Origin: an uncultured archaeon
GTDB taxonomy: Archaea; Asgardarchaeota; Thorarchaeia; Thorarchaeales; Thorarchaeaceae
Assembly (NCBI GenBank): GCA_964558645.1
Contig: CAZLEV010000004.1
Span: 181,569-245,568, forward strand
DNA: 64,000 bases
Reading direction: 5' to 3'
The translations under genes were made by a program, and so were the position numbers. The notes under the pieces are model-generated. The model was not told where the DNA came from and did no database searches. It saw nothing but the letters and a program-made list of their open reading frames with translations. Shown here in pieces: positions 1 through 64,000 of this stretch. The first letter of the stretch is position 1. The number at the start of each line of letters is the position of its first letter.

Positions 1-275
1 TAGATTCTCTCTTGTGATTCCTTCCTGCTGGTGATTATCCCCAAGGTCTCTAGATGTTTTGTGTTGTAGTAGAGTTTCGGATCGGTAACGACAACCTCCT
101 CAGGATCAATCTCCTTTCCTTTCTCTTCTGCTGCAGCAATCATAGCATCCCTGATCTTGTCGCGCAGGTGATTTCCATTCTTAGAACCGGTCTCGAGCTC
201 TTCCAGAATCACTCTCCTGGCCCGGACATTCTGAATCTCTCGACGAATAACGTCATCTGCTGATTCCCAGTACAT
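1..275 (-). CDS. Winged-helix (ArsR-like) DNA-binding protein, partial (runs off the window edge), divergent from actin
   Basis: Not in the ORF track; manual translation from ATG at 275: MYWESADDVIRREIQNVRARRVILEELETGSKNG...TDPKLYYNTKHLETLGIITSRKESQERI; the helix + 'LYYxxxxLExLGII' + wing pattern fits a wHTH. Confidence 0.65.
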   Translation of the reverse strand, partial: MYWESADDVIRREIQNVRARRVILEELETGSKNGNHLRDKIRDAMIAAAEEKGKEIDPEEVVVTDPKLYYNTKHLETLGIITSRKESQERI

Positions 276-627
276 CTTCGGACAACTCCAACAATATAGA
301 AAACCTACATATTTCATATAGATATTATCCCTATCGACTGTTCTGGGTGTTACATGACTATTGTCCAGATATTACCCTCATAGTTCATGTTCGTAAGTCG
401 GCCCCTAGAGGCTGTCTGAAGGCATTTTAGCTGTTGTATTTCAGTACAAAGGCTATGATATATATATATGTAAGATAGTTTTTGCATAGAAACGTCGAAA
501 AATCGAGGGAAATCCCGACAATCCTTAAATACGTCAGACCGTAACTTCCTGCCAGCACAGAGTTCTGAATCTTCGGGTGAAGAATCGAAATACTATCTTT
601 GCACAAACAAGTGAGGACCGAAATAAA

Positions 628-1767
628 ATGGCTGAAGACGAGTTCCTAGGAGCTAAGCCCGTAGTCATTGATAATGGCACGGGATTGAGCAAGAACGGGT
701 ACGCCGGGGAAGATCAGCCGAGGAGCGTCTGGCCGACGCTTATTGGTTATCCCCGGTACGAGAGTATCATGACGGACGTAGACCACTACACCAGAGACTA
801 CTACATTGGTGAGGAGGCAATCAACCTCCGAGGTGTCTTACGCCTGGTCTATCCCATCACTCATGGGGTGATTGACGACTGGGATGCAATCGAGAAGATA
901 TGGTCGTACACATTCTACAACGACCTCAAGGTTGACCCCAGTGAGAATCCAGTGCTTCTGACCGAGGCACCATTCAACCCACGAGAGAACAGGGAGCGCA
1001 TGGCAAGCGTCATGTTTGACAACTTTGGAGCGCCAGCAGTATATGTGGCCACTCAGGCAGTGCTGTCACTGTACGCATCTGGTAGAACCACAGGTCTGGT
1101 CATCGACTCTGGCGACGGTGTGACACACATAGTCCCAATCTATGAGGGCTTTGCAATCACTCACGCCATCAGAAGAATCGACCTAGCTGGAAGAGACATT
1201 ACAGAGTACTTGCGCAGGTTGCTCAGGCAGAGGGGTTACTCCTTTGTGAGCGGCGCAGAGAAAGAGATTGTGAGAGACGTAAAGGAGAAACTCTGTTACG
1301 TTGCCCTTGATCCTGAGAAGGAGAGGACCGTGGCAGACAAGGCAGGAGTCGACAAGCCCTACATGCTACCTGATGGCGAAGTCATCACTGTGGGGGCAGA
1401 GAGATTCCAGGGTCCAGAGCTGTTCTTCAATCCAAGCGCCATTGGTCTCGACACCATGCCTCTCGACGAACACATCGTCGAATCAATCAAGGCGTGTGAC
1501 GTTGACTTGCGACGTGACCTGTACGCAAACATTGTACTCTCGGGTGGTTCAACCATGTTCCCAGGCCTGAAGGAGAGGCTCCACAAGGAGATCACCGAAC
1601 TCGTACCTGAGAACATCGAAGTACGAATCATCGCTCCACCTGAGCGCCAATACTCAGTCTGGATTGGAGGCAGCATTCTAGCCAGCCTCAAGACCTTCCA
1701 GAAGATGTGGGTGACTCGCAAGGAGTTTGAGGAAGCGGGACCAGAAGTCATCCATCGCTGTATCTAG
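628..1767 (+). CDS. Asgard (eukaryote-like) actin
   Basis: [78 protein letters not shown]; His73 equivalent in YPITHG; ATG at 628 preceded by GTGAGG SD (track starts at 577). Confidence 0.97.
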
Positions 1768-1784
1768 TTCAAACAACAAACTAA

Positions 1785-1825
1785 GAAGGTAGGGCCGCGA
1801 GCCCTCCTTCCTTCTCGTTTTTCTT
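1785..1825 (+). terminator. Hairpin + pyrimidine/T tract after actin
   Basis: GAAGG(T)AGGGC-cgcga-GCCCTCCTTC followed by CTTCTCGTTTTTCTT. Confidence 0.6.
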
Positions 1826-1859
1826 GGAAATGTCTTGGTATATCACATTCAACCGCATT

Positions 1860-3128
1860 CTACCCAGGACAATAGATGCTTCTTGGCGAGGGCTCTTCAC
1901 AAATGTTTCCTCCATTAGGAACGGGCATGAATGCAATTAGCAGTGCAATGACAATGGAGAAAAGGCCGGTACCCAAGAGGAGTAGAGGATAACCTGTCAT
2001 CTGAGCAATGGCTGTGAAGATAAGGGGCCCTGTTGTTCTGCCCAAGAAAGTGGCACTGTTTCTGATGCTGAGGGCCTCACCGCGATTTTCCTTGGCCACA
2101 CAGTTGGTTATTCTTGAATCAATAGCAGGGACCGAGAAGCCCACACCCGTCCCGAAAATGACTGCACCCACAACTGTTAGAAACAGGGAGGGAGCAAACC
2201 ATGCTATCATAAGTCCAATTCCATGAAGGAGAAAACCGAGAGCAATCAGGCGGCTATTGGAGAGGTAGCGTGCAAAGTATCCATTACGAACTGAGAACGG
2301 GATTGAAGAAATGCTCGTCAGGGAGACCACTAGCCCGATTGTTACAGGATCGAGGCTATATGCCTTGGTCAAGAAGAAGGGAAGTGATGTCAGTATTGCT
2401 CCAAAGAAGAGCACCTCAAGGAGGACGGAGGTAGAATAGGGGACAATCATTGCACGCTGATAGAGAGCCGCAATTGTCTCTCGAATGCTAGTCGTACTGC
2501 CGTGGTAAGCACCATCTGGTTCTTGAATGAACTTCAAGGCAATGAGACCGAGAGGGACTGCCGCGAGATACGCTAGGAATGGAGTGTTCCATGAGAATGC
2601 AACGAGGGCACCACCTAAAATCGGGAAGCCGGCTGCTCCAAGGGCTAAGACTGCATTGTTCATTCCCAGTACATTGTTCCGTTGAACGCCTTCGAAATTG
2701 TCACTGATCAACGTGACTGTCGTGATGAAGAGACCCGCTGCTGCCGTACCCTGTATGACTCTGATGCCAAGAATGACCCAGAAGCTCGGAGCGAAGAAGA
2801 GCATTGCACCTGATAGCCCGAAGATGAGGAGAGAAACGCCGAGAGTTGGTCGTCTTCCAAATCTGTCAACCACCATTCCGATGAATGGAGAGAAAGCAAT
2901 GCCGATGACAAAGTAGGCGCTGATGAGTAGACTAGTTTCAGCCTCGCTCACCAAGAACACGTCTCGGAGCACAGGAAGTGCGGGACTGAGAAACGGCACA
3001 CCCAGAGGGGCCAGCAAAGTGCTCAGCAAGACAATCTGAACCAGTGAAGACCGCAGAGGAGTCCCATCGTCATTAACATCCAAGTCCTCAAAAGTCCTAG
3101 AACCACTTCTTTCTTGAGTCTGCTCCAT
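1860..3128 (-). CDS. MFS transporter (DHA1-like)
   Basis: About 12 hydrophobic segments; motif A GMVVDRFGRRP; RVIQG. Confidence 0.92.
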   Translation of the reverse strand: MEQTQERSGSRTFEDLDVNDDGTPLRSSLVQIVLLSTLLAPLGVPFLSPALPVLRDVFLVSEAETSLLISAYFVIGIAFSPFIGMVVDRFGRRPTLGVSLLIFGLSGAMLFFAPSFWVILGIRVIQGTAAAGLFITTVTLISDNFEGVQRNNVLGMNNAVLALGAAGFPILGGALVAFSWNTPFLAYLAAVPLGLIALKFIQEPDGAYHGSTTSIRETIAALYQRAMIVPYSTSVLLEVLFFGAILTSLPFFLTKAYSLDPVTIGLVVSLTSISSIPFSVRNGYFARYLSNSRLIALGFLLHGIGLMIAWFAPSLFLTVVGAVIFGTGVGFSVPAIDSRITNCVAKENRGEALSIRNSATFLGRTTGPLIFTAIAQMTGYPLLLLGTGLFSIVIALLIAFMPVPNGGNICEEPSPRSIYCPG

Positions 3129-3223
3129 CGGGTAGCCTCGAGCTAATTTACTATGGTTAAATTATAAGGCCTCGGGTTCTGCCAAATCGGGCCTTGGATG
3201 ATTCGATCCACAATGAACCTTCT

Positions 3224-3820
3224 CTATTCAAGCGCGGAGAGAAACTCTTCCGTTTCTTGTCCCTCTTCAATCAACTCAATGTCTTGAACACCAACGCGTT
3301 CAGCATCGTAGCTCCGAGCGATGATTGTTGCATCAAACCTCTCTCTTGCTGTGGCCTCTCTTCCTCTCCAGATATAGATGTCATCCCATGTATCGAGGAT
3401 GAAGACATCATCACTCTTCAGGGACTCTCGAGAGAGTGGAACCTCTGCATAATAGGTCTCATCATTCCTTCGGTGTACTCTCCAAAGCCTGTAGTCGTGC
3501 TTCTCAACGTGAACTTTCCTGAGGATTCCCTCAGTGTCTTGTTCAGTAATCTCAAAACTTGGGAACAACGACTTGAACTCCTCAGGTTCATCGCCACCGT
3601 CGATATGGTCGATGTCAGCATGTCCCCTTCTTGCTGTATCTCTCATAACGGCCTCAGCAGCAGCAAGAAATTTCTCGTCCACGGATGAATCAGGCCCTAT
3701 CCAGAGATATATCTTGGGACCTGTGTCAACAAGATAGCAGTCCCCACGACCGAATGACCCAGGTTGGGGAACGATGACCAAATTCCCTTTTTGAATGTGA
3801 TAGACTGTAAGTTCGGGCAT
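3224..3820 (-). CDS. Two-domain gelsolin (Asgard 2DGel type)
   Basis: Two gelsolin repeats (GDCYLVDTGPKIYLWIG...E.F..LF; DDVFILDTWDDIYIWRG...ETEEF) joined by a WH2-like linker DTEGILRKV; likely start MPEL at 3820 (track 3841). Confidence 0.92.
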   Translation of the reverse strand: MPELTVYHIQKGNLVIVPQPGSFGRGDCYLVDTGPKIYLWIGPDSSVDEKFLAAAEAVMRDTARRGHADIDHIDGGDEPEEFKSLFPSFEITEQDTEGILRKVHVEKHDYRLWRVHRRNDETYYAEVPLSRESLKSDDVFILDTWDDIYIWRGREATARERFDATIIARSYDAERVGVQDIELIEEGQETEEFLSALE

Positions 3821-3929
3821 AAAGGACTTAGAGATGGACATAGTCTTAAGTCATGTTAGTATGGCGTTTCGACGAAATCATCTGAGACCGTCTGAGAACT
3901 CCCGCTCGATTCCTTGGGAGGTATAAGGG

Positions 3930-4667
3930 CTAATCGTCGGGAAACAAGAGGCTGCGTGTGCGGTCCAAGATCTCGGTGTATTCTGGCTGGCCAGTTGCGT
4001 ATACCCAAAGGAGCCAGTCGAAAATCTCTATTTCCTTCGGATCAGTGATGTCGGCCCGCACGAGCTTCTCGATCTTCCCCGCCCATCTGAGGCGCATGAC
4101 CTCAGTGTCCAAGAGCATATCTATGAGCTGCTTCATCTCATCCTCCGAGAGGGGCAGATCAAATACTGGAAGAGCATTTCGGACTTCCTCTCGTACCGCA
4201 CTCTTGAACTCCGCAGGATCGTAGTGTAAGCCAAAAGTCACAAAGTTCTCTGCTGTCCTGCGATAGTAGTCAGTTGTGCGCTTCCCTGTTCGCACTATGC
4301 CATATTTGACAACAAACCCCCCATCTATCAATCTTGGCAGATGATGATAGACTTGGTTCTTTGTGAGAGGGGTATACTCCTCCTTTTCTTTGGCGAGCCG
4401 AAGAATCTCATATACGGATAGCTCATTTCTGTGGACAATTCGTTCGCGTATTATCCGTTCACCTGAATCCTCATCATGAAACTCTTTGACCATCTTGTCT
4501 TCGATTCCGTCGCGTAGCATCTGCAGTATCTGCAATCTGACAGGGTCACGAAGAACTGCTGCCCTACCCTCATCACTGACAAAATCAACACGACGCATCG
4601 GCTTCTTTCCAGCATCTGTTAGTTCAATACCTTCGATGCCATCAGGAACTGCGACCAATGCATTCAC
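3930..4667 (-). CDS. ArsR-like winged-helix transcription regulator with an insertion and a helical C-terminal domain
   Basis: LRDPVRLQILQML...KNQVYHHLPRLIDGGFV...DYYRRTA. Confidence 0.75.
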   Translation of the reverse strand: MNALVAVPDGIEGIELTDAGKKPMRRVDFVSDEGRAAVLRDPVRLQILQMLRDGIEDKMVKEFHDEDSGERIIRERIVHRNELSVYEILRLAKEKEEYTPLTKNQVYHHLPRLIDGGFVVKYGIVRTGKRTTDYYRRTAENFVTFGLHYDPAEFKSAVREEVRNALPVFDLPLSEDEMKQLIDMLLDTEVMRLRWAGKIEKLVRADITDPKEIEIFDWLLWVYATGQPEYTEILDRTRSLLFPDD

Positions 4668-4850
4668 TCACTGAGCCGTCGGAGGAACGCCAACTTATTA
4701 ACGTTCCTTGGTACAAGCTTTACTCCCCCAACATGGTTTTTTATAGCAATTTACTTTGACTCAATGGTGTCCAAACACAAACCTTTTATCGATTTCGTGA
4801 GGCAGACTGGTACAAGAGGTAAGGGCGCGTTCTGGTAGGAGGAGACTGAA

Positions 4851-5915
4851 GTGTGTCGGATATCAAAGGACATGAGTTGTATGCAGAGAAGAGAGGACCA
4901 CCTTCCACGATTGCTCATAGATACGCTTCCAAACCCGGTGTGCATAGTAGACAGGAAGAATCGTATTCGTTCTGTGAACAGAAGAGCCCTAGAACTGCTA
5001 GGCAGTACATCTGATGATGCCTTTATCGGCCACTCGCTGCTCGAATTTCTGGCACCCGAACATCGAAAACGAGCCGAAAGAGACCTTCAGAGATGCAATG
5101 ACTTCATGCCTGGTAGCCCACACGAATATCATATAGTGAACAGTAGTGGAAGGAGAATCCCAATTGTTGCTACATCTGCGATTGTGCCGTGCGGCAATGA
5201 CACAGAATGTATCGTATGCGTGGGAACACCCGCCGAAACGGAGAATAGTCTTCAGATAGGAAACAATCCTGCATCTTCGAGAGCCATGCTCTATCTCGAT
5301 ATTCTGAGAAACGATGTTAGCAACCAGCTGCAGATCATCCTGTCGTCCGTGGAGCTGTTCATGCAAGACGGTCTGAAAGAGAACAAGAAACGCGAGCTCC
5401 TAGCGAATGCACTGCAAGCAGTCGACTGCTGTCAAGAGAGTATTAGGTATGCAGAGGAGATAGAACGACTGTTGGTTGAACCTCTTCGTCCTCGACGGCT
5501 TGATCTTGCAATAACTAACGCCATACTTGACATCTACAAGAACCGAGAAGACATCGATCTGACGGCAAGTTTCGGGGTAGAAGAGGGGATAGTCATGGCG
5601 GACGACTCTCTCGAGACTTTGATACGAGGATTAATCGACGAAGTATGTCGATGCAATCCAAGAGGAGATAAGTTGGTATCAATCGATGTACAGGAAACAG
5701 AGTCAGAGTATTTGATTGCCATTGCCGACAACGGACTTGGCAGATACAGATTAGAGAACAGTGTCTTCAACGGAAACCGGAAAGGACGTCTTCCAGGGAT
5801 TCACGTATGTAGAACAATAGTCCAGAAGTACGGCGGCAGTCTCACTATTCTGGACAGGGTGATCAACAGTCCACACGAGGGAGTCAGAGTAAGAATCACA
5901 CTTCCTCGTTGCTAG
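4851..5915 (+). CDS. PAS + degenerate HisKA/HATPase protein (probable pseudo-histidine kinase)
   Basis: PAS domain (LIDTLPNPVCIVD...VNRRA); H-box reads LDILRNDVSNQL (Asn at the His position); G1 box ADNGLG; C-terminal IVQKYGG...GVRVRITLP; start uncertain. Confidence 0.8.
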   Translation: MCRISKDMSCMQRREDHLPRLLIDTLPNPVCIVDRKNRIRSVNRRALELLGSTSDDAFIGHSLLEFLAPEHRKRAERDLQRCNDFMPGSPHEYHIVNSSGRRIPIVATSAIVPCGNDTECIVCVGTPAETENSLQIGNNPASSRAMLYLDILRNDVSNQLQIILSSVELFMQDGLKENKKRELLANALQAVDCCQESIRYAEEIERLLVEPLRPRRLDLAITNAILDIYKNREDIDLTASFGVEEGIVMADDSLETLIRGLIDEVCRCNPRGDKLVSIDVQETESEYLIAIADNGLGRYRLENSVFNGNRKGRLPGIHVCRTIVQKYGGSLTILDRVINSPHEGVRVRITLPRC

Positions 5916-6342
5916 TCACTACAGAGGAGATTTCGTTTCTCTGTAGGACTCTCCAACAAGAGGGCCACCCCCAATGTAGAACGGCAATCCCAGTACCGTT
6001 TTGTTCAGAGTGCCTAGGCTCGGCGTGGACCTCATCGTAAGCCTAGACAACCAGAAAAGCGCAACTCCGTCAGAGCCCCATAGTTCATGGCAATCTCAAC
6101 CTCTTCTGGACTTCCTATTAGGACTGCAGACTTTTTCACATTATGAGCTGAATCGGATGATGTCAGCTGTTAATTCCGTCAGTCGCTGTTGAGGCCAGAA
6201 GGCTTGCTGAAGGACTGCCTTACTCTTGTATGGAAAACAGTCCATACCACAAAGAGAACTGCACTAATACTTGAAACGAGAGGGAATTTGTACATCTCAA
6301 AACTACTATAAGATAGGCCAGAGACGGTAGCAGTGGAGAAAG

Positions 6343-7686
6343 TTGCAAGTGTCTGAGATACCAAAAGACGCACAGATTGCCATATTCTGGGACATCGAGA
6401 ATGTCCATGATGATTTCAGAACGCATGAGAATATGATGAAAGAGTTTCGAGAGACGGGACGAGTGGTTCGTTCATACGCGTTCGCCGATTGGGATAGCAG
6501 AAGAAGGATGGGTGAGCAACTAATGAAGATAGGTTTCGATCTCATCCACGTCCCCAGCGATATGCAAAATGCTAGCGATTTCAAGATGGGGGAGTACATT
6601 GTAGAGCATATGACCCGCTATCCCGATACCAACTGCTATGCGCTCATCACAGGAGATGGGGACTTCCTCGTTCTGACAGGTATACTGAAGTTCCGAGGTT
6701 ACCATATCTGGCTAGTCAGCAATCCGCTATACACTTCGGCTGAACTCTCAGCTCTTGCTGACAGATACAGTGATATGAAGTCGTTCCGCGGTCTTGCCTT
6801 TGAAGAACAAAGACATGTCGAGGAACCAGGCAAGCCTCTGGAGAGCCGAGCTGATAGGCGAGCCAGAGCCGCAGCAAGACTTCAGGAAACAATAAGCAAG
6901 ATTCTGGAGGCCGAGAACAAGCCGGGAATCGGATGGGTCAAACATGTGATGGTATCTTTGAACCCTGATTTTGACGAGAGAGAATTGGGATTCGAAACCT
7001 GGAAGGAATTCGTTGACTGGGCCGAGAAAAAGGGCTATGTGATCCAAGAGGGAGAGATGCCGGGCACGATACTGCGATTACCGCCCACGCCCTCTGTTGA
7101 GTCCTCTCGCTATTCTGATGAAACCAGCAGAGCATTCCAGAAACTAGTCGATATCCTGGAGAACTGCCTGAATCATGGCAAAGACACTAATCTTGTTACA
7201 CTGGGCCAGGAGGTCAAGTCCGAAGGTATTGACTATCACTCGCTCGGATACAGCAGACTGACCGATTTTGTGTCATCAGCAGAGAAGCGTGACTTCGTGA
7301 GAGTTATTCCTACCGAGGAAGAAAGCGGGCCCATAGTCCTGCCGAACTATCGAGTAGAGGATCTCAAACCTTGGTTCAAAGAGAATGTCACTAAGTACTT
7401 CGGCAAGAAGGCCAAAGTCCCTAAGGATATCTTCATCGAGAGGATAGGTCAGCTTCTGCTGGACAGCAGGATAACACTGAAACAGCTAGAGAAGTACCTA
7501 GGAAGCAGGAAGCTTACACGAGAGTACGAGGCTATTCTAGAGGCGAGCGGTGTTCCGTTTCTACCTCCTTATCAGAAATCAATGTTGTATGTGTTTCTCG
7601 GAGAAGGTATGGATTGTGAGGAGGCAATAAAGGAGGTCAATGTCGAGTTGAAGCCTGTGAGCATTGCCCTCAGCTGTCCCGACTAG
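6343..7686 (+). CDS. NYN-domain RNase with two OST-HTH/LOTUS domains (paralog 1)
   Basis: IAIFWDIENV, NASDFKM, LITGDGDF; LOTUS-like PDFDERELGFETWKEFV and IDYHSLGYSRLTDFV. Confidence 0.85.
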   Translation: MQVSEIPKDAQIAIFWDIENVHDDFRTHENMMKEFRETGRVVRSYAFADWDSRRRMGEQLMKIGFDLIHVPSDMQNASDFKMGEYIVEHMTRYPDTNCYALITGDGDFLVLTGILKFRGYHIWLVSNPLYTSAELSALADRYSDMKSFRGLAFEEQRHVEEPGKPLESRADRRARAAARLQETISKILEAENKPGIGWVKHVMVSLNPDFDERELGFETWKEFVDWAEKKGYVIQEGEMPGTILRLPPTPSVESSRYSDETSRAFQKLVDILENCLNHGKDTNLVTLGQEVKSEGIDYHSLGYSRLTDFVSSAEKRDFVRVIPTEEESGPIVLPNYRVEDLKPWFKENVTKYFGKKAKVPKDIFIERIGQLLLDSRITLKQLEKYLGSRKLTREYEAILEASGVPFLPPYQKSMLYVFLGEGMDCEEAIKEVNVELKPVSIALSCPD

Positions 7687-7843
7687 TCGCCATACTGGTT
7701 AAGCGATATGCGGCGATATGATGAGTTTAGAGAGGATGACACTGGTTACATCAGAAGACAAGTTGTTCGGGGCTTGACGTCACATAATCTTGTTCTCTTG
7801 TTCGATGCTCTTATTTCGGACCCATGGTTGCTAACTATGCGGT

Positions 7844-8818
7844 ATGCAACTCACGATTGAACGCGCTCACAACATTGACGAATATCTCGAAGCATGGAGG
7901 CATCAGATACGTGACTACGAGTGGGCACGTGAATCGATTCCATTTCATTATGCCGTCGAAGAAGAGAGGCAAGAGATTCAAGAAGACTTTGAGAAGGAGC
8001 ATCACTGGTTTCTCGTCGCCTATGACAAGACAGGTCGCCCGGTGGGAGTTCTGGGCATGAGACTGAACGGAGAAACCTGTGTGTTGCGAAACTGGGAGCC
8101 TGCCACCCAATCTAATCAAGCTGCGTGTATCGCACATCAGCTCTTGGACACAGGGTTCGAAACGACAAGAAAGGAAGGTGCTGTCATTGCGTTCGCACGG
8201 CTCAAGTACACCTTGCCGCTCAGAAGCAAGGCAGCCAACCTAAAGGAGAGATTGCTTGATTTTGGATTCTCCGAGAAGAGACGGGGAATCACATCAATCT
8301 GCGACCTGAACCACACTCGGTCATTGGAAGGCAAGATGCTGTTTCGTGATAGGGATGCATTCACTCTTGACGAGTTGACGGACATGACGGTGAAATCGTT
8401 TGCCTATGAAGAGGAAGACAGGAGCATCCATGGAGAATATCAGTCGGTCTCAGACCGAGAAGCCAACCGGCGCATCATGGAGCTGATTGAGAAGGGGGTC
8501 TTTGGAAACTCACCACCTGAGCTTTGGCAGATTGCATTGGTTGATGACAGGCCGGCAGGTCTGGTGATCGGTTTCATCCCGGAATCTGAGTATCGCCCTC
8601 CGCATGGCGTAGTTGGACAGCTCTGTGTGCTCCCGGGTTTCCGCAGAAGAGGGGTGGCTACAGCATTGCTGAGGAGAATTCATCAGGAGTTCCAGTCTAA
8701 GGGATGCGAGTATGCGTTTGTGGGAACGCCTCGATCAAATCGAAGAGCGCTCAACCTCTATGAGAGAGAGGAATATCGTAGAAGATTCGGTCAGGATGAG
8801 TTCGAGATGCGTCTATAG
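7844..8818 (+). CDS. Tandem GNAT acetyltransferase
   Basis: C-terminal acetyl-CoA motif LCVLPGFRRRGVATALL and N.RALNLY; N-terminal GNAT domain appears degenerate. Confidence 0.85.
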   Translation: MQLTIERAHNIDEYLEAWRHQIRDYEWARESIPFHYAVEEERQEIQEDFEKEHHWFLVAYDKTGRPVGVLGMRLNGETCVLRNWEPATQSNQAACIAHQLLDTGFETTRKEGAVIAFARLKYTLPLRSKAANLKERLLDFGFSEKRRGITSICDLNHTRSLEGKMLFRDRDAFTLDELTDMTVKSFAYEEEDRSIHGEYQSVSDREANRRIMELIEKGVFGNSPPELWQIALVDDRPAGLVIGFIPESEYRPPHGVVGQLCVLPGFRRRGVATALLRRIHQEFQSKGCEYAFVGTPRSNRRALNLYEREEYRRRFGQDEFEMRL

Positions 8819-8912
8819 AAGAGGGCGTCCTCACAATGTATTCAGTTCCATGTACTGCTCCAATCCCACATCCTGAGCATAATCTTATAGTGACAGATGA
8901 CCCAATTGCAGA

Positions 8913-10262
8913 TTGGCGAACAAGATGTCTGACTCAGAGATGCGACCCGGCCTCACTGTCTTCTGGGATGTCGAGAACGTTCATGATATACTCGACACCC
9001 ACGTGAGAATGACAGAAACTATCCGCAAATCAGGCAGGGTCATCAAGGCCTTTGCATTTGCCGATTGGGACACCAGAAGGCGAATGGCAGAGAACCTCCA
9101 TCAACTGGGCTATGACTTGATCCATATCCCAGATTCCAAAGACAATGCAGCAGATTACAAGATGGCATCATATATCATGGACCATGTTGTCCACTATCCC
9201 GAGACCCAGCAATACGTCATGATCACTGGAGATGGGGACTTCAACCTCATCGCCGGAGCCTTAAGAGAGCGAGGTCTCGGGCTATGGGTGATCAGTAATC
9301 CCATCATCACCTCATCTGCGCTATCGGAGCTAGCGACCAAATACGATGACATCTACTCCTTCAGACCGGTTCACATGGATTGCTCAAGACCCGAGGACTG
9401 TGATGTGACCTCCGGAAAACTCTCCGACTATAGACGGAGAGCAGGTATGTATCTACGAGAAGCAATACAGAAGATCACAGATGCTGGACATAAGCCGGGT
9501 CTCGGCCATGTGAAGCATGTTATGAACTCCCTCAACCCGCAGTTCGATGAGAAGGTACTGGGCTTCTCTACATGGACTGAGTTCATTGAATGGGCAGAGT
9601 CAGAAAAATACGTTGAGAGAACAGGGGAGCCCCCCATTACTGTCTTGGCTATTCCTCCAGATGATATTCCTAGGATGTCTCAGTTGTCGCTCGAACTACA
9701 GAGCGCATTCGACTTGCTCGAAGCCGTCGTGGAGGCTAGGCTGGAAAGAGGAGAACCGACGTCTCTGGCAGAAGTCAACAATGACCTCAAGATGCAAGGA
9801 TTTGAGCATGAGAGTGTAGGCTATATGCGCTTCAATGACCTGGTCTTGTCGGCAGAGAAGCGCGGGAAAATCAGAGTGGTCGCATCAGGTGAAGACACAG
9901 ATGGTATCATGCTCTTTCCACAATGCACAATTGATAGAGTCAAGGAGTGGTTTGAAGAGCATGTCACAGATCTCTTTGGAAAATCTGTCAAGATTCCCAG
10001 GGCGGTCTTTCTGGAGAAGATATCCCAGATGCTACTCGAGAACCGTACAACTCTGAGGCATCTCGAGAAGTATCTGAGAGATAACGATCTGAGGAGGACC
10101 TATCAGGACATTCTCGACGCCAGCGGGGTTCCGTTCCTGCCGCCATATCAGATGAGCATGGCATTTGTAATGCTGGGCAGAGGTAAGAGTGTCGAGGAAA
10201 CTGTAGAGAGTGTCAGCGAGGAGCTTGAACCCCTGGGAATAACTCTGAAGATACCGGAGTAG
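8913..10262 (+). CDS. NYN-domain RNase with two OST-HTH/LOTUS domains (paralog 2)
   Basis: VFWDVENV, NAADYKM, MITGDGDF; PQFDEKVLGFSTWTEFI; shares ASGVPFLPPYQ with 6343..7686. Confidence 0.85.
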   Translation: MANKMSDSEMRPGLTVFWDVENVHDILDTHVRMTETIRKSGRVIKAFAFADWDTRRRMAENLHQLGYDLIHIPDSKDNAADYKMASYIMDHVVHYPETQQYVMITGDGDFNLIAGALRERGLGLWVISNPIITSSALSELATKYDDIYSFRPVHMDCSRPEDCDVTSGKLSDYRRRAGMYLREAIQKITDAGHKPGLGHVKHVMNSLNPQFDEKVLGFSTWTEFIEWAESEKYVERTGEPPITVLAIPPDDIPRMSQLSLELQSAFDLLEAVVEARLERGEPTSLAEVNNDLKMQGFEHESVGYMRFNDLVLSAEKRGKIRVVASGEDTDGIMLFPQCTIDRVKEWFEEHVTDLFGKSVKIPRAVFLEKISQMLLENRTTLRHLEKYLRDNDLRRTYQDILDASGVPFLPPYQMSMAFVMLGRGKSVEETVESVSEELEPLGITLKIPE

Positions 10263-10321
10263 GTATCCTGTATAGAATCCATGTCATGGAAGGACATCAG
10301 CATGCTAGAAGGGACCCGTGA

Positions 10322-11296
10322 ATGACAAGCGATGCAAGGGATGAAACGAAGCAGGATGAAGAAGTAGAGAAGCGTAGGTATATCCCTCATCTTGCTGAGT
10401 TCTACTTCAAGCCCACTCATGATTGGAGCATCGCAGAGGCTAAGAGGCTATACCATTCAGCCGAGAATGACTGCGGCAACATGAGTCTGGACTCTGTTCA
10501 TTTCAAAGACTGTATATCAGGGATGAAAGAGATGCCGAGGGAGTGTGTCGACCTAGTCATCGCGGATCCTCCGTTCGGGATAGATTTTGACGGCAAGAGT
10601 GGGGCATATAATCGAGATGAGAGTCTGGTTGTCAGTGGGTACGAGGAGATTGATGAGGATTACATTGCCTTCAGCGAGTCGTGGATTGGCGAGGCAGCTC
10701 GAATTCTAAACGATAGTGGGTCCATGTATATTTTCAGCGGCTGGAATAATCTCGAATATGTCTTGAGAGGCGCAAGATTGGCGGGGCTACATCTGCTCAA
10801 CCATCTTATCTGGCAGTATCAGTTTGGTGTGTTCACCAAGAGGAGATTCGTTAGCAGTCACTACCACATTCTTCTCTTGGTCAAGAACAAGGACAACTAC
10901 TTCTTCAACAAGCTGGAGAACTATCCCCAAGATGTCTGGAAAATAAAGCGGAGCTATCGTACCGGAAAGTCGAAGAATAGCACAAAACTGCCACTGAGAG
11001 TGGTCCAGAAGTGCATCGACTACTCTTCAGCTCCAGGGGAGATAGTACTGGACCCGTTCGTAGGCAATGGGACCACGGCCGTCGCTGCCAAGGGAGCGCT
11101 ACGACACTTCATTGGCTACGAGATAAACTCCCAACTGGAGAAAATCATTGCATCGAACCTGGCTGCCGTTGAGCCCGGTCAATTCTACATTTCGTACTCT
11201 GATAGACTTCCCTCCATTGAGGAGCTGGCCAAGAAGTATCCGAGAGCCTATCGCGAATATGTGAAGAGGGAAAACCAAGAGAGCGGCGGAGAATAG
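10322..11296 (+). CDS. Beta-class amino (N4-C/N6-A) DNA methyltransferase, no adjacent REase recognised
   Basis: Catalytic DLVIADPPF precedes SAM-binding VLDPFVGNGTT; FIGYEI. Confidence 0.9.
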   Translation: MTSDARDETKQDEEVEKRRYIPHLAEFYFKPTHDWSIAEAKRLYHSAENDCGNMSLDSVHFKDCISGMKEMPRECVDLVIADPPFGIDFDGKSGAYNRDESLVVSGYEEIDEDYIAFSESWIGEAARILNDSGSMYIFSGWNNLEYVLRGARLAGLHLLNHLIWQYQFGVFTKRRFVSSHYHILLLVKNKDNYFFNKLENYPQDVWKIKRSYRTGKSKNSTKLPLRVVQKCIDYSSAPGEIVLDPFVGNGTTAVAAKGALRHFIGYEINSQLEKIIASNLAAVEPGQFYISYSDRLPSIEELAKKYPRAYREYVKRENQESGGE

Positions 11297-11305
11297 ACAG
11301 ATTGA

Positions 11306-12763
11306 ATGAGAGGATTGGTTGCTGTGCCATATGACGAACTCTTCGAAAAGTACGGAGCAGACCGCGATCGGTTAGGCGATGTGGTTTCTCCAAGTGATGT
11401 CTTCACCCGCGAGTATGGCTCGGAGTTAACAGAATGGGAACGTGGCTTGCATCGTGATTTCAGAACACATGAACATGGAAGAAGATACATCCACAGGGGT
11501 TTTGTGCACTATACGCGTTACATGGACCTCATTCTCTTGACTCCTAGCCCTTGGCTTGTAGAAGGCGTCTTCGTCTACCTAACCTCTGATCAAGAACCTC
11601 CAGATGAAGGAGCGTATGTCCAAGTAAGCGGAAAGAGTATAGCCTTGCCCCGACTCCTTCAGAAGGGCAATGACATTGTTCAGGCGTTTACTGCAGAAGA
11701 TATTCAAGAACTGAAAATTGACCTAATAGACCAGATTCGGCCGCCTCTATCTCTTAAGGACATCTCGGAGTTGTTGTTCGAACATGTGGGTATGGCTGAG
11801 GCAAGCAAACGAGTTTTTGCACGGTTGTTCGTATCCAGTCCACCGTTTCAGCAATCCGTCGGAGGGCTAACCACAGGGATTCAAGCGATAGCATCCAAGA
11901 CTCAGGTTCGTCGCCTCCTCTCTTTCACTCGGAGTGTCATACCTCCTACACTCAGAGGGACAAGAGGGAGGCATCATAATGTAAGAGGATTCAGAATCTC
12001 AACTCCTAGGACTTGGAGATTGGATGCTGGAATGGTCAGCTCAACAAATCTCCGAACACTATGCATAGAGAGGCAAGACCCCCGGGGGTTCAGAGAGGTC
12101 TCCGTTGGGACACTGACCGAGAAGAGCACTGCAGTCTTGCCCGACGTTCCTCTTGCCTTGACATCAGAAGACTTCTGGGTCGAAACAAAGAGCTCAAAGC
12201 ATCTTAGACTTCCCATACTGAAGTCTGTCATCACATTCCAGATGATGAACCCGAAGATATCCGTACGTTCGGTTGATGCAGCAACAAAACACGTTCTCGA
12301 ACGGATGGAGAGGGTAAAGGAAAGTTTTGGGCTGGAGGAGAGTGCCTTGGCACGGGGTCACATTCTGGATGCTGATGCATTAGGAAGGCCCCTCAGCACG
12401 ATTAGACTGGCCAGATCTACTGCACGAGCGTCATGGCAAGACAAAGTGAAGGCATCTGACCTTAAGCAGTCATGGAACCAGATTCTCGAACCCGCACTGA
12501 AGGAATTCCTTGAACTGGTAGAACTAGAGTCAAGGGCTAAGGAAGACTGGGGAGAAGGGGCCCGTCTTGAGAAGTTCAACACCAAAGTTCATCGAGCAAT
12601 ACGACAGCTAGATAGCGGGAAGACGGGATCACTTGGGCCAAGTCTCGAAGAGATAGCTGAAGAGGCCGGAGTAGAAGTGCATGTTGCAGCCGAGAACCTA
12701 GAGAGAATGAAGAGAAACGGTGTCGTCTATGAGCCACGAACAGGGCACTACCGCCTGGTATAG
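11306..12763 (+). CDS. Degenerate MCM-like protein (OB + inactive AAA+ + C-terminal winged helix)
   Basis: VYLTSDQEPPDEGAYVQVSG (MCM OB), WRLDAG (MCM WxLEAG), RPLSTIRLARSTAR...V...D (sensor II), GVVYEPRTGHYRLV (MCM C-terminal WH); no Walker A/B. Confidence 0.65.
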   Translation: MRGLVAVPYDELFEKYGADRDRLGDVVSPSDVFTREYGSELTEWERGLHRDFRTHEHGRRYIHRGFVHYTRYMDLILLTPSPWLVEGVFVYLTSDQEPPDEGAYVQVSGKSIALPRLLQKGNDIVQAFTAEDIQELKIDLIDQIRPPLSLKDISELLFEHVGMAEASKRVFARLFVSSPPFQQSVGGLTTGIQAIASKTQVRRLLSFTRSVIPPTLRGTRGRHHNVRGFRISTPRTWRLDAGMVSSTNLRTLCIERQDPRGFREVSVGTLTEKSTAVLPDVPLALTSEDFWVETKSSKHLRLPILKSVITFQMMNPKISVRSVDAATKHVLERMERVKESFGLEESALARGHILDADALGRPLSTIRLARSTARASWQDKVKASDLKQSWNQILEPALKEFLELVELESRAKEDWGEGARLEKFNTKVHRAIRQLDSGKTGSLGPSLEEIAEEAGVEVHVAAENLERMKRNGVVYEPRTGHYRLV

Positions 12764-12784
12764 AGGACGGGAGAGGAGACCATC

Positions 12785-13591
12785 TTGCCAGAACTGCCTG
12801 AGCTCGAAGCCATTGCGATGAAACTGTGGGAAAGGTTCAACGGTAAGGAGGTCGAATCAGTTCGGGTGTATGAGGCTCTTGTCATTCATGCCATCACACC
12901 AGATGATTTCGTCGAAAGAATAACCAATTCGGTCTTGTCTTCCTGTGTCGCCGATGGCAAGTTCATAATCCTCAGTCTCACTGGAAACAAGAAGATTGTA
13001 GTCAATCCGATGCTGGCAGGAAGATTCAGAATCGTACAGAGAGGGCGAAGATCTCTGAAGAGAAACATCTTCGCTCTTGAATTCGGGAGCGAGAGTCTTC
13101 TGTACACTGATACTAAGAGAATGAGCAGAGTCTATCTGGTTCTTGACGACGATTTCACCGTTGTCAAGGGTTTCGCGGGACGGGGACCACAAGCGCTTGG
13201 ACACGATCTTACGGAACATGCATTCCTAGACAGAATCAAGAGGTTCAGAGGACATATCAAGAATGTTCTGACGAACCAACGATTCATCACAGGCATTGGC
13301 AACGCATATGCAGACGAGGTCCTTCTCTACGCAGGAATCATGCCGTTCAGAAGAAGAGCAAGTCTGAGTACCAACGAGATTGTCAGCCTTTACAGGGCGA
13401 TGAGAGACGTCTTGTCGCGCTATCGGGACATGATGATGAAGAGGAATCTGTCGGAACTAGCCACGGAGAAACGAGACTTCCTGATGATTCATGGAAGAGG
13501 AGGGGAAAAGTGTCCGCTCTGTGGGGGGAGAATATCAGAAGTAACAGCCAATCGCTTCAAGACGAACTACTGTCAGACCTGCCAGAAATGA
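12785..13591 (+). CDS. mutM: Fpg/Nei family DNA glycosylase/AP lyase
   Basis: N-terminal PELPE, H2TH motif NQRFITGIGNAYADE, Zn finger CPLC...CQTC; TTG start. Confidence 0.93.
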   Translation: MPELPELEAIAMKLWERFNGKEVESVRVYEALVIHAITPDDFVERITNSVLSSCVADGKFIILSLTGNKKIVVNPMLAGRFRIVQRGRRSLKRNIFALEFGSESLLYTDTKRMSRVYLVLDDDFTVVKGFAGRGPQALGHDLTEHAFLDRIKRFRGHIKNVLTNQRFITGIGNAYADEVLLYAGIMPFRRRASLSTNEIVSLYRAMRDVLSRYRDMMMKRNLSELATEKRDFLMIHGRGGEKCPLCGGRISEVTANRFKTNYCQTCQK

Positions 13592-13647
13592 AGCACAAGA
13601 CACTAATCTCTGACCATTCATAGTAAGCATGAAGACCTCAGTACAGG

Positions 13648-14835
13648 GTGATGAGTGTGGATGATTGGGAATTAGAATTCTTGAGAGATCTTGTAGAACT
13701 GGACACAAACAGCGAGCAGAAGAAGAACTACACCGAGTGTGCTGCTGTTGTGGTGGAGAGATGCAAAGAGGCGGGCCTTGCGGTTGAAGTCTTCGACTCG
13801 AAGCATGAGGGGGTGGCTCAGCCAAATGTGGTTGCCGAACTGAATGCTGACAGCGACCGAACAGTCCTCCTTGCGACCCACTATGATGTTGTCCCAGCAG
13901 GAGATGAAGACAAGTGGACCCGACCACCGTTCGAGCTGGTGGTTGAGAAAGACCGAGTATATGGGAGAGGTACAACCGACAACAAAGGGAACATTGTGGC
14001 ATCCGTCAGCGCTGCAAGGGCTCTATTGGAGCAAGGCTCAGCAAACGTCAACTGGAAAATACTCATCTCGCCTAATGAAGAGATTGGAGGAGAATGGGGG
14101 ATCGACTATCTGATAAACGGACCCCCTAAAATACGAGGAGACTTCGGCATCGTAGTAGATTCTAGCCCTAACTACATCAGTATGGGTGCAAGCGGCATCG
14201 TGGCGGGTACTGTGACCATAACGGGTACGCAGGGTCATGCAGGTATGCCCTTTGCCTTCACAAACGCGATACACATCAGCATCCCGGTCATGAATGCGCT
14301 ACTCCGCTTCGCAGACCTCAGAAGGAAAGTGACCTCTCAATATCCAGCTCCTCCTGAGAGCCCGTTTCAGAATCTCTGGGGGCGGTTCTCTATGACCGTG
14401 TACAAAGCCGGCACTAAGACTAACGTAATCCCAGGCAAGGCCGAGATCTCGTTTGACTGCAGGATAATTCCTGAAGAGAATCCGGATGAAGTTGCCAATC
14501 AGATATCCAAGTTCTTGGAGAAGACACGGGAAGAAACCGGGATTCAGGTAGACGTGTCTTTCATCACAAAGGCAGACAGCTGGGTCTCGGACACAGATAA
14601 CCCCTATGCACAGGCATTTCACGAATCGGTCAACTCAACCGTGGGCACATTCGTACCTATGGCTGTTGACCTGGGTGGCAATGATGGGTCCTTTTTTGTG
14701 AATGCAGGAATCCCTGCAGTATGCTATGGTACGATTGCTAAGGACAACAACTTCCACGGCATCGACGAGTTCATGAGGCTGGATGATTTCGACAAGGTGA
14801 AAAGAGCCCTGATTCACTTTGCAGAGTCGTGTTAG
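13648..14835 (+). CDS. M20 family metallopeptidase/deacylase (ArgE/DapE-like)
   Basis: THYDVVP, GRGTTDNKG, NEEIG, FHGIDE. Confidence 0.92.
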   Translation: MMSVDDWELEFLRDLVELDTNSEQKKNYTECAAVVVERCKEAGLAVEVFDSKHEGVAQPNVVAELNADSDRTVLLATHYDVVPAGDEDKWTRPPFELVVEKDRVYGRGTTDNKGNIVASVSAARALLEQGSANVNWKILISPNEEIGGEWGIDYLINGPPKIRGDFGIVVDSSPNYISMGASGIVAGTVTITGTQGHAGMPFAFTNAIHISIPVMNALLRFADLRRKVTSQYPAPPESPFQNLWGRFSMTVYKAGTKTNVIPGKAEISFDCRIIPEENPDEVANQISKFLEKTREETGIQVDVSFITKADSWVSDTDNPYAQAFHESVNSTVGTFVPMAVDLGGNDGSFFVNAGIPAVCYGTIAKDNNFHGIDEFMRLDDFDKVKRALIHFAESC

Positions 14836-14838
14836 TCC

Positions 14839-15963
14839 ATGGTCGATGTTCATGATCTTCAGATAGGTGCTCCGGGTCCCTTCTTGCCCCCTTGGGACCG
14901 TGTCAAGAAGAATGCAGAATTGATTGATTCATTGGGATATGACAGCATGGCATTTCCCGACCATTTTGCAGGCTTCGTTCCTGAGAGTATATGGACACCA
15001 GATATTACACCGCTTGCCCTCATACAACAGTCTCCTCATACATTCTTTGAGCTCAGTTCCATCATGGCAGCCTCAGCTGTGGTCACTAAGCACGTTGATA
15101 TCATATCAGCTGTAACAGAGCCAATCCGAAGGCACCCAGTTCTTCTCGCCCAGACGTTCATGACACTTGATCACATCAGTGAGGGAAGAGCCATCCTTGG
15201 AATCGGAGCAGGTGAGGCTGAAAACATAGAACCCTATGGCCTCAGCTACTCAGGACAAGTCGGCAAACTACGGGAGGCATTGGAGATCATCACGAGAATA
15301 TGGCAAACACACGAGCCATTCAACTACGAGGGGCGATTCTGGAAACTGAAAGATGGCGTGATGTCTCTGAGACCAAGCAGGTCTGACAGGCCGCCCAGAA
15401 TATGGATTGCTGCTCATGGACCAAAAATGCTGAACATCACAGCGGAGTTCGGTGATGGCTGGATTCCAACACTCTTAGACCCGACCGATTACGGTCATCG
15501 CCTGGATCAGATAATGAAAGCCAGAAAACGATTGAAGAAGGAGAATGAGTTCACCGCCGCTCTCTGGCAATGGTTCATTCTTGATGACGAGCCGGAGGAA
15601 TGCAGGAGGATGATGCAGACTCCACTAGCAAAGGCCTTTGCCCTTCTCTATCCCGCAGAACTATGGACGAAACTCGGATATGAACACCCTCTCGGCAGTG
15701 ACTTCTACTCTCTGCGAGACTACATACCTATGCGGTATGGGAGAGAAACCATGCTGGAGGCCATCGATAGAGTGCCACAGGAGATCTTGGAGAGTTTCTA
15801 CATTACAGGAGATGCCGACTCAGTACTGGATATACTGGAAGAGTACATGAAACACGGATTGGAGCACATCATCATGTGGAATGTGACAGGAATGTTCGAT
15901 CTTGAGAGAACGCGATCATCCTATCGAGTCATGAAGGAGATACTAGAATATGTCAAGGGGTAG
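14839..15963 (+). CDS. LLM-class (probably F420-dependent) oxidoreductase
   Basis: GYDSMAFPDH, TLDHISEGRAILGIGAGE, IWIAAHGPKML...GDGW. Confidence 0.9.
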   Translation: MVDVHDLQIGAPGPFLPPWDRVKKNAELIDSLGYDSMAFPDHFAGFVPESIWTPDITPLALIQQSPHTFFELSSIMAASAVVTKHVDIISAVTEPIRRHPVLLAQTFMTLDHISEGRAILGIGAGEAENIEPYGLSYSGQVGKLREALEIITRIWQTHEPFNYEGRFWKLKDGVMSLRPSRSDRPPRIWIAAHGPKMLNITAEFGDGWIPTLLDPTDYGHRLDQIMKARKRLKKENEFTAALWQWFILDDEPEECRRMMQTPLAKAFALLYPAELWTKLGYEHPLGSDFYSLRDYIPMRYGRETMLEAIDRVPQEILESFYITGDADSVLDILEEYMKHGLEHIIMWNVTGMFDLERTRSSYRVMKEILEYVKG

Positions 15964-16522
15964 ACTGACCCTGATCACCACCAACGAGCATAAACTAGCT
16001 GAGCTACGCCCGCTCTTTGCAGAATATGGGGTTGACTTCGAAACCATGAATGTTGAGAAGATCGAGATAAGGGACGATTCGGTGGAGATCGTGGCAAGGG
16101 AGGCTGCAAGACACGCGTTCGAGACTGTTCAGAAACCAGTAGTTGTCGATGATACAGGCCTCTACATCGACACTCTAGCAGGTTTTCCAAGGGCGTATCC
16201 AGCTTTCGTACTCGAAACTATAGGCAGACAGGGAATACTCAAACTCCTTGAAGGGAAGACAGACCGCAGTGCGCGCTTTGTAACCAGTGTGGGGTATTCT
16301 GATGGACAGAACTTGTACACTTTCACAGGAGAGATGCGAGGGAAGATATCACTGGAAGAGCGTGGATCAGAGGGGTTTGGTTATGACCCCATCTTCATTC
16401 CTGAAGGCTTCGACCAAACCTACGCCGAACTCTCCTTTCAGGAAAAGACAGCCATCTCGCATAGAACTCGAGCTTTCAGTTCATTTCTCAAATGGTATCG
16501 AAACGAGTTCAACAAGTCTTAA
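15950..16522 (+). CDS. rdgB: Non-canonical purine NTP pyrophosphatase (HAM1/RdgB)
   Basis: TTNEHKLAE, VDDTGL, GFGYDPIF, SHR. Confidence 0.95.
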   Translation: MSRGRLTLITTNEHKLAELRPLFAEYGVDFETMNVEKIEIRDDSVEIVAREAARHAFETVQKPVVVDDTGLYIDTLAGFPRAYPAFVLETIGRQGILKLLEGKTDRSARFVTSVGYSDGQNLYTFTGEMRGKISLEERGSEGFGYDPIFIPEGFDQTYAELSFQEKTAISHRTRAFSSFLKWYRNEFNKS

Positions 16523-16561
16523 GACCGTCCTGAGGCCTGTTTGATGCTGCTGGTGTGATTC

Positions 16562-17317
16562 ATGAAGATAAGCGAGAACGCCCTGAAGGCCCTGAGAGAA
16601 CTAGGCCTCACAGAGTACGAAACTTCAGCGTATCTGGCTCTTGTTGATGGCGGCAAGATGGCGGCCTCGGATATCAGCTCAGAATCAGGTGTGCCCTATA
16701 GCAGAATCTACGACGTTCTGGGTAGGCTCGAAGAGAAAGGTTTCATCCAGATTCAGAGGGGAAGACCAACCCTGTACATCGCCAAGGCACCTACGGAGGT
16801 TGTTCGTCTTGTGAGGCTTAACCTAGAAGAGAAACTTGACCGCTCTAGCAAGCTGGTTGTCGACGAACTACAGCCGCTGTATGAAGAAGACCAACAAGTA
16901 ACGAGCAGGGATGTCTTTGTGATACATGGCCGCTCAGCCATTCTTGCCAAGGCAATAGAGATGGTCAATACCGCTCGCGAACAGATCAAGCTCTCAGTTC
17001 CCAGTCTTGACTTGGAAACCGAAGACATTGATGCAATAATTGATCGAGTTCTTGATGTGAGAACCAAGAATGTCAGTGTTCTAACGTCTGATGTGCCCGA
17101 GTCTATGAGGAATATGATTCCTAACGGGTTCCACATCCGCACTCGGGAGAGGGTATTTGGCGCAGGTCTGGTTGTTGATGAGCGGCAGACTCTTATCATG
17201 CTAGCTGGTGGAGAGAAGCAGCAGTACCTTGGAGTCTATTCTAATCACGCTGTTTTTGCAGCGATGGCATCTGCATACTTTGATTCCCTCTGGCAAGAAT
17301 CCAAGCCGTTAAGCTAG
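16562..17317 (+). CDS. TrmB family transcription regulator
   Basis: LGLTEYETSAYLAL, SGVPYSRIYDVLGRLEEKG; C-terminal PLD-like domain ending YFDSLW. Confidence 0.92.
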   Translation: MKISENALKALRELGLTEYETSAYLALVDGGKMAASDISSESGVPYSRIYDVLGRLEEKGFIQIQRGRPTLYIAKAPTEVVRLVRLNLEEKLDRSSKLVVDELQPLYEEDQQVTSRDVFVIHGRSAILAKAIEMVNTAREQIKLSVPSLDLETEDIDAIIDRVLDVRTKNVSVLTSDVPESMRNMIPNGFHIRTRERVFGAGLVVDERQTLIMLAGGEKQQYLGVYSNHAVFAAMASAYFDSLWQESKPLS

Positions 17318-17456
17318 GAGGAGGTTAAATGGGGGGCACAGGACAAAAGAGATGGTAGTCTCTGCCAACAAGACCGTCTAGGGGAGATAGAAGAAACCTA
17401 CGAAGGAAGTAGGCACTCCAGACACCTCAATAGCATCTCCTGAGGAGACAACAATC

Positions 17457-18809
17457 ATGCCTGAATTCAAGATATCAGCGTCTGCTGACGCGCTGCTTCG
17501 CGTACTTCAAATGATAGAGAAGGGGTCATCTATCGACCTATTCAGTGACGGACCAGATGTCGAACAAGTCAGAAGAATGGTAGAAACTTATCGAGGTGGG
17601 CTTCACGATGATCTTGTGGAGCGTTTGGAGAGAGTAGCCGACTTAGGGGGACCTTCACTGGCAACACAGCGAGACCTCTTTTCGCTCGTTACTCAACTCT
17701 GGGAGGAGAATATCTCCAGACTCAACAAGACCGAGTTGCTTGTGCTGCAGAGAGCTGTTGAGGCTCCTGGTGAGAGTATTAGTAGACTCTCTAAGCAGGT
17801 CAGAATAAGCTACTCTCGTGCGAGAAGAGGGTACCGCAAGCTAGAGCAGGCGGGAGTCTTGCATGTTGAGGGGATGCTCAATTCTCAGTCAATCGGGCTT
17901 GAACGGATCATGGTCATTCTTGAAAATCCGAGCTTGGTTCTGGCAGGCCCCTACATTGAGAAGAGTCTCTATGTTGATGGTGCGATTCCACGATGTCACC
18001 TGGTTTTGACATGCCCCCGCGACAGAACGCGGGACTTGCTAGTATTGTTCAGGTCATTGAGGGCTACCTCGGACAATATCTCAGCATTCCGAATCTCTGT
18101 GGGTAAGCCAAGGTTTTCGTTCCTCTATTTTGACTATGCAAGCTCTTCTTGGTTCCCTGACCTGCTCCATCAGCGATTACTCGTGCGGCAAGGGGGAGAG
18201 CCCATAACTCTCGCAGAGTCATCTAACAAGATAGAACAATATCCCGACCTCAAGAGCAATGACTTGAAGGTCATTGACGTACTTCGAAAGAACTATCACA
18301 GCCCTATCGAGGATATCGTAAGAAAAGCAGCAATCTCTGAGAGCACCGCCTTCAAGAAGAGAAAGGCAATACAGCAAGCAGAAGCACCAGTTCTGTTGCC
18401 GCGAACACGTGTAAACATTCCCATGCTAGGCGAGAGGATAATGGTCATAGCCTCTCCCGAAACAGCAGGAGATATACTTCCTGCCTGGAGGGAGTTACCG
18501 CAGACCTACGTGTCACGCATAGCGAACCTGGAAGATGAGAGAGACAATAGGATCATGCTTCTTGCGGCGCTCCCTGCTGGAAGCGGAAGGAAGATTCTAC
18601 AGATCTTGGAAGAGGAGATAAGCCGTGTCAACAACTATTCTGCACACACTATCTCTGCAGGGACAGAAACAAGAATGTCGATGTCCACGATGTTCGATAA
18701 TAAGAGTTCGTCTTGGAAGTGGGATCACGGTGCCTTCTTCGAACCGGTCGCTTACGGTGTTGCCAGACGCGATGCGGGTAGCGAGAACATTCCCGTTGAC
18801 CTAGCATGA
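17457..18809 (+). CDS. Protein with two Lrp/AsnC-like HTH modules
   Basis: LNKTELLVL...ISRLSKQVRISYSRARRGYRKLEQAGVL and LKSNDLKVIDVL...IEDIVRKAAISESTAFKK; ERIMVI occurs in both halves. Confidence 0.6.
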   Translation: MPEFKISASADALLRVLQMIEKGSSIDLFSDGPDVEQVRRMVETYRGGLHDDLVERLERVADLGGPSLATQRDLFSLVTQLWEENISRLNKTELLVLQRAVEAPGESISRLSKQVRISYSRARRGYRKLEQAGVLHVEGMLNSQSIGLERIMVILENPSLVLAGPYIEKSLYVDGAIPRCHLVLTCPRDRTRDLLVLFRSLRATSDNISAFRISVGKPRFSFLYFDYASSSWFPDLLHQRLLVRQGGEPITLAESSNKIEQYPDLKSNDLKVIDVLRKNYHSPIEDIVRKAAISESTAFKKRKAIQQAEAPVLLPRTRVNIPMLGERIMVIASPETAGDILPAWRELPQTYVSRIANLEDERDNRIMLLAALPAGSGRKILQILEEEISRVNNYSAHTISAGTETRMSMSTMFDNKSSSWKWDHGAFFEPVAYGVARRDAGSENIPVDLA

Positions 18810-18942
18810 TACTCACATGATCAGTCCAAGTTTCACTACTGTTTCGGCTTGTGCCTGCAGTTTTCTGTGGCCTGTGGACCGTTGTGTATCTTCACAAGTA
18901 TTATGTGGCTCTATCCTAGGATTTCTTCTTGTGGATTCATCT

Positions 18943-19878
18943 ATGTTTGATGTGACCTTTCTTGGTACGGGTGGTTCAATCCCCACAGAAGGACGCAATC
19001 TGCCCGCAATCGCAGTTCAACACGAAGGGTGGGTCCTGCTTTTGGATGCTGGGGAGGATGTTCAGCGTCAGCTAGAGAGAGCGAACATCGGTCTTAACAA
19101 GCCAATGCGTGTCTTCATCAGCCATATCCATGCAGACCATCTAATCGGACTGCCAGGCCTATTGCTGCGTTTCTCCCTGTTAGGAAGGGAAAAGCCTCTC
19201 GAGATTTTTGGTCCTCCTGACTTGGTTGAATACATCAAAGTGAACCAGAAGACGATACACCTAGGAACAACCTTTGAGACCACCGTCTATGGTGTGGAGA
19301 GCGGAGTCCTCTTTGAAGATGATGGGTTGTCTGTGAGAGCATTTGAGGTGAGTCACCGTGGAAAGGCATTTGGATTCGAGGTCACATACCAGCGAATGAC
19401 GGGAACATTCTTACCAGACCGGGCCAGAGAACTTGGAGTCCCAGAGGGCCCACTGTGGAAATCGCTCTCTGACGGAATGACCATAGAACTCGATGACGGA
19501 ATGACAGTCAGTCCTGAACAGGTGACGGAAGCGAAACCGCCCCCTATCAAGATAGTCTACTCTGGAGATACACGACCTTGCGACAGTCTTACAGAGGCCG
19601 CTCAGAATGCGAATCTGCTGATATGTGAGGCCATGTATGCAGAAGAACACAGAGATCTAGCGGTTGAGAGAGGTCATACCACAGCAGTCCAGGCCGCGGA
19701 GATTGCTCGAGATGCAAATGTGCGGCTTCTCGCACTAACCCACTATAGTCCCAGATATGAAGCTGAAGGGGGAGAGCAGATTCTACGAGAAGCGAGAGAA
19801 GTATTCAGCAACAGTATTCTTGCACGAGACTTGATGCAGATCAGTGTCGGCCAGGACGAAACAAGAGTGAAGGACTGA
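18943..19878 (+). CDS. rnz: Ribonuclease Z
   Basis: FLGTGGSIP, SHIHADHLIG, exosite GVPEGPLW, YSGDT, THYSPRY; start reassigned to MFDV at 18943. Confidence 0.96.
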   Translation: MFDVTFLGTGGSIPTEGRNLPAIAVQHEGWVLLLDAGEDVQRQLERANIGLNKPMRVFISHIHADHLIGLPGLLLRFSLLGREKPLEIFGPPDLVEYIKVNQKTIHLGTTFETTVYGVESGVLFEDDGLSVRAFEVSHRGKAFGFEVTYQRMTGTFLPDRARELGVPEGPLWKSLSDGMTIELDDGMTVSPEQVTEAKPPPIKIVYSGDTRPCDSLTEAAQNANLLICEAMYAEEHRDLAVERGHTTAVQAAEIARDANVRLLALTHYSPRYEAEGGEQILREAREVFSNSILARDLMQISVGQDETRVKD

Positions 19879-19885
19879 AGACCTG

Positions 19886-21094
19886 CTATATGTTCAGTCC
19901 TAGGCGAACAGCCTTGAGAGGGTGGCGTGTGAGGAGGCGTTTGGCAATTGACACTCGCATCTTCTTGTATGGTCGGGACCCTGTAACAAGATCCATCATC
20001 AGTTCTCTCAAGATTGCATCCTCTGCCGCCATCTCGAAAACAAGCTCAGATGTTCTCTCTGACTTGAAGAGTAAGTCGGCAATGAGATCTGCTGTTTGAA
20101 GCTCAGGCAGGAGTTTCCTCTGAAGCTGTATGTCGTACTCCTTGATGTGAAGCGGGGATTTCCGTTTAGCGGCCTCTTCGATGATGTCAGCTGCAATCTT
20201 GGCGGAATACATGGCGTAATAGATTCCCTCACCTGTTATCGGAGAGGCCAGCCCTGCAGCATCGCCCACCAACAAAGTTCTCCGCCCTGTAAATCGCGAA
20301 CCTGTTCTACCTACAGGTACCCGGAATGAAGCCTTTCTGATAAAGTCCAGATGGATACCTTTCTCTTTTCTGACCTTCTCAGTGAAGATTCCCCACTCAC
20401 TCCGAATGTCCCCCATGAGATCCATTCGGCATCCTATTCCAATGCTGAGTTCGTTGCGTTTGGGAAAGACCCACCCATAACCTCTATGTTGGATGCCGAA
20501 GTAGAGGTCCATGGCAGGTTCGCCAGCATCATCTCGAACTGCCATGATTCGCTCTACCTCCTCAGAATCCATCCGCACATCACCTGAGATGCAAAAGGCG
20601 ATCTTCTCGGGAGGCCATTCCCAGCGAATACCAATCTCTCGGGCAACGATGCCGTCGACCCCGTCTGCGCCCACCAAGAGCTTCCCTTTGAAGGAATCCC
20701 CCGGACATAACACTCTGACGCCGCCGCGCATCTTCTCAACTGCAACAGCACGCATATTCTCAGCCACGTCAACACCTGCATCACGTGCTTGTTCAACTAG
20801 AAACCTATCAAAATCGGCCCGTTTCACCATCTGGCCGACGAGGTCATCTCTGCGACACACAACTCTCCGACCCGAGGGCGAGTGGATGACGGCTGTGCGT
20901 AGCACACGATCCACAACGGGAGAAGCATCGAAGTCTATGAGATCCAGAACGCGGGGGCTCAATGCTCCGCCGCAGGGTTTGCTACGTGGATGAGTATGCT
21001 TCTCAAGCATCACGACGTCAAGTCCGACCTGTGCAAGACGCCGCGCGCAAGTTGCGCCTGCGGGTCCGCTGCCAACAACAATAACGTCATACAT
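19886..21094 (-). CDS. Geranylgeranyl reductase family FAD oxidoreductase
   Basis: YDVIVVGSGPAG, KPCGG, GYGWVFPK, LVGDAAG...PITGEGI. Confidence 0.92.
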   Translation of the reverse strand: MYDVIVVGSGPAGATCARRLAQVGLDVVMLEKHTHPRSKPCGGALSPRVLDLIDFDASPVVDRVLRTAVIHSPSGRRVVCRRDDLVGQMVKRADFDRFLVEQARDAGVDVAENMRAVAVEKMRGGVRVLCPGDSFKGKLLVGADGVDGIVAREIGIRWEWPPEKIAFCISGDVRMDSEEVERIMAVRDDAGEPAMDLYFGIQHRGYGWVFPKRNELSIGIGCRMDLMGDIRSEWGIFTEKVRKEKGIHLDFIRKASFRVPVGRTGSRFTGRRTLLVGDAAGLASPITGEGIYYAMYSAKIAADIIEEAAKRKSPLHIKEYDIQLQRKLLPELQTADLIADLLFKSERTSELVFEMAAEDAILRELMMDLVTGSRPYKKMRVSIAKRLLTRHPLKAVRLGLNI

Positions 21095-21169
21095 TGAGTC
21101 TCACCCAGTGATAGAAACTAATCACAATATCAATAAATCCTGCCATCTTAGGCTCGTACGGGTGCTATC

Positions 21170-22207
21170 ATGTCAGAAGAGGCCGAAGTATGTCTGATAA
21201 CCACAGGGGGCACCATAGCGAGTGTCTATGACCCCGAAACACAGGGGCTAAGGCCAAGACTCTCAGTCAATGCACTTCTTGAGAGTCTACCACGACGATC
21301 GGGCAGGGTGAAAGTGGTGAAGAGAGAATTACTTCAGCTCGATTCTGCCAATGCACAACCGCACCACTGGCAGGAGATTGCGGGTGCAATCAAGACTGTT
21401 CACGACGAGATGCCTGACATTGATGGCGTTGTCATCACTCATGGAACAGACACTATGGTGTATTCTGCGTCTGCCGTTAGCCTCATGATCCAAGACTTCG
21501 GTAAGCCGATAGTCTTCACCGGGTCTCAGATTCCAGCTGGAGTACCTTGGAGTGATGGTCCAAGGAACATGGTAGATGCATTTCGAGTCGCAGCTTTCGG
21601 GGACATTGGAGAAACATGTATTGTATTCAATGGTGAGATACATCGGCCAACGAGAACCAAGAAAGTAAGATCGAATGCATACGATGCCTTTGATTCCATG
21701 GACCCATCACCCCTTGGTGTGCTGGCACGGGACATTGTCTTATACGAAGGGCGAAAAAGACGCCATAACCTAGTGCCGAGGTTTGATACTCGAATCGATG
21801 AACGCGTGTTTCTACTCAAGGTCTTCCCAGGAATGCCTCCAAGTATTCTCTCCAAGATTGTTGATATGGGATATCGTGGAATCATAGTAGAAGGCTTTGG
21901 GTCAGGAAACATACCTACAATGGAAAACTCAGTTGTCGGCGCCATCAGACAGGCGGTCAATCAGGGCTGTTACGTCGTCATTTCATCCCAATGCGCTTTC
22001 GGACAGGCGGAACCATCAGTCTATGAGGTTGGAAGGGCTGCCATGGAGGCAGGAGCAATCAGCGCATATGATATGACCTCAGAGGCTGCAGTGGTCAAAT
22101 TGAGCTGGATTCTTGGTCACACTCATGATGAGGGCACAGTGAGGAAGATGATGGTCACTAGTCTCGTGGGAGAGATATCTCCAAGTCTCACCTCAGAGAG
22201 CAATTAG
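21170..22207 (+). CDS. ansA: L-asparaginase, type I
   Basis: TTGGTIAS, ITHGTDTM, TGSQ; lacks the GatD N-terminal domain. Confidence 0.88.
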   Translation: MSEEAEVCLITTGGTIASVYDPETQGLRPRLSVNALLESLPRRSGRVKVVKRELLQLDSANAQPHHWQEIAGAIKTVHDEMPDIDGVVITHGTDTMVYSASAVSLMIQDFGKPIVFTGSQIPAGVPWSDGPRNMVDAFRVAAFGDIGETCIVFNGEIHRPTRTKKVRSNAYDAFDSMDPSPLGVLARDIVLYEGRKRRHNLVPRFDTRIDERVFLLKVFPGMPPSILSKIVDMGYRGIIVEGFGSGNIPTMENSVVGAIRQAVNQGCYVVISSQCAFGQAEPSVYEVGRAAMEAGAISAYDMTSEAAVVKLSWILGHTHDEGTVRKMMVTSLVGEISPSLTSESN

Positions 22208-22280
22208 GATGACCAATGCTGTGTGTGAATCACCATCGTTCGTCCCTCCTTCCGCCCTAGACCTGAGTAAGAGCAAAACA

Positions 22281-22388
22281 TGGCGCCCGGAGTGAGATTC
22301 GAACTCACGCGTCCGTCAAGGACAGCAGCTGCCTGTCGGACCAGTGGCCACTTCCAGGCTGCCGCCGTAACCGCTTGGCTATCCGGGC
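22281..22388 (-). tRNA. tRNA-Ser(GGA) with a 21-nt intron at 37/38 (22331..22351) and encoded CCA
   Basis: Acceptor stem GCCCGGA/TCCGGGC, discriminator G, CCA; anticodon stem GCAGC/GCTGC with loop CT GGA A^A; long variable arm; T arm GTGAG TTCGAAT CTCAC. Confidence 0.92.
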
Positions 22389-22458
22389 TCGTTCCAAGAG
22401 GGACTGGTGGCTGCTTTTCATCTTTTCCATTCGGAGAGGATATCTATACTTGGAGAAA

Positions 22459-22857
22459 CTACATCCCTGCACACCGCCTATCTGGTCTGAAAAACCCAAG
22501 GATGATGTGCTCATCCGTCTCTCGAAATTTGTAGACAAGATATCGTTGCACCTTGTTATCGATCTCCAACTGCAGGTGTCCCGTTTCTATGAACTGCCAT
22601 AGGACCAATCGCGACTGTTTTCTAACCTGTTTGAATAGGCGAGGGGTGCTGTGTTCGTGAGAAGACAAGACTCCCCATCGTTCCCGGATGTACTGATTCG
22701 CCATGTCTTCGCTAGATATCAGGTTCCAATGGCCTCTTCTCTCAGAAGCCAGAATACGGTCCCTTAGTATCTTTCTTAGTCGCTTGCGAATACTCAGAGT
22801 TGAAGTACTAGGAGTCTTATTGTCCTTCGGCCGGTTGGTGTCGAGGTAGCGCGTCAT
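22459..22857 (-). CDS. Hypothetical basic protein, paralog of the neighbouring gene
   Basis: Shares LISS..AN..I..RW...LF..VR...KF....IIL.F with 23158..23574; ATG at 22857 with GGAG SD (track starts at 23136). Confidence 0.7.
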   Translation of the reverse strand: MTRYLDTNRPKDNKTPSTSTLSIRKRLRKILRDRILASERRGHWNLISSEDMANQYIRERWGVLSSHEHSTPRLFKQVRKQSRLVLWQFIETGHLQLEIDNKVQRYLVYKFRETDEHIILGFFRPDRRCAGM

Positions 22858-23157
22858 CACACAACTCCAGTTAGGCATTGGAACCGTTCCTTTTGAAGAC
22901 CACATGGTTCGTTTCCGGAGAAGAAGTCCTTGGAACATGTGTTCCAAACCACGGTGATTTCTTTTTGTTAGATAGCAAGAGATGGCTGATTTAAATCGCT
23001 CCAAGAGAGTGCAGGTCAGAGAAACAAGTAGCAGAATACGGCAACCATTCTCGATTCCGTCTGGATGCAAGGACAGCGTTGACTGATTATGCCAAAGATG
23101 TGAAGCGTTGATCAGAATCTGAAACCAATGAAACATGTCGAAGATTGAAACAGAAGT

Positions 23158-23574
23158 CTAACTGAAACCGTACTTGTACTCCTCTCCTTGAGGAATCTCC
23201 CTAAACGCCAGGATGATATTACCCCGCACATCGTCAAATTTGTGGATAAGAATCGTGTTGACGGTGTCTTCTCCCTCAATCTCTAGTCTTTCCTTGGCGA
23301 GGAGTACCTCAAACAGATGTCGTGTTCGTCGGCGTACAGCCGAGAAGAGGTTCTGGTATCGCTTTCGTTGCGATGGGCGAATATCCCAACGATTCATGAT
23401 GAAACGGTTCGCTAGCGCATTGCTGGAGATCAGAGTGGAGCGAGGTTCAGTCTGGGAAACAACTATGTTCTCTGCTAGCACTTCCTTTAGACAGTCAACA
23501 ATGCCTGCTAGTTGTGACGGCGTGGGAATGGGCTCTTTCTTCAGTGATTTGCGGAGGGTCTTGTAGTCTGACAG
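23158..23574 (-). CDS. Hypothetical basic protein, paralog of the neighbouring gene; possible CTG start
   Basis: Paralogy as above; frame is open upstream of the GTG at 23481 to a CTG at 23574 that has an AGGAG SD. Confidence 0.7.
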   Translation of the reverse strand: MSDYKTLRKSLKKEPIPTPSQLAGIVDCLKEVLAENIVVSQTEPRSTLISSNALANRFIMNRWDIRPSQRKRYQNLFSAVRRRTRHLFEVLLAKERLEIEGEDTVNTILIHKFDDVRGNIILAFREIPQGEEYKYGFS

Positions 23575-23710
23575 AATACTCTCTCCTACTACTTGTTCTG
23601 TAGCAACCTAAAAAAGGCCTCTCACCATGGAGGTTGCTTGATGACAATCATTATAAGGTGTCTCAAAAAAGCCAGCAAGCCTCAAGCCAGTCTGAATGAG
23701 GTAATATACC

Positions 23711-24193
23711 ATGTCCGAGCAAGAGTACAACCACATAGTTAGAGTCGCCGGACGCGACATAGACGGCCAAGAGAATCTGATTCAGGGTCTCTCCCGAATA
23801 AAGGGAGTGGGTCTTAGGATGTCCAAGACCGTTGTCAGCCAATTGGGTCTAGACCCAAGGTCAAGGCTTGGATACCTTAATGATAAGACGATTGAGAAGA
23901 TAGAAGATATGCTCGGCAATCCGGTGGAAAGCGGTTTCCCATCCTGGCAGCTGAATCGTCAGCGTGATCGGCGAAGCGGAAGAATGATACATCTGACTGG
24001 CGCAGATCTAGAATTCACTCACCAGAATGATATTGAGAGGCTTAAACGCATTCGGGCATGGCGCGGAATACGACACTCATTGGGCCTGAAGGTCAGAGGA
24101 CAGCATACAAGAACCACAGGCCGCTCAGGAATGTCAGTGGGTGTATCCAGAAAGAAACTGGTTCAGAAGGCCAGAGCTGAGAGGGAGGAGTAG
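23711..24193 (+). CDS. rps13: 30S ribosomal protein uS13
   Basis: IKGVG, WRGIRHSLGLKVRGQHTRTTGR. Confidence 0.98.
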   Translation: MSEQEYNHIVRVAGRDIDGQENLIQGLSRIKGVGLRMSKTVVSQLGLDPRSRLGYLNDKTIEKIEDMLGNPVESGFPSWQLNRQRDRRSGRMIHLTGADLEFTHQNDIERLKRIRAWRGIRHSLGLKVRGQHTRTTGRSGMSVGVSRKKLVQKARAEREE

Positions 24194-24196
24194 TCT

Positions 24197-24760
24197 ATGG
24201 GCGATCCACGTCGACAGAAAAAGAAGTATATGACTCCAAAGCGTCCCTTCGAGACCGAGAGATTTGAGCAGGAACTCAAGCTCATAGGAACCTACGGTCT
24301 CAGAAACAAGAGAGAGCTTTGGAAGCATAGAACCGAATTGTCAAACTTCAGACGGCAGGCACGTAATCTGCTGGCAATTCCTCCAGAAGAGCGATCTCTC
24401 GAGGAGAAAGAGCTTATTGCTAAGCTTGCACGCTTGGGTATTCTGGAACAGAATGCAACGCTTGATGACGTTCTTGATCTCGAACTGCCAGAATTGCTCG
24501 AACGGAGGTTCCAGAGCGTCGTTTTCCGAAAAGGTCTTGCAAGCTCAGTATATCATGCGCGACAACTCGTTACCCATGGTCATATAGCCCTTGACCGCGC
24601 TAAGGTCTATACACCGAGTCGAATTATAACCGTTGGAGAGGAGGACAGGATTGATTATCATCACAAGTCACCTCTAAACGACGAAACTCATCCGGCCCGC
24701 ATAGCTGCTTCCGATGCCGCACAGCGGATGATTGGGGAGGAGGAGGTTCAAGAGCAATGA
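24197..24760 (+). CDS. rps4: 30S ribosomal protein uS4
   Basis: [31 protein letters not shown]. Confidence 0.98.
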
Positions 24761-25155
24761 GTCACGACGAGAGAGACAAATGGGCCGTTGCACATGTCTA
24801 TGCTAGCTACAATGACACCATAGTTCATATCACAGATGTGACCGGAGCAGAAACCATCGCGCGATACTCCGGGGGTATGATGGTCAAGGCTGACAGAAAT
24901 GAGTCCTCCCCCCACGCGGCGATGCAAGCGGCTTTTCAGGCTGCACGAGAGGCCAAGGATAAAGGGGTCTATGGAATTCACATTCGAGTGCGAGCACCTG
25001 GAGGACATGGCCCAAAAACACCAGGACCGGGGGCTCAAGCAGCAATACGAGCTCTAAGTCGAGCAGGATTGAGGATTGGGATTATCGACGAGGTCACCCC
25101 CATACCGCATGACGGCACGAGAAAGCCCGGCGGACGACGTGGTCGAAGAGTCTAG
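24757..25155 (+). CDS. rps11: 30S ribosomal protein uS11
   Basis: [28 protein letters not shown]...GGRRGRRV. Confidence 0.98.
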
Positions 25156-25192
25156 TTGCCGGCTTGAGCATTAGGTCTAGTCCATATCGCAA

Positions 25193-26533
25193 TCATGGGA
25201 CATGCCACTGTTTGATCAGTTTAGATGGTCTACCGATGTCAGTCCTCGGCTGACGGCCGAGAGGCCTTGTTAGATGTCTTTGCGCGCATGCAGGAGGTAG
25301 ATAGAGACCTGTGTTGATTTCCCGAGGAAGAATGCTCTTCACCCGCTTGGCATCTGGGGCACGCAAGCCACAGTTTGAGCATTTGTATCCCTTCTTTCTC
25401 CCAGCACTCTTCATCCGTTTTCCGCAATCGGGACAGGTTGGATTCGCCTCTTCAACATGCTCTGCGAGTTGTACAATCATCATTCCCTCCACATTCAGTG
25501 TCAGTTCGTGTTGTCGAGATGCCGGCCTCACACCGGCGTGCAACTCGACCAGATCGCCCGGGATGAGTTTCTGCACAATCTCTCGAAACTCTCTAGTAGG
25601 CTCATAGGCCGCACAATCAACCGAACCGGATTCGTCCTCTATCTCGAAGATAACGTGTCCGCCTACTATCATTCGCGGATCCTTCGAGACTTTGCCGCGC
25701 ACCCTAGCCGAAAGGTACGGCCGCAATTTGTTAATCTTTAGGAGATTCGATAGGTGAGCGTCTGTTCCCTGATTCGTCCGAAATATGGTCCATCTCTCAA
25801 CAGCCTGCTCTGAATCTATCATAGATGCTGCTTCCTTCACATCTTCAGCTTCGTTTCCACGGATACCGAACAATACTGGATCTGGCCCATTTGGCTGTAT
25901 GAGAATCTGTCCAGTTCCTTCATCTACATTGGCAAAGGTCTTGTCGCCCATCTTTCTATTCATCTCTGCAACCGAAACAGGATCGACTCCGCGCTCTTCA
26001 TCATTCAGTTCAGTGCTCCGGTAGGCGATATACTCATACGTGTAATCATCGTCTAGGACGTTGCCGATGGCAGACACTGCGCCAATGAGACCTCTCCCGT
26101 TTCCGGACGCGATATGGGGAATATCATTCTCTATGAGCATCGTGCGTACATTTCCCAGTGGTTGGACACGCCACAACGCCTTCTCGCCGAACTCACGTAT
26201 CTCTTCCGTGGGTCTTCCAAGGACCAAGACCACTCCAGGATTTGTATTGCGATAGCCGCGCTCTACATAGGAGGGAAATATCTCCCGTACAATCTCAAGC
26301 ACATTTTTCGCGTATTCCTCATCGCTCTTGAATCTCAGTGCGACAGCACCGTTACCGCGAGTTCTATACGGAACGTTAGGATTCAAGCGTATGAGATTCG
26401 GGTAATCAAGCCATTTGACACCGTCTGCGGAAAGCTTCTCGACAAGCAGGCTGGCAAAGTGGGTCGTACATCCTCCTCGTGGGCTATCTATGTCATCAAG
26501 TCCGAGATGCGCTTCAATGGCCATTCTTCTCAC
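25193..26533 (-). CDS. tiaS: tRNA(Ile2) 2-agmatinylcytidine synthetase
   Basis: GLDDIDSPRGGCTT, LIRLNPNVPYRTRGNGA, GRGLIGA, PDPVLFGIRG, TNQGTD, Zn ribbon, RHLTRP. Confidence 0.96.
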   Translation of the reverse strand: MRRMAIEAHLGLDDIDSPRGGCTTHFASLLVEKLSADGVKWLDYPNLIRLNPNVPYRTRGNGAVALRFKSDEEYAKNVLEIVREIFPSYVERGYRNTNPGVVLVLGRPTEEIREFGEKALWRVQPLGNVRTMLIENDIPHIASGNGRGLIGAVSAIGNVLDDDYTYEYIAYRSTELNDEERGVDPVSVAEMNRKMGDKTFANVDEGTGQILIQPNGPDPVLFGIRGNEAEDVKEAASMIDSEQAVERWTIFRTNQGTDAHLSNLLKINKLRPYLSARVRGKVSKDPRMIVGGHVIFEIEDESGSVDCAAYEPTREFREIVQKLIPGDLVELHAGVRPASRQHELTLNVEGMMIVQLAEHVEEANPTCPDCGKRMKSAGRKKGYKCSNCGLRAPDAKRVKSILPREINTGLYLPPACAQRHLTRPLGRQPRTDIGRPSKLIKQWHVP

Positions 26534-26626
26534 GCAAGATGAGTAGAAGAGAAGGTGGTAATAATACCATTGTTGTACGAGGTAGACGGCAATCAGAGAG
26601 AAAGAATGACTGCCAACCCGATATCA

Positions 26627-26905
26627 TCAGGGTTTAGCCTGTTGTTTCAAGCATACTTCACATACAGTAGCTGCATCAACCCGTTCACCGTGATCCTCGC
26701 ATACGAGTTGACCACATGTGTCACAGGCACGAGATGAGTGGTATTCCTCGCATATACGGCATCGCGTTTCCATACAGATAATGCATATCATATCGCCCGA
26801 AATCCAGCACTGGCTGCAAACGGGTGCCCTGCACATGTGGCAGAGATTCAGCTCATCCACTGGTTCGCCACATATCTCGCACGCATCTTCTGGGTCGCCA
26901 GCCAT
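26627..26905 (-). CDS. Small Cys-rich zinc-finger protein (eight CxxC/H pairs)
   Basis: CEIC-CHMC-CSQC-CIIC and CRIC-CDTC-CEDH-CEVC; start MAGDP at 26905. Confidence 0.75.
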   Translation of the reverse strand: MAGDPEDACEICGEPVDELNLCHMCRAPVCSQCWISGDMICIICMETRCRICEEYHSSRACDTCGQLVCEDHGERVDAATVCEVCLKQQAKP

Positions 26906-26966
26906 ATCGAGCACAACCAATCGGGGAAAAAGGGAATGTTGAAATCTCTTCCGAAAGCTCAATGAG

Positions 26967-27500
26967 ATGTATATGGCGAAAGCACAGAGAATCCGGGTAA
27001 TCATCTATCATGCTGAACAGTGTGATCCCAAGAAATGCACAGGGCTGCGGCTTGCTCGGATGGGTAAGGCCGAAATCGTACATTCCACTGGGAAGATCCC
27101 CTACAAGGGTGTTGTCTTGAATCCGGTATCGGAGAGAGCTCTCTCAAGAGAAGACTCTGTTGATGCGGTCAAATCGGGAGTTGTCGCACTGGACTGCTCG
27201 TGGAAAAGGGCTGAAAAGGTATTTGCCCAAGTGTGGAGCACACGACAAAGGGCTCTACCGTATCTCGTTGCAGCCAACCCAGTCAATACATACAAGCCAA
27301 TCAAACTATCAACTGCCGAGGCTTTGGCTGCGGCCCTCTATATCATGGGCTTCAAGAAGCAAGCAGAGGAACTCATGTCGGTCTTTAAGTGGGGACCGAC
27401 ATTCCTCACTCTGAACAAAGAACCTCTTCAAGCCTATTCGGAGTGTGAAGATAGCACTCAAGTGGTTCAGGTCCAGAAGGAGTTCATGAACGATTTCTGA
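26967..27500 (+). CDS. tsr3: SSU rRNA aminocarboxypropyltransferase Tsr3
   Basis: QCDPKKCTG, LDCSW, RALPYLVAANPVN, LSTAEALAAALYI, FKWG. Confidence 0.96.
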   Translation: MYMAKAQRIRVIIYHAEQCDPKKCTGLRLARMGKAEIVHSTGKIPYKGVVLNPVSERALSREDSVDAVKSGVVALDCSWKRAEKVFAQVWSTRQRALPYLVAANPVNTYKPIKLSTAEALAAALYIMGFKKQAEELMSVFKWGPTFLTLNKEPLQAYSECEDSTQVVQVQKEFMNDF

Positions 27501-27507
27501 AAGGGGA

Positions 27508-27860
27508 TTGGCCCTGGTCCGAAGAATAGCCCCAATTCTGTTCCGTTCAGGCATGTTGCCACGCGAGAACCTTGCAACATCAGACTAAGCCTCCTACCCT
27601 ACACCTCGGGTCGGCACGTCAACGATGTATTCTTGGAGTTGCTACACGGTGATGGGTCGTTTCAACCGGACCAAGACACTTCTCAGCGGATTCATCTTCC
27701 GCATCATTGTCATCTGTGGCTTGGAGGTGTCGTTTCTGTTCCCAGAGCGAGGCTCTCACCTCCCTGCTTGCACAGGACCGGCACCGACTGTAGTTGGGAG
27801 CTTCCTCAGCTCTCATCAGAGTGATGAGTACCGTCAGTTGCGCTTTCGCTCCAGGGCCAA
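27508..27860 (-). ncRNA. rnpB: RNase P RNA (archaeal type A-like)
   Basis: Perfect P1 TTGGCCCTGG/CCAGGGCCAA; CR-I GAGGAAGCUCC pairs with CR-V AACAGAAUUGGGGCUA; CR-II ACAGAAACG; CR-III UGAAACG; P8 and P9 hairpins; L15 GGU. Confidence 0.93.
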
Positions 27861-27913
27861 GTGTTATTTCCCCTACTAGTAAATCAATATTCGCTTTAGT
27901 ACATGAGAGAGGA

Positions 27914-28915
27914 TTACTCTTTGGACTGCCACATTCTCGGGTATCGCCCTCGTTCCATCAAGACTCTGTCAGTCACAGCTACAATGCCGCTCTTAGATTT
28001 TGTAATGAGGTCGCTATTCATCTTGGCAGTAGAGATGCAGACAACCTCCCCCTTGAGCGTCCTGATGGCGACCAAGTCATCGGGCTGGATACCTGTACTA
28101 AGGCGCAGGACTCCATTGGCAGCCAAATCTGCACCGTGGCAGAGAGCGTCCACGGCGCTGTCCCTGATCACTATTTCAGGCAGATGAGCTACAGCGCTCT
28201 CCACGGGAAGAACGACCTTCCGAATCTCCCCCTCGTCACCGTCCTCTTTCCAGAAGTGATATGCATCGGTGAGGTCGTGAAGCGTGCACAGACGCTCATC
28301 CTCACTGAATTTCCCAACGCGAGTCCTTCTGAGCTCGCGCATATGCCCACCGCTCCCCAACGCCTCGCCAATGTCGAAACATAGTTTTCGGATGTAGGTC
28401 CCGGCTTGACATCCTACCCGAAATAGTACAAGCCGTCCCTTGATCTCCAGGATCTCGTTGTAGTAAACCTCTCTCACTCGCAGAATTCTCTTCACAGACG
28501 ACCTGAGAGGAGGCTTCTGATACAGCTTCCCCGTGAACTCCTCTATCACGCCTCGAATATCTTCTTCAGGAGTCTTCTTATGAAGTTCAAGGACACACAC
28601 ATATTCCTTTCCTGCAGGGAGTAGAGCCTGCATTGCCTTTGTCGCATCGCCTATGCCAACAGGAAGGATTCCCGTCACTGCAGGGTCGAGGGTTCCTGAA
28701 TGGCCGGTCTTGTCCACATCCAGAATCCGTCCGACCCATGTGGCAATCTCATGACTGGTAGGTCCGGATGGTTTGTCTAGATTTATGACGCCGTTCTGCA
28801 ATAATTGCTCAACAGGAATATCCCTAGGTGCATTGAATCCGTACTCCGTATTTGTGGTATCCTCAGCCCGTATGATGACTTCTCTCTCTTTGTCAGCGGG
28901 GAGTAGATTCGGCAT
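27914..28915 (-). CDS. cbf5: H/ACA pseudouridine synthase Cbf5
   Basis: NLDKPSGPTSHE, GHSGTLDP, GTYIRKLC, PUA domain, YPRMW. Confidence 0.97.
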   Translation of the reverse strand: MPNLLPADKEREVIIRAEDTTNTEYGFNAPRDIPVEQLLQNGVINLDKPSGPTSHEIATWVGRILDVDKTGHSGTLDPAVTGILPVGIGDATKAMQALLPAGKEYVCVLELHKKTPEEDIRGVIEEFTGKLYQKPPLRSSVKRILRVREVYYNEILEIKGRLVLFRVGCQAGTYIRKLCFDIGEALGSGGHMRELRRTRVGKFSEDERLCTLHDLTDAYHFWKEDGDEGEIRKVVLPVESAVAHLPEIVIRDSAVDALCHGADLAANGVLRLSTGIQPDDLVAIRTLKGEVVCISTAKMNSDLITKSKSGIVAVTDRVLMERGRYPRMWQSKE

Positions 28916-28947
28916 GATAGGAACACACTGCCTAGAAAGGGATAAGG

Positions 28948-29229
28948 CTACTCCTCAATCCTAATTCTCATTCGGAACTGCTCAACAAGGTCAGCCTCTT
29001 CTAAAGCATTTAGAATCTCGTCGTCTTTGGCCCCTGCAGATATCTCCAACATCTGGTCAATCGGTTCTAGATGCCGAGTATTGCATCTGCGACGGCGAAC
29101 ACCATTGATACGCTTCGGGCCAGTGATAGTTACGTATCTGTCATCCTCTTTTTCAACAACGACGCAGAAGCTACCTGCTTCTCGTCCCATAGTCTTAACG
29201 CAAATTCTACCTGGTTCAAATAGATTCAT
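28948..29229 (-). CDS. rpl14e: 50S ribosomal protein eL14
   Basis: GRICVKTMGREAG, GVRRRRCNTRHLEP; start MNLFE at 29229. Confidence 0.95.
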   Translation of the reverse strand: MNLFEPGRICVKTMGREAGSFCVVVEKEDDRYVTITGPKRINGVRRRRCNTRHLEPIDQMLEISAGAKDDEILNALEEADLVEQFRMRIRIEE

Positions 29230-29355
29230 AATCTTACACCTCAACCTGTCCCGGTCAACCGAATCATTCTGAGTCACCTCGAATGTTCATCCCGGGGGAC
29301 TGGGAGAACAAGCTTCGCACTCGCATTCTCAATAAGAGCCTTACGCTAGATACTG

Positions 29356-29901
29356 TCACTTGGCAAATCTTTCGTAATAAGTTTCAATTGCACTAATTAG
29401 AACACCAACTACGCCATCGAGGTCGTATTTGGCTGTGTTCAGAACAACATCATAGATAGATGGATCTGAGATGTCAATGCCATAATACTCCTGATAACGC
29501 GCTCGTTCGCTGCCCTCACGTGTTATTGTCTCTCGTCTAGCCTCCTCGTACGGAATGTCATCGCGATCAGCAATCCGGGCAACCCGAGTTTCAAGAGGTG
29601 CTGTGAGCAGAATCTTGAGGTCCGCATTGTCACCCGCCATCCACCCTGCGAGCTGTCCGTCGAGCACAACATCGCCCTTTTGCGCTTCTCTCCGAAGCGT
29701 GTCATCAAGAAGGCGATCGATATCCTCATTCTTCTCAGCATGCCTGCTGAATTCTGCCAGGCTCATATTCCGTTCAGCAGCCAACTGCCTGAAGATATCT
29801 CCTGCTGACACCCGCCTCAGACTGAAGTGATTGGCTAGACGGTCCGCAACTGAGCTCTTACCGGTCCCGTGAAGGCCCCCAATGGTAATGACGCGGTTCA
29901 T
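29356..29901 (-). CDS. cmk: Cytidylate kinase (archaeal type)
   Basis: ITIGGLHGTGKS, SAGDIFR, RY..YYGIDI; conserved operon position. Confidence 0.94.
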   Translation of the reverse strand: MNRVITIGGLHGTGKSSVADRLANHFSLRRVSAGDIFRQLAAERNMSLAEFSRHAEKNEDIDRLLDDTLRREAQKGDVVLDGQLAGWMAGDNADLKILLTAPLETRVARIADRDDIPYEEARRETITREGSERARYQEYYGIDISDPSIYDVVLNTAKYDLDGVVGVLISAIETYYERFAK

Positions 29902-29902
29902 C

Positions 29903-30172
29903 CTAAAGATCTCTGGCCGCTCTAATTATGCCCCGGCGCATAGCCGCAGATGTTGCATATCCGCCGTAGGGCCTATTCGGTCGCTTTGATGACTTGCTCG
30001 ACTTGTAGCTCAGACTCTTCTTAGCGTTCTTTGGAAGCTGCATGGCTACACCGGAGAGGGCACATGTTCCAGAAGAACGGTAGAAGTTCCGACGGTGTAC
30101 TACTGTACGGCCTCCGGGTGTCGTTATCTTTCTGTTGGCTCTACCTTTGGTCAGGAATCCTGGACGGGGCAT
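29903..30172 (-). CDS. rpl34e: 50S ribosomal protein eL34
   Basis: MPRP, TPGGRTVVH, KRPNRPYGG. Confidence 0.93.
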   Translation of the reverse strand: MPRPGFLTKGRANRKITTPGGRTVVHRRNFYRSSGTCALSGVAMQLPKNAKKSLSYKSSKSSKRPNRPYGGYATSAAMRRGIIRAARDL

Positions 30173-30268
30173 ATCATATCACCGATTGGAGATTATCGCT
30201 TCTAGCGTCCACAGACTGCCTTTACTTTTAAGGAGAACGGTGGAGCTTGCACTACCTGAGATGGAGGC

Positions 30269-30310
30269 GAAGAGAAGTTAGAACAGAGTGGGGCTGAAGT
30301 GCCCCAGCTC
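30269..30310 (-). terminator. Hairpin + pyrimidine tract after the DUF106 gene
   Basis: Minus strand GAG(C)TGGGGC-acttca-GCCCCACTC followed by TGTTCTAACTTCTCTTC. Confidence 0.4.
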
Positions 30311-30316
30311 CGAGTT

Positions 30317-30874
30317 CTATCCTGTAAGAGACACACCCATTACACGCTGGACTATCTGGCCTAGGCCAAGGCCAACCAGCATGTAGAATGCATAGAAATA
30401 CAGACCGAATCCACCACCTACTGCCGTTCCGATGTATCCATCCAGGAACGGGAGAAGCTTCTGAACATTGAAGGGGATGACAGCAACAACTTCAGAACCA
30501 CCTGTGACGGGGTCAGTGTAGAATCCGCTCAGTAGCGAGAATATTAGCATGAAGGGTATGATGAAGAAAAGAGAGGGTTTGCACCGTGCTCCAAGCATCT
30601 CACGCTGAATTCTATCGATGTATGCTTTTCGCCTCCGCACTTTTCTGAGGAGCTTCTCATTCTGAGTCTCTTCGGCCTTCTTCGTCATCTCTTGATACTG
30701 CTTGATTTCTGTCTGGTATCTCTTCAGACGGCGCATATCAGAGAACCGCTTCATAGCCAAGTTACTGAGACTTGTCACAAAGAGGGATGTGGCCACGATG
30801 AGTATACCCGACATCGGAGGCTCATGAAAGGTCGCATAGAACCAATTGGTCAGAATCACTAGTATGTCTTGCAT
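30317..30874 (-). CDS. DUF106 / EMC3-TMCO1-Get1 (Oxa1 superfamily) membrane insertase
   Basis: TM1, coiled coil, KPSLFFIIPF, further TMs; canonical position after adk. Confidence 0.88.
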   Translation of the reverse strand: MQDILVILTNWFYATFHEPPMSGILIVATSLFVTSLSNLAMKRFSDMRRLKRYQTEIKQYQEMTKKAEETQNEKLLRKVRRRKAYIDRIQREMLGARCKPSLFFIIPFMLIFSLLSGFYTDPVTGGSEVVAVIPFNVQKLLPFLDGYIGTAVGGGFGLYFYAFYMLVGLGLGQIVQRVMGVSLTG

Positions 30875-30882
30875 TAGGTCAC

Positions 30883-31470
30883 CTACTCCATCAGCGTATC
30901 GTGGAGCTCAGCAGCTGCCATGTCTACTTGACCTTGACGATTCTTGATTATCCTTACGGTAGCACCAGTCAATGTTCCCACAGACACTGCTGCTGCTCGA
31001 CACATCTCTTGATGCACCTTGATGCTCTCCACTGCCTGCACATCGCGTTCGCGTGTTGGATCATCACTTCTACGAGCAGCAATGTTATCGGGGTCGGCCT
31101 CGACCAGAACCACAGTCTTAGGCGAAATAGCTCTAGAAACCCACTCAGGTAGTCCAATGAGGAAGCCATTGTTGGTCTGAATCAGCGTATGTGTGTCAAC
31201 GATGACTCTGGCCCTCTTGGCCTTCTCGGCAATGCGCTCCCCCGCAGACTTCTGAATCTCTCTTTGTTTCTCAGAAGGCATCTTCCGCATTTCGTCGCGG
31301 TCTTTGACCATATTCTTCGCGGACGCGGCCTCGAACATCTCGGTACCGAAATTCAGCACCAAGACCTCTTCGCCATATTTCTTCTTGATCATTACAACAG
31401 CTTTGTCAATCACAGTAGTCTTACCCACGCCAGGGATTCCCGTTACAATGACCACACTATTGTCGCTCAA
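30883..31470 (-). CDS. adk: Adenylate kinase (archaeal type)
   Basis: VTGIPGVGKTT, NFGTEM, RDEMRK, DTH, GLP; TTG start. Confidence 0.95.
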   Translation of the reverse strand: MSDNSVVIVTGIPGVGKTTVIDKAVVMIKKKYGEEVLVLNFGTEMFEAASAKNMVKDRDEMRKMPSEKQREIQKSAGERIAEKAKRARVIVDTHTLIQTNNGFLIGLPEWVSRAISPKTVVLVEADPDNIAARRSDDPTRERDVQAVESIKVHQEMCRAAAVSVGTLTGATVRIIKNRQGQVDMAAAELHDTLME

Positions 31471-31614
31471 TTCGTTCTCACCTTGTTCTTAGCGTCTAAT
31501 CGATGCGACGGTTTGTCATTGATATATATCATTCTGTGGATAATACGTCTATCGTTGGCTGAAAACAGATTGTGTGCATACACAAGGTCTGTAACCCAAT
31601 CAGTGCCGGTGAAC

Positions 31615-31651
31615 TGAGTGAGAGAGGGGGCGGGGCCCATACATAGGCCCC
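31615..31651 (-). terminator. Hairpin + pyrimidine tract after secY
   Basis: GGGGCC-tatgtatg-GGCCCC followed by GCCCCCTCTCTCACTC. Confidence 0.4.
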
Positions 31652-31655
31652 AAAT

Positions 31656-33155
31656 CTACAGTATTCCTAGTAAGCCTGATACTCCTTCGCCACCCATCTC
31701 TGCAAGCTGTTCTTTTGCTAGCTGCTCGTAGTATTGCTTGATAATTGACACCATGAGCAGGATACCTGTACCACTGGCAAGCGCCCCGAGAACATCAGCA
31801 AAGGCTGCAAGAACTCCGATTAGAAAACCGCCAAGTCCTGCAACAACTGGGATGTAGCGCTGAAGCAATCGCTCCAAGACCTTTTCGCTCCTTCTGAATC
31901 CAGGAACAATATATCCTGAGCCTAGCAGCTGGCGAGATACATCGCGTGGAGCAATGCCGCTTATCTCAACCCAGATAGTGCTGAATCCCCAGCATAACAG
32001 GATCATGAATCCGGCATAGAATAGCACATGTAGTATACCATCCGGTTGGGTGAATACCATGAGGCCCTGAGGCGGTGTGATATACCGCGATAGGCCTGCG
32101 GTGGCCACCATCTGTGTACTGCCCTCCTGTTGCTCAAAGACCCCGATCCAGCTGAGGAACGGGTTGGTCCCATCTTGATTAAAGTTGGTAAAGATGATCT
32201 GTGCAAAGAATAGGATGTTTGCAAAGAGAGCCTGTGCAAGGATGACAGGTATATTAGAAGTGTAGAGCAGTTTGATAGGATACCTAGCCTTCATTCCTCG
32301 GTATCGTGCGTACTGTAGCGGTACTTCGACTCTCACACTCTCCATCCACAAAACACCGAAGAGGATTCCAATGGTGACCAGCAGTGCAAAAATGCTTGGA
32401 TTATACCCGTCTCTGAAGAACAGCCAAGTGAAATCTACAGGAGGATACACCTCGCTGCCTACACCGAATACTCGCAGGATGTTGGAGATAAGAGCTGCTA
32501 TGATACCCTTCGGCAGGCCAGTCCCATCCTCCGGGTAGCCTGTTGGTGCCACAGCTTCTGTGTTGAGAGTGTCAAGAGAGTTGAAGATTACTTGTCCGGC
32601 AACATTGGTCATGATAAACAAGGACACACCGGACCCAAGACCCCATCCCTTCTGGATGAGCTCGTCCATGAGAATGACGACGATTCCAGAAACAAAGAGC
32701 TGCAGAAACACTATGACCTCTTGAGTGGGTTGGAGCTCACCATATGCTCCTCCCACGAGGTAGGCAAAGGCCTGAAAGCCAGTCATCAACATTGCAAGTA
32801 CTTTCTGGCCACCCGTGAATAGGGCTCGGTCTTCAGGGTCGCTATAGTCAACATCGATTATCTTCGAACCTGAGAGGAGCTGCATTACAAGTCCTGCAGT
32901 GACAATTGGTCCTATTCCAAGCTCCATCAGTGTTCCACGTGTACTGGCTAGAATGACTCGCATGGCCCACAGATAGTCGGTCCCGACGTCTTTGTTGACT
33001 CCATACAGAGGCATATGGCTCATAACAAGGAAGATTATGAGAACAACGATGGTCCATACAGCCTTCTCACGGAACGAAACCTCTCTATCTGGCGCCTTTA
33101 CCTCGGGCATTATACGAACCGCCGGGCTCAGGATTCGAAGAAACGTCGATGGCAT
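31656..33155 (-). CDS. secY: Preprotein translocase SecY/Sec61alpha
   Basis: GTLMELGIGPIVTAG, KGWGLGSGVSLFI, YPIKLLYTSNIPVIL, GTGILL. Confidence 0.98.
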   Translation of the reverse strand: MPSTFLRILSPAVRIMPEVKAPDREVSFREKAVWTIVVLIIFLVMSHMPLYGVNKDVGTDYLWAMRVILASTRGTLMELGIGPIVTAGLVMQLLSGSKIIDVDYSDPEDRALFTGGQKVLAMLMTGFQAFAYLVGGAYGELQPTQEVIVFLQLFVSGIVVILMDELIQKGWGLGSGVSLFIMTNVAGQVIFNSLDTLNTEAVAPTGYPEDGTGLPKGIIAALISNILRVFGVGSEVYPPVDFTWLFFRDGYNPSIFALLVTIGILFGVLWMESVRVEVPLQYARYRGMKARYPIKLLYTSNIPVILAQALFANILFFAQIIFTNFNQDGTNPFLSWIGVFEQQEGSTQMVATAGLSRYITPPQGLMVFTQPDGILHVLFYAGFMILLCWGFSTIWVEISGIAPRDVSRQLLGSGYIVPGFRRSEKVLERLLQRYIPVVAGLGGFLIGVLAAFADVLGALASGTGILLMVSIIKQYYEQLAKEQLAEMGGEGVSGLLGIL

Positions 33156-33507
33156 ACCTCAAAGTCTCCTGCAGGGTTGCTTTTTGGCTTCGAGTTGATG
33201 TATGCCTTTAAAGCTAGTGGTCTATTATAGCGATACAGCGCTAACAAGCAGGTTGCATAGAGAAGACTAGTTCTATTCACTATGAGGTGGATAATAAAGG
33301 ACACCGGGGTGACATACATCGATCAAGTGAATCCACGAAGAGAGGAATGTTTCCTGTTGAGCTCATGTTTATTCTACCATACTGAGCTAGAGAATGGCTT
33401 GTTAGTTCTCTTGGATTGTTGTCTTGGAATCTTCAGGCTGCACGAAGCCGCCCGGGACCAATCACCCCAATTCCAATACTATCTACGATTGATATGAAAT
33501 CAAGATC

Positions 33508-33538
33508 AAAAGAAATAGAAAGAGGGGCAATGCCCTCT
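33508..33538 (-). terminator. Hairpin + T-rich tract ending the L22-L15 operon
   Basis: AGAGGGC-att-GCC(C)CTCT followed by TTCTATTTCTTTT, a few nt after the rpl15 stop. Confidence 0.6.
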
Positions 33539-33543
33539 AGTAT

Positions 33544-34005
33544 TCACGTTGACTCTTCTGCTTGTAGGTCAATTGTACCGCCAACATCGAGAATCTTCTG
33601 CTTTGCTCGTGTACTGAGTTTCTCTGCACCCCTTAGGTCTATCTTCTTGGTGACCTGTCCCGATCCCAAGACTTTCTCGACACCTAGCTTTGATACATCA
33701 ATGATGTAACGTTTGCCATTTTTCTCAGCGATGCCTCTCTCGACGTATTTATCGGCCATAGCATCAATCTCACCGATATTCAGGACTGTGGTTTCTTCAA
33801 CGACTCTCTGTGGACGCTTGAAACCCCATTTCCCGAAATAGCGAGGGTCTTCTGTCACTGTCTTGATGTAATGATGCTTTTTGGTGCCGGCATTGCCTTT
33901 ACCACCCCTCTGTCCAGATGCTCTGTGGCCTGCACTGAAACCATAACCTGCAGCTCTGCGGCCGCGCATCTTGTTAATCTTCTTCGATTTTCTCTTTCGT
34001 GTCAT
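33544..34005 (-). CDS. rpl15: 50S ribosomal protein uL15
   Basis: RGGKGNAG..KHH, YFGKWGF, KVLGSG. Confidence 0.96.
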   Translation of the reverse strand: MTRKRKSKKINKMRGRRAAGYGFSAGHRASGQRGGKGNAGTKKHHYIKTVTEDPRYFGKWGFKRPQRVVEETTVLNIGEIDAMADKYVERGIAEKNGKRYIIDVSKLGVEKVLGSGQVTKKIDLRGAEKLSTRAKQKILDVGGTIDLQAEEST

Positions 34006-34023
34006 CCTCAGCTACTCCTTTGA

Positions 34024-34572
34024 TCATGATTTCTTGAGCCGGACTTCTAGAACCCCATTCCGGATGGAGGAGCTTGCGTCCCCCTTCTTGACATCGACGG
34101 GCAACTGAATTTCTTTGTGATACGGTCTCTGAGGGTTATCTGTATGAATTGTCAGTGTCTTACCCCTGACCTTGACGCTGATCTCGTCGCTCCCGACACC
34201 AGGCACTTCAGCGACTACAACAACCTCATCATCCTCCTCTAAGATGTCCACAAGTGGTTCTATTGTGCCCTGCGGACCGGTTCGCTCGTCCTCAGGAAGA
34301 GCGTTTCCAAATCTTTGAATGACTGGTTTTCCATCAGGTCCTATGCGTACTGAGAACCCCATTACAAATGGATTAGTAGCGTTAGGTGAACGCATGAACT
34401 CCTCAAGCTCTTTCCTGTCGAACATGGGACCTTGTTCCATGTTTCTAACCATACGTTCCATCATCTCCTCCATCTGCCTGAACATATCGTCTGAGAAGAA
34501 AGAGCCAAACCACTTTCGGAATATCTTCCGAGGGTCGTCACGTTCATCATCATTGGGATCGCGCCAAGTCAT
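34024..34572 (-). CDS. hsp20: Small heat-shock protein (Hsp20) within the ribosomal operon
   Basis: PFVMGFSVRIGPDGKPVIQRFGN, EPLVDI, VVAEVPGV, NGVLEVRL. Confidence 0.93.
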   Translation of the reverse strand: MTWRDPNDDERDDPRKIFRKWFGSFFSDDMFRQMEEMMERMVRNMEQGPMFDRKELEEFMRSPNATNPFVMGFSVRIGPDGKPVIQRFGNALPEDERTGPQGTIEPLVDILEEDDEVVVVAEVPGVGSDEISVKVRGKTLTIHTDNPQRPYHKEIQLPVDVKKGDASSSIRNGVLEVRLKKS

Positions 34573-34584
34573 TGTCTTGCACCT

Positions 34585-35070
34585 CTATATCATCTTCATA
34601 GCCAATTCACTTATGGCTTCTCCACGATAGCCAGTCGAGCCGCCCACCTCAAAAGATAGGGCAGTCTTGCCGTCATATCCTCCAGAGGGGGGAGTCAGCC
34701 GAAAGATTGGCTTGACACCTTCAACTGCATACAGGTCTGCCTCTCCAGCCGCAATCGCCTTTGCGAAGGCCTTGATTGATTTGTACTTGGAGTGCTCCTT
34801 AATGTATTCGTCAGTAAGTCGACGGTTGCCTGAGAGCCTACCTCGTTTCTCTAGCAGTTTGACAACTGTTTCTTCGTCAACTTCGCCCCACGTCAGATAG
34901 TCCTTTACCTTGGTGATCATTCCGCGGACACTCGGAGTCATTCTCAGTATCCTGGCATGATGTAACTTGCCAAGCTTGAGTTTATCCAAGGTATACTTGA
35001 TCTGAGGACGAACTCGCACCTGACCTCTGACCCGGATGGCTAGAACAACTGGACGGTCTTCATCGTTCAT
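34585..35070 (-). CDS. rpl30: 50S ribosomal protein uL30
   Basis: AIRVRG, KVKDYLTWGE, FRLTPPSGG. Confidence 0.96.
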   Translation of the reverse strand: MNDEDRPVVLAIRVRGQVRVRPQIKYTLDKLKLGKLHHARILRMTPSVRGMITKVKDYLTWGEVDEETVVKLLEKRGRLSGNRRLTDEYIKEHSKYKSIKAFAKAIAAGEADLYAVEGVKPIFRLTPPSGGYDGKTALSFEVGGSTGYRGEAISELAMKMI

Positions 35071-35738
35071 TGATCATACGCTCCTGTAATAGCCCATTCC
35101 TGAGGGGGCAACATGTGGTATGTCTTGGTCAAGGCATCAACGAAGGCCTTTGCAAAATTCGAAGAGGATCGCGACCGACCCTTTGTTATGGACCATACAT
35201 CATGTAAGCCGGCAATCCGAAGCACAATCTTCCCGACATCTGCTGTTACAAGCCCTGTGCCTTTGGGGGCGGGTCTGAGAGTCACCTTCACTGATCCAGA
35301 ACGACCCACCACCTCGAAGGGAACACTATGTGGTTCATCACATCGGCATTCCCAAGAGCCACATCCTCTACGAAAGAGGGTGATGTTCATCTTGGCTCGG
35401 GTCTCGGCAGCCCGGATTGCGGGCACAAACTCGGGAGCCTTACCCATACCTAGGCCAATAATGCCCTCCCCGTTACCAACAACAACGGTGATTCTGAAAC
35501 TCCTCTGTTGGCCACTATCTGATTGTCGTTGAACAAGGGTAACATCCACAGCCTCCTGCCGAAGATCAGGAAACAACACATCCACAATCTCAGACTCTCG
35601 GATGGTGTAGTTGTTCTCAATTATCTCTTCTATGCTGTTGATATGTCCTTCCTTCACCAGCATCCCCAAATTTGTCTTGGGTTCCCAGTCTTGGACGGGG
35701 TCATGGTCGCTACGGGGTTGTCTACGTTTTCTGCTCAT
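35067..35738 (-). CDS. rps5: 30S ribosomal protein uS5
   Basis: WEPKTNLG, RRGCGSWEC, PAPKGTGL. Confidence 0.97.
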   Translation of the reverse strand: MSRKRRQPRSDHDPVQDWEPKTNLGMLVKEGHINSIEEIIENNYTIRESEIVDVLFPDLRQEAVDVTLVQRQSDSGQQRSFRITVVVGNGEGIIGLGMGKAPEFVPAIRAAETRAKMNITLFRRGCGSWECRCDEPHSVPFEVVGRSGSVKVTLRPAPKGTGLVTADVGKIVLRIAGLHDVWSITKGRSRSSSNFAKAFVDALTKTYHMLPPQEWAITGAYDQ

Positions 35739-35751
35739 CTTGATTCATCCC

Positions 35752-36513
35752 CTATTTCTTGCGTTTCCTGCCCTTCTTACCCTTGCCACGAGACAATAGC
35801 TTCTTTGGCTTGGCTTCTGTGGGCTTAGCTCGCGGAGCCTTTGCCTTCTTCTCCTTTTTGGGTTTCTTCTCTCCTTTGGGCTTTGAAGGCTTCGTTTCCT
35901 TCGGGGTCTTCTTCTTCTTTTTCTTCAGTTCTGATGCGGGAATATTCAGTATCGCATCCCGAACAGCATCAAACTTCTTTGGAATGGTTGTTATGTTTGT
36001 CTTTCGTGAACCAACATCATTGAAAACTGGATTCTCAGACGCATCAGAGAAGTGCTCAAAAGCTTCGACAATATGCTCACCTCGAATCCTTTCTTCTGAT
36101 GGAAGAACCTCCGGGTCGTGTGCTACGTGAACGTCGGCGTCGAGAACACCATTGAGGGCCGCATATATCTTCGAGCCACGAATTGGAGGATGAAGTCCAA
36201 CATCTAGTATGGCTTCATCAATCCCGCGGCTCTTTGCACGTCGTCCAGCTAACAGACCAGTCAGATAGGAGGCGGGCATATTTGCCGTTCCTGCCACCCA
36301 GCCATGATCAGTGAGCTCGCCCGAAACAGCTGTAGCTATGGTTTCGTCCCCGATTGTCTTCGCAACAACAAACTGCACAATGGTTGTGTTATTGGTTTTT
36401 CGCACCACGAGACGGGGCTTTCTCGACAATAACAACCTGCGGCGACGATAGTAGTTAGTCTTACCCTCTCGCCGTCTTCTAAACTTGACCCTGTATGTGG
36501 GACCGCGTGCCAT
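35752..36513 (-). CDS. rpl18: 50S ribosomal protein uL18 with a Lys/Pro-rich C-terminal tail
   Basis: MARGPTYRVKFRRRREGKTNY, ASYLTGLLAG. Confidence 0.97.
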   Translation of the reverse strand: MARGPTYRVKFRRRREGKTNYYRRRRLLLSRKPRLVVRKTNNTTIVQFVVAKTIGDETIATAVSGELTDHGWVAGTANMPASYLTGLLAGRRAKSRGIDEAILDVGLHPPIRGSKIYAALNGVLDADVHVAHDPEVLPSEERIRGEHIVEAFEHFSDASENPVFNDVGSRKTNITTIPKKFDAVRDAILNIPASELKKKKKKTPKETKPSKPKGEKKPKKEKKAKAPRAKPTEAKPKKLLSRGKGKKGRKRKK

Positions 36514-36518
36514 TATCT

Positions 36519-36965
36519 TCATTCCTCCAGATTTCGCTCTGATATGTACGTCCTCAGGTGAGCGGTGTTTCTGAAGACATTGCCCTTTGCTTTCATATAC
36601 AAGTCACGATAGACGCCGGGCGATATTGTTCCTTCATCTCGAAGCCTCTTCAATTCACGTCGGATTGGTCGTATCTTCCGCATCCAACGATCCTTACCAG
36701 ACAGCTTTGATGTTGCATGGCCCTTCTTTCGTCCGGGACCACTTCTTCGGCCTTTTCGGCGCTGTTTCATAGCGTGTCTTGCTCTGCCGCGGCTCACTCC
36801 GCGCTTCTGTTTCTTCTGGATTACCCCTTCGTCAATGAGCCTGCGAATATCATCCTTGGTTATTGCGAGAGAAACTTCATCTTGAAAGTCAGAATCAATC
36901 CATACTCGCGATAGGCCAACTTTCATCACTTCAGCAGCCAATCGTTTCTGAGCAGTAAGCTTCAT
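36519..36965 (-). CDS. rpl19e: 50S ribosomal protein eL19
   Basis: QKRLAA..KVG..RVWID, GPGRKKG, LYMKAKG; start MKLTAQ at 36965. Confidence 0.97.
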   Translation of the reverse strand: MKLTAQKRLAAEVMKVGLSRVWIDSDFQDEVSLAITKDDIRRLIDEGVIQKKQKRGVSRGRARHAMKQRRKGRRSGPGRKKGHATSKLSGKDRWMRKIRPIRRELKRLRDEGTISPGVYRDLYMKAKGNVFRNTAHLRTYISERNLEE

Positions 36966-36966
36966 T

Positions 36967-37935
36967 CTAGTCAACCTCCAGTTCATCCATGACATCAAGC
37001 TCAGTGAAGAGGTCCTCTTCCAGGAGATCTTCTGGTGCACCCGGATTGAGTACTCTAAGCATCATTGTGTCGGCTTTCTTAATGATGGCCTGTTTCTTCC
37101 GCATCCCGACAGTTCCGCCGATACGCACCGCATGCACATCAGGGTCGAGCCCGTCCAAATCCGCAGGGCGATAAACCAGTACTTCCTCCAAGTTCGACGG
37201 ATGCAAGCCTCTGACAGCCTTTGGAGTACGATAACCAGTGCTGACCATTGCTGGTCTGCCTCTCCTCTTCTCACGTACCGCACTATCGATGCCTCGTACC
37301 TTTCTCCATGAGTCCTTAACACGCTTCCATCTGTGTGAGTGTACATTTCTGAAAGCAGGTTTTCGGCGTTTCTTCTCACGAGCAAGTCTAACAAGACGGG
37401 GGTCAACTCGATGCTCAGATGGTTTCTGTTTGGGCGTTTCCTTGGCCCGCTTTGCCTTTTTGGCAGGCTTCTTTGGCGCTGGTTTCTCTTTCGCTTCTCT
37501 CGCGGGCGGCTTCTCCGCAGCAGGCGCCTTAGACATCTTCTTTGCTGCCTTCACAATCTTCTCGGCTGTGGTCTCGCCGACTCCATCTACCTTCTCGGCC
37601 AGTTCAGAGGGATCAGTCTCTGCAATCTTGCTTAGTAGCTTATAACCAGCCTTGACTAGCTCCTGGCGAGTCTTGTCACCCACTCCCGGTAGTTTCTCAA
37701 GTGACGCATCTTTGACTAGCTCCATGGCCGCATCAATCATCTTTTCGGCTGTGACATCACCTACTCCGTCTACTCCCTCAGCCAGTTTAGAGGGATCAGC
37801 CTCTGCTATTGCACGGACGGATTTGTAGCCGGCTTTGACGAGCTCTTGGCGAGTCTTGTCACCCACTCCCGGTAGTTCCTCAAGTGGAATGTCAAGTGAA
37901 TTCCCTGCCGCTGTTTTCTTCGATTTCTTCGACAT
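36967..37935 (-). CDS. rpl32e: 50S ribosomal protein eL32 fused to two N-terminal HhH modules
   Basis: C-terminal WRKVRGIDS...GLHPS...RVLNP; N-terminal LPGVGDKTRQELVKAGYK...VDGVG..TAEK twice. Confidence 0.94.
   Translation of the reverse strand: MSKKSKKTAAGNSLDIPLEELPGVGDKTRQELVKAGYKSVRAIAEADPSKLAEGVDGVGDVTAEKMIDAAMELVKDASLEKLPGVGDKTRQELVKAGYKLLSKIAETDPSELAEKVDGVGETTAEKIVKAAKKMSKAPAAEKPPAREAKEKPAPKKPAKKAKRAKETPKQKPSEHRVDPRLVRLAREKKRRKPAFRNVHSHRWKRVKDSWRKVRGIDSAVREKRRGRPAMVSTGYRTPKAVRGLHPSNLEEVLVYRPADLDGLDPDVHAVRIGGTVGMRKKQAIIKKADTMMLRVLNPGAPEDLLEEDLFTELDVMDELEVD
37664..37877. repeat. Intragenic direct repeat, 183-nt period, in rpl32e
   Basis: 31-nt identical core TGGCGAGTCTTGTCACCCACTCCCGGTAGTT at 37664..37694 and 37847..37877. 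Confidence 0.9.
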
Positions 37936-37946
37936 TCTGTTGCCTC

Positions 37947-38513
37947 CTAGACAATCGATTTCACATGTTCGCCTTTGCGTTTCTTGATGACGTATATTCC
38001 GTCAAGGAATATTCGACGATCTTTGTCAGGGATGTTACAGGCCAGTTGTATATTGGCTGCAGTCTGAGACACGTTTTCGATGTCTATCCCATCGATTATC
38101 ACTTCGTCCTCCTGGGCCTTGACATCCACGTCACCCATAATCCGAGCCTTTCTCGTTCCTCGCTCCCCGATGAAGTTCTTGATCCATACCTCATCGCCAT
38201 GAATCTCGACATTGATTGGGAAGTGTGAATATACCACTTTCATCTCGTAGGTATACCCGTGCACTACTCCAACAATCATATTTCGTACATGAGCAACCAC
38301 TGTTCCGACCAGAGCCTTGGTGTGTTTTCTTGCGATGGGGGTTCCTGCAACTAACTCGTTACCTTCCAAGTCAATGACAGTCTGTGGTTCAGAAAATCTT
38401 CTTTCAAGTGTCCCCTTGGGGCCGCTGACCTTGACGGTCTTCCCATCTACCTCTACTTGAACTTCATCCGGAATCTCTATCCGTTGTTCATACAGTGAGT
38501 CTGTTTTGGACAT
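37947..38513 (-). CDS. rpl6: 50S ribosomal protein uL6
   Basis: GPKGTL, VYSHFPI, NFIGER, DRRIFLDGIY. Confidence 0.97.
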   Translation of the reverse strand: MSKTDSLYEQRIEIPDEVQVEVDGKTVKVSGPKGTLERRFSEPQTVIDLEGNELVAGTPIARKHTKALVGTVVAHVRNMIVGVVHGYTYEMKVVYSHFPINVEIHGDEVWIKNFIGERGTRKARIMGDVDVKAQEDEVIIDGIDIENVSQTAANIQLACNIPDKDRRIFLDGIYVIKKRKGEHVKSIV

Positions 38514-38524
38514 CTTGTAACCTC

Positions 38525-38917
38525 CTAGTACACGTAAGCCAGCAGTCTGCCACCAATTCCACGACGCTTTGCCTCTTCATGGGTCATTACTCCTTGCGGA
38601 GTAGTCACGATTAGAATCCCGAAGTTGTACGCCGGGAGAAATCTCTTCTCGAATCTCTCGAAACCGTCACGTCTCACAGGCAATCTTGGTTTGATGACTC
38701 CACATTTGTTTGTGCGGCCCATGAGTTGGATTCTCAATCTTCCGGCCTTTCCATCATCAATCTTTTCGAATTCGCCGATATAACCCCTTGACTGCATGAC
38801 ACGCAATACACGTTCGATCAGGCTTGATGCAGGTTTGACAACAACCTCTGGTTTGCCCACAAGTTCGCTGTTATGGATAGTAGACATTGCATCTGCCAGT
38901 GGGTCTAGTAGTGTCAT
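38525..38917 (-). CDS. rps8: 30S ribosomal protein uS8
   Basis: [24 protein letters not shown]. Confidence 0.98.
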
Positions 38918-38931
38918 TCTCTCGATACCTC

Positions 38932-39108
38932 CTAGCTATACTTCCGAAACCCCAGCTTCTCAGCCGTTTCTCTGAAACAGCGCCGGCATATGTTCAATCC
39001 GTAGGAGCGGATGATTCCTTGGTGAGTTCCACAGCGTATGCATCTTCGACTGCCTTTGCCCATTTTCTTGCGCTTCTTATCAGACTCTTTGCTCGATTTA
39101 CTCATCAT
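38932..39108 (-). CDS. rps14: 30S ribosomal protein uS14 (not in ORF track, under 60 aa)
   Basis: Manual translation: ...[45 protein letters not shown]. Confidence 0.96.
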
Positions 39109-39116
39109 GGATCACC

Positions 39117-39710
39117 TCAAAATAGATAGGTGCGTTCTCGCTCCTTCTCAAGGATCTCAACTCCGAATTTCTCTTTGATGAATACCATACTCTCTTCGGG
39201 TGTGACCCTGTGCCTATACGGGATTCTAGCGTTTCTTCTTCTTCGTTTCTTCACTCTGTAACCTGGGCGTTCGACACAGACGGTAACATTCATGCCCTGA
39301 ATACCAAGATTCGGGTCGTATTTCACATCGGAGATATCGATGTGTTCACTTATTCCAAAGGCAAAATTACCGGATTCGTCCCAGTTGCGAATCAGTAAGG
39401 TCTTTTCTTTCGCCTCAAGTGCTCTCTTGAGGAAGTCAATCGCTCTTTCGTCACGAAGTGTCACTCTGACGGCGATTGCCTCTTTCCGTCTAATGCCGAA
39501 TTCTCTTACGGTCTGTTTGGCCCGTGACTGTGCAGGCTTCTGACCGGTAATATTCTCTAGTATGGTGGCCGCTCTGTTGAGATCATCACCGCCTCCAGTA
39601 CAGATGTCAACGACAACCTTGGATATGAACGGTTGCCGCATGGGGGTTGATTCCCATTCCTCCAAGATCACTTCTTGGTTGGGCGTCAATTCATCAGGAC
39701 TAGAGCTCAT
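39117..39710 (-). CDS. rpl5: 50S ribosomal protein uL5
   Basis: AKQTVREFGIR, GNFAFGISEHID, YDPNLGI. Confidence 0.97.
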   Translation of the reverse strand: MSSSPDELTPNQEVILEEWESTPMRQPFISKVVVDICTGGGDDLNRAATILENITGQKPAQSRAKQTVREFGIRRKEAIAVRVTLRDERAIDFLKRALEAKEKTLLIRNWDESGNFAFGISEHIDISDVKYDPNLGIQGMNVTVCVERPGYRVKKRRRRNARIPYRHRVTPEESMVFIKEKFGVEILEKERERTYLF

Positions 39711-40462
39711 TCAGCAGCACCTCCGACTGAAGCAAGAGAAACTTCGGGCCTGTCCTCTCCAAGTACAAATATGTATTCAAGAGCAGTCTGGACCTGGTTG
39801 CCCTCAGCATCCTGAAGCCTGACTATACTAGCATGCGATCCGAAACGACGCTCAATGGATACTATCTTGCCTTCTATACCTACGTTCTTGCCACGGCTGA
39901 CTATAGCATAGACACCCTTCTCAAGTGGTATGGTGGACATGTAGTCCTGATTGGGAACGCCAATCTTCACTGTGTCAAGGGTACTGAAATCTGAAGGCTT
40001 GCTTCCTTCAGGAAGAACAAGGTTTCTCCCATCATGAAGTGTCAGCTGTAGTCGCCCTCCAGAAACCATCATCTTCTTCTCAATGCGGCATAGTTTGAAT
40101 GATGCCTCTGAATCGTCAATCCTCACAAGTCTCAGGCCGCCACGAACCTTTGGAACGAGCCTAAATGACTCGTTGGAGGACTCAATCCGAACTACATCCA
40201 TGACTCCAACAGGATATCTGGGATCTTTCCGAACCTGTCCATCTACCTTGATCTGTCCGCCGGATAGGATGGTCTTTACCTCTCTCATAGTTTCAGCGTA
40301 TCCCAGAACCTCCCGGAGTAATACAGCCAGAGTTAGCGATTCCTCTTTAGGATGTGGTCCAGGAATGGTCCGGGTTGTGAACTTCCCGTGTTTCCTCTTG
40401 ATTGGCCAATGCTTCGGTGCAGGTAGTCGCTTGAGATGCTTCTTTTGACCTCTTCTCGCCAT
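39707..40462 (-). CDS. rps4e: 30S ribosomal protein eS4
   Basis: MARRGQKKHLKRLPAP, PGPH, YPVGVMDV. Confidence 0.97.
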   Translation of the reverse strand: MARRGQKKHLKRLPAPKHWPIKRKHGKFTTRTIPGPHPKEESLTLAVLLREVLGYAETMREVKTILSGGQIKVDGQVRKDPRYPVGVMDVVRIESSNESFRLVPKVRGGLRLVRIDDSEASFKLCRIEKKMMVSGGRLQLTLHDGRNLVLPEGSKPSDFSTLDTVKIGVPNQDYMSTIPLEKGVYAIVSRGKNVGIEGKIVSIERRFGSHASIVRLQDAEGNQVQTALEYIFVLGEDRPEVSLASVGGAAE

Positions 40463-40463
40463 T

Positions 40464-40865
40464 TCACTCTGCCTCCACGGATTCAATCATCTTCTGTTCG
40501 ATGCGCTTCTTTCTCTCGTCATCCAGCTCCAACTTCACAATCTTGAGGTTTGATGGATGGAGGGGTATGGGGGCTTCTTTGCCATCGGCCTTAGTGATGC
40601 TGGCCGCATCAATGTATACTCTGACAGCACTATAGTCCACACGAGTTACTTTCCCCTCAATCTCTCTGAATTGTCCTCTCATAACACGAACCAGATCGCC
40701 CTTCTTGACCAACAGAGACCGAAATCCATACTCTTCTTGCAGGAACTCATCAAGCCTACACCTTAACATGTTCTTGTGAGTGTGCAGTGGCGACTTGTGA
40801 ATTCGTCTTCTCTGCTTGCGGGGAGATTTCGGACTAGTCTTCTTTGTCAACACTATCAACCTCAT
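40464..40865 (-). CDS. rpl24: 50S ribosomal protein uL24
   Basis: SPRKQRR, KGDLVRVMRG, LHPSNL; start is ATG 40865 or TTG 40850. Confidence 0.96.
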   Translation of the reverse strand: MRLIVLTKKTSPKSPRKQRRRIHKSPLHTHKNMLRCRLDEFLQEEYGFRSLLVKKGDLVRVMRGQFREIEGKVTRVDYSAVRVYIDAASITKADGKEAPIPLHPSNLKIVKLELDDERKKRIEQKMIESVEAE

Positions 40866-41284
40866 ACAATCTTCGATGCAATAGCTGCCACCCTTGGCCA
40901 TTTCAGAGTCACTTCTCTTGCCATAGGTCCTCGGAGCTCTGAGCCCTGCGGTTCTCCACCAGGCTTGATCAGAACAGCCGCGTTGTCCTCAAACTGCATC
41001 CAGCTTCCATCAGGTCTTCTGTAGGGCTGTTTCTGCCTGACAATCACAGCCTGCAAGACCTGCTTTCTGAGATCCTGTTTGCCTTTCAGAACAGATACAT
41101 TGACACAATCGCCAACGCCGGCTTTCCCAATCTTCCTGAGGTTGCCTTTGTAACCAAGTACCGTTAGTATCCGCAATACTTTTGCACCAGAGTTATCTGC
41201 GCACGTCACTTTGGCCCCTATGGGAAGCCCACGTGCTATCCTAGGAACAAATTTCTGAATTCCTCTACCAACTTTACGAGACAT
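40862..41284 (-). CDS. rpl14: 50S ribosomal protein uL14
   Basis: CADNSGAK, FEDNAAV. Confidence 0.98.
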   Translation of the reverse strand: MSRKVGRGIQKFVPRIARGLPIGAKVTCADNSGAKVLRILTVLGYKGNLRKIGKAGVGDCVNVSVLKGKQDLRKQVLQAVIVRQKQPYRRPDGSWMQFEDNAAVLIKPGGEPQGSELRGPMAREVTLKWPRVAAIASKIV

Positions 41285-41287
41285 GTT

Positions 41288-41653
41288 CTATTCCTCCTCC
41301 GGCTTCCAAGCGGAAACAACAACACACGAGATTGTCTTACTTATCGGACGGCATTCAACTACTTTCACCGAGTCGCCCACCTGAACATCGATACAATCAG
41401 GCAAACGTGCATGTTTCTTGGACCGGCGCCGTTCGTATCTAGAGTATTTCTTCACAATGCCAAGATAGTCTGTCTGAAATGTGATTGCATTACGCATCTT
41501 CGTGCTGGTCACCGTGCCCTCCATGATGCGGCCTCTAACAGGGAGACTGCCGTGGAATGGACAAAGTGGATCATCACACACCTTCTCAGGAGGCTCCACA
41601 TTCGGGATACCTATGTTGCGAACTTTCTGGTTGTTGTCAGCCATTTTCACCAT
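41288..41653 (-). CDS. rps17: 30S ribosomal protein uS17
   Basis: CDDPLCPFHG, KYSRYERR, ECRPISKT. Confidence 0.97.
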   Translation of the reverse strand: MVKMADNNQKVRNIGIPNVEPPEKVCDDPLCPFHGSLPVRGRIMEGTVTSTKMRNAITFQTDYLGIVKKYSRYERRRSKKHARLPDCIDVQVGDSVKVVECRPISKTISCVVVSAWKPEEE

Positions 41654-41928
41654 CTCCTATCGAGGGGTTTCTTCAGACGTTGCTCTGGACGACCTTCAAG
41701 CAAGCGCCCATCAACCCTCACAATCTTGTTGTTGGGTAACTCGATATCGAATACATTCTGATTCTTTGGCACTCGAATCGGGTTCTCCGGTGTACGAATG
41801 TACAGCATGTTCCTTGACTCGTTTAGGACTGTGCCTGCACGACAAATGCAAGTGGGGTCAGTTGACTCCACTATGTGCAGATGAAGTCCGACAAGTTCAT
41901 GCTGAACAAGACTCTCGGGTGTGATCAT
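41647..41928 (-). CDS. rnp1: RNase P protein component 1 (Rpp29)
   Basis: HELVGL, ESRNML, VPK..F, RPEQR; conserved operon position. Confidence 0.94.
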   Translation of the reverse strand: MITPESLVQHELVGLHLHIVESTDPTCICRAGTVLNESRNMLYIRTPENPIRVPKNQNVFDIELPNNKIVRVDGRLLEGRPEQRLKKPLDRRW

Positions 41929-42137
41929 CTTTCGCCCTCCAGTTCCACTTCTCTCTGAATCGTAAGAATTCGCGCGATGGCTCGCCGTATGGCTCGAATT
42001 CTATACGGATTCTCGCTGCCGCCTCCTGTTGCCAGTTCTATTCTAATGGTGGATAGTTCGTTGTACAGGTCCTCTAAGCGTTTGGATCGCTCTTCAGGAG
42101 TCAAATTGCGTATGTCACGTGGAGTCAGCCGAGCCAT
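41925..42137 (-). CDS. rpl29: 50S ribosomal protein uL29
   Basis: ENPYRIRAIRRAIARILT. Confidence 0.96.
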   Translation of the reverse strand: MARLTPRDIRNLTPEERSKRLEDLYNELSTIRIELATGGGSENPYRIRAIRRAIARILTIQREVELEGER

Positions 42138-43048
42138 TATTCATCCTCCCCTTCGGTATCAAGATCGTCAAGCTCTTCTAGTTCTTCCAAATCAACAGAG
42201 GGGGCCTCCTCCGAGGGCGCCTCTTCATCAGGAGTGCTATCCGAAGACGCCTCTGGCTTTGGCGGCGGAGTTTCGCGCTGTTCTGCCTCCAGTTCGGCAT
42301 CCTCGACAAGCTCTAGGGCGTCAAGCTCTTCTAACTCGCGAAGTTCATCCATGTCAGTGATTCCCTCGAGGCCTTCCTCAACAGCTTCCTCGTCAGGTTC
42401 CTCTTCGTCCGTGGGCTCCTTGAGGAGCTGTGGTTCTGGCTCCTCTCTGTGCTTTGGTTTCTTCACATGAACAACACCAGGCAGTTTCGCGCCAGGTTTC
42501 ATTATGCTGACCTTGATGCCAGTAACACCAGGTTTGAGAACTGCCTTATCATAAGACGAATCAACGAATGTGTCCGCGGGTTCTCCAGTCTTTGCAACAG
42601 TGGATTGCTTGAACTTCTGATATCGTCCTCTACGACTGGATAACTTGCCCTTCACAACAATCTCACAGCCAAGAGCGCCTGCACGCATAATTCTCCTCAG
42701 AATCCAGTAAGCCATTCTACGGAAGCGAACCCCCCGTTCAAGCTGTCTTGCCAGTCTAGAGGCCATAACCTGAGCATTGAGCCACGGATTCTCTATCTCA
42801 CTGACTTCAATCTGAATATTCTCTATACCGAATTCTGTTTCAAGTATGTAAGTCAATTCACGAACTTTGGAGCCTCGGCGTCCGATGACGACACCTGGAC
42901 GAGAGGAGTAAATCACTACCTCTGTCCTCATGGGCATCTTCCGGATCTCAAGGCCACCATAACCTGCAGAGTTAAGCTCACGGTTCAGAAACTCATCAAG
43001 AGCTAGCTTGCGAGTGTTACGTTCGATGAAGTACTTGACTGCCGACAA
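42137..43048 (-). CDS. rps3: 30S ribosomal protein uS3 with a long acidic C-terminal tail
   Basis: RPGVVIGRRG, LERGVRFRR, GCEIVVKGK; TTG start. Confidence 0.97.
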   Translation of the reverse strand: MSAVKYFIERNTRKLALDEFLNRELNSAGYGGLEIRKMPMRTEVVIYSSRPGVVIGRRGSKVRELTYILETEFGIENIQIEVSEIENPWLNAQVMASRLARQLERGVRFRRMAYWILRRIMRAGALGCEIVVKGKLSSRRGRYQKFKQSTVAKTGEPADTFVDSSYDKAVLKPGVTGIKVSIMKPGAKLPGVVHVKKPKHREEPEPQLLKEPTDEEEPDEEAVEEGLEGITDMDELRELEELDALELVEDAELEAEQRETPPPKPEASSDSTPDEEAPSEEAPSVDLEELEELDDLDTEGEDE

Positions 43049-43513
43049 TTATGACACCTCTTCTAGAACAATCTCCACATGTGTAGTATTCTCGTTATAG
43101 GGGGTACTCCGCCCAAAGGCGCGTTCGATATACTTCTTGTATGTCCTGCCTCTGTGAGCTGCAGCATGCATAATTCTCAGACGATCAATGTCTAGCCCCT
43201 TGTTGTCTGCGTTGGCCTCTGCATTTCTCAGCACTTTCAGAATCCTCTGGGATGTCTTCACCGGATGGCCACCAGTATGCCATTTCTTCATGCCAGAATG
43301 ATGTGCTCTCTTCTTTTTGTGGCGCTTGTACGGAATCCATGCCTTCTCCTCAATAACTTCCTCGAGCAACTCAATCGCCTTATCGAGCATCATGCCACGA
43401 ATGGCCTCACATACTTCTCTCGCATGTTTCGGCGAACATCGCATGTTTCTTCCGCTGGCTATGGCAGTCCTGTCTGGGTCAATGCCAATTATGCTGTATC
43501 TGTATGACGGCAT
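43049..43513 (-). CDS. rpl22: 50S ribosomal protein uL22
   Basis: SPKHAREVC, NAEANA..KGL, RAFGR, THVEI. Confidence 0.97.
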   Translation of the reverse strand: MPSYRYSIIGIDPDRTAIASGRNMRCSPKHAREVCEAIRGMMLDKAIELLEEVIEEKAWIPYKRHKKKRAHHSGMKKWHTGGHPVKTSQRILKVLRNAEANADNKGLDIDRLRIMHAAAHRGRTYKKYIERAFGRSTPYNENTTHVEIVLEEVS

Positions 43514-43815
43514 GGTACCTCACTTCTGGTCTTGTGACCTATGAAAAGCCCACCTCCCGCTATTGGTAGGCAGTCTCCTCATCATGGCACCCTCAATGGC
43601 TACCCAGAACTTCCGGCACACGTATACAGGCCACTTCCGCGAGCAGAATCAAGAACCTGCACTGCTTCCTTCTGTTCCGAACAGTCACTATCAGAGAGCG
43701 ACACTCAGATGCCAAAATAGTTCACATTTAAACGTTACCAATTGCCACATGCCGAAAGGTCGACCAGCAGGTGCAAAGAACCCGGACAAACGTAGACATA
43801 TGCGTATAGGGCTAG

Positions 43816-44442
43816 CTAGATTCCCATTGCTGCACTTTGCTTTAGCTCAGCAAGTAGTTTCTCACTCTGTTCTTCTATCTTCTTCTCTACTAGTGTGAAT
43901 AGGTCTCTCTCGAAGGCATTTGGAAGGATCTTTACGATTCTACAGAGACGTTCCACTATTCTTTCTGCGAGCGCACTTGGTGCGACTGCCCCTCCTCTCA
44001 CAATACCCAAGACCACTTCTTCGCTTACACTCGTCCTTACCACGGAGTTGATGACACTCGAGATTGTTCCTCTTGGGTCTATATAGAAAGGCAGTTGACC
44101 ATGATCATGAAAGACCTCGAATCCAAGCTTCTCAATGATAGACTCAGTATACCACTCCAGACTCGACTCCTTGATTCGGAGTTTGCTAGCGAGCTCGGTT
44201 CTTGTGAGAGGGTTGGGGTGACTCCAGGGATGTCGAGTCACCAAGTAAAGAGAGGCTGCATAGAGTGGTTCAAGTTCCCGTGGCCTTCCCTCTGTTGACA
44301 CATACCTCCGGATGAGATCTAAGGCCACTGCCTCATATCGTTCATCAACATTGCTCTCCTTGAAATACTCGTGCGCATCTCGTACGATATCAACCACGTC
44401 GTGGGGGTTGAATCCGGGATGCTCCTCGTCATCGTAATGCAC
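43816..44442 (-). CDS. Protein with a single TFIIB-like cyclin-fold repeat
   Basis: ALDLIRRY..EGRPRELEPLYAASLYLVTR...PLTRTELASKLRIKESSL.WY...IEKLG resembles a TFB core repeat. Confidence 0.55.
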   Translation of the reverse strand: MHYDDEEHPGFNPHDVVDIVRDAHEYFKESNVDERYEAVALDLIRRYVSTEGRPRELEPLYAASLYLVTRHPWSHPNPLTRTELASKLRIKESSLEWYTESIIEKLGFEVFHDHGQLPFYIDPRGTISSVINSVVRTSVSEEVVLGIVRGGAVAPSALAERIVERLCRIVKILPNAFERDLFTLVEKKIEEQSEKLLAELKQSAAMGI

Positions 44443-44556
44443 TGCTACCTCTCCTTTGTATCAAGATGGGTAACAAACGTTTCATTCACTAAGCGATATA
44501 TCCGTTTTGCATCGGAAACCGAGGTAAGTATAGAACGCGCCTTTCTGCCCTGCTCC

Positions 44557-45120
44557 CTAGCGCGGACGATATATCTTCTCAAGTGCCCATCTTAGTGCAT
44601 TCCGGATTTCGTCCAGTCTTTCCTCTCCTCCATAGTTGCGGATGAAGACTCCCTGGAGAATACTGTCCTCCGCTTGGATATCAAAATCGAATGAATCCTC
44701 CCACTCTATTTCCCCATTCTCCACACGACGTTTGTCCTCCTGCTGGAAACCGCCAAGGATTCTTTCTACAAAGAATCGAGCGAATGCTCCTCGCTTGATA
44801 TCATACAATGCGTGAGGGGCCGGGGTGATTGCTATCTCATCCCCTGTCACCTGCATGGTAGCAAGTTCCAGGTCCTCCGACTTGTGCCTGATCTCTAGAG
44901 TGCGGGGCCCTTCGGCCCGAGCCCCCTCCATGATGTCCTTTGGTTCAGGTTCTCCAGCTGCCAACGCAGCCTGTGCTGTTGAGAAACTACTTGCTCCAAT
45001 TGTGGCATCGAGTGCCTTGACATAACCCTCGAGTTGCTGGATTCTGTCCTTCATCTTATCAAGCTCGTCCTCAAGCTCCCTCCGCAGTTCCAGTAACATC
45101 CTGACTCTGGTATCACTCAC
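44557..45120 (-). CDS. Hypothetical protein with an N-terminal coiled coil
   Basis: 187-aa ORF with heptad N-terminus; SD upstream of the GTG start. Confidence 0.7.
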   Translation of the reverse strand: MSDTRVRMLLELRRELEDELDKMKDRIQQLEGYVKALDATIGASSFSTAQAALAAGEPEPKDIMEGARAEGPRTLEIRHKSEDLELATMQVTGDEIAITPAPHALYDIKRGAFARFFVERILGGFQQEDKRRVENGEIEWEDSFDFDIQAEDSILQGVFIRNYGGEERLDEIRNALRWALEKIYRPR

Positions 45121-45225
45121 TGGTGCGCACCTTCGATGGTCTGAACTCGTATCTAAATGAATCCGGTATTATATTACCCTGTGTATTATTTGACTCCATA
45201 TTTCATTTGTAGAATGAAGTCTGAG

Positions 45226-45444
45226 TCAGTCCTCAACTACCGTGATCGCGAAGTCTGGACACTCCATTTCGCAGAGGCGACACACTCTGCAGGCATCAAT
45301 GTCCACGACCTCTGGCAAATAGAAGCCTCTGTTGTCCACCTGATCCCCCTTCTTCAGCACTCCGAAGGGACATACTGATATACAGATATGACAGCCCTTG
45401 CAGAGTTCAGCGGCAATCACAATTCGCTTTGCCTTTCGTGCCAT
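45226..45444 (-). CDS. 2[4Fe-4S] ferredoxin (OFOR delta-subunit-like)
   Basis: CKGCHICISVCP and CRVCRLCEMECP. Confidence 0.93.
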   Translation of the reverse strand: MARKAKRIVIAAELCKGCHICISVCPFGVLKKGDQVDNRGFYLPEVVDIDACRVCRLCEMECPDFAITVVED

Positions 45445-45551
45445 GCTTCAGCCTCAAGAAGGCACGCCTAGTCCCTACGATATAATGCTATTCATGTGTT
45501 CATGGAGAGTACTGGTTATATACCGTCCACGCTGATGAAGTAACGAGCCAG

Positions 45552-46277
45552 GTGATACTGCTGAAGCCTTTCTTTGTATTCATGTGTCCCAAATGTCATC
45601 GATTCACCAATGCCCCGGTGGGCCAGAAGCGCAGAAGGTGTAGCTACTGTGGTAAGCTTATCGATATATCAAAGGCATCAGTTGCCATGTTCGATGATCA
45701 ACACGCAGCCACAACGGCAACCAAAGAGTTCAACGCAAGCAACAGCGATGAATTCAAGAAGGCAATGGAACGCTCCAAGGATAGGATACGCGGACTCGTC
45801 CCGAGTGAGCCCATAAATGCTGCAGACATCTCGGATGATTCTGAGGCGCGAGAATTGCCAACAGGCAAAACGAAGAGGCTCATGACGCTCCTGGAACGAG
45901 AGGCTCGAAGAAAGAGTTGCTCTCTGAACCGAATTGAAGAACTCAGTTCCAGGTATCGACTCGAATGGGACTGGGTAGAAGAACAGCTCACTAAACTCGG
46001 AAACCGTGGTACTCTCATTTTTCCGCGTCCTTGGTCGGTGAAGCTGGTTGGCACCTCCGAGGGAAACTCGGACGACGTTCCTCGTGAAGTCGATGTATCG
46101 AAGAGCATTCTACGACTGCTGAGAGAGCATGGCGGACGCCTTCCAGTAGGAAGGATTGTCAAGCACTATGGTAAGGAATCGATCTCGGAGAACTCGGTGT
46201 TCTCCTCTCTCGATCGCCTCATGAATTCCGGTGACATCTATCAGCCAGAACCGGGCATAGTGAGTCTGATTGACTGA
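45552..46277 (+). CDS. Zn-ribbon (DUF1922-like) protein with two winged-helix domains
   Basis: CPKC...CSYCG; GTLIFPRPWSVKLV and GDIYQPEPGIVSLI wing motifs. Confidence 0.7.
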   Translation: MILLKPFFVFMCPKCHRFTNAPVGQKRRRCSYCGKLIDISKASVAMFDDQHAATTATKEFNASNSDEFKKAMERSKDRIRGLVPSEPINAADISDDSEARELPTGKTKRLMTLLEREARRKSCSLNRIEELSSRYRLEWDWVEEQLTKLGNRGTLIFPRPWSVKLVGTSEGNSDDVPREVDVSKSILRLLREHGGRLPVGRIVKHYGKESISENSVFSSLDRLMNSGDIYQPEPGIVSLID

Positions 46278-46322
46278 TTCGATGGTTTGAATAGCACTGC
46301 AGAAGACAATAGAGGTGAAACA

Positions 46323-46712
46323 ATGCCAATGGTTGAACTGGTAGCTAAGAGAATGCTACGCCGAAACCCTGACATCGGCTTGGGCGTAGTGGACCTGATA
46401 GTTCTACTCTGGCTCTACTCCAACCCATACGACAGCAACAGGCGCCAACTATCCAGTATGAAGAATGTTCTCACGATGACCGAAATTGTACAGTCTCCCA
46501 CAGGCACACTACAAGTGACTGATGAAGAGCTCACTCAAATCGTTCTTGCAAGTCTTCGAAGGCTCAAGGAGAAGGGGCTCTGCTATATCCGGTCTGCTGG
46601 CAGATTCTACGTCAAAGGGACTCTCACTGAGGCGGGTGTTCATCTTGTTGAGAAGTCACTCAACAGTTCATCACTGCGAAGAGTGACCGATGAATTTGGA
46701 AACAACCCCTAA
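46323..46712 (+). CDS. Hypothetical protein, probable winged helix
   Basis: SLRRLKEKGLC...LTEAG; GAGGTGA SD before ATG 46323. Confidence 0.65.
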   Translation: MPMVELVAKRMLRRNPDIGLGVVDLIVLLWLYSNPYDSNRRQLSSMKNVLTMTEIVQSPTGTLQVTDEELTQIVLASLRRLKEKGLCYIRSAGRFYVKGTLTEAGVHLVEKSLNSSSLRRVTDEFGNNP

Positions 46713-46775
46713 GAGTCCGGTTCACTGCAAACCAGATAGGTTCGGATGCATTTCTGAGTTGAACGGTATATCGTT

Positions 46776-47090
46776 TTAGCTATTCTCTGGTTGGAGGCTT
46801 ACTTCCTCAACGAATTCCTTCCCTGCCACGACCTGATCGATTGAATGAATCACTGCACCTGCTTGCTCCAGAATCTCTTTGATGGTTTCATACTTGATGT
46901 CATCACCCTCGATTGTGATAGCTATGCTCTCAGTGTTTTGGTCGACTTCTTTCAGAGAGATGTTTAGTCCGTTCACGTGCTCGTCTCTTGTGATCATGAG
47001 TGCAAGATCTGTGAGCCGAGGAGTGTGAGGTTTCAAAACGTCCAGAACGATTCTTCGTATGCCACTTGGCAATATAATTCCAAACCCCAA
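46776..47090 (-). CDS. DUF211 family protein
   Basis: IRRIVLDVLKPH.P, GAVIHSIDQVVAG. Confidence 0.9.
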   Translation of the reverse strand: MGFGIILPSGIRRIVLDVLKPHTPRLTDLALMITRDEHVNGLNISLKEVDQNTESIAITIEGDDIKYETIKEILEQAGAVIHSIDQVVAGKEFVEEVSLQPENS

Positions 47091-47311
47091 TGCTGACCTA
47101 TTGATCAGTATGTCTTGTGCTTGCTCAGACGATTTGTTGTTAAATCTTACTACAAGGCACTTATTGTAGTAGCGTGATGGAACCGACCATCAACTGCCTC
47201 ACATTTAGCGCGATTCTCCGACCATGATCCCTTGATGCCCTAATCCTTTTATTCGAGTTGAGTGAGCTCTGAAGGGAACGGGTAACCGTACATGCCGGGA
47301 AGGATTCGCAC

Positions 47312-47614
47312 GTGAAGCAAGAGAAACTGACAAAAACTAACAACGAGGTTGTTTCTGGACCCGAACATGTCGAGCAAAAGTACCCCTCGACCAGGGGAAT
47401 TGACATTGACAAGGCAAACTTCAAGACACATCCACTCTGGAATATTCTGGTTGAAACCACACACAGAAGCCCACTATATCCGAATCTTTCCGGATATGTG
47501 AGAGAGAACATCGTACCTGCAGAACCAGATATCAGTCCGAGAGAACTGGCAACAAGGCTATCTATATCCATCGGAGAAGCGCTTGTGATACTTGACGACA
47601 TAATTTCAGAGTAG
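47312..47614 (+). CDS. Hypothetical protein with a C-terminal HTH
   Basis: PDISPRELATRLSISIGEALVIL. Confidence 0.6.
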   Translation: MKQEKLTKTNNEVVSGPEHVEQKYPSTRGIDIDKANFKTHPLWNILVETTHRSPLYPNLSGYVRENIVPAEPDISPRELATRLSISIGEALVILDDIISE

Positions 47615-48753
47615 TGGCCTCAAGCAGACTTCTTTTATTCAGAGCTTTCTGGTATGATTTGGATATGGGGCCCATGCTTGAACAGAATGGATTTCGAGAT
47701 GCTAGATATGCTCACGCGGTTGTAGACGAAATTACGAGATTGAGTCGGAACCAAAATGTCAGAATCGTCCACGTGTGCGGAACCCATGAGGATACCATAA
47801 GTAGCAACGGCATTCGATCCCTTCTTCCCCAGACAATAGAACTGGTCGCTGGTCCTGGCTGTCCAGTGTGTGTGTGTGCTGCAGAGGATGTTGACATGGC
47901 CATTGATCTTGCCCGAAGAGGTCATACTGTGGCAACCTTCGGAGATATGATACGTGTTCCTTCAACAGATTCCTCGCTGGCTCGAGAAAAGGCTGAAGGG
48001 GCGGACGTCCGAGTTGTCTATGGCGCAAATGATGCTGTCAAAATAGCAATGGACAACCCGGACAAGGAGGTCATCTTTGTGGCGGCGGGTTTCGAAACAA
48101 CAGCACCAACAATAGCTTTGGAGGTGCTTCGGACCCCCCCTGAGAACCTCTCCGTGCTCACTTCTCTCAAGGTCATTCCGCCCGCTATGGAGCTCCTGAT
48201 GAATATTGAGGGCTTCGCAGTTGATGGTTTCATCACGCCCGGACATGTTAGTGTAATCACTGGAACAGAGGTCTTTCAGCCATTGGCAAGCAAGTATCAT
48301 GTGCCATGTGTAGCAGCTGGATTTGAGCCCTTGGACGTTCTGGAGAGCGTCCGCATGATACTACTCCAGATAGAAGAGGGGAGAGCCGAATCAGAGAATG
48401 AATACAGACGTGTCGTGAGACCTGGAGGAAATCCGGCAGCACAGAAGGCTCTCACTGATGCCTTCGACCTCAGGGATGCACCATGGAGGGGGCTTGGCAT
48501 AATCAAAGACTCTGGATATTTCCTGAAAGAACGATTCTCGGATTTTGACGCGCGAGAGAAGTATGACTTCCCTCCAATCGAATCAGTCGATATTCTGCCG
48601 GGTTGTCTTTGTCACAAGGTGGTTCTCGGCATGGTAGACCCGGTGGATTGTCCACTATTTGGAGAACGCTGTACTCCGGCTGATCCCTATGGGCCCTGCA
48701 TGGTAGGACACGAAGGCACCTGCCGGATTAGACACGAGAACATTCCTGTCTAG
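47614..48753 (+). CDS. hypD: [NiFe]-hydrogenase maturation protein HypD
   Basis: HVCGTH, GPGCPVC, GFETT, PGHVS, GPCMV.HEG.C; true start probably about 20 codons downstream. Confidence 0.96.
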   Translation: MASSRLLLFRAFWYDLDMGPMLEQNGFRDARYAHAVVDEITRLSRNQNVRIVHVCGTHEDTISSNGIRSLLPQTIELVAGPGCPVCVCAAEDVDMAIDLARRGHTVATFGDMIRVPSTDSSLAREKAEGADVRVVYGANDAVKIAMDNPDKEVIFVAAGFETTAPTIALEVLRTPPENLSVLTSLKVIPPAMELLMNIEGFAVDGFITPGHVSVITGTEVFQPLASKYHVPCVAAGFEPLDVLESVRMILLQIEEGRAESENEYRRVVRPGGNPAAQKALTDAFDLRDAPWRGLGIIKDSGYFLKERFSDFDAREKYDFPPIESVDILPGCLCHKVVLGMVDPVDCPLFGERCTPADPYGPCMVGHEGTCRIRHENIPV

Positions 48754-49379
48754 CGTCGATTGGCCGCGATACTCTCCAGCTCGCGAAGCTCGGCAGGAGT
48801 GTTGAGATTCTTGAAAGTGTCTAGTTCGGGATCAAACTGCTCCAAGATGACCGTTGATATGAAGAGAACATTTCGAAGCTTATCCAGCAGATCACTCATC
48901 CGGTATTTTCCTGATTCCAGAACATCCAGACCGTTTGCATATGCATGTTCCGAGAGATAGACAGCATGAAGGGGTTCGATATATCCAGAAGGCCAAGAAG
49001 GAACAACTGCGCCGTGGCCTGGAGCAAGGTCCCCAAGCATTCTCAGAAGTGTGGTGTTCGCGAGAGGTGTGTCAACCGGGAGAAGAAGTGTGTATCGAGT
49101 CTTAGCGAACTCGAATGCAGTGACTGCTCCAGTCAGGGCGCTCTTGACCGAGTCATCAGGATCACGAACAACTCGTACCCCCTGAAGTATCTCTTCGAAC
49201 TGTGCAGTCTCTTGTTCTGCATTGAGCACTAGCAACGTATTAGGAGAGATTGTACTGGCAATGTCTATCATGTGCTTCACAAGAGGACGGCCATTGAATG
49301 GGGCCAGTGCTTTCTCCATCTGGAAACGGCTTGAATTTCCGCCGGCAAGAACTGCAACTGTTAGGTGTGATTCATCCAT
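48750..49379 (-). CDS. mobA: Molybdenum cofactor guanylyltransferase
   Basis: LAGGNSSRF..K, VDTP, EPLHAVY, NLNTP. Confidence 0.92.
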   Translation of the reverse strand: MDESHLTVAVLAGGNSSRFQMEKALAPFNGRPLVKHMIDIASTISPNTLLVLNAEQETAQFEEILQGVRVVRDPDDSVKSALTGAVTAFEFAKTRYTLLLPVDTPLANTTLLRMLGDLAPGHGAVVPSWPSGYIEPLHAVYLSEHAYANGLDVLESGKYRMSDLLDKLRNVLFISTVILEQFDPELDTFKNLNTPAELRELESIAANRR

Positions 49380-49448
49380 TTCTCCTATCGCTCCAAGGGG
49401 GGCTCACGTGTCCTTTGATATAGGTGACTGAGAGGACAAAAACATCCC

Positions 49449-51410
49449 TCATTCATGGACCGACAGATACTCCTTTATCATTGCGGAGATCTGGCCGTCG
49501 GTATAGTGCTGTGACTTCATTGCCCCGCTTGGACATGTAGACGTGCAGGTACCACATCCCTTGCAGAGAGCTGGGTTAACATTTGCCTTTCCTCGCTCGT
49601 TTATGGTCACTGCGTTGTAGGGACACACTGAAACACAGACCCTACAACCCGCACACTTATCCTCATCCACAATGGTGTAGTAGGGTTCAACGCTAATCCG
49701 GCCCTTGCCCATAAGAGACATCGCTCCCGAGGATGCAGCCTTCGCTTGTGCAACGGTATCAGGGATATCTTTTGGGCCCTGAGCCATACCGGCAACAAAG
49801 ATACCATCATTGAAGCTGTCAACTGGTCTGAGTTTGGGATGAGCCTCCATCAGAAATCCATCAGGCGATTGGCTGAGATTGAGAGTCTTTGCGATACTCT
49901 TAGCACCCTGCGACGGAACTACTCCAGTCGAGAGAACAACAAGATCAACATCCTCAAGCTGGATAGGTTTGCCAAGCAAGGTGTCTTCTCCTCTCACAAC
50001 CAAGCTATGATCGGCTTGTTCGATAATCTCACCAACCCTGCCTCGAATGAAAGTTACACCTGCCGAGGCAGTTTCCTCATAGAACTCTTCATAGCCTTTA
50101 CCGAAGGTCCTGAGGTCGATATAGAAGAGATATACCTGTGCCCCTGTCTTGTCACGTATCATTCGTGCCTGCTTGATGGCTGTCATACAACAGATTCGTG
50201 AGCAATACTTGTTCGTCTTCTCGTCTCGACTACCGACACACTGGATGTAGACAAGTTTCTTTGGCTCCTGAAAGTCGGAGGGGCGAACTACATGACCTTC
50301 CGTGGGACCAGCAGCGCTCAACATGCGCTCGATCTCCATGATGTTCACAACGTTTGCAAACTCGCCGTATCCATACTCCTCCTTCTGTGTTGCATCAAAG
50401 ATATCGAAGCCTGTAGCAACAATAATAGTTCCCACTTCCAGCTTGATGATCTTCTCAGCATCATCATAGTTGATTGCTTCAGCCTCGCATGTATCCTTGC
50501 ATTTCCCGCAACGAACTGCATCCACGCCAAGGCAGCTGTTCATGTCGAGCAGATAAGCCGAAGGTACAGCCTGAGCAAATGGGATGTAAATCGCCTTACG
50601 GTACGTGAGATTGGCGTCAAACTCGGCAGGCACGTCAACTGGACATACATCGGAGCAATCGCCACAGGAAGTGCATTTGTCCTCTATAACGTATCTCGGC
50701 TGCTGTTTCACAGTGACCTCGAAATTGCCAACATAACCGTCGACATTGTCTACTTCGGCCATTGTAAGAATCTCGATATTTGGATGAGCTCCGACCTCAG
50801 CCATTCTAGGTGTGAGAATACAGCTTGAACAATCGAGAGTTGGAAATGTCTTGTCGTGTCGCGCCATCTTTCCGCCTATGCTCGGTTCTCTCTCCACAAG
50901 ATAGACCCTGAAACCAGCATCTGCCAAGTCAAGTGCCGCAGAAATGCCAGCGATTCCTGCACCGATTATCAGGGTTGACTTCCTGATATCAACCTCAGAT
51001 TCCTCAAGAGGTTCCAGAAGTCTGGCACGAGCCACTGCCATACGAACCAGATCGACCGCCTTTTCGGTCGCGGCCCCGGGGTCATTCGAATGAATCCAGC
51101 TGTCATGTTCACGGAGATTGGCAATCTCTAGAAGGAAGGGGTTGAGGCCGCCCTCACGCATTGTCTGTCTAAAAGTCAGTTCATGCATTCTGGGGGAACA
51201 GGCCCCAATCACAATGCGGTTCAGTTTGTGTTCTTTGATCTTATCTTTGACAATCTGTTGGCCTGGCTTGGAACACACGTATTTGTAATCTTCAACATGA
51301 ACAACATCAGGAATGGTCTTGATTTCTTCCATCACAGTGGGTATGTCCACGACGCCTGCTATGTTACTGCCACAATGGCACAGGAAGACACCGATTCTTG
51401 CTTCAGGCAT
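49449..51410 (-). CDS. hdrA: Heterodisulfide reductase subunit A
   Basis: RIGVFLCHCG.NI, ACSPRMHE, KTFPTLDCSSC, QCVGSRD, YCSRICC, QGPKDIPD, C-terminal ferredoxin; start MPEA at 51410. Confidence 0.96.
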   Translation of the reverse strand: MPEARIGVFLCHCGSNIAGVVDIPTVMEEIKTIPDVVHVEDYKYVCSKPGQQIVKDKIKEHKLNRIVIGACSPRMHELTFRQTMREGGLNPFLLEIANLREHDSWIHSNDPGAATEKAVDLVRMAVARARLLEPLEESEVDIRKSTLIIGAGIAGISAALDLADAGFRVYLVEREPSIGGKMARHDKTFPTLDCSSCILTPRMAEVGAHPNIEILTMAEVDNVDGYVGNFEVTVKQQPRYVIEDKCTSCGDCSDVCPVDVPAEFDANLTYRKAIYIPFAQAVPSAYLLDMNSCLGVDAVRCGKCKDTCEAEAINYDDAEKIIKLEVGTIIVATGFDIFDATQKEEYGYGEFANVVNIMEIERMLSAAGPTEGHVVRPSDFQEPKKLVYIQCVGSRDEKTNKYCSRICCMTAIKQARMIRDKTGAQVYLFYIDLRTFGKGYEEFYEETASAGVTFIRGRVGEIIEQADHSLVVRGEDTLLGKPIQLEDVDLVVLSTGVVPSQGAKSIAKTLNLSQSPDGFLMEAHPKLRPVDSFNDGIFVAGMAQGPKDIPDTVAQAKAASSGAMSLMGKGRISVEPYYTIVDEDKCAGCRVCVSVCPYNAVTINERGKANVNPALCKGCGTCTSTCPSGAMKSQHYTDGQISAMIKEYLSVHE

Positions 51411-51705
51411 TTTGTTCTCCTCGGATACACCCTCTAGCTTTGGCGTGTTGCAATCTACAGCCATCGGCCAGTTGGCGATACGTCTTGCGAAGACTGGGAT
51501 TGAGGTAATAAAGCGTTGCGGATTATGCCGAAGTAGAGATTGTACTATAGTTACCAACTGAAAGATTCGGGCAAGTAGTCTGAGGTATACAAGAACAGAA
51601 CACGTGTTCGGCAGCACTGCGTACTGTACGAGAATTAGGATGGGTAGGTTGTGCTTGTTCTGCTGAGAATGCAAGCCTCAAAAGCCTCAAGGCTATTGTA
51701 ACCAC

Positions 51706-52323
51706 ATGTTAAACATCGATCTTGTTGGTCCTTTGATATCTCCTCTCGCCTTAGCGGATGTCCTTATGCATATCTACCTTGACTGGAAGAAGGTACGGCG
51801 TGATGAATTGAACCTACAAGAATCCGATGTCACAGTAAGTACTCTACCGATGATCGCGGCGATGATCAGCACTCTGCTATCGTTTGCCCTGGTATTGATG
51901 CTGACTCTGCAATGGGCGGGCGTACTTGACATGGGCATCCTATCGGCATTGATTCCGCTCTTCAATCCTCCACCAACAATTTGGCTGGCGGGATTGGTTC
52001 TCATTGTGGTAGGAATTCCATTCCATGCTTGGTCCCGGTGGGTAAGAAACGAGATGGCGTCTTCATGGGCGATGAGTCAGGAGCACGTTCTGATTACGAA
52101 TGGACCATATAGGTGGATAAGACATCCCTCCTATACTTCCTATGCCATCTGCTTCCTAGGGCTTTTTCTCTTGATTCCATCCATAGTGACCACAGTCATG
52201 CTGTTCGGGATACCTGCGTACTACTCCATCGCCAAGAGGGAGGAAGAGATGCTACTGCATCAGTTTGGTGATGAGTACAGAGAATACATGAAGCGGACTG
52301 GAAGAATGTCGCCAAGAGTTTGA
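51706..52323 (+). CDS. ICMT/PEMT-family membrane methyltransferase
   Basis: LITNGPYRWIRHPSY, EE..L...FG.EY..Y; TM helices. Confidence 0.88.
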   Translation: MLNIDLVGPLISPLALADVLMHIYLDWKKVRRDELNLQESDVTVSTLPMIAAMISTLLSFALVLMLTLQWAGVLDMGILSALIPLFNPPPTIWLAGLVLIVVGIPFHAWSRWVRNEMASSWAMSQEHVLITNGPYRWIRHPSYTSYAICFLGLFLLIPSIVTTVMLFGIPAYYSIAKREEEMLLHQFGDEYREYMKRTGRMSPRV

Positions 52324-52488
52324 CTAGATTTTCGAGGCGTAATCTCTCGCGGACGCATATTCGGGCTCACAGGAGAAGGATTGAACTGTGGGTTTTCTTT
52401 CGTGACTAGTCGAAAACCTTCACCTCTCTCACCAAAACGATAAAAAGCAACGATAAAGGCGATGCCTTTAGTCCACGGAGAAGATGTC

Positions 52489-53262
52489 ATGACCGGAAAG
52501 GTGTGGAAGTACATCAGAAATAAAATCGAGAGAGAAGGCGCACTTCATTTCTCCCTCCTAGATCCGGATCCATTGAAGATGACCACAGAAACGGTTGTTG
52601 AATTGGCGCAGCTCTCCGAAAAGGCTGGTACGGATGCCATCATGATCGGAGGTAGTACGATTTTCGGCGTGATTGACGATTCTGTAAGAGCCATCACGGA
52701 AGCGGTTGACATTCCCACCATTCTCTTTCCAGGTAACATCACAGGCGTTTCTGAACACGCAGATGCCATGTTCTTCATGAGTCTGCTGAATAGCACAAAC
52801 CCCTATTGGATCATCGGTGCTCAGGCTTTAGGAGCAGGAAAGGTTCGACTCTCTGGTATAGAGACCATCCCAATGGGATATCTACTGATTGCACCCGGAA
52901 AGACTGCAGCATGGGTCGGTGACGCAAAGGTCTTTCCAAGAGATAAGCCAAAGATTGTCTTGATGTATGCGCTAGCAGCCCAGTTCATGGGCTTCAAATT
53001 GGTCTACTTGGAAGGGGGAAGCGGCGCAGAAGGAGGCGGTGTGCCCACGGAAATTATCAGCACGGTATCTCAGTTCGTGGACATCCCAGTCATTACCGGT
53101 GGAGGGTTCAACGACCCAGTAGCGGTCGCGGGCGCCATAGATTCAGGAGCGTCAATTGTCGTTCAGGGCACCTATATAGAGGAGCAGGTTCCAAAGGATG
53201 ATGGAAAAGGGCTTACTGAAATCATCAAAGCGCTGAAGGATGCAGGTTCCAAGAGAGTTTAA
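52489..53262 (+). CDS. Geranylgeranylglyceryl phosphate synthase
   Basis: LLDPD, AIMIGGS, ILFPG, MSLLNS, YLEGGSG. Confidence 0.95.
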   Translation: MTGKVWKYIRNKIEREGALHFSLLDPDPLKMTTETVVELAQLSEKAGTDAIMIGGSTIFGVIDDSVRAITEAVDIPTILFPGNITGVSEHADAMFFMSLLNSTNPYWIIGAQALGAGKVRLSGIETIPMGYLLIAPGKTAAWVGDAKVFPRDKPKIVLMYALAAQFMGFKLVYLEGGSGAEGGGVPTEIISTVSQFVDIPVITGGGFNDPVAVAGAIDSGASIVVQGTYIEEQVPKDDGKGLTEIIKALKDAGSKRV

Positions 53263-53313
53263 ATATCCGAGCTTGGTCATTGACAGAACGATACCCAAGG
53301 GAGGAATAGCACA

Positions 53314-53706
53314 TTGTCAAGCAAGACTGAAATGCTGAATGAACTTCTTGAGGACCTTAGCCGAGCCTCCCAAGGGAACGTAGAGGCCAGCATGATAATC
53401 TCAAAATCACAGGGACTCACGATACAATCCCACTATCCCTCAGGGACTGACAAGCGTGCAGTTCCGGACGAGGATGTGATTGCTGGCCGTGCAACGCAGA
53501 TAGACATGGCCACGCGGAAGGTCTTCGGTGAGCTAAAACGCGGAGAGCTTGTTCGCATGCTTGTCGAGGGTGACGACGGTTATGTGGTGATTTGCAATGC
53601 AGGGGAGGATGCATTACTGGCTGTTCTCACCAACAAACGTGCAAATATAGGGTACATGTTCTTTATGATGAGTCGTATTGCTACGAGAATAGCAAGCGTG
53701 CTGTGA
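53314..53706 (+). CDS. Roadblock/LC7 domain protein
   Basis: ELKRGELVRMLVEGDDGYVVICNAGEDALLAVLT..ANIG. Confidence 0.9.
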   Translation: MSSKTEMLNELLEDLSRASQGNVEASMIISKSQGLTIQSHYPSGTDKRAVPDEDVIAGRATQIDMATRKVFGELKRGELVRMLVEGDDGYVVICNAGEDALLAVLTNKRANIGYMFFMMSRIATRIASVL

Positions 53707-53766
53707 GTGTCTTTCCGTCAGTTTTATGTGATATTAGGTTTCCATCGAGATGAAACAGCAGCATAG

Positions 53767-54720
53767 GTGATAGTGGTGTCAGATAAGGAATCATCCGAAA
53801 CAAAGGAAAAGGTCACCGAGAACGAAGAGCCGGAGGACGAGTGGGAGAAGTGGCGCAGGGCAGGTGTTGTGGCCAAGGATGCCCTTGATATTGCCAGGAG
53901 GATGATCGAGCCCGATGTCAAGGTCTTAGATATTGTTGAAGCGGTTGAAAAGCATATCCTGGAAAATGCTACAGGTATCGCATTTCCGTGCAACGTGGCT
54001 CTGAATCATGTGGCAGCACACTATACATCACCATTAGATGATGAAACGGCAATTCAGGAAGGCGATCTGGTAACAATAGACTGTGGTGCACACATTGATG
54101 GTTGTATTTCTGATAGTGCCTTCACTGTTGCTCTCAATCAAGACCATCAAGACCTTGTTAAAGCTGCAGAAGATGCAACCACTGTGGCCATCAAGATGAT
54201 GCGGCCAGGTGCCAAGCTGAATACCATCGGTGCACTGATTGAAGACACCATTCAGAGTGCGGGCTTCCAGCCAGTAAAGCAATTGTCAGGACATCAGCTG
54301 CGTGAGTACGAGCTTCACTCGGATAAGCAAGTGCCCTGTGTGTCCGGCAAGTCAGAGGTCCTGGTTGAAGCAGGTGAAGTCTATGCGATTGAAACCTTCG
54401 CCAGTACAGGTTCCGGCAATGTCAGCGACCTTCCGAATCCATTGATCTATCAGCTACTTCCAATCAGAGTCCCAGTGAGATTTCGCGGTTCAAAGAAGTT
54501 CCTCGCTATCGCCCGACGCAAGTATCAGGAGTTTCCTTTTGCAGAGAGATGGATAGCAAAAGAGATGAAGAACGCCGAACTCAGGATGGCTATCCGTGAG
54601 CTTCAACAGAATGGTGCTCTGATAGGGCATAACATCCTTGCTGAAGACAAGGAGGAGCTTGTTTCTCAACATGAGCACACGGTCATTGTAACCGAGGATG
54701 GCTACGAACAGACAACATAG
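53767..54720 (+). CDS. map: Methionine aminopeptidase type II
   Basis: AFPCN..AAHY, DCGAHIDG..D, LSGH, AIETF, QHEHT. Confidence 0.96.
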   Translation: MIVVSDKESSETKEKVTENEEPEDEWEKWRRAGVVAKDALDIARRMIEPDVKVLDIVEAVEKHILENATGIAFPCNVALNHVAAHYTSPLDDETAIQEGDLVTIDCGAHIDGCISDSAFTVALNQDHQDLVKAAEDATTVAIKMMRPGAKLNTIGALIEDTIQSAGFQPVKQLSGHQLREYELHSDKQVPCVSGKSEVLVEAGEVYAIETFASTGSGNVSDLPNPLIYQLLPIRVPVRFRGSKKFLAIARRKYQEFPFAERWIAKEMKNAELRMAIRELQQNGALIGHNILAEDKEELVSQHEHTVIVTEDGYEQTT

Positions 54721-54928
54721 TTTAGTTTCCAAGAATGAAAACTGAGAGTGCCCAAGGAATCGGAGCGAGTTTCTCTAGAATAGACAGAATGTCCATCGGG
54801 AAACCGTCCTTCGCAACCATTAAAAGCGTTCTTTCGCCTGTGTTAAGTTGAGTAATGGGAGCTGCATAGACACCTTGATTCTACCTTGACATTCCGCAGT
54901 ACCAACATCTCATTCACACTCAAGGGGA

Positions 54929-55906
54929 ATGACTTGTGTGAAGAGCGTACATGGCTATTCCACTGAGAAAGAAGGTATTCTTGAGTCAACGGAAAAGACC
55001 GTTTGCCCGGAGTGCGGTTCTGAGCTTGTCGTTGAAGACCTCGCGCGTGGTGAGAGAGTATGTGGGGGATGTGGCCTTGTTCTATCAGATCATCACATTG
55101 ATTCTGGTGCCGAGTGGAGATCTTTCACTGCTGAAGAGGCAGAGGCAAGAAGTCGCGTCGGTGCCCCTATGAGGTATACGGTTCACGATAAGGGTCTCTC
55201 CACAGTGATTGATTGGAGGGACAGAGACACATCAGGCAGGAAGTTGAGTCCTCGGAGGAGGTCTGAGGTTTACAGGCTGAGGAAATGGCAGATACGTTCG
55301 CGCGTGCACAGCTCAATGGACAGAAACTTGGCTCAAGCAATGTCGGAGTTGGAGAGGTTGTCATCCCAACTCGGGATTCCGAAACCAATCAGGGAGCTTG
55401 CAGCCTTACTCTACAGAAAATCTATCATCAAGAAGCTTGTCAGAGGACGATCAATCGAGGCCATGGTTGCAGCTACCCTATATGCCGCTTGTCGGATGCG
55501 AGTCAAACCGCGGCCTCTTGACGAGGTTGCCGATGTTTCAAGAATCGACAAGAAGAAACTCGGTCAGTGTTATCGCCTGCTGTTGAGAAGCTTGAATGTT
55601 AAGATACCTCTGTCCAATCCTATCGACTATATCTCCCGATTTGCGTCCCAGCTGGACCTATCAAGCCCTGTACAACTGAGAACTGTGGAGATACTCCAGC
55701 AGAGCCGCGAGAAGGGGCTGACAATTGGAAGAGATCCGCTTGGCCTTGCTGCAGCTGCAATATATGTTGCCTCAATAATGCTTGATGAAAGAAAGACTCA
55801 AAGAGAGATTGCCGAAGTTGCCCGCGTCACAGAGGTGACTGTGAGGAATCGCTACAAGGAAATCGTTGAAGTGCTCGAAATCGATGCAAAATCGACTGGA
55901 AGATAG
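54929..55906 (+). CDS. tfb: Transcription initiation factor IIB
   Basis: CPECG Zn ribbon, EWRSF, SRVG, RLRKWQ, RGRSIE, TQREIA, EVTVRNRYKE. Confidence 0.98.
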   Translation: MTCVKSVHGYSTEKEGILESTEKTVCPECGSELVVEDLARGERVCGGCGLVLSDHHIDSGAEWRSFTAEEAEARSRVGAPMRYTVHDKGLSTVIDWRDRDTSGRKLSPRRRSEVYRLRKWQIRSRVHSSMDRNLAQAMSELERLSSQLGIPKPIRELAALLYRKSIIKKLVRGRSIEAMVAATLYAACRMRVKPRPLDEVADVSRIDKKKLGQCYRLLLRSLNVKIPLSNPIDYISRFASQLDLSSPVQLRTVEILQQSREKGLTIGRDPLGLAAAAIYVASIMLDERKTQREIAEVARVTEVTVRNRYKEIVEVLEIDAKSTGR

Positions 55907-55973
55907 CAAGATAGTTGCCACAGCCTCTTCGAGAGCATTCAGTTCTTCAGACAACGAATCTTCATGATGGGCC

Positions 55974-56312
55974 TTATCTTCGTCCACCCTTGAATGACCA
56001 GTCGACCTTGATTGAATCCTCAGGGAAACCCATCTTGGAAAGAACATCAACGATTACTCCACGATGGTCGCCCTGGAGTTCAACATGTCCACGCTTCGCG
56101 GCACCGCCGCACGCAAGCTTGCTTTTCAGCTTCGTGGCCATTTCACCAAGGTCTATATTCTTATCGAAGCCTTCTACAACAGTGGTCAGTCTTCCCCACT
56201 TTCTTCGTTCGACAGTCACCGTTATTCGAGCTTCTTCTTGCGCTATGGTCTCACACACACAGAGGTCTGCAGGGAGACCGCAATTGGGACAAATACCACC
56301 TTCATCGGACAG
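55974..56312 (-). CDS. sui1: Translation initiation factor aIF1/SUI1 with an inferred CUG start
   Basis: LKSKLACGG, ELQGDHR; conserved N-terminal ICPNCGLPADLCVCE lies upstream of the track's GTG; CTG at 56312 with AGGAG SD and an in-frame TAA two codons upstream. Confidence 0.9.
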   Translation of the reverse strand: MSDEGGICPNCGLPADLCVCETIAQEEARITVTVERRKWGRLTTVVEGFDKNIDLGEMATKLKSKLACGGAAKRGHVELQGDHRGVIVDVLSKMGFPEDSIKVDWSFKGGRR

Positions 56313-56453
56313 AGTTTACTTACTCCTGAAATGTGTTTTTTCTTGCAGTTGATAGACCCATAGATGTGGGAGTGCCATATAAGTGCAACTGCGGGGGAAG
56401 AAAGAGGACATTGACAAGAGTAAAGAGGAGTTAACTGAGCTTCTTTAAATAGA

Positions 56454-58037
56454 ATGTCAGTAGTCATCGTTGACGCGCTAAGTGCTGGCCACGGGATAAG
56501 GAGCAGCTCCCGGGATTCCATCGGCTGCGGGCCGCGAGCCATAGCAGGCGTTCTCGAGAGAGCTGACATATCATGTCGGATTCACAGGATTGAGGACATT
56601 CTCAGTACAAGGAGAACACTGAAAGGATACAGCCATTGTGCGATCAGCGGTATGAGCATGGATCTGCCAGTCATCAGCAGATGCACTGCGATATGGCGAC
56701 ACACAAGGCCGAATGGAAAAGTACTACTCGGTGGACCGATTGCCACTGATTGGCGGAACACACTTCAAGTGTGCAGACCGGACGTGCTGGTTGTCGGTGA
56801 AGGTGAAGAAACACTTGCCCAGCTGGTGGATAGAGGGATTCTTCATGATGAGATAGACCTGACGGAAATCAGAGGTATTGCATACCTCGAAGGCAACAAC
56901 ACCATATTTACAGGAGAGAGGCGGCTCATACCCGAAGATGTACTGTGGAGAGAGTTTCCACCCTCCACTGTGCGTGTTATAGACTACAGAGCTTATCAGG
57001 CCAGCAGAGTCTATGTAGAAACGGTACGGGGGTGTTCCAACTTCAACAGAGCCAAAATCACACTTCCTGATGGGCGAGAATGCAGCCACTGCGGAAACTG
57101 TGACTCCCCTGAGAGCACCCGACGGCAACGCTGTCCTGAAGGGATTCCTCCCGGATGCGGCTTCTGCAGTGTCCCGAATATATGGGGACCACCGCGGAGC
57201 AGACCTATAGAGAGTGTGGTGGCGGAGGTCAGGGAGCTCGTTGAACTTGGAGTGCACAGAATCGTATTAGAATCGCCCGATTTTCTGGACTATTCACGAG
57301 GACTGTATCCAATGACGAATCCGTGCGAACCGCCAGCCAATATCGATGCAATTAGTGACCTGTTGAAAACCCTAGTAGAGATTCCCGAGATTTCGGATGG
57401 GGATTGCCACATCAGTATTGAGAACATGAAGGCCTGCCTTTTCTCTGACCAAGTCGCACGAAGTATATCCGGGGTGCTATCGCATATATCCCCAAATATC
57501 GGCCTTGAAACAGGTTCGCCTGAACACGCAGAGCGGATTGGAAAATGCGGGGGTCCAGCTGATGTCTTGAGAGCGGTCAGAACAGCTGTGAAATACAAGA
57601 TGAATCCCTACGTCTACTTCATCTATGGATTGCCGGGTGAAGACGAGAATACAGTTAGGGAGTCCGAGGACATGATGAAGGAATTGAGCGAGGCCGGGGC
57701 AGAGAGAATAATTCTGTATGGCTTCAGGGCCTTGCCGGGTTCGGCCTTTGAAGAGTTCCGAAGTGCATCAGAACGCGACCCGATAGGAAAACGTCTCAGA
57801 AGAGTCGCCGAGAAGATCAACTATCAGAAGAAGAAAGACTACGTAGGTGAAACCATCAGAGGCATTGCGGCTGAACCCTCGTTCGACCATCATGGCTACA
57901 CTATGATTTATCCCTTGACAGACGGGCCTCTCATGACTGTAAGCGGGGGCTACTCACCCGGGACTCTGGTCCGAGTTAAGATTGAAGAGGTCATAAGCGC
58001 GGGCCTAGTGAAGGGAGTAGTTGTCGCCCAAAACTAA
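56454..58037 (+). CDS. B12-binding-like + radical SAM + TRAM protein
   Basis: LGGP, GEGE, ETVRGC...GCGFC, IGLETG, YGLPGE; C-terminal TRAM-like domain. Confidence 0.85.
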   Translation: MSVVIVDALSAGHGIRSSSRDSIGCGPRAIAGVLERADISCRIHRIEDILSTRRTLKGYSHCAISGMSMDLPVISRCTAIWRHTRPNGKVLLGGPIATDWRNTLQVCRPDVLVVGEGEETLAQLVDRGILHDEIDLTEIRGIAYLEGNNTIFTGERRLIPEDVLWREFPPSTVRVIDYRAYQASRVYVETVRGCSNFNRAKITLPDGRECSHCGNCDSPESTRRQRCPEGIPPGCGFCSVPNIWGPPRSRPIESVVAEVRELVELGVHRIVLESPDFLDYSRGLYPMTNPCEPPANIDAISDLLKTLVEIPEISDGDCHISIENMKACLFSDQVARSISGVLSHISPNIGLETGSPEHAERIGKCGGPADVLRAVRTAVKYKMNPYVYFIYGLPGEDENTVRESEDMMKELSEAGAERIILYGFRALPGSAFEEFRSASERDPIGKRLRRVAEKINYQKKKDYVGETIRGIAAEPSFDHHGYTMIYPLTDGPLMTVSGGYSPGTLVRVKIEEVISAGLVKGVVVAQN

Positions 58038-58109
58038 TGGGAAATTCGGATGCCCAAAGCAAAGCTTCATATGTGCAACTCGAAGTCTGAGCAGACGAGG
58101 CGGGTCACC

Positions 58110-58253
58110 ATGGTATACATATGTCACAACTGCAAACACGAAGTTACTCCAGAAGATCTTAAGACCCTGCCGGGCGTTAAGTGCCCGTTCTGTGGAGGAA
58201 GAATACTCTACAAAGTTCGCCCCCCTGTAGTCAAGCGGGTAAAGAGCAACTAG
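58110..58253 (+). CDS. rpoP: RNA polymerase subunit P (Rpo12)
   Basis: MVYICHNC...KCPFCGGRILYKVRP. Confidence 0.93.
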   Translation: MVYICHNCKHEVTPEDLKTLPGVKCPFCGGRILYKVRPPVVKRVKSN

Positions 58254-58373
58254 TCACGGTTCTTTTGGTTTCTAACCCTTGTACATCGTATACAGAGCTG
58301 CTACGATGGAAACCAAGAATAGGATTACAAGCAATATCGAGGCAATTTTCCGTTTTGTTGCAGCTCGCACAGA

Positions 58374-59336
58374 CTATTCCTCCAAATCGCTAATCAATAT
58401 CTTTCCGAGCCTTCTAAGTCCATCGATTCCTCTGATTTCGCCCGCAAAGAGAGGGACCTCTGTGATGTCCAGATCGGCATAGATGTCGCGAATGTCCTTG
58501 AGATTCTCTTGTTGCATCTCTCTCCTGGAAGAGCAGAAGGGACAATCCGGATTTGGAGGAATCAGTTGATTCACTATCATGTTGCTTGCAGGAATCTCCC
58601 AAGTATGAAGACTTGCCAGGAGACGTTGGGTTTCAAAGACGGCCATTGCCTCAGGAATCATGACTACCACGAATTGGGTCATCTCAGGATTTGCAAGCTC
58701 AACTCTGGCAAGACGTATTTTCTCTTTCGTCTGTTTTAACATCTCCCAGGAGGTGTCTTCCTCCTCCCCACCACCGAACATACCTCTAAGGCCTGCGACC
58801 ATCGAGCTGAGTCTCTGTCGTAAGGTCAGAATCTTACCCAACCAACTGTCCAGCACCTCAGGAAGCTCAAGCAGCTTTAGCGTATGCCCCGTGGGAGCCG
58901 TGTCGAATATCACCCGATCGAAGCTCGTATCCCCCATGAACTCGAGTATCTTCCCGAATGCCATAGCCTCATCGGATCCGGGAGGCGCCATACCCTCCAT
59001 CCCACCCATGAATTGAGTGGCCATCTCCACTTCAGGGCCTGCACCATATGAGCCGATATTCTCTTGGAATTCCTTCATGCCCTTCTCAGTGTCCAGTTCC
59101 ATCCCCCACAGGTTATCGACTCCCTTGATAGGAATCATCTCGCCACCAGTAAGGTCTTGATCGAAGCTGTCGCTGAGACTATGGGCCGGGTCAGTTGATA
59201 GTACCAGAGTTCGTAGGCCCCGACTTGCGGATATGAGCGCCATTGCGCCGGCGCAGCTGGTCTTTCCGACGCCGCCCTTCCCTCCCGAGAGGACGAATTT
59301 GATGTGGTCATTGTAGAGTATATTCTTGAGAGTCAT
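58374..59336 (-). CDS. Get3/TRC40 (ArsA family) ATPase
   Basis: GGKGGVGKT, STDPAHSL, DTAPTGH, Met-rich groove segments, CPFC; single domain. Confidence 0.92.
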   Translation of the reverse strand: MTLKNILYNDHIKFVLSGGKGGVGKTSCAGAMALISASRGLRTLVLSTDPAHSLSDSFDQDLTGGEMIPIKGVDNLWGMELDTEKGMKEFQENIGSYGAGPEVEMATQFMGGMEGMAPPGSDEAMAFGKILEFMGDTSFDRVIFDTAPTGHTLKLLELPEVLDSWLGKILTLRQRLSSMVAGLRGMFGGGEEEDTSWEMLKQTKEKIRLARVELANPEMTQFVVVMIPEAMAVFETQRLLASLHTWEIPASNMIVNQLIPPNPDCPFCSSRREMQQENLKDIRDIYADLDITEVPLFAGEIRGIDGLRRLGKILISDLEE

Positions 59337-59493
59337 TTCGCTGCCTTCAGAGGAAGTCTATCCAGTGGCGTAATAATCCTTCTGCAACAGACAGATGAGC
59401 CGAGAAAGGTCTTTTAGTAGATAGAAGTGTTACAGCACACTGCCGGATAATACCCAAGTGAGCTATAATCCGTTGTGTGGTGTCATCGAATCA

Positions 59494-60210
59494 ATGTCAT
59501 TTCCCCAAGTCAGATCCTATGCAGAGGAATTTACCTCGACTATACTCAGGCTTATGGGTATTGAGATTCCAGATGAGCTTCCCCAGCCTAATGAAGATCT
59601 AACACGAAGATTCAGTCCGATTGCCATGGTAGTTGTGGTGATAGATAACTTCGGCCTTTTCGAAGCAGTAGTGTACAAGCCTGAGGCAATGATCCGAGAA
59701 CTTGAGGCTCTGGCGCTTATCGAAACCGATGACCCGTATGCGGTGCCTCTCATGAACCACTTGCTTCATAGCAGTCAAGGATTTCACCTCATCGATTATG
59801 TGAAAGACTACGGCAAATTTACTCGCGTGATATGCCGAGAAGAAGACATGGAAGTTTTCCGGTTCGATCCGATTTATACTGTCAATACTAGAGACGACAT
59901 GTCCACCTATGTCGAAGCCACGAAACACATCTACAAGAGCGAACTTTTGCTGATGCACTTCCTTGATTTTGAGAGCCTCTACGCCCAATACGGTCATCGA
60001 ACACCACCCAAGACATTGCTCGAGAAGATTGTGAGAAGAACCGATAACTGGATCAAGGTGCTTCTTCGACAGGCCAGAAAGGACACCCTGTTCGTGATCA
60101 TCGGAAATCACGGACGGCATCCTATTCCGTTGGACTATGAGGGAAAACTGGCAGAATGGAGAAAGGCCAATGCTCCGATTGCCATCATGTTTCAGAAACG
60201 CTCAGCATGA
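59494..60210 (+). CDS. Divergent alkaline-phosphatase-superfamily protein
   Basis: VVVIDNFG, LLMHFLDFE, FVIIGNHG (usually DHG). Confidence 0.6.
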   Translation: MSFPQVRSYAEEFTSTILRLMGIEIPDELPQPNEDLTRRFSPIAMVVVVIDNFGLFEAVVYKPEAMIRELEALALIETDDPYAVPLMNHLLHSSQGFHLIDYVKDYGKFTRVICREEDMEVFRFDPIYTVNTRDDMSTYVEATKHIYKSELLLMHFLDFESLYAQYGHRTPPKTLLEKIVRRTDNWIKVLLRQARKDTLFVIIGNHGRHPIPLDYEGKLAEWRKANAPIAIMFQKRSA

Positions 60211-60214
60211 ACTC

Positions 60215-61009
60215 TCAGAAGAACGCGGGTAGACCAAAGACAATCGCAATGGTGCCGATGACCACGCACAGTTTCCAGAAGCTAATAGATCTCGCCACTC
60301 TCAACAATACCTCCATGGATAGCAGACCGGCCGCGAAAACAATCAGCTCCATCAGGAACAGATCAATGGGCGAAACTACTGAAAGTGACCACCCTCCTGT
60401 GAGGAGTTCAATGCCGAGGATTCCGAGTACAGCCGGCACACTCATCAGAAAGCTGAAGCGAAGTGCCTTTTCCTTGTCCACCTTTTGTAGGAGAAGGGCA
60501 GAGATTGTGAGTCCTGATCGGCTCAGGCCAGGTAAGACCGAGAAGCCCTGAACGAGGCCAGTTGCCAGTGCTTCACGGGAGGTTGGTTCCCGAGAGCCCT
60601 CATCTATGACAGTGTTGCTTCTGCGAGAGGGCAGATACAGCACCACGGCTGTCATCAGTAGTAAGACCCCAACTGAAACGTTGAGTGCTTCTCCTTGGAA
60701 TGTAGTCATTGCAGCTTTGAGGGTGAAGTAGAGGGGGATTGCAGTCATGGCTGTGCCAACTGTGGCAATAAGCAGCAATCTGAATAGACTGCGGTCTCGC
60801 AACAGCAGTATGTGCAGAATATCTCGAGGATAGCGGGCCACCACAGCAAGAGCGGTGCCAAGATGAAGCCATATTGCAAGGGATATCAGATATTCCTGAG
60901 GCACATTGCCGAAATTGTAGGCAAACAGGACTACTTGCCCCTCGCTGCTGATGGGCAACCATTCAACAAGACCCTGAATCAGCGCCAATACTATCTGCCA
61001 AGGTTCCAT
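60215..61009 (-). CDS. uppP: Undecaprenyl/polyprenyl-diphosphate phosphatase (BacA)
   Basis: QGLVEWLPISSEG, LHLGT, PGLSRSG, FSFLMS.P. Confidence 0.93.
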   Translation of the reverse strand: MEPWQIVLALIQGLVEWLPISSEGQVVLFAYNFGNVPQEYLISLAIWLHLGTALAVVARYPRDILHILLLRDRSLFRLLLIATVGTAMTAIPLYFTLKAAMTTFQGEALNVSVGVLLLMTAVVLYLPSRRSNTVIDEGSREPTSREALATGLVQGFSVLPGLSRSGLTISALLLQKVDKEKALRFSFLMSVPAVLGILGIELLTGGWSLSVVSPIDLFLMELIVFAAGLLSMEVLLRVARSISFWKLCVVIGTIAIVFGLPAFF

Positions 61010-61096
61010 CTACATCATTTCCCGACGTTGGAGGAGGTCAAGAAGATTTAAAACTGGTCCTAAACCGACAGCAGCTCATACAGGGACGTCACGAAG

Positions 61097-61759
61097 ATGG
61101 TGTTGGACAATGGTCGTTATATGAGTGGAGAACTCGCAAACGTGACTCAGATGCTGGACGAGCATTTTCGAGTTGCACTATCTGCACACAAGGTACTCTC
61201 AAGTGCGATATCTACATGGCTTGAAAAGAGCGAACCAGCAAAGGAGGAGGACCTGCAGAAGATCACCAGCTATGAAGAGAAGGGTGATGAGTTGAAGCGA
61301 TCCATTCTGAACCAACTGGCAGCGGCCAACTCGCTCATGCAGAGAGAGGACTTGCTTCGCCTAGTATACTACAATGACAAGCTCATTGACGGAGCTGAGA
61401 TAGCTTGCTATCACCTCGCAGCAGTCGCCTCTGAATGGACACCAAGTGGCGAACTAAAGGCCTGTATTGAACAACTCGCTCAACTAGTTGACAACATTGT
61501 GGCAAGCCAGAGAGAGGCCATAAGATTCCTTTCTATGAACATTGAAAACAGCATAGCAAAGACAGACGATATCTGCAGGATAGAGAAGGAGATTGACGTT
61601 CTTGTGCGAGACGTCGTCAGCAAGCTCTATCCAAGTGATATCCCAATTGCCGCGATTCTGAGGACACGTGACTTCATCAATACAATAGAAGAGATGGCCA
61701 ATCTGAGTGAAGATGCCGCCAATACCATCCGTGGTCTCTCACTAACCCTGAATACATAG
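61097..61759 (+). CDS. DUF47 / PhoU-like phosphate transport regulator
   Basis: EEKGD, REDLLRL..D..D, EKEID, ED.A. Confidence 0.85.
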   Translation: MVLDNGRYMSGELANVTQMLDEHFRVALSAHKVLSSAISTWLEKSEPAKEEDLQKITSYEEKGDELKRSILNQLAAANSLMQREDLLRLVYYNDKLIDGAEIACYHLAAVASEWTPSGELKACIEQLAQLVDNIVASQREAIRFLSMNIENSIAKTDDICRIEKEIDVLVRDVVSKLYPSDIPIAAILRTRDFINTIEEMANLSEDAANTIRGLSLTLNT

Positions 61760-61777
61760 TCGGATGCGTGAACATAT

Positions 61778-62344
61778 TTGGTACCAGAGTGCAAGAGTGA
61801 TGTCACGGCCGAGTTTACGGTGGATCGAGCAGTAGTCTGGAATCCAGAACATGGTTCAGCACTCTATGCAGAGGGATACTTTGGACAGCCAGTGGGAATT
61901 AGAAAGCCAAAGTCACCTGAATTCGATAAGCCACTCGAGCTATCATTGCTTGAATGTGCCTATCTGGTCGCAAAAGACCGTATCTGTGTGCACGACCCAA
62001 TTCAGGATCGGCTGCTGACGGAGAATGACCTACTTCAGATTGGCCTTGACCAAGATGGCGAATTCAAGGATAGACTACTTGTATACTCTCAGCTCAGAGA
62101 GAAGGGCTACATCATACGTCCCGGACTAAAATTCGGAACTGATTTTGCAGTCTATGAGAAGGGGCCTGGAATTGATCATGCACCATTTCTGGTCCATGTG
62201 ATCCCACAGAAGAGAGGCGTTGCCCCTCTCGACATTGTCAGAGCAGGAAGACTGGCCACCAGTGTCCGGAAGAAGTTTATCATCGCAACAGTCAAGGAAT
62301 CTGGCGATATTGCCTATTATTCGTTTGTCTGGCACAGACCATAG
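61778..62344 (+). CDS. endA: tRNA-splicing endonuclease (single unit with catalytic triad)
   Basis: LSLLECAYL, GLKFGTDFAVY..GPGIDHA, RLATSVRK (Tyr-His-Lys triad). Confidence 0.95.
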   Translation: MVPECKSDVTAEFTVDRAVVWNPEHGSALYAEGYFGQPVGIRKPKSPEFDKPLELSLLECAYLVAKDRICVHDPIQDRLLTENDLLQIGLDQDGEFKDRLLVYSQLREKGYIIRPGLKFGTDFAVYEKGPGIDHAPFLVHVIPQKRGVAPLDIVRAGRLATSVRKKFIIATVKESGDIAYYSFVWHRP

Positions 62345-62427
62345 TTGAACGCGCATAACCAGCAAAACAAATAAGGCGTCGCTGTGAGGTCAGCTAGATT
62401 GCATCCAGACTACAATGGTGAACCTTA

Positions 62428-62745
62428 ATGGCAAACAAGGCAGAAAACGCGAAGAAGTTTGGCGCACTACTAGCAGAAGCATGGGAAAACACACCATCTT
62501 TCATCTGCAGCAACGACGACTATGCATATTGCCTGTTTCCTGCCGATGAAACGAAGACGAAATGGATTGAAGCGTCAATCACGTTCCCAGATGGTTCGTT
62601 TGATAAGAAGGAAATAGAACCGAATGTCGCAATTGCACTTTTGATTGAAGAACTCAAAGTACTGCCAACCTATGGTGCAGAAACAATTGTCAACTCCAAA
62701 GCCAAGTTGGATCAGATTGCAGCCAAGTTGGCCACCTTGGTGTGA
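62428..62745 (+). CDS. Hypothetical protein
   Basis: 105-aa ORF with GGTGA SD; no family recognised. Confidence 0.7.
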   Translation: MANKAENAKKFGALLAEAWENTPSFICSNDDYAYCLFPADETKTKWIEASITFPDGSFDKKEIEPNVAIALLIEELKVLPTYGAETIVNSKAKLDQIAAKLATLV

Positions 62746-62815
62746 GAATATCCAAGTTCGAAGAGTAGCAGGTATCCTAAGCCTGGCATATTCATTAAAT
62801 TGGCGGAGAGTCCCT

Positions 62816-63601
62816 ATGCCTAAGAGATTAGTTGTGTGCCCAGCATGCGGCTTGGATGTGCCACCTGGGGAGTTCTGCAAGTTCTGCGGAGAGATTTTAC
62901 CCTCAGGAACCGAAATACATCATTCGGGAAAGCTTGACGATGTGGAGGATACGTCTTCTGATATCGCCTTCACAGATTCACTACCTGAGTTCAACTTCAA
63001 TATTCAAGGTGTAGAGAAGAAGACACTGGCCATATTGCTTGCTCACGCTGAGTTGGGCGTCATCAATCGCGAGCTTGACAGGCTTATCCAGCAGACAAGG
63101 GCAACACGCCAAGCTCTCTCACTGGAGCATGCCGACCGAGCTGTTCTCACAGCTAGAGCGGAGAAGCTCAGGAAGTCTCTTGAGATGATGAAGGATCGAA
63201 GAAGAGTCCTTCTTGAAGTCAAGGGGATGGTTCCTCTGGAGAGGACCACCCAAGATCTGAAACGCTTTGAGGGAAAGCTCGTAAAACTTGACGAGATTGT
63301 GGACTCACTAGACTCCGTGGTATACGAAGAACAGCGCCGTGAACTTGTGGAGGAAGTGAAACAGCTCAAGACTCGGCTGAAGTCCCAGCTAAACGAATCT
63401 AAGGGGTGGGTCAAGGAGATGGAGTCCCGTAGCAAAGATATCCAACGAGACATGAGTCGCCTTGATGCCAAATTCAAGATAGGGGACATATCGGATACTG
63501 AATACACCTCGGCCAAGTATAAACTGGAAAGAACAATAAGTATCATTGATGGAGCATTAGTAGGTCTGGAAGAAATCATAGAGGCCGCTAAAGAAGCGTA
63601 A
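62816..63601 (+). CDS. Zn-ribbon + long coiled-coil protein with a CdvA/SHOCT-like C-terminal motif
   Basis: CPACG...FCKFCG; heptad repeats; LDAKFKIGDISDTEY; start MPKR at 62816. Confidence 0.7.
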   Translation: MPKRLVVCPACGLDVPPGEFCKFCGEILPSGTEIHHSGKLDDVEDTSSDIAFTDSLPEFNFNIQGVEKKTLAILLAHAELGVINRELDRLIQQTRATRQALSLEHADRAVLTARAEKLRKSLEMMKDRRRVLLEVKGMVPLERTTQDLKRFEGKLVKLDEIVDSLDSVVYEEQRRELVEEVKQLKTRLKSQLNESKGWVKEMESRSKDIQRDMSRLDAKFKIGDISDTEYTSAKYKLERTISIIDGALVGLEEIIEAAKEA

Positions 63602-63633
63602 CTAGAAGACTCAAGTCTGAGGAGACTGTCAGC

Positions 63634-63930
63634 ATGAGTGAGAACCTTCCCGATTGTACACCGGCATGCGAGAGATTCCGGTGTGAGAGAAAACCAAGCG
63701 CATTGAAGACGATTCGACGTCATGGAAAGAGGGTCTATTGGTGCACATGGGTTGATGATGAATGCGACGGACCTTGGTGCCAGTACAGCTTGTGTAAAGA
63801 ACGCAAAATGACTGACACAGGCAAGTGCAGAAGGGCAGAGAAACCCGTTCTTCTTGATGATGAAGATGACTGGCAGGATCCGTCTGAGATTCCAAAGGAG
63901 TACGCAAAGAAGATTCGAAAGAAACTTTAG
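63634..63930 (+). CDS. Small Cys-rich hypothetical protein
   Basis: C.P.C..F.C, CTWVDDECDGPWCQYSLC, C; GAGGAG SD. Confidence 0.7.
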   Translation: MSENLPDCTPACERFRCERKPSALKTIRRHGKRVYWCTWVDDECDGPWCQYSLCKERKMTDTGKCRRAEKPVLLDDEDDWQDPSEIPKEYAKKIRKKL

Positions 63931-64000
63931 GATAGCCTTGCCATCCCGTAATGCCTATAAGCAGCAGCGGTGGCTGAGCGACTCGTACGGTGATTCATTG

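Follow-up and report, generated by a model that had tools for sequence, protein, structure and literature searches.

A second MCM-like protein lacking the ATPase motifs in the Thorarchaeaceae: predicted fold, descent and candidate roles

Among known organisms, Asgard archaea are those most closely related to eukaryotes. In MCM, the OB domain drives ring assembly and DNA contact and the winged helix serves contacts with DNA and the initiator; in eukaryotes, MCM-BP and MCMDC2 work beside MCM2-7. MCMBP has been described as having an MCM-like domain devoid of Walker A and as assembling MCM2-7 (PMC9018068), and among archaea the MCM2 of Methanopyrus kandleri has been described as inactive, without a conserved Walker A and with natural internal deletions (PMC2933578). 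In a recent survey of the Asgard replication machinery, MCM is treated as mostly single-copy (PMC12680538).

The window studied here, i.e. the whole 64,000-nucleotide stretch of DNA from an uncultured archaeon of the Thorarchaeaceae, carries an unannotated gene for a 485-residue protein, referred to below as pseudo-MCM, which is very probably an MCM-derived pseudo-ATPase; this identity rests on a predicted structure, on two fold searches and on the comparison of profiles. Its best fold match is the canonical archaeal MCM (8x7t; S. solfataricus 4fdg/6mii; P. furiosus 4r7z; Pfam models PF17207, PF00493, PF17855 and PF21120) at Z 16–19, with which it shares the domain order of OB fold, core, lid and winged helix, although it is about 200 residues shorter, with a core of roughly 110 residues. 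The M. kandleri MCM2 (3f8t) is likewise a small MCM-fold protein of archaea in which Walker A is not conserved, and is matched at Z 16.3 (rmsd 6.7, 302 aligned residues, 15% identity), whereas pseudo-MCM differs in retaining the MCM-type winged helix; a search with the family profile returned no sequence link to it up to E 10. With eukaryotic MCM-BP and MCMDC2 the parallel is that of an MCM-like domain without Walker A beside an active helicase, and pseudo-MCM differs from them in being archaeal and much shorter. The parallel is one of analogy without evidence of orthology, and no specific kinship appeared to these two proteins, to which the first-pass annotation had likened pseudo-MCM: MCM_bind (PF09739) gave no match at E up to 1 and the language-model comparison stayed sub-threshold at 0.84.

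Gene model and resemblance to MCM

The open reading frame first noticed in the window is real and codes for 485 residues from its ATG (Table 1), while the public gene call starts at a GTG at 11324 and yields 479 residues, the same length as most orthologs. About 220 orthologs (55–82% identity) are all named "hypothetical", and no Pfam or NCBIfam model of the family was found. The sequencing runs containing this stretch are DNA metagenomes only, with no RNA run among those listed. The strings quoted in the first-pass annotation occur in the translation in the order given there, namely VYLTSDQEPPDEGAYVQVSG, HVGMAEASKRVFARLF, IQAIASKT, WRLDAG, ILKSVITFQMMNPKIS, RPLSTIRLARSTAR and GVVYEPRTGHYRLV.

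Table 1. Features of the pseudo-MCM gene and its two immediate neighbours, in window positions
Feature	Positions	Strand	Basis and remarks
Beta-class N6/N4 DNA methyltransferase, DPPF motif	10322..11296	+	PF01555 at 1.3e-37; stop 9 nt before the pseudo-MCM ATG
Pseudo-MCM gene	11306..12763	+	485 aa from ATG 11306; open reading frame list and translation
N-terminal extension, res 1-45	11306..11440	+	Low-confidence helices, pLDDT 53-87, no helical bundle; replaces the MCM A subdomain
OB-fold barrel, res ~50-137	11453..11716	+	Predicted strands 53-135, pLDDT 85-96; corresponds to MCM N-terminal subdomain C; no Cys
Pre-core helices, res 139-176	11720..11833	+	Predicted helices 150-157 and 165-176; collinear with the MCM segment before the P-loop
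Degenerate AAA+ alpha/beta core, res 177-296	11834..12193	+	MCM ATPase-tier fold matches; column statistics over 84 sequences
MCM-type AAA lid with sensor-2 helix, res 298-381	12197..12448	+	hhalign 95-97%; PDB matches of the family profile
Long linker helix, lid to winged helix, res 383-415	12452..12550	+	Model helix, pLDDT 84-98
C-terminal winged helix, archaeal MCM type, res 420-485	12563..12760	+	2m45 at 2.9e-7; wing G.(V/L)YEPR.GHYRLV conserved
Fpg/Nei DNA glycosylase	12785..13591	+	Pfam Fapy_DNA_glyco, H2TH, zf-FPG; same syntenic block

Profile comparison by hhalign against 17 Asgard MCMs identified residues ~314–485 as MCM lid plus winged helix (probability 95–97%, E 2e-8 to 4e-10), with the alignment running to the very last residue of pseudo-MCM, while the OB fold and the AAA+ core gave no significant match in local profile alignment (probabilities below 1%). 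Significant sequence homology to MCM is thus limited to the C-terminal ~170 residues, and what speaks for OB fold and core is the predicted structure. Against the PDB, the family profile recovered the MCM 8x7t (1.5e-9), SsoMCM (9.4e-9), the SsoMCM winged helix 2m45 (2.9e-7) and the RPA32 winged helix (6.8e-6), and in Asgard genomes it recovered the lid and winged-helix part of the canonical ~690-residue MCM reading frames (E 1e-7 to 3e-10). Matches below threshold were obtained to Pfam MCM_lid in one relative (P0132) and to MCM_WH_arc and DUF5817_CT at the C-terminus of pseudo-MCM, and by language-model features the closest named clusters are MCM families. No match to PF00493 was obtained at E up to 1, NCBIfam NF040949 scored 13.3 bits with a cut-off of 940, and homolog searches with the mixed or the distant-only alignment retrieved almost no further sequences.

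The remaining domains were assessed in an AlphaFold2 model built from an alignment of 84 sequences (pLDDT 90.9, pTM 0.87). When 28 close orthologs alone were supplied, pLDDT was 48 at residues 153–405, and the addition of distant relatives led to the confident model. The best 50 matches listed by Foldseek against the PDB are MCM chains throughout (E 6.5e-14 to 1.4e-10, 408–588 alignment columns). In VIA-align, run independently of Foldseek over 48,161 representatives, ranks 1–11 are MCMs at Z 13.2–16.8 over model residues 41–407; in a second look Z reached 19.4, and some alignments extended to residue 485, the winged helix included. The MCM alignments comprise about 290–360 residues across OB fold, AAA+ core, lid and winged helix, with Z 16.8 to 4r7z_A, and for the core the MCM ATPase tier 8q6p_7 gave Z 18.1 at rmsd 3.9 (224 of 298 residues aligned). 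In the OB region they start at model residues 49–58, at the OB part of the MCM chains, and the OB domain of PriB also matches residues 57–138 at Z 7.3.

Proteins with the AAA+ core and lid fold outside MCM scored well below these values (RavA 11.6, MoxR-like 10.3, BchI 9.3, BrxL 8.5, ComM 7.5). All five are without the architecture of an N-terminal OB fold and C-terminal MCM winged helix and gave no sequence matches; RavA, the MoxR-like protein, BchI and ComM are grouped as AAA+ proteins of the helix-2-insert clade. With profile–profile probabilities of 95–97% and MCM chains at the top of two fold searches, the resemblance to MCM exceeds chance by far, and the alpha/beta core is predicted to have the MCM fold in a shortened form. 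The OB plus AAA+ fold with MCM lid that had been proposed at first reading is present in the model, with the similarity extending beyond the winged helix. Of the quoted strings, the "OB strand", the "AAA+ entry" and WRLDAG correspond to MCM motifs through the fold and a forced global profile alignment only, which has low per-column confidence and no significant local sequence similarity beside it. The same low-confidence global alignment places VGMAEASKRVFARLF on the MCM segment I.G.E.IK.AI.L.LF.

No part of pseudo-MCM is better conserved or modelled with more confidence than the winged helix, which VIA-align matches to winged-helix structures at Z 7–9, among them those of many transcription factors. 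Such features would suit a stand-alone winged-helix DNA-binding regulator or chromatin protein, in which the MCM-like body is an oligomerisation scaffold with no tie to replication. We regard such a regulator as quite unlikely, as the winged helix is by sequence specifically of the MCM/RPA32 replication type and conservation covers the whole 480-residue architecture.

ATP-handling motifs and lost subdomains

The first-pass annotation had stated that Walker A, Walker B, the SRF finger, the zinc finger and most of the A domain are missing, and these absences hold in the protein as well as in its 84 relatives. No G-x4-GK[ST] is found in the core of the 84 sequences; a single family member has the pattern elsewhere, in its OB domain. 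At the Walker A site (GDPGxxKS in MCM), strand 189–194 is linked to helix 198–211 by merely 3–4 residues at 195–198 as against an 8-residue P-loop, and K198 of this link varies between orthologs (K, Q, R, E, M). Where MCM has the Walker B sequence IDEFDK, residues 236–272 show no conserved D-E pair, the collinear relic being LC(I/V)xRxD. The position collinear with the SRFD arginine finger reads (P/S)279-D280-x-P282, without arginine and with D280 invariant. The missing P-loop leads us to infer strongly that pseudo-MCM could neither bind nor hydrolyse ATP as MCM does, and would hence be no motor.

Of the zinc-binding subdomain B there is no sign, with one Cys in the whole protein and CxxC in 2 of 84 relatives, and the place of the helical subdomain A is taken by only ~45 poorly ordered residues, which precede the OB fold and include two short helices of low pLDDT. 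The hairpin 229–242, which includes WRLDAG, is collinear with the helix-2 insert region of MCM, a placement by collinearity; between the later core strands the sequence appears too short for a pre-sensor-1 (PS1) hairpin, and the family shows no conservation of the basic residues found in the DNA-binding hairpins of MCM. Among the features that are kept, R/K361 aligns with the sensor-2 Arg of MCM and R374 is found in 83 of 84 sequences (the remaining row being gapped), while S177, P179, G186-G187, E264, D280 and P282 are family-invariant in the core of the 84 sequences. The P279-D280...E293-x-K295 series was considered as a PD-(D/E)xK nuclease motif and rejected, the Lys varying among orthologs and the Glu not being kept in distant relatives.

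Descent and proposed role

Every one of the 85 sampled genomes of the GTDB family carries pseudo-MCM, either complete or in pieces at contig ends, beside one canonical MCM; in the genome of the window this MCM is intact, a 694-aa protein encoded on contig 16. Orthologs across Thorarchaeota genera are 55–62% identical, and the Thorarchaeota clade is monophyletic in the pseudo-MCM tree. From its presence throughout the family, the identity across genera and the monophyly, it can be stated that the gene is under purifying selection and vertically descended. In the rest of Asgard its occurrence is patchy: of two genera outside Thorarchaeota, one has it in 1 of 12 genomes and the other in 1 of 5. 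Relatives at about 20% identity are labelled Odinarchaeota, Methanomethylicaceae and Nitrososphaerota, and the family tree contains deep clades on long branches in which taxon labels are mixed.

As the ATP-handling motifs have all been lost, yet the gene is kept in every sampled genome of the family, the product is probably a non-enzymatic replication or genome-maintenance factor. The best overall explanation, to which we give somewhat better than even confidence, is an inert descendant of MCM with a structural or regulatory part in replication or genome maintenance. Its ancestor would have been an MCM replicative helicase, passed on vertically in a catalytically inert form that lost the A and zinc subdomains with all cis-acting ATPase residues, and kept the OB fold, a shrunken core, the lid with sensor-2, the linker helix and the winged helix. 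It may act through the retained surfaces, the OB domain and the MCM-type winged helix, the candidate targets being DNA, canonical MCM or the initiator Orc1/Cdc6, in the way that MCM-BP and MCMDC2 act beside MCM2-7. By this analogy an association with MCM or the initiator is a tentative proposal, favoured less than its negation; the first-pass annotation had put forward a non-catalytic ring subunit or regulator as a candidate role. A true archaeal counterpart of MCM-BP, which would bind either canonical MCM or the loader Orc1/Cdc6 through those surfaces and so control helicase assembly or licensing, appears unlikely.

The whole family carries, beside one working MCM, a second MCM-derived protein without an ATPase site, and related forms are scattered across Asgard and TACK. 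In the part of the literature that was covered, no description of an inactive Asgard or Thorarchaeota MCM paralog was found, so novelty is not proven. If pseudo-MCM were bound to MCM or the initiator, it would set a precedent among prokaryotes for MCM partners without catalysis, of the kind of MCM-BP and MCMDC2, and would bear on the origin of rings that mix active and inactive subunits; were it truly the counterpart of MCM-BP, an inert MCM partner would be older than eukaryotes, within the Asgard/TACK lineage. Even with another function it would plainly illustrate how a motor protein became a scaffold that selection maintains, and a structural assignment would be gained for about 220 "hypothetical proteins".

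Gene neighbourhood in Thorarchaeota and in distant relatives

The methyltransferase gene that ends shortly before pseudo-MCM (Table 1), whose nearest solved relatives are CcrM, M.MboIIA, DpnA and M.RsrI, invites the reading that pseudo-MCM is its DNA-binding or targeting partner in an epigenetic module, for example one coupling adenine methylation to replication. In addition to the 9-nt gap, the two genes adjoin in about 66 of the 78 family genomes that could be assessed, and in 22 of the 27 Thorarchaeota loci compared the gene immediately upstream of pseudo-MCM is this methyltransferase, at about 60% identity. In the other 12 genomes, which belong to six genera, the methyltransferase is gone from the locus, with a paralog on another contig only, yet pseudo-MCM and its flanking synteny are kept (NYN or actin, pseudo-MCM, Fpg, M20, luciferase-like). 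The methyltransferase is therefore dispensable and probably not an obligate partner. Close methyltransferase homologs moreover occur in many Asgard families without pseudo-MCM (29 of 31 in one of them, f8), and the pairing is found at none of the ten loci of distant relatives. A partnership of this kind is accordingly considered improbable.

The Thorarchaeota locus is a family-wide syntenic block with unrelated genes such as an M20 peptidase, a luciferase-like oxidoreductase and actin, and adjacency is weak evidence of partnership because the pair is part of this generally conserved block. The Fpg/Nei glycosylase lies 3' of pseudo-MCM in many Thorarchaeota loci, inclusive of loci without the methyltransferase, and NYN-LOTUS and GNAT genes are further neighbours in the window. 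Gene context is uninformative on a role in replication.

A type II-like methyltransferase next door and the presence of BrxL among the fold matches could also point to a restriction or defence component, be it a restriction–modification endonuclease or a BrxL-like BREX factor. This was rejected as very improbable: PADLOC gave no match for the protein, no conserved nuclease motif was seen, the BrxL score of Z 8.5 is far under the Z 17–19 of MCM, the nearby genes include no other BREX genes, and the gene, found throughout the family and passed on vertically, sits in a syntenic core block rather than an island.

A further scenario deals with where the gene came from and does not conflict with the preferred reading of an inert MCM descendant acting in replication or genome maintenance in present-day Thorarchaeota. 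According to it, pseudo-MCM is a domesticated mobile-element protein from a family that once served archaeal plasmids or integrated elements, for example as a helicase-derived replication or partition regulator, and of which one copy was fixed in the Thorarchaeota ancestor; a replication module of a mobile element may thereby have been the source of an inert partner of the MCM-BP kind. The patchy occurrence outside Thorarchaeota and the long-branched clades of mixed labels are consistent with such an origin, as are mobile hallmarks at four of the ten distant relatives' loci. However, no virus or plasmid record was identified and other relatives lie amid ordinary metabolic genes, and we judge domestication from a mobile element to be rather unlikely. 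The hallmarks, by locus, are an IS110 transposase with a TrwB/DUF87 ATPase, ParB with an Exo5-like protein, ParA with PIN, and toxin–antitoxin clusters. At one of the ten loci, the relative of pseudo-MCM adjoins an Orc1/Cdc6 gene.

Predicted architecture and relationship to MCM proteins

The window belongs to a thorarchaeotal Asgard archaeon and includes an actin gene. The pseudo-MCM frame opens with an ATG 9 nt past the methyltransferase stop and encodes 485 residues, whereas the public gene call starts at a GTG at 11324, behind a GAGAGGA stretch, and yields 479 residues, as is typical of the orthologs; the choice between 11306 and 11324 is ambiguous. Its translation contains, in the order stated, all seven strings quoted in the first-pass annotation, which had proposed an ATPase-dead MCM paralog.

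Features of the pseudo-MCM, its predicted structure and its neighbours (nucleotide positions in the window; residues in the AlphaFold2 model)
Feature	Location	Strand	Remark
Pseudo-MCM	11306-12763	+	open frame
DNA methyltransferase	10322-11296	+	beta-class (DPPF); neighbour of pseudo-MCM
Two paralogous NYN plus OST-HTH/LOTUS proteins	6343-10262		447 and 449 aa; flank double-GNAT acetyltransferase gene
Asgard actin	577-1767		Pfam Actin, 9.9e-132
Barrel	residues 53-135		five to six strands
Two helices			between barrel and core
Core	residues 189-285		small alpha/beta
Lid	residues 298-375		helical
Long helix	residues 383-415
Winged helix	residues 426-485

No match above threshold was obtained against Pfam, NCBIfam or PADLOC, and the weak matches comprised winged-helix families only, that of archaeal MCM included. 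A single-sequence search of the PDB returned one entry, MCM 8x7t (E 0.0047), in which 523-682 aligned with residues 332-485. About 220 orthologs (473-512 residues, 55-82% identity) were found in the public protein collection, all 'hypothetical' and, where named, all labelled Thorarchaeota. A profile of 28 orthologs searched against 1.84 billion cluster representatives yielded 72 proteins, about 45 of them full-length relatives (430-500 residues, about 20% identity) and one a canonical 687-aa MCM matched over its last 120 residues; the distant relatives carry the labels Odinarchaeota, Methanomethylicaceae and Thaumarchaeota/Nitrososphaerota.

When family alignments were compared with 17 Asgard MCMs by hhalign (probability 95-97%, E 2e-8 to 4e-10), the stretch from roughly residue 314 to the end of the protein matched MCM from the lid through the sensor-2 helix and linker to the winged helix, and the first 300 residues gave nothing significant in local profile alignment. 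Likewise, the 84-sequence profile retrieved 8x7t (1.5e-9), SsoMCM (9.4e-9), Mcm7, MCM8 and the RPA32 winged helix from the PDB, and in 400 Asgard genomes the pseudo-MCM profile matched the C-terminal 110 residues of canonical MCM frames of about 690 aa (E 1e-7 to 3e-10).

With close orthologs alone, AlphaFold2 modelled the middle of the protein poorly (pLDDT 48), and with 84 sequences including distant relatives the model reached pLDDT 90.9 and pTM 0.87. The best 50 PDB matches listed by Foldseek were all MCM chains (E 6.5e-14 to 1.4e-10, 408-588 columns). VIA-align, a fold search of 48,161 representatives independent of Foldseek, was led by eleven MCMs (Z 13.2-16.8) over model residues 41-407, and the inactive M. 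kandleri MCM2 aligned over 302 residues at Z 16.3; RavA (11.6), a MoxR-like ATPase (10.3), BchI (9.3) and BrxL (8.5) scored below the MCMs. Re-scoring of Foldseek's list by VIA-align raised MCM Z to 19.4, with some alignments extending to residue 485, and the isolated MCM ATPase tier superposed over 224 residues at 3.9 Å. The barrel matched the PriB OB fold. The winged helix matched many winged helices (Z 7-9); that the protein is a plain DNA-binding regulator is considered very unlikely. ESM Atlas and language-model searches also placed the protein among MCM families. Taken together, the model and these searches place the pseudo-MCM among MCMs, so that the predicted OB plus AAA+ fold with MCM lid is present and the resemblance reaches beyond the winged helix.

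Closest in the Atlas were three archaeal clusters without a name (proteins of 412-511 residues; 81-464 members with mainly Methanobacteriota labels; feature similarity 0.96-0.97, shape TM 0.45-0.55), out of reach of HMMER searches from the pseudo-MCM family. The archaeal distribution of short, family-less MCM-like proteins may be far wider.

Loss of the ATPase site and distribution of the family

The absences listed in the first-pass annotation were borne out, the translation having a single Cys and neither an SRF nor a core acidic pair. In the model, only 3-4 residues link strand 189-194 to helix 198-211, against an eight-residue P-loop in MCM, and at the position of K198 the orthologs carry K, Q, R, E or M. 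Neither G-x4-GK[ST] (0/84) nor a conserved acidic pair was found in the core across the 84 family members, and a forced global profile alignment brings (P/S)279-D280-x-P282 to the MCM SRFD. Residues kept family-wide are S177, P179, G186-G187, E264, S/T266, D280, P282, P316, G360, R/K361, P362 and R374, R/K361 being collinear with the trans-acting sensor-2 arginine of MCM. As judged from the aligned sequences, the missing motifs together with the kept residues across the whole family indicate that the loss is ancient and family-wide, and that recent decay is not its cause. Sequence comparison and model together show an MCM-derived protein with a predicted OB, core, lid and winged-helix architecture and every cis-acting ATPase element lost; it is under purifying selection in the whole archaeal family.

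By profile search the gene was present in every one of the 85 genomes from the GTDB family to which the window belongs (mostly full-length, some split at contig ends) and, elsewhere in Asgard, in 3/3 genomes of one further family and in single genomes. The window's own genome carries one intact canonical MCM besides it. Thorarchaeota pseudo-MCMs form one clade in the tree (SH-aLRT 99), the other relatives lying in deep, long-branched groups. Members on short contigs of two Asgard bins (L003 in G306, L004 in G088), whose congeners lack the gene, group with a Methanomethylicaceae-labelled clade and may reflect gene transfer or binning contamination.

Genomic neighbourhood

Of the 27 fetched loci, 22 have the beta-class methyltransferase as the gene immediately upstream; a comparison of match positions puts it next to the pseudo-MCM, or within 1.4 kb of it, in about 66 of the 78 genomes that could be assessed. 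In twelve genomes, belonging to six genera, the only copy is a paralog on another contig; the five such loci fetched retain the order NYN or actin, pseudo-MCM, small gene, Fpg (at three of the five), M20 peptidase and luciferase-like oxidoreductase. Since synteny is kept where the methyltransferase is lost, and its homologs are common in Asgard families without pseudo-MCM, the adjacency belongs to a core block that rearranges slowly and provides little evidence for a partnership; that the pseudo-MCM is a partner of this enzyme is considered unlikely.

Close homologs of the methyltransferase (E 1e-120 to 1e-149) occur in many Asgard families, including 29/31 genomes of one (f8), with a second paralog on another contig in several Thorarchaeota genomes; the behaviour of the methyltransferase is that of an orphan, housekeeping-type enzyme of wide distribution rather than of an R-M enzyme. 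Other genera likewise have one NYN-LOTUS gene in a syntenic position upstream of the pseudo-MCM, and actin is directly upstream in two other genera.

No neighbouring gene is common to the ten loci examined for distant relatives: one adjoins Orc1/Cdc6 and Cren7, four (L069, L082, L078, L068) bear mobile-element hallmarks and the others lie amid metabolic genes. The hallmarks are IS110 transposase with TrwB/DUF87 ATPase, ParB with an Exo5-like gene, ParA with PIN, and several toxin-antitoxin pairs. That the pseudo-MCM is a domesticated mobile-element protein, as such loci would favour, is considered unlikely, and a defence component highly unlikely. On the Methanomethylicaceae contig (L071, 5740-8788), the relative lies about 550 bp from the Orc1/Cdc6 gene and 800 bp from the Cren7 gene, possibly an origin region, in this single case.

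Candidate role and related observations

We infer that the pseudo-MCM is not a motor; it would act via the surfaces it retains. Recruitment of MCM by Orc1-1 depends on the MCM winged helix. Eukaryotic MCM-BP acts as a helicase partner in a comparable way (PMC9018068), and archaeal Orc1-1 suffices for MCM recruitment (PMC12141716). Because of the MCM-BP precedent, Orc1-1 recruitment of MCM and the role of the winged helix, the pseudo-MCM would most plausibly serve the replicative helicase or its loader as a partner or regulator.

Inactive MCM relatives are already known, MCM-BP being one and M. kandleri MCM2 (PMC2933578) another, and a recent Asgard replisome survey described MCM as mostly single-copy (PMC12680538). 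Neither Pfam nor NCBIfam offers a model for the present family, and a literature search of incomplete coverage found no paper on it; new here are the TACK-labelled relatives, the family-wide motif loss and the count of genomes lacking the neighbouring methyltransferase.

Many canonical Asgard MCM genes (e.g. L052-L061) are frames of 1000-2300 aa with the P-loop domain in two or three separated pieces, the pattern expected of intein insertions. A second weak PF00493 match in the window's own genome (L002; contig 2, 366279-366641; 5.4e-6, positions 52-175 of 224) falls within a 330-aa frame that is probably another helix-2-insert AAA+ ATPase, not MCM.

Follow-up and report, generated by a model that had tools for sequence, protein, structure and literature searches.

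The locus studied here raises the question of where translation begins on the gene for aIF1, a factor with a role in start-codon fidelity, and whether the codon used there lets the factor limit its own synthesis. The window is the whole stretch of 64,000 nucleotides that was analysed, lying on contig C4 of the metagenome-assembled genome of an uncultivated Thorarchaeota (Asgard) archaeon (G000; 3.63 Mb, 49.6% G+C, 93% complete, estimated contamination 6%). Within it, the stop-to-stop frame 55974..56315 on the minus strand is SUI1/aIF1 (PF01253, 64.2 bits against a cut-off of 25.5, E 1.5e-17, residues 28-98). The gene is present as a single copy in the genome, and orthologues were found in 41 of 41 relatives and in 145 of 161 genomes of the phylum. 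The protein carries the zinc knuckle CX2CGLPX3C(V/I/M/A)C (CPNCGLPADLCVC), a motif that 64% of archaeal aIF1 sequences possess according to Monestier et al. 2018 (PMC6237735), and the Cys, G, L and P residues of the knuckle are invariant in our aIF1 alignment (A1). An earlier note on this DNA had proposed that aIF1 starts at a CUG and represses its own translation by rejecting that codon.

Read on the minus strand, an in-frame TAA is followed by ACT (56315-56313), by the CTG and then by the conserved N-terminus (SDEGGICPNCGLP); the codons 3' of the CTG are TCC GAT GAA GGT GGT ATT TGT CCC AAT TGC GGT CTC CCT, which encode S D E G G I C P N C G L P. Our reading of the window letters bears out the coordinates that the earlier note had given for the TAA and CTG, as well as its statement that no canonical start precedes the Cys motif. 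Between the TAA and the zinc knuckle, the minus-strand reading of the locus holds no ATG, GTG or TTG in frame, and the first such codon, the GTG at 56258, falls between Cys 3 and Cys 4 of the CX2CGLPX3CVC knuckle, so that starting there would cost three Cys. The spacer of 10 nt between AGGAG and CTG also stands, with the small correction that AGGAG itself is now placed at 56327-56323. The positions of all features are collected in Table 1.

Table 1. Features of the aIF1 locus (window coordinates), CTG-start genes elsewhere in the genome (contig coordinates) and start codons of the genes used as controls.
Feature	Position	Strand	Remarks
aIF1/SUI1 coding sequence	55974..56312	-	CTG 56312 to stop codon 55976-55974; 112 codons plus stop
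CTG, proposed near-cognate start codon	56310..56312	-	homologous column is GTG or CTG in orthologues
In-frame TAA	56316..56318	-	closes the frame two codons 5' of the CTG
Shine-Dalgarno (SD) AGGAG	56323..56327	-	10-nt spacer to the CTG, holding the in-frame TAA and ACT
N-terminal zinc knuckle C-P-N-C-G-L-P-A-D-L-C-V-C, coding region	56253..56291	-	
GTG, first in-frame canonical candidate	56256..56258	-	Val in the knuckle; use as start would lose three of four Cys
Out-of-frame ATG with 20-codon ORF	56243..56305	-	stop TAG 56245-56243; judged incidental
TTATAT, TATA-box-like	56377..56382	-	64 nt 5' of the CTG
CTG-start gene L112	G000:C7:126841-127740	-	
CTG-start gene L111	G000:C2:74550-75449	-	
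CTG-start gene L114	G000:C26:24971-25870	+	
CTG-start gene L113	G000:C7:10226-10924	-	
Control aIF2-beta			ATG in 25/25 family genomes
Control radical-SAM neighbour			ATG in 23/24 family genomes
Control Rad50-like ATPase			ATG 10, GTG 7, TTG 7, CTG 3 family genomes
Control aIF1A			TTG in 27/27 family genomes
Control TFB neighbour			mostly GTG/TTG in family genomes

The gene lies between a convergent neighbour, a TFB/TFIIB-type transcription factor (window 54890-55906 (+)), and a divergent one, a radical-SAM-like protein (window 56439-58037 (+)), both named from a reading of their sequences, and this order of TFB, aIF1 and radical-SAM gene is held in nearly all of the 24 family genomes examined. 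The radical-SAM-like gene has an ATG at 56454 with no SD at a usable distance and is possibly leaderless.

The authenticity of the CTG was checked on Logan contigs, which cannot show rare alleles. Four public runs have contigs over the region; two of these runs may be the source of the assembly and the other two are diverged relatives. The CTG is retained in run X3, from freshwater sediment (depth ~75), and in run X4, from a microbial mat (depth 64); the contigs of both differ from the window at 56295 and 56321, are identical to it at 56310-56315 and show no indel between 56258 and 56330. An assembly error at 56312, which the earlier note had named as the outcome that would count against it, is thus not what we find, as the independent assemblies (contigs) all read CTG. 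For a metagenome-assembled genome with 6% estimated contamination and a region covered at contig level, a sequencing or assembly error, or a decaying pseudogene, might be suspected, but either is exceedingly improbable. Four assemblies, of which two come from unrelated habitats, agree on the CTG and show no indel; a dozen other species-level genomes have this CTG too, and the ORF is intact, single-copy and 75-96% identical to the family orthologues.

We consider it highly probable that translation of aIF1 begins at the CUG at 56312, since the interval from the in-frame stop to the conserved N-terminus offers the full, knuckle-bearing protein no other usable codon. The 5' regions of aIF1 extracted from 34 genomes of the same family point in the same direction, and 'Candidatus Thorarchaeota' MAGs (Asgard/Promethearchaeota) show the same pattern. 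The codon before the conserved S-D-E-G-G-I-C is GTG in 18 of the 34 genomes and CTG in 12, the latter spread over 6 genera; it is ambiguous in 3 (genus g12, where a CTG is accompanied by a possible in-frame GTG four codons 5') and perhaps ATT in 1. Neither ATG nor TTG occupies this column in any of the 34, and orthologues with AUG, which would have told against the initial proposal, are therefore absent from the family. It is this GTG/CTG column that lends strong support to the structural reading first offered, namely a start at an SD-placed CTG. Alignment of 20 family leaders reveals no exception to the TG of the start codon, and 18 of them have AGGAG in an identical position, a pattern that is more than chance. 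The Ser codon after the start is spelled TCC, TCA, TCG, TCT, AGC or AGT in the family, that is, with six codons from both codon families, and the sequence 3' of the start is therefore coding and under protein-level selection. On the 5' side of the CTG the frame is closed in the family or shows no protein conservation.

In 20 of 24 orthologous loci a TTATAT element is found 51-70 nt 5' of the start, and this conserved TATA-like box indicates that the aIF1 mRNA is leadered; we infer a 5' UTR of ~40 nt, which would put the 5' end of the transcript near 56353. The leader is A-rich and unstructured. In an RNAalifold analysis of 20 leaders there was essentially no conserved RNA structure around the start (-0.23 kcal/mol, no covariation), and the fold of the single leader sequence was no better than those of shuffled sequences (z -0.19). 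A riboswitch-like or hairpin mechanism was dropped in view of this absence of conserved structure.

That the start lies elsewhere, at the ATT at 56294, at the GTG at 56258 or at the ATG at 56305 or a uORF followed by frameshifting or reinitiation, is in our judgement quite improbable. Almost every archaeal aIF1 gene does have an Ile codon (ATT, ATA or ATC) ahead of its first Cys, which speaks for the ATT; however, this ATT is 28 nt from the SD, compared with a genome-wide peak of spacing at 8-11 nt after GGAG, and the S-D-E-G-G between it and the CTG is maintained at the protein level through synonymous changes and Ser codons of both families. The GTG-type orthologues begin exactly in the CTG column, and initiation at the GTG at 56258 would yield a knuckle-less protein deprived of three invariant zinc ligands. 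The ATG at 56305 and its 20-codon ORF exist as first described, but we judge them incidental: the ATG arises from the Asp-Glu codons GAT GAA, is missing where orthologues write GAC GAA, and is absent in 14 of 24 orthologues. Frameshifting from it was rejected, the ATG not being conserved and the independent assemblies showing no indel. A route through a uORF finds its support in genus g1 only, where an ATG (window 56359-56361 (-)) 15 nt past the TATA box opens a uORF of 13-19 codons ending at or just past the aIF1 start. That ATG probably lies 5' of the transcription start, 11 of 21 family leaders are without any ATG, and no uORF is conserved among them; reinitiation was consequently discarded as a general mechanism.

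On the simplest view, Met-tRNAi would initiate at the SD-positioned CUG. A dedicated CUG-reading initiator tRNA was rejected as an explanation, the genome having a normal initiator tRNA (A1:U72, GGGG/CCCC anticodon stem, anticodon CAU, one intron). ARAGORN also called a second tRNA-Leu(CAG) at G000:C2:120592-120681 (-). This 90-nt candidate encodes its CCA, has an A1/C72 mismatch and forms a poor D arm; it could be a degenerate tRNA or a spurious call.

CUG is a real but minor start codon in this genome. We estimate that SD-led starts in G000 are ~62% ATG, 23% TTG, 13% GTG and 3% CTG, so that ~38% are non-ATG. With a 4-mer SD there was no enrichment of CTG (ratio 0.97). A cleaner test, confined to in-frame codons after a 5-mer SD and at least 5 codons 5' of the first canonical start, gave 34 CTG observed against 16.4 expected, the top of all 61 codons (Poisson P ~1e-4), and a broader test gave an excess of ~26 sites (z 1.8), or ~3% of SD-led starts. 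The view that CTG is unused outside aIF1 was dropped once the cleaner tests had given this small real excess, and the number of other CTG-start genes in G000 is estimated at 20-26. The genes L112, L111, L114 and L113, all outside the window, have SD-positioned CTG codons as their apparent starts; they encode EPSP synthase, an AAA_23 ATPase of the Rad50/SMC-like kind, a DUF1156 protein and an ABC ATPase. According to Pfam several genes need the CTG start, those for the EPSP synthase, the Rad50-like ATPase and the DUF1156 protein included. In the EPSP synthase and the Rad50-like ATPase the protein domain sets in at the CTG, with profile positions 5 and 1 at residues 8 and 5, and the CTG aligns with an ATG/GTG/TTG/CTG start column of the family orthologues; in one genome of this comparison such a CTG comes directly after an in-frame TGA.

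Since CUG is a real start elsewhere, a CUG start on aIF1 becomes credible, and aIF1 is not unique in having one. NCBI table 11 admits CTG, ATT, ATC and ATA as starts beside ATG, GTG and TTG. The CUG described here resembles such ordinary prokaryotic alternative starts in that several genes, such as those for the EPSP synthase and the Rad50-like ATPase, use it after an SD; it differs from them in its distribution, accounting for ~3% of SD-led starts genome-wide and yet standing on aIF1 in 35-44% of family genomes, the remainder having only GUG. The finding that would have been awkward for the earlier note, a CUG equally common throughout the genome, was accordingly not obtained. Gene callers limited to ATG/GTG/TTG presumably mis-call such genes: with CUG a working start in Thorarchaeota, they are expected to truncate aIF1 (with loss of the knuckle), the EPSP synthase and other proteins.

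The window holds one further ORF of this kind, at 23161-23574 (-) (G000:C4:204729-205142, L117). It is 138 aa long, has no Pfam match and has a CTG as its only SD-positioned start (AGGAG plus 8 nt), the next canonical start lying 31 codons 3'. The CTG is kept in the same-genus orthologue, and in the more distant homologues of this small paralogous family the start is TTG, ATG or GTG and about as far from the conserved core.

Two lines of evidence make it likely that the aIF1 start is kept weak by selection. First, aIF1 shows 0 ATG and 0 TTG in the 34 family genomes, which are related and not independent samples, compared with ~85% ATG plus TTG among SD-led starts; the suboptimal start is thus conserved beyond the background usage of the same genomes. 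Secondly, a tree built from the two flanking genes shows at least 4 changes of the start state, with CTG on both deep and shallow branches, and the chance of so many changes never reaching ATG or TTG, if they followed genome usage, is by a rough approximation 0.156^3-4, or ~0.004-0.0006. Among the compared genes (Table 1) only aIF1 is confined to GTG/CTG, and its CTG share is by far the highest. Conserved non-AUG starts in general are not rare in the family, aIF1A (TTG) and TFB (GTG/TTG) being likewise non-AUG.

The gene for aIF1A, the factor that partners aIF1 (region G000:C6:31979-32170 (-), L285; loci L280-L306), has its TTG behind a GGAGGA-type SD in all 27 genomes, and in G000, its closest relative and a few others (e.g. 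L282) an extra ATG lies three codons 5', where the other genomes have the SD. It is a second initiation factor with a conserved non-AUG start, next to aIF2-beta with its uniform ATG.

Beyond the family, the aIF1 start was surveyed in ~145 Asgard genomes and 50 other archaea. In family f9 (23 genomes, loci L194-L215; Loki-like, as a guess) 20 of 23 genomes are without a canonical aIF1 start. Their reading frame has an in-frame stop and then, within 1-3 codons, a conserved ATT/ATC five or six codons before the first Cys, as in TGA AAA AAG AGT ATT AAA GAC GAC GAG ATT TGT. ATT, as found in these genes, is also the near-cognate codon of bacterial infC. The start is ATA behind AGGAGG in Odin-type and Baldr-type genomes, CTG in Hod-type genomes and a Hadarchaeota genome, ATA in an Aenigmatarchaeota genome, mostly GTG in Heimdall-type genomes, TTG in Methanomethylicia and Halobacteria, and ATG in many other Asgard and archaeal families. 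Judged from these sequences, near-cognate aIF1 starts appear to be recurrent and independently acquired and are not universal. With ATG in so many families, any loop built on them is not universal either.

We hypothesized that the weak start and the function of the encoded protein are coupled. The ordinary initiator Met-tRNA (CAU) would read the SD-positioned CUG through a first-position mismatch, and selection would hold the start weak, with CUG or GUG only and never AUG or UUG in the family. As aIF1 would destabilise initiation complexes on non-AUG codons, abundant aIF1 would reject its own CUG, scarce aIF1 would relax stringency and allow more aIF1 to be made, and the resulting negative feedback would keep start-codon stringency at a set point. 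The argument for feedback draws on the known biochemistry of homologues together with the comparative patterns. Homologues of aIF1 reject non-AUG complexes in vitro: the S. solfataricus factor does so for AUU, and the P. abyssi factor serves start-codon fidelity (PMC4705826, PMC6237735). By homology, it is assumed that aIF1 rejects non-optimal start codons here as well. Its own start site is near-cognate, a CTG without a canonical alternative on which independent assemblies agree. The feedback loop itself we put forward tentatively, at a shade under even odds; for the whole explanation, a CUG start, kept weak, with feedback, we would set the probability at roughly 0.5.

The chief competing explanation is a weak start that lacks feedback, in which the CUG sets a low constitutive level of translation, or is near-neutral in a lineage that tolerates any NUG after an SD, and in which aIF1 is insensitive to its own start. 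We regard this as a serious possibility, if one with appreciably less than an even chance. CUG starts occur in other, unrelated genes of the genome and family, and with 20-26 of them in this genome a CUG start alone is no proof of a regulatory device. The ~38% of SD-led starts that are non-ATG favor the rival too, and from aIF1A (TTG in 27/27) and TFB (mostly GTG/TTG) it follows that conserved non-AUG starts need not mean feedback. In the leader, neither RNA structure nor a uORF is conserved, and further regulatory elements are absent. Moreover, GUG, which is ordinary as a start codon in archaea, serves about half of the family, and this is counted against feedback. Neutral drift, on the other hand, leaves unexplained why the easy G-to-A change to ATG, or a TTG, was never fixed in 34 family genomes when G/C transversions at the same start were fixed several times. 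Nor does drift explain why unrelated lineages have independently placed AUU, AUA and CUG on aIF1, and the encoded factor is precisely one that is known to reject such codons. The weak CUG start with feedback is the explanation that we prefer.

Fidelity factors that limit themselves through a poor start are known from other systems. Bacterial infC, which encodes IF3, reportedly has an AUU start with translational autorepression (work attributed to Butler et al. 1987, a reference given in PMC4705826), and its feedback is said to have been proven by an AUU-to-AUG mutation. The likeness is close in that the gene for a factor rejecting non-canonical starts itself begins at one, behind a normal SD, and that the odd start is conserved over many species, being even AUU/AUC in the aIF1 of family f9. 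The two cases differ insofar as IF3 and aIF1 are unrelated proteins, and the CUG/GUG of aIF1 is a first-position mismatch whereas the AUU of infC is a third-position one. Feedback is proven for infC but putative for aIF1, and the non-canonical aIF1 start is not universal in archaea.

The eukaryotic eIF1 gene, with an AUG in poor Kozak context, is under negative autoregulation (Ivanov et al. 2010, as cited in PMC6237735 and PMC4705826). The two factors, aIF1 and eIF1, are direct homologues with a SUI1 domain in common, and the logic would be the same, a high level of the factor giving higher stringency and less initiation at its own suboptimal start. In eIF1, however, the weakness resides in the AUG context and is sensed by a scanning ribosome, whereas in aIF1 it resides in the codon and would be sensed by an SD-positioned, non-scanning complex; archaea also do without eIF5 and its reciprocal loop. 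It is plausible that we are dealing with a known regulatory principle, that of infC and eIF1, in a possible variant, with the genome-wide use of CUG as an added finding. A 2014 review described it as unknown whether non-AUG starts regulate anything in archaea (PMC4705826), and a full-text literature search, with most subscription journals outside its scope, found neither a non-canonical start of aIF1 nor its autoregulation described. The '-1 frameshift' reported for S. solfataricus aIF1 is a sequencing error and unrelated to the CUG start (PMC8211752).

In conclusion, two domains are known to curb stringency through the poor start of a fidelity factor's own gene, AUU in the case of IF3 and a poor Kozak context in that of eIF1. 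If our explanation is true, the conserved CUG/GUG on aIF1, together with AUU/AUA in other lineages, suggests that the same principle operates in the third domain, with the near-cognate starts sitting in the archaea closest to eukaryotes and on the direct homologue of eIF1. More speculatively, and rather unlikely to hold in full, the near-cognate aIF1 starts (CUG/GUG in Thorarchaeota, AUU/AUC in the Loki-like family, AUA in Odin- and Baldr-type genomes, CUG in Hod-type genomes and Hadarchaeota) might represent a third, independently evolved homeostat of start-codon stringency beside IF3 and eIF1, and the ~20 other CUG-start genes, such as those for the EPSP synthase and the Rad50-like ATPase, might form a small regulon that tracks the level of aIF1. 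For the organism itself it is plausible that a single aIF1 gene beginning at CUG would fit a self-limiting synthesis of the factor, like that of IF3 and eIF1.
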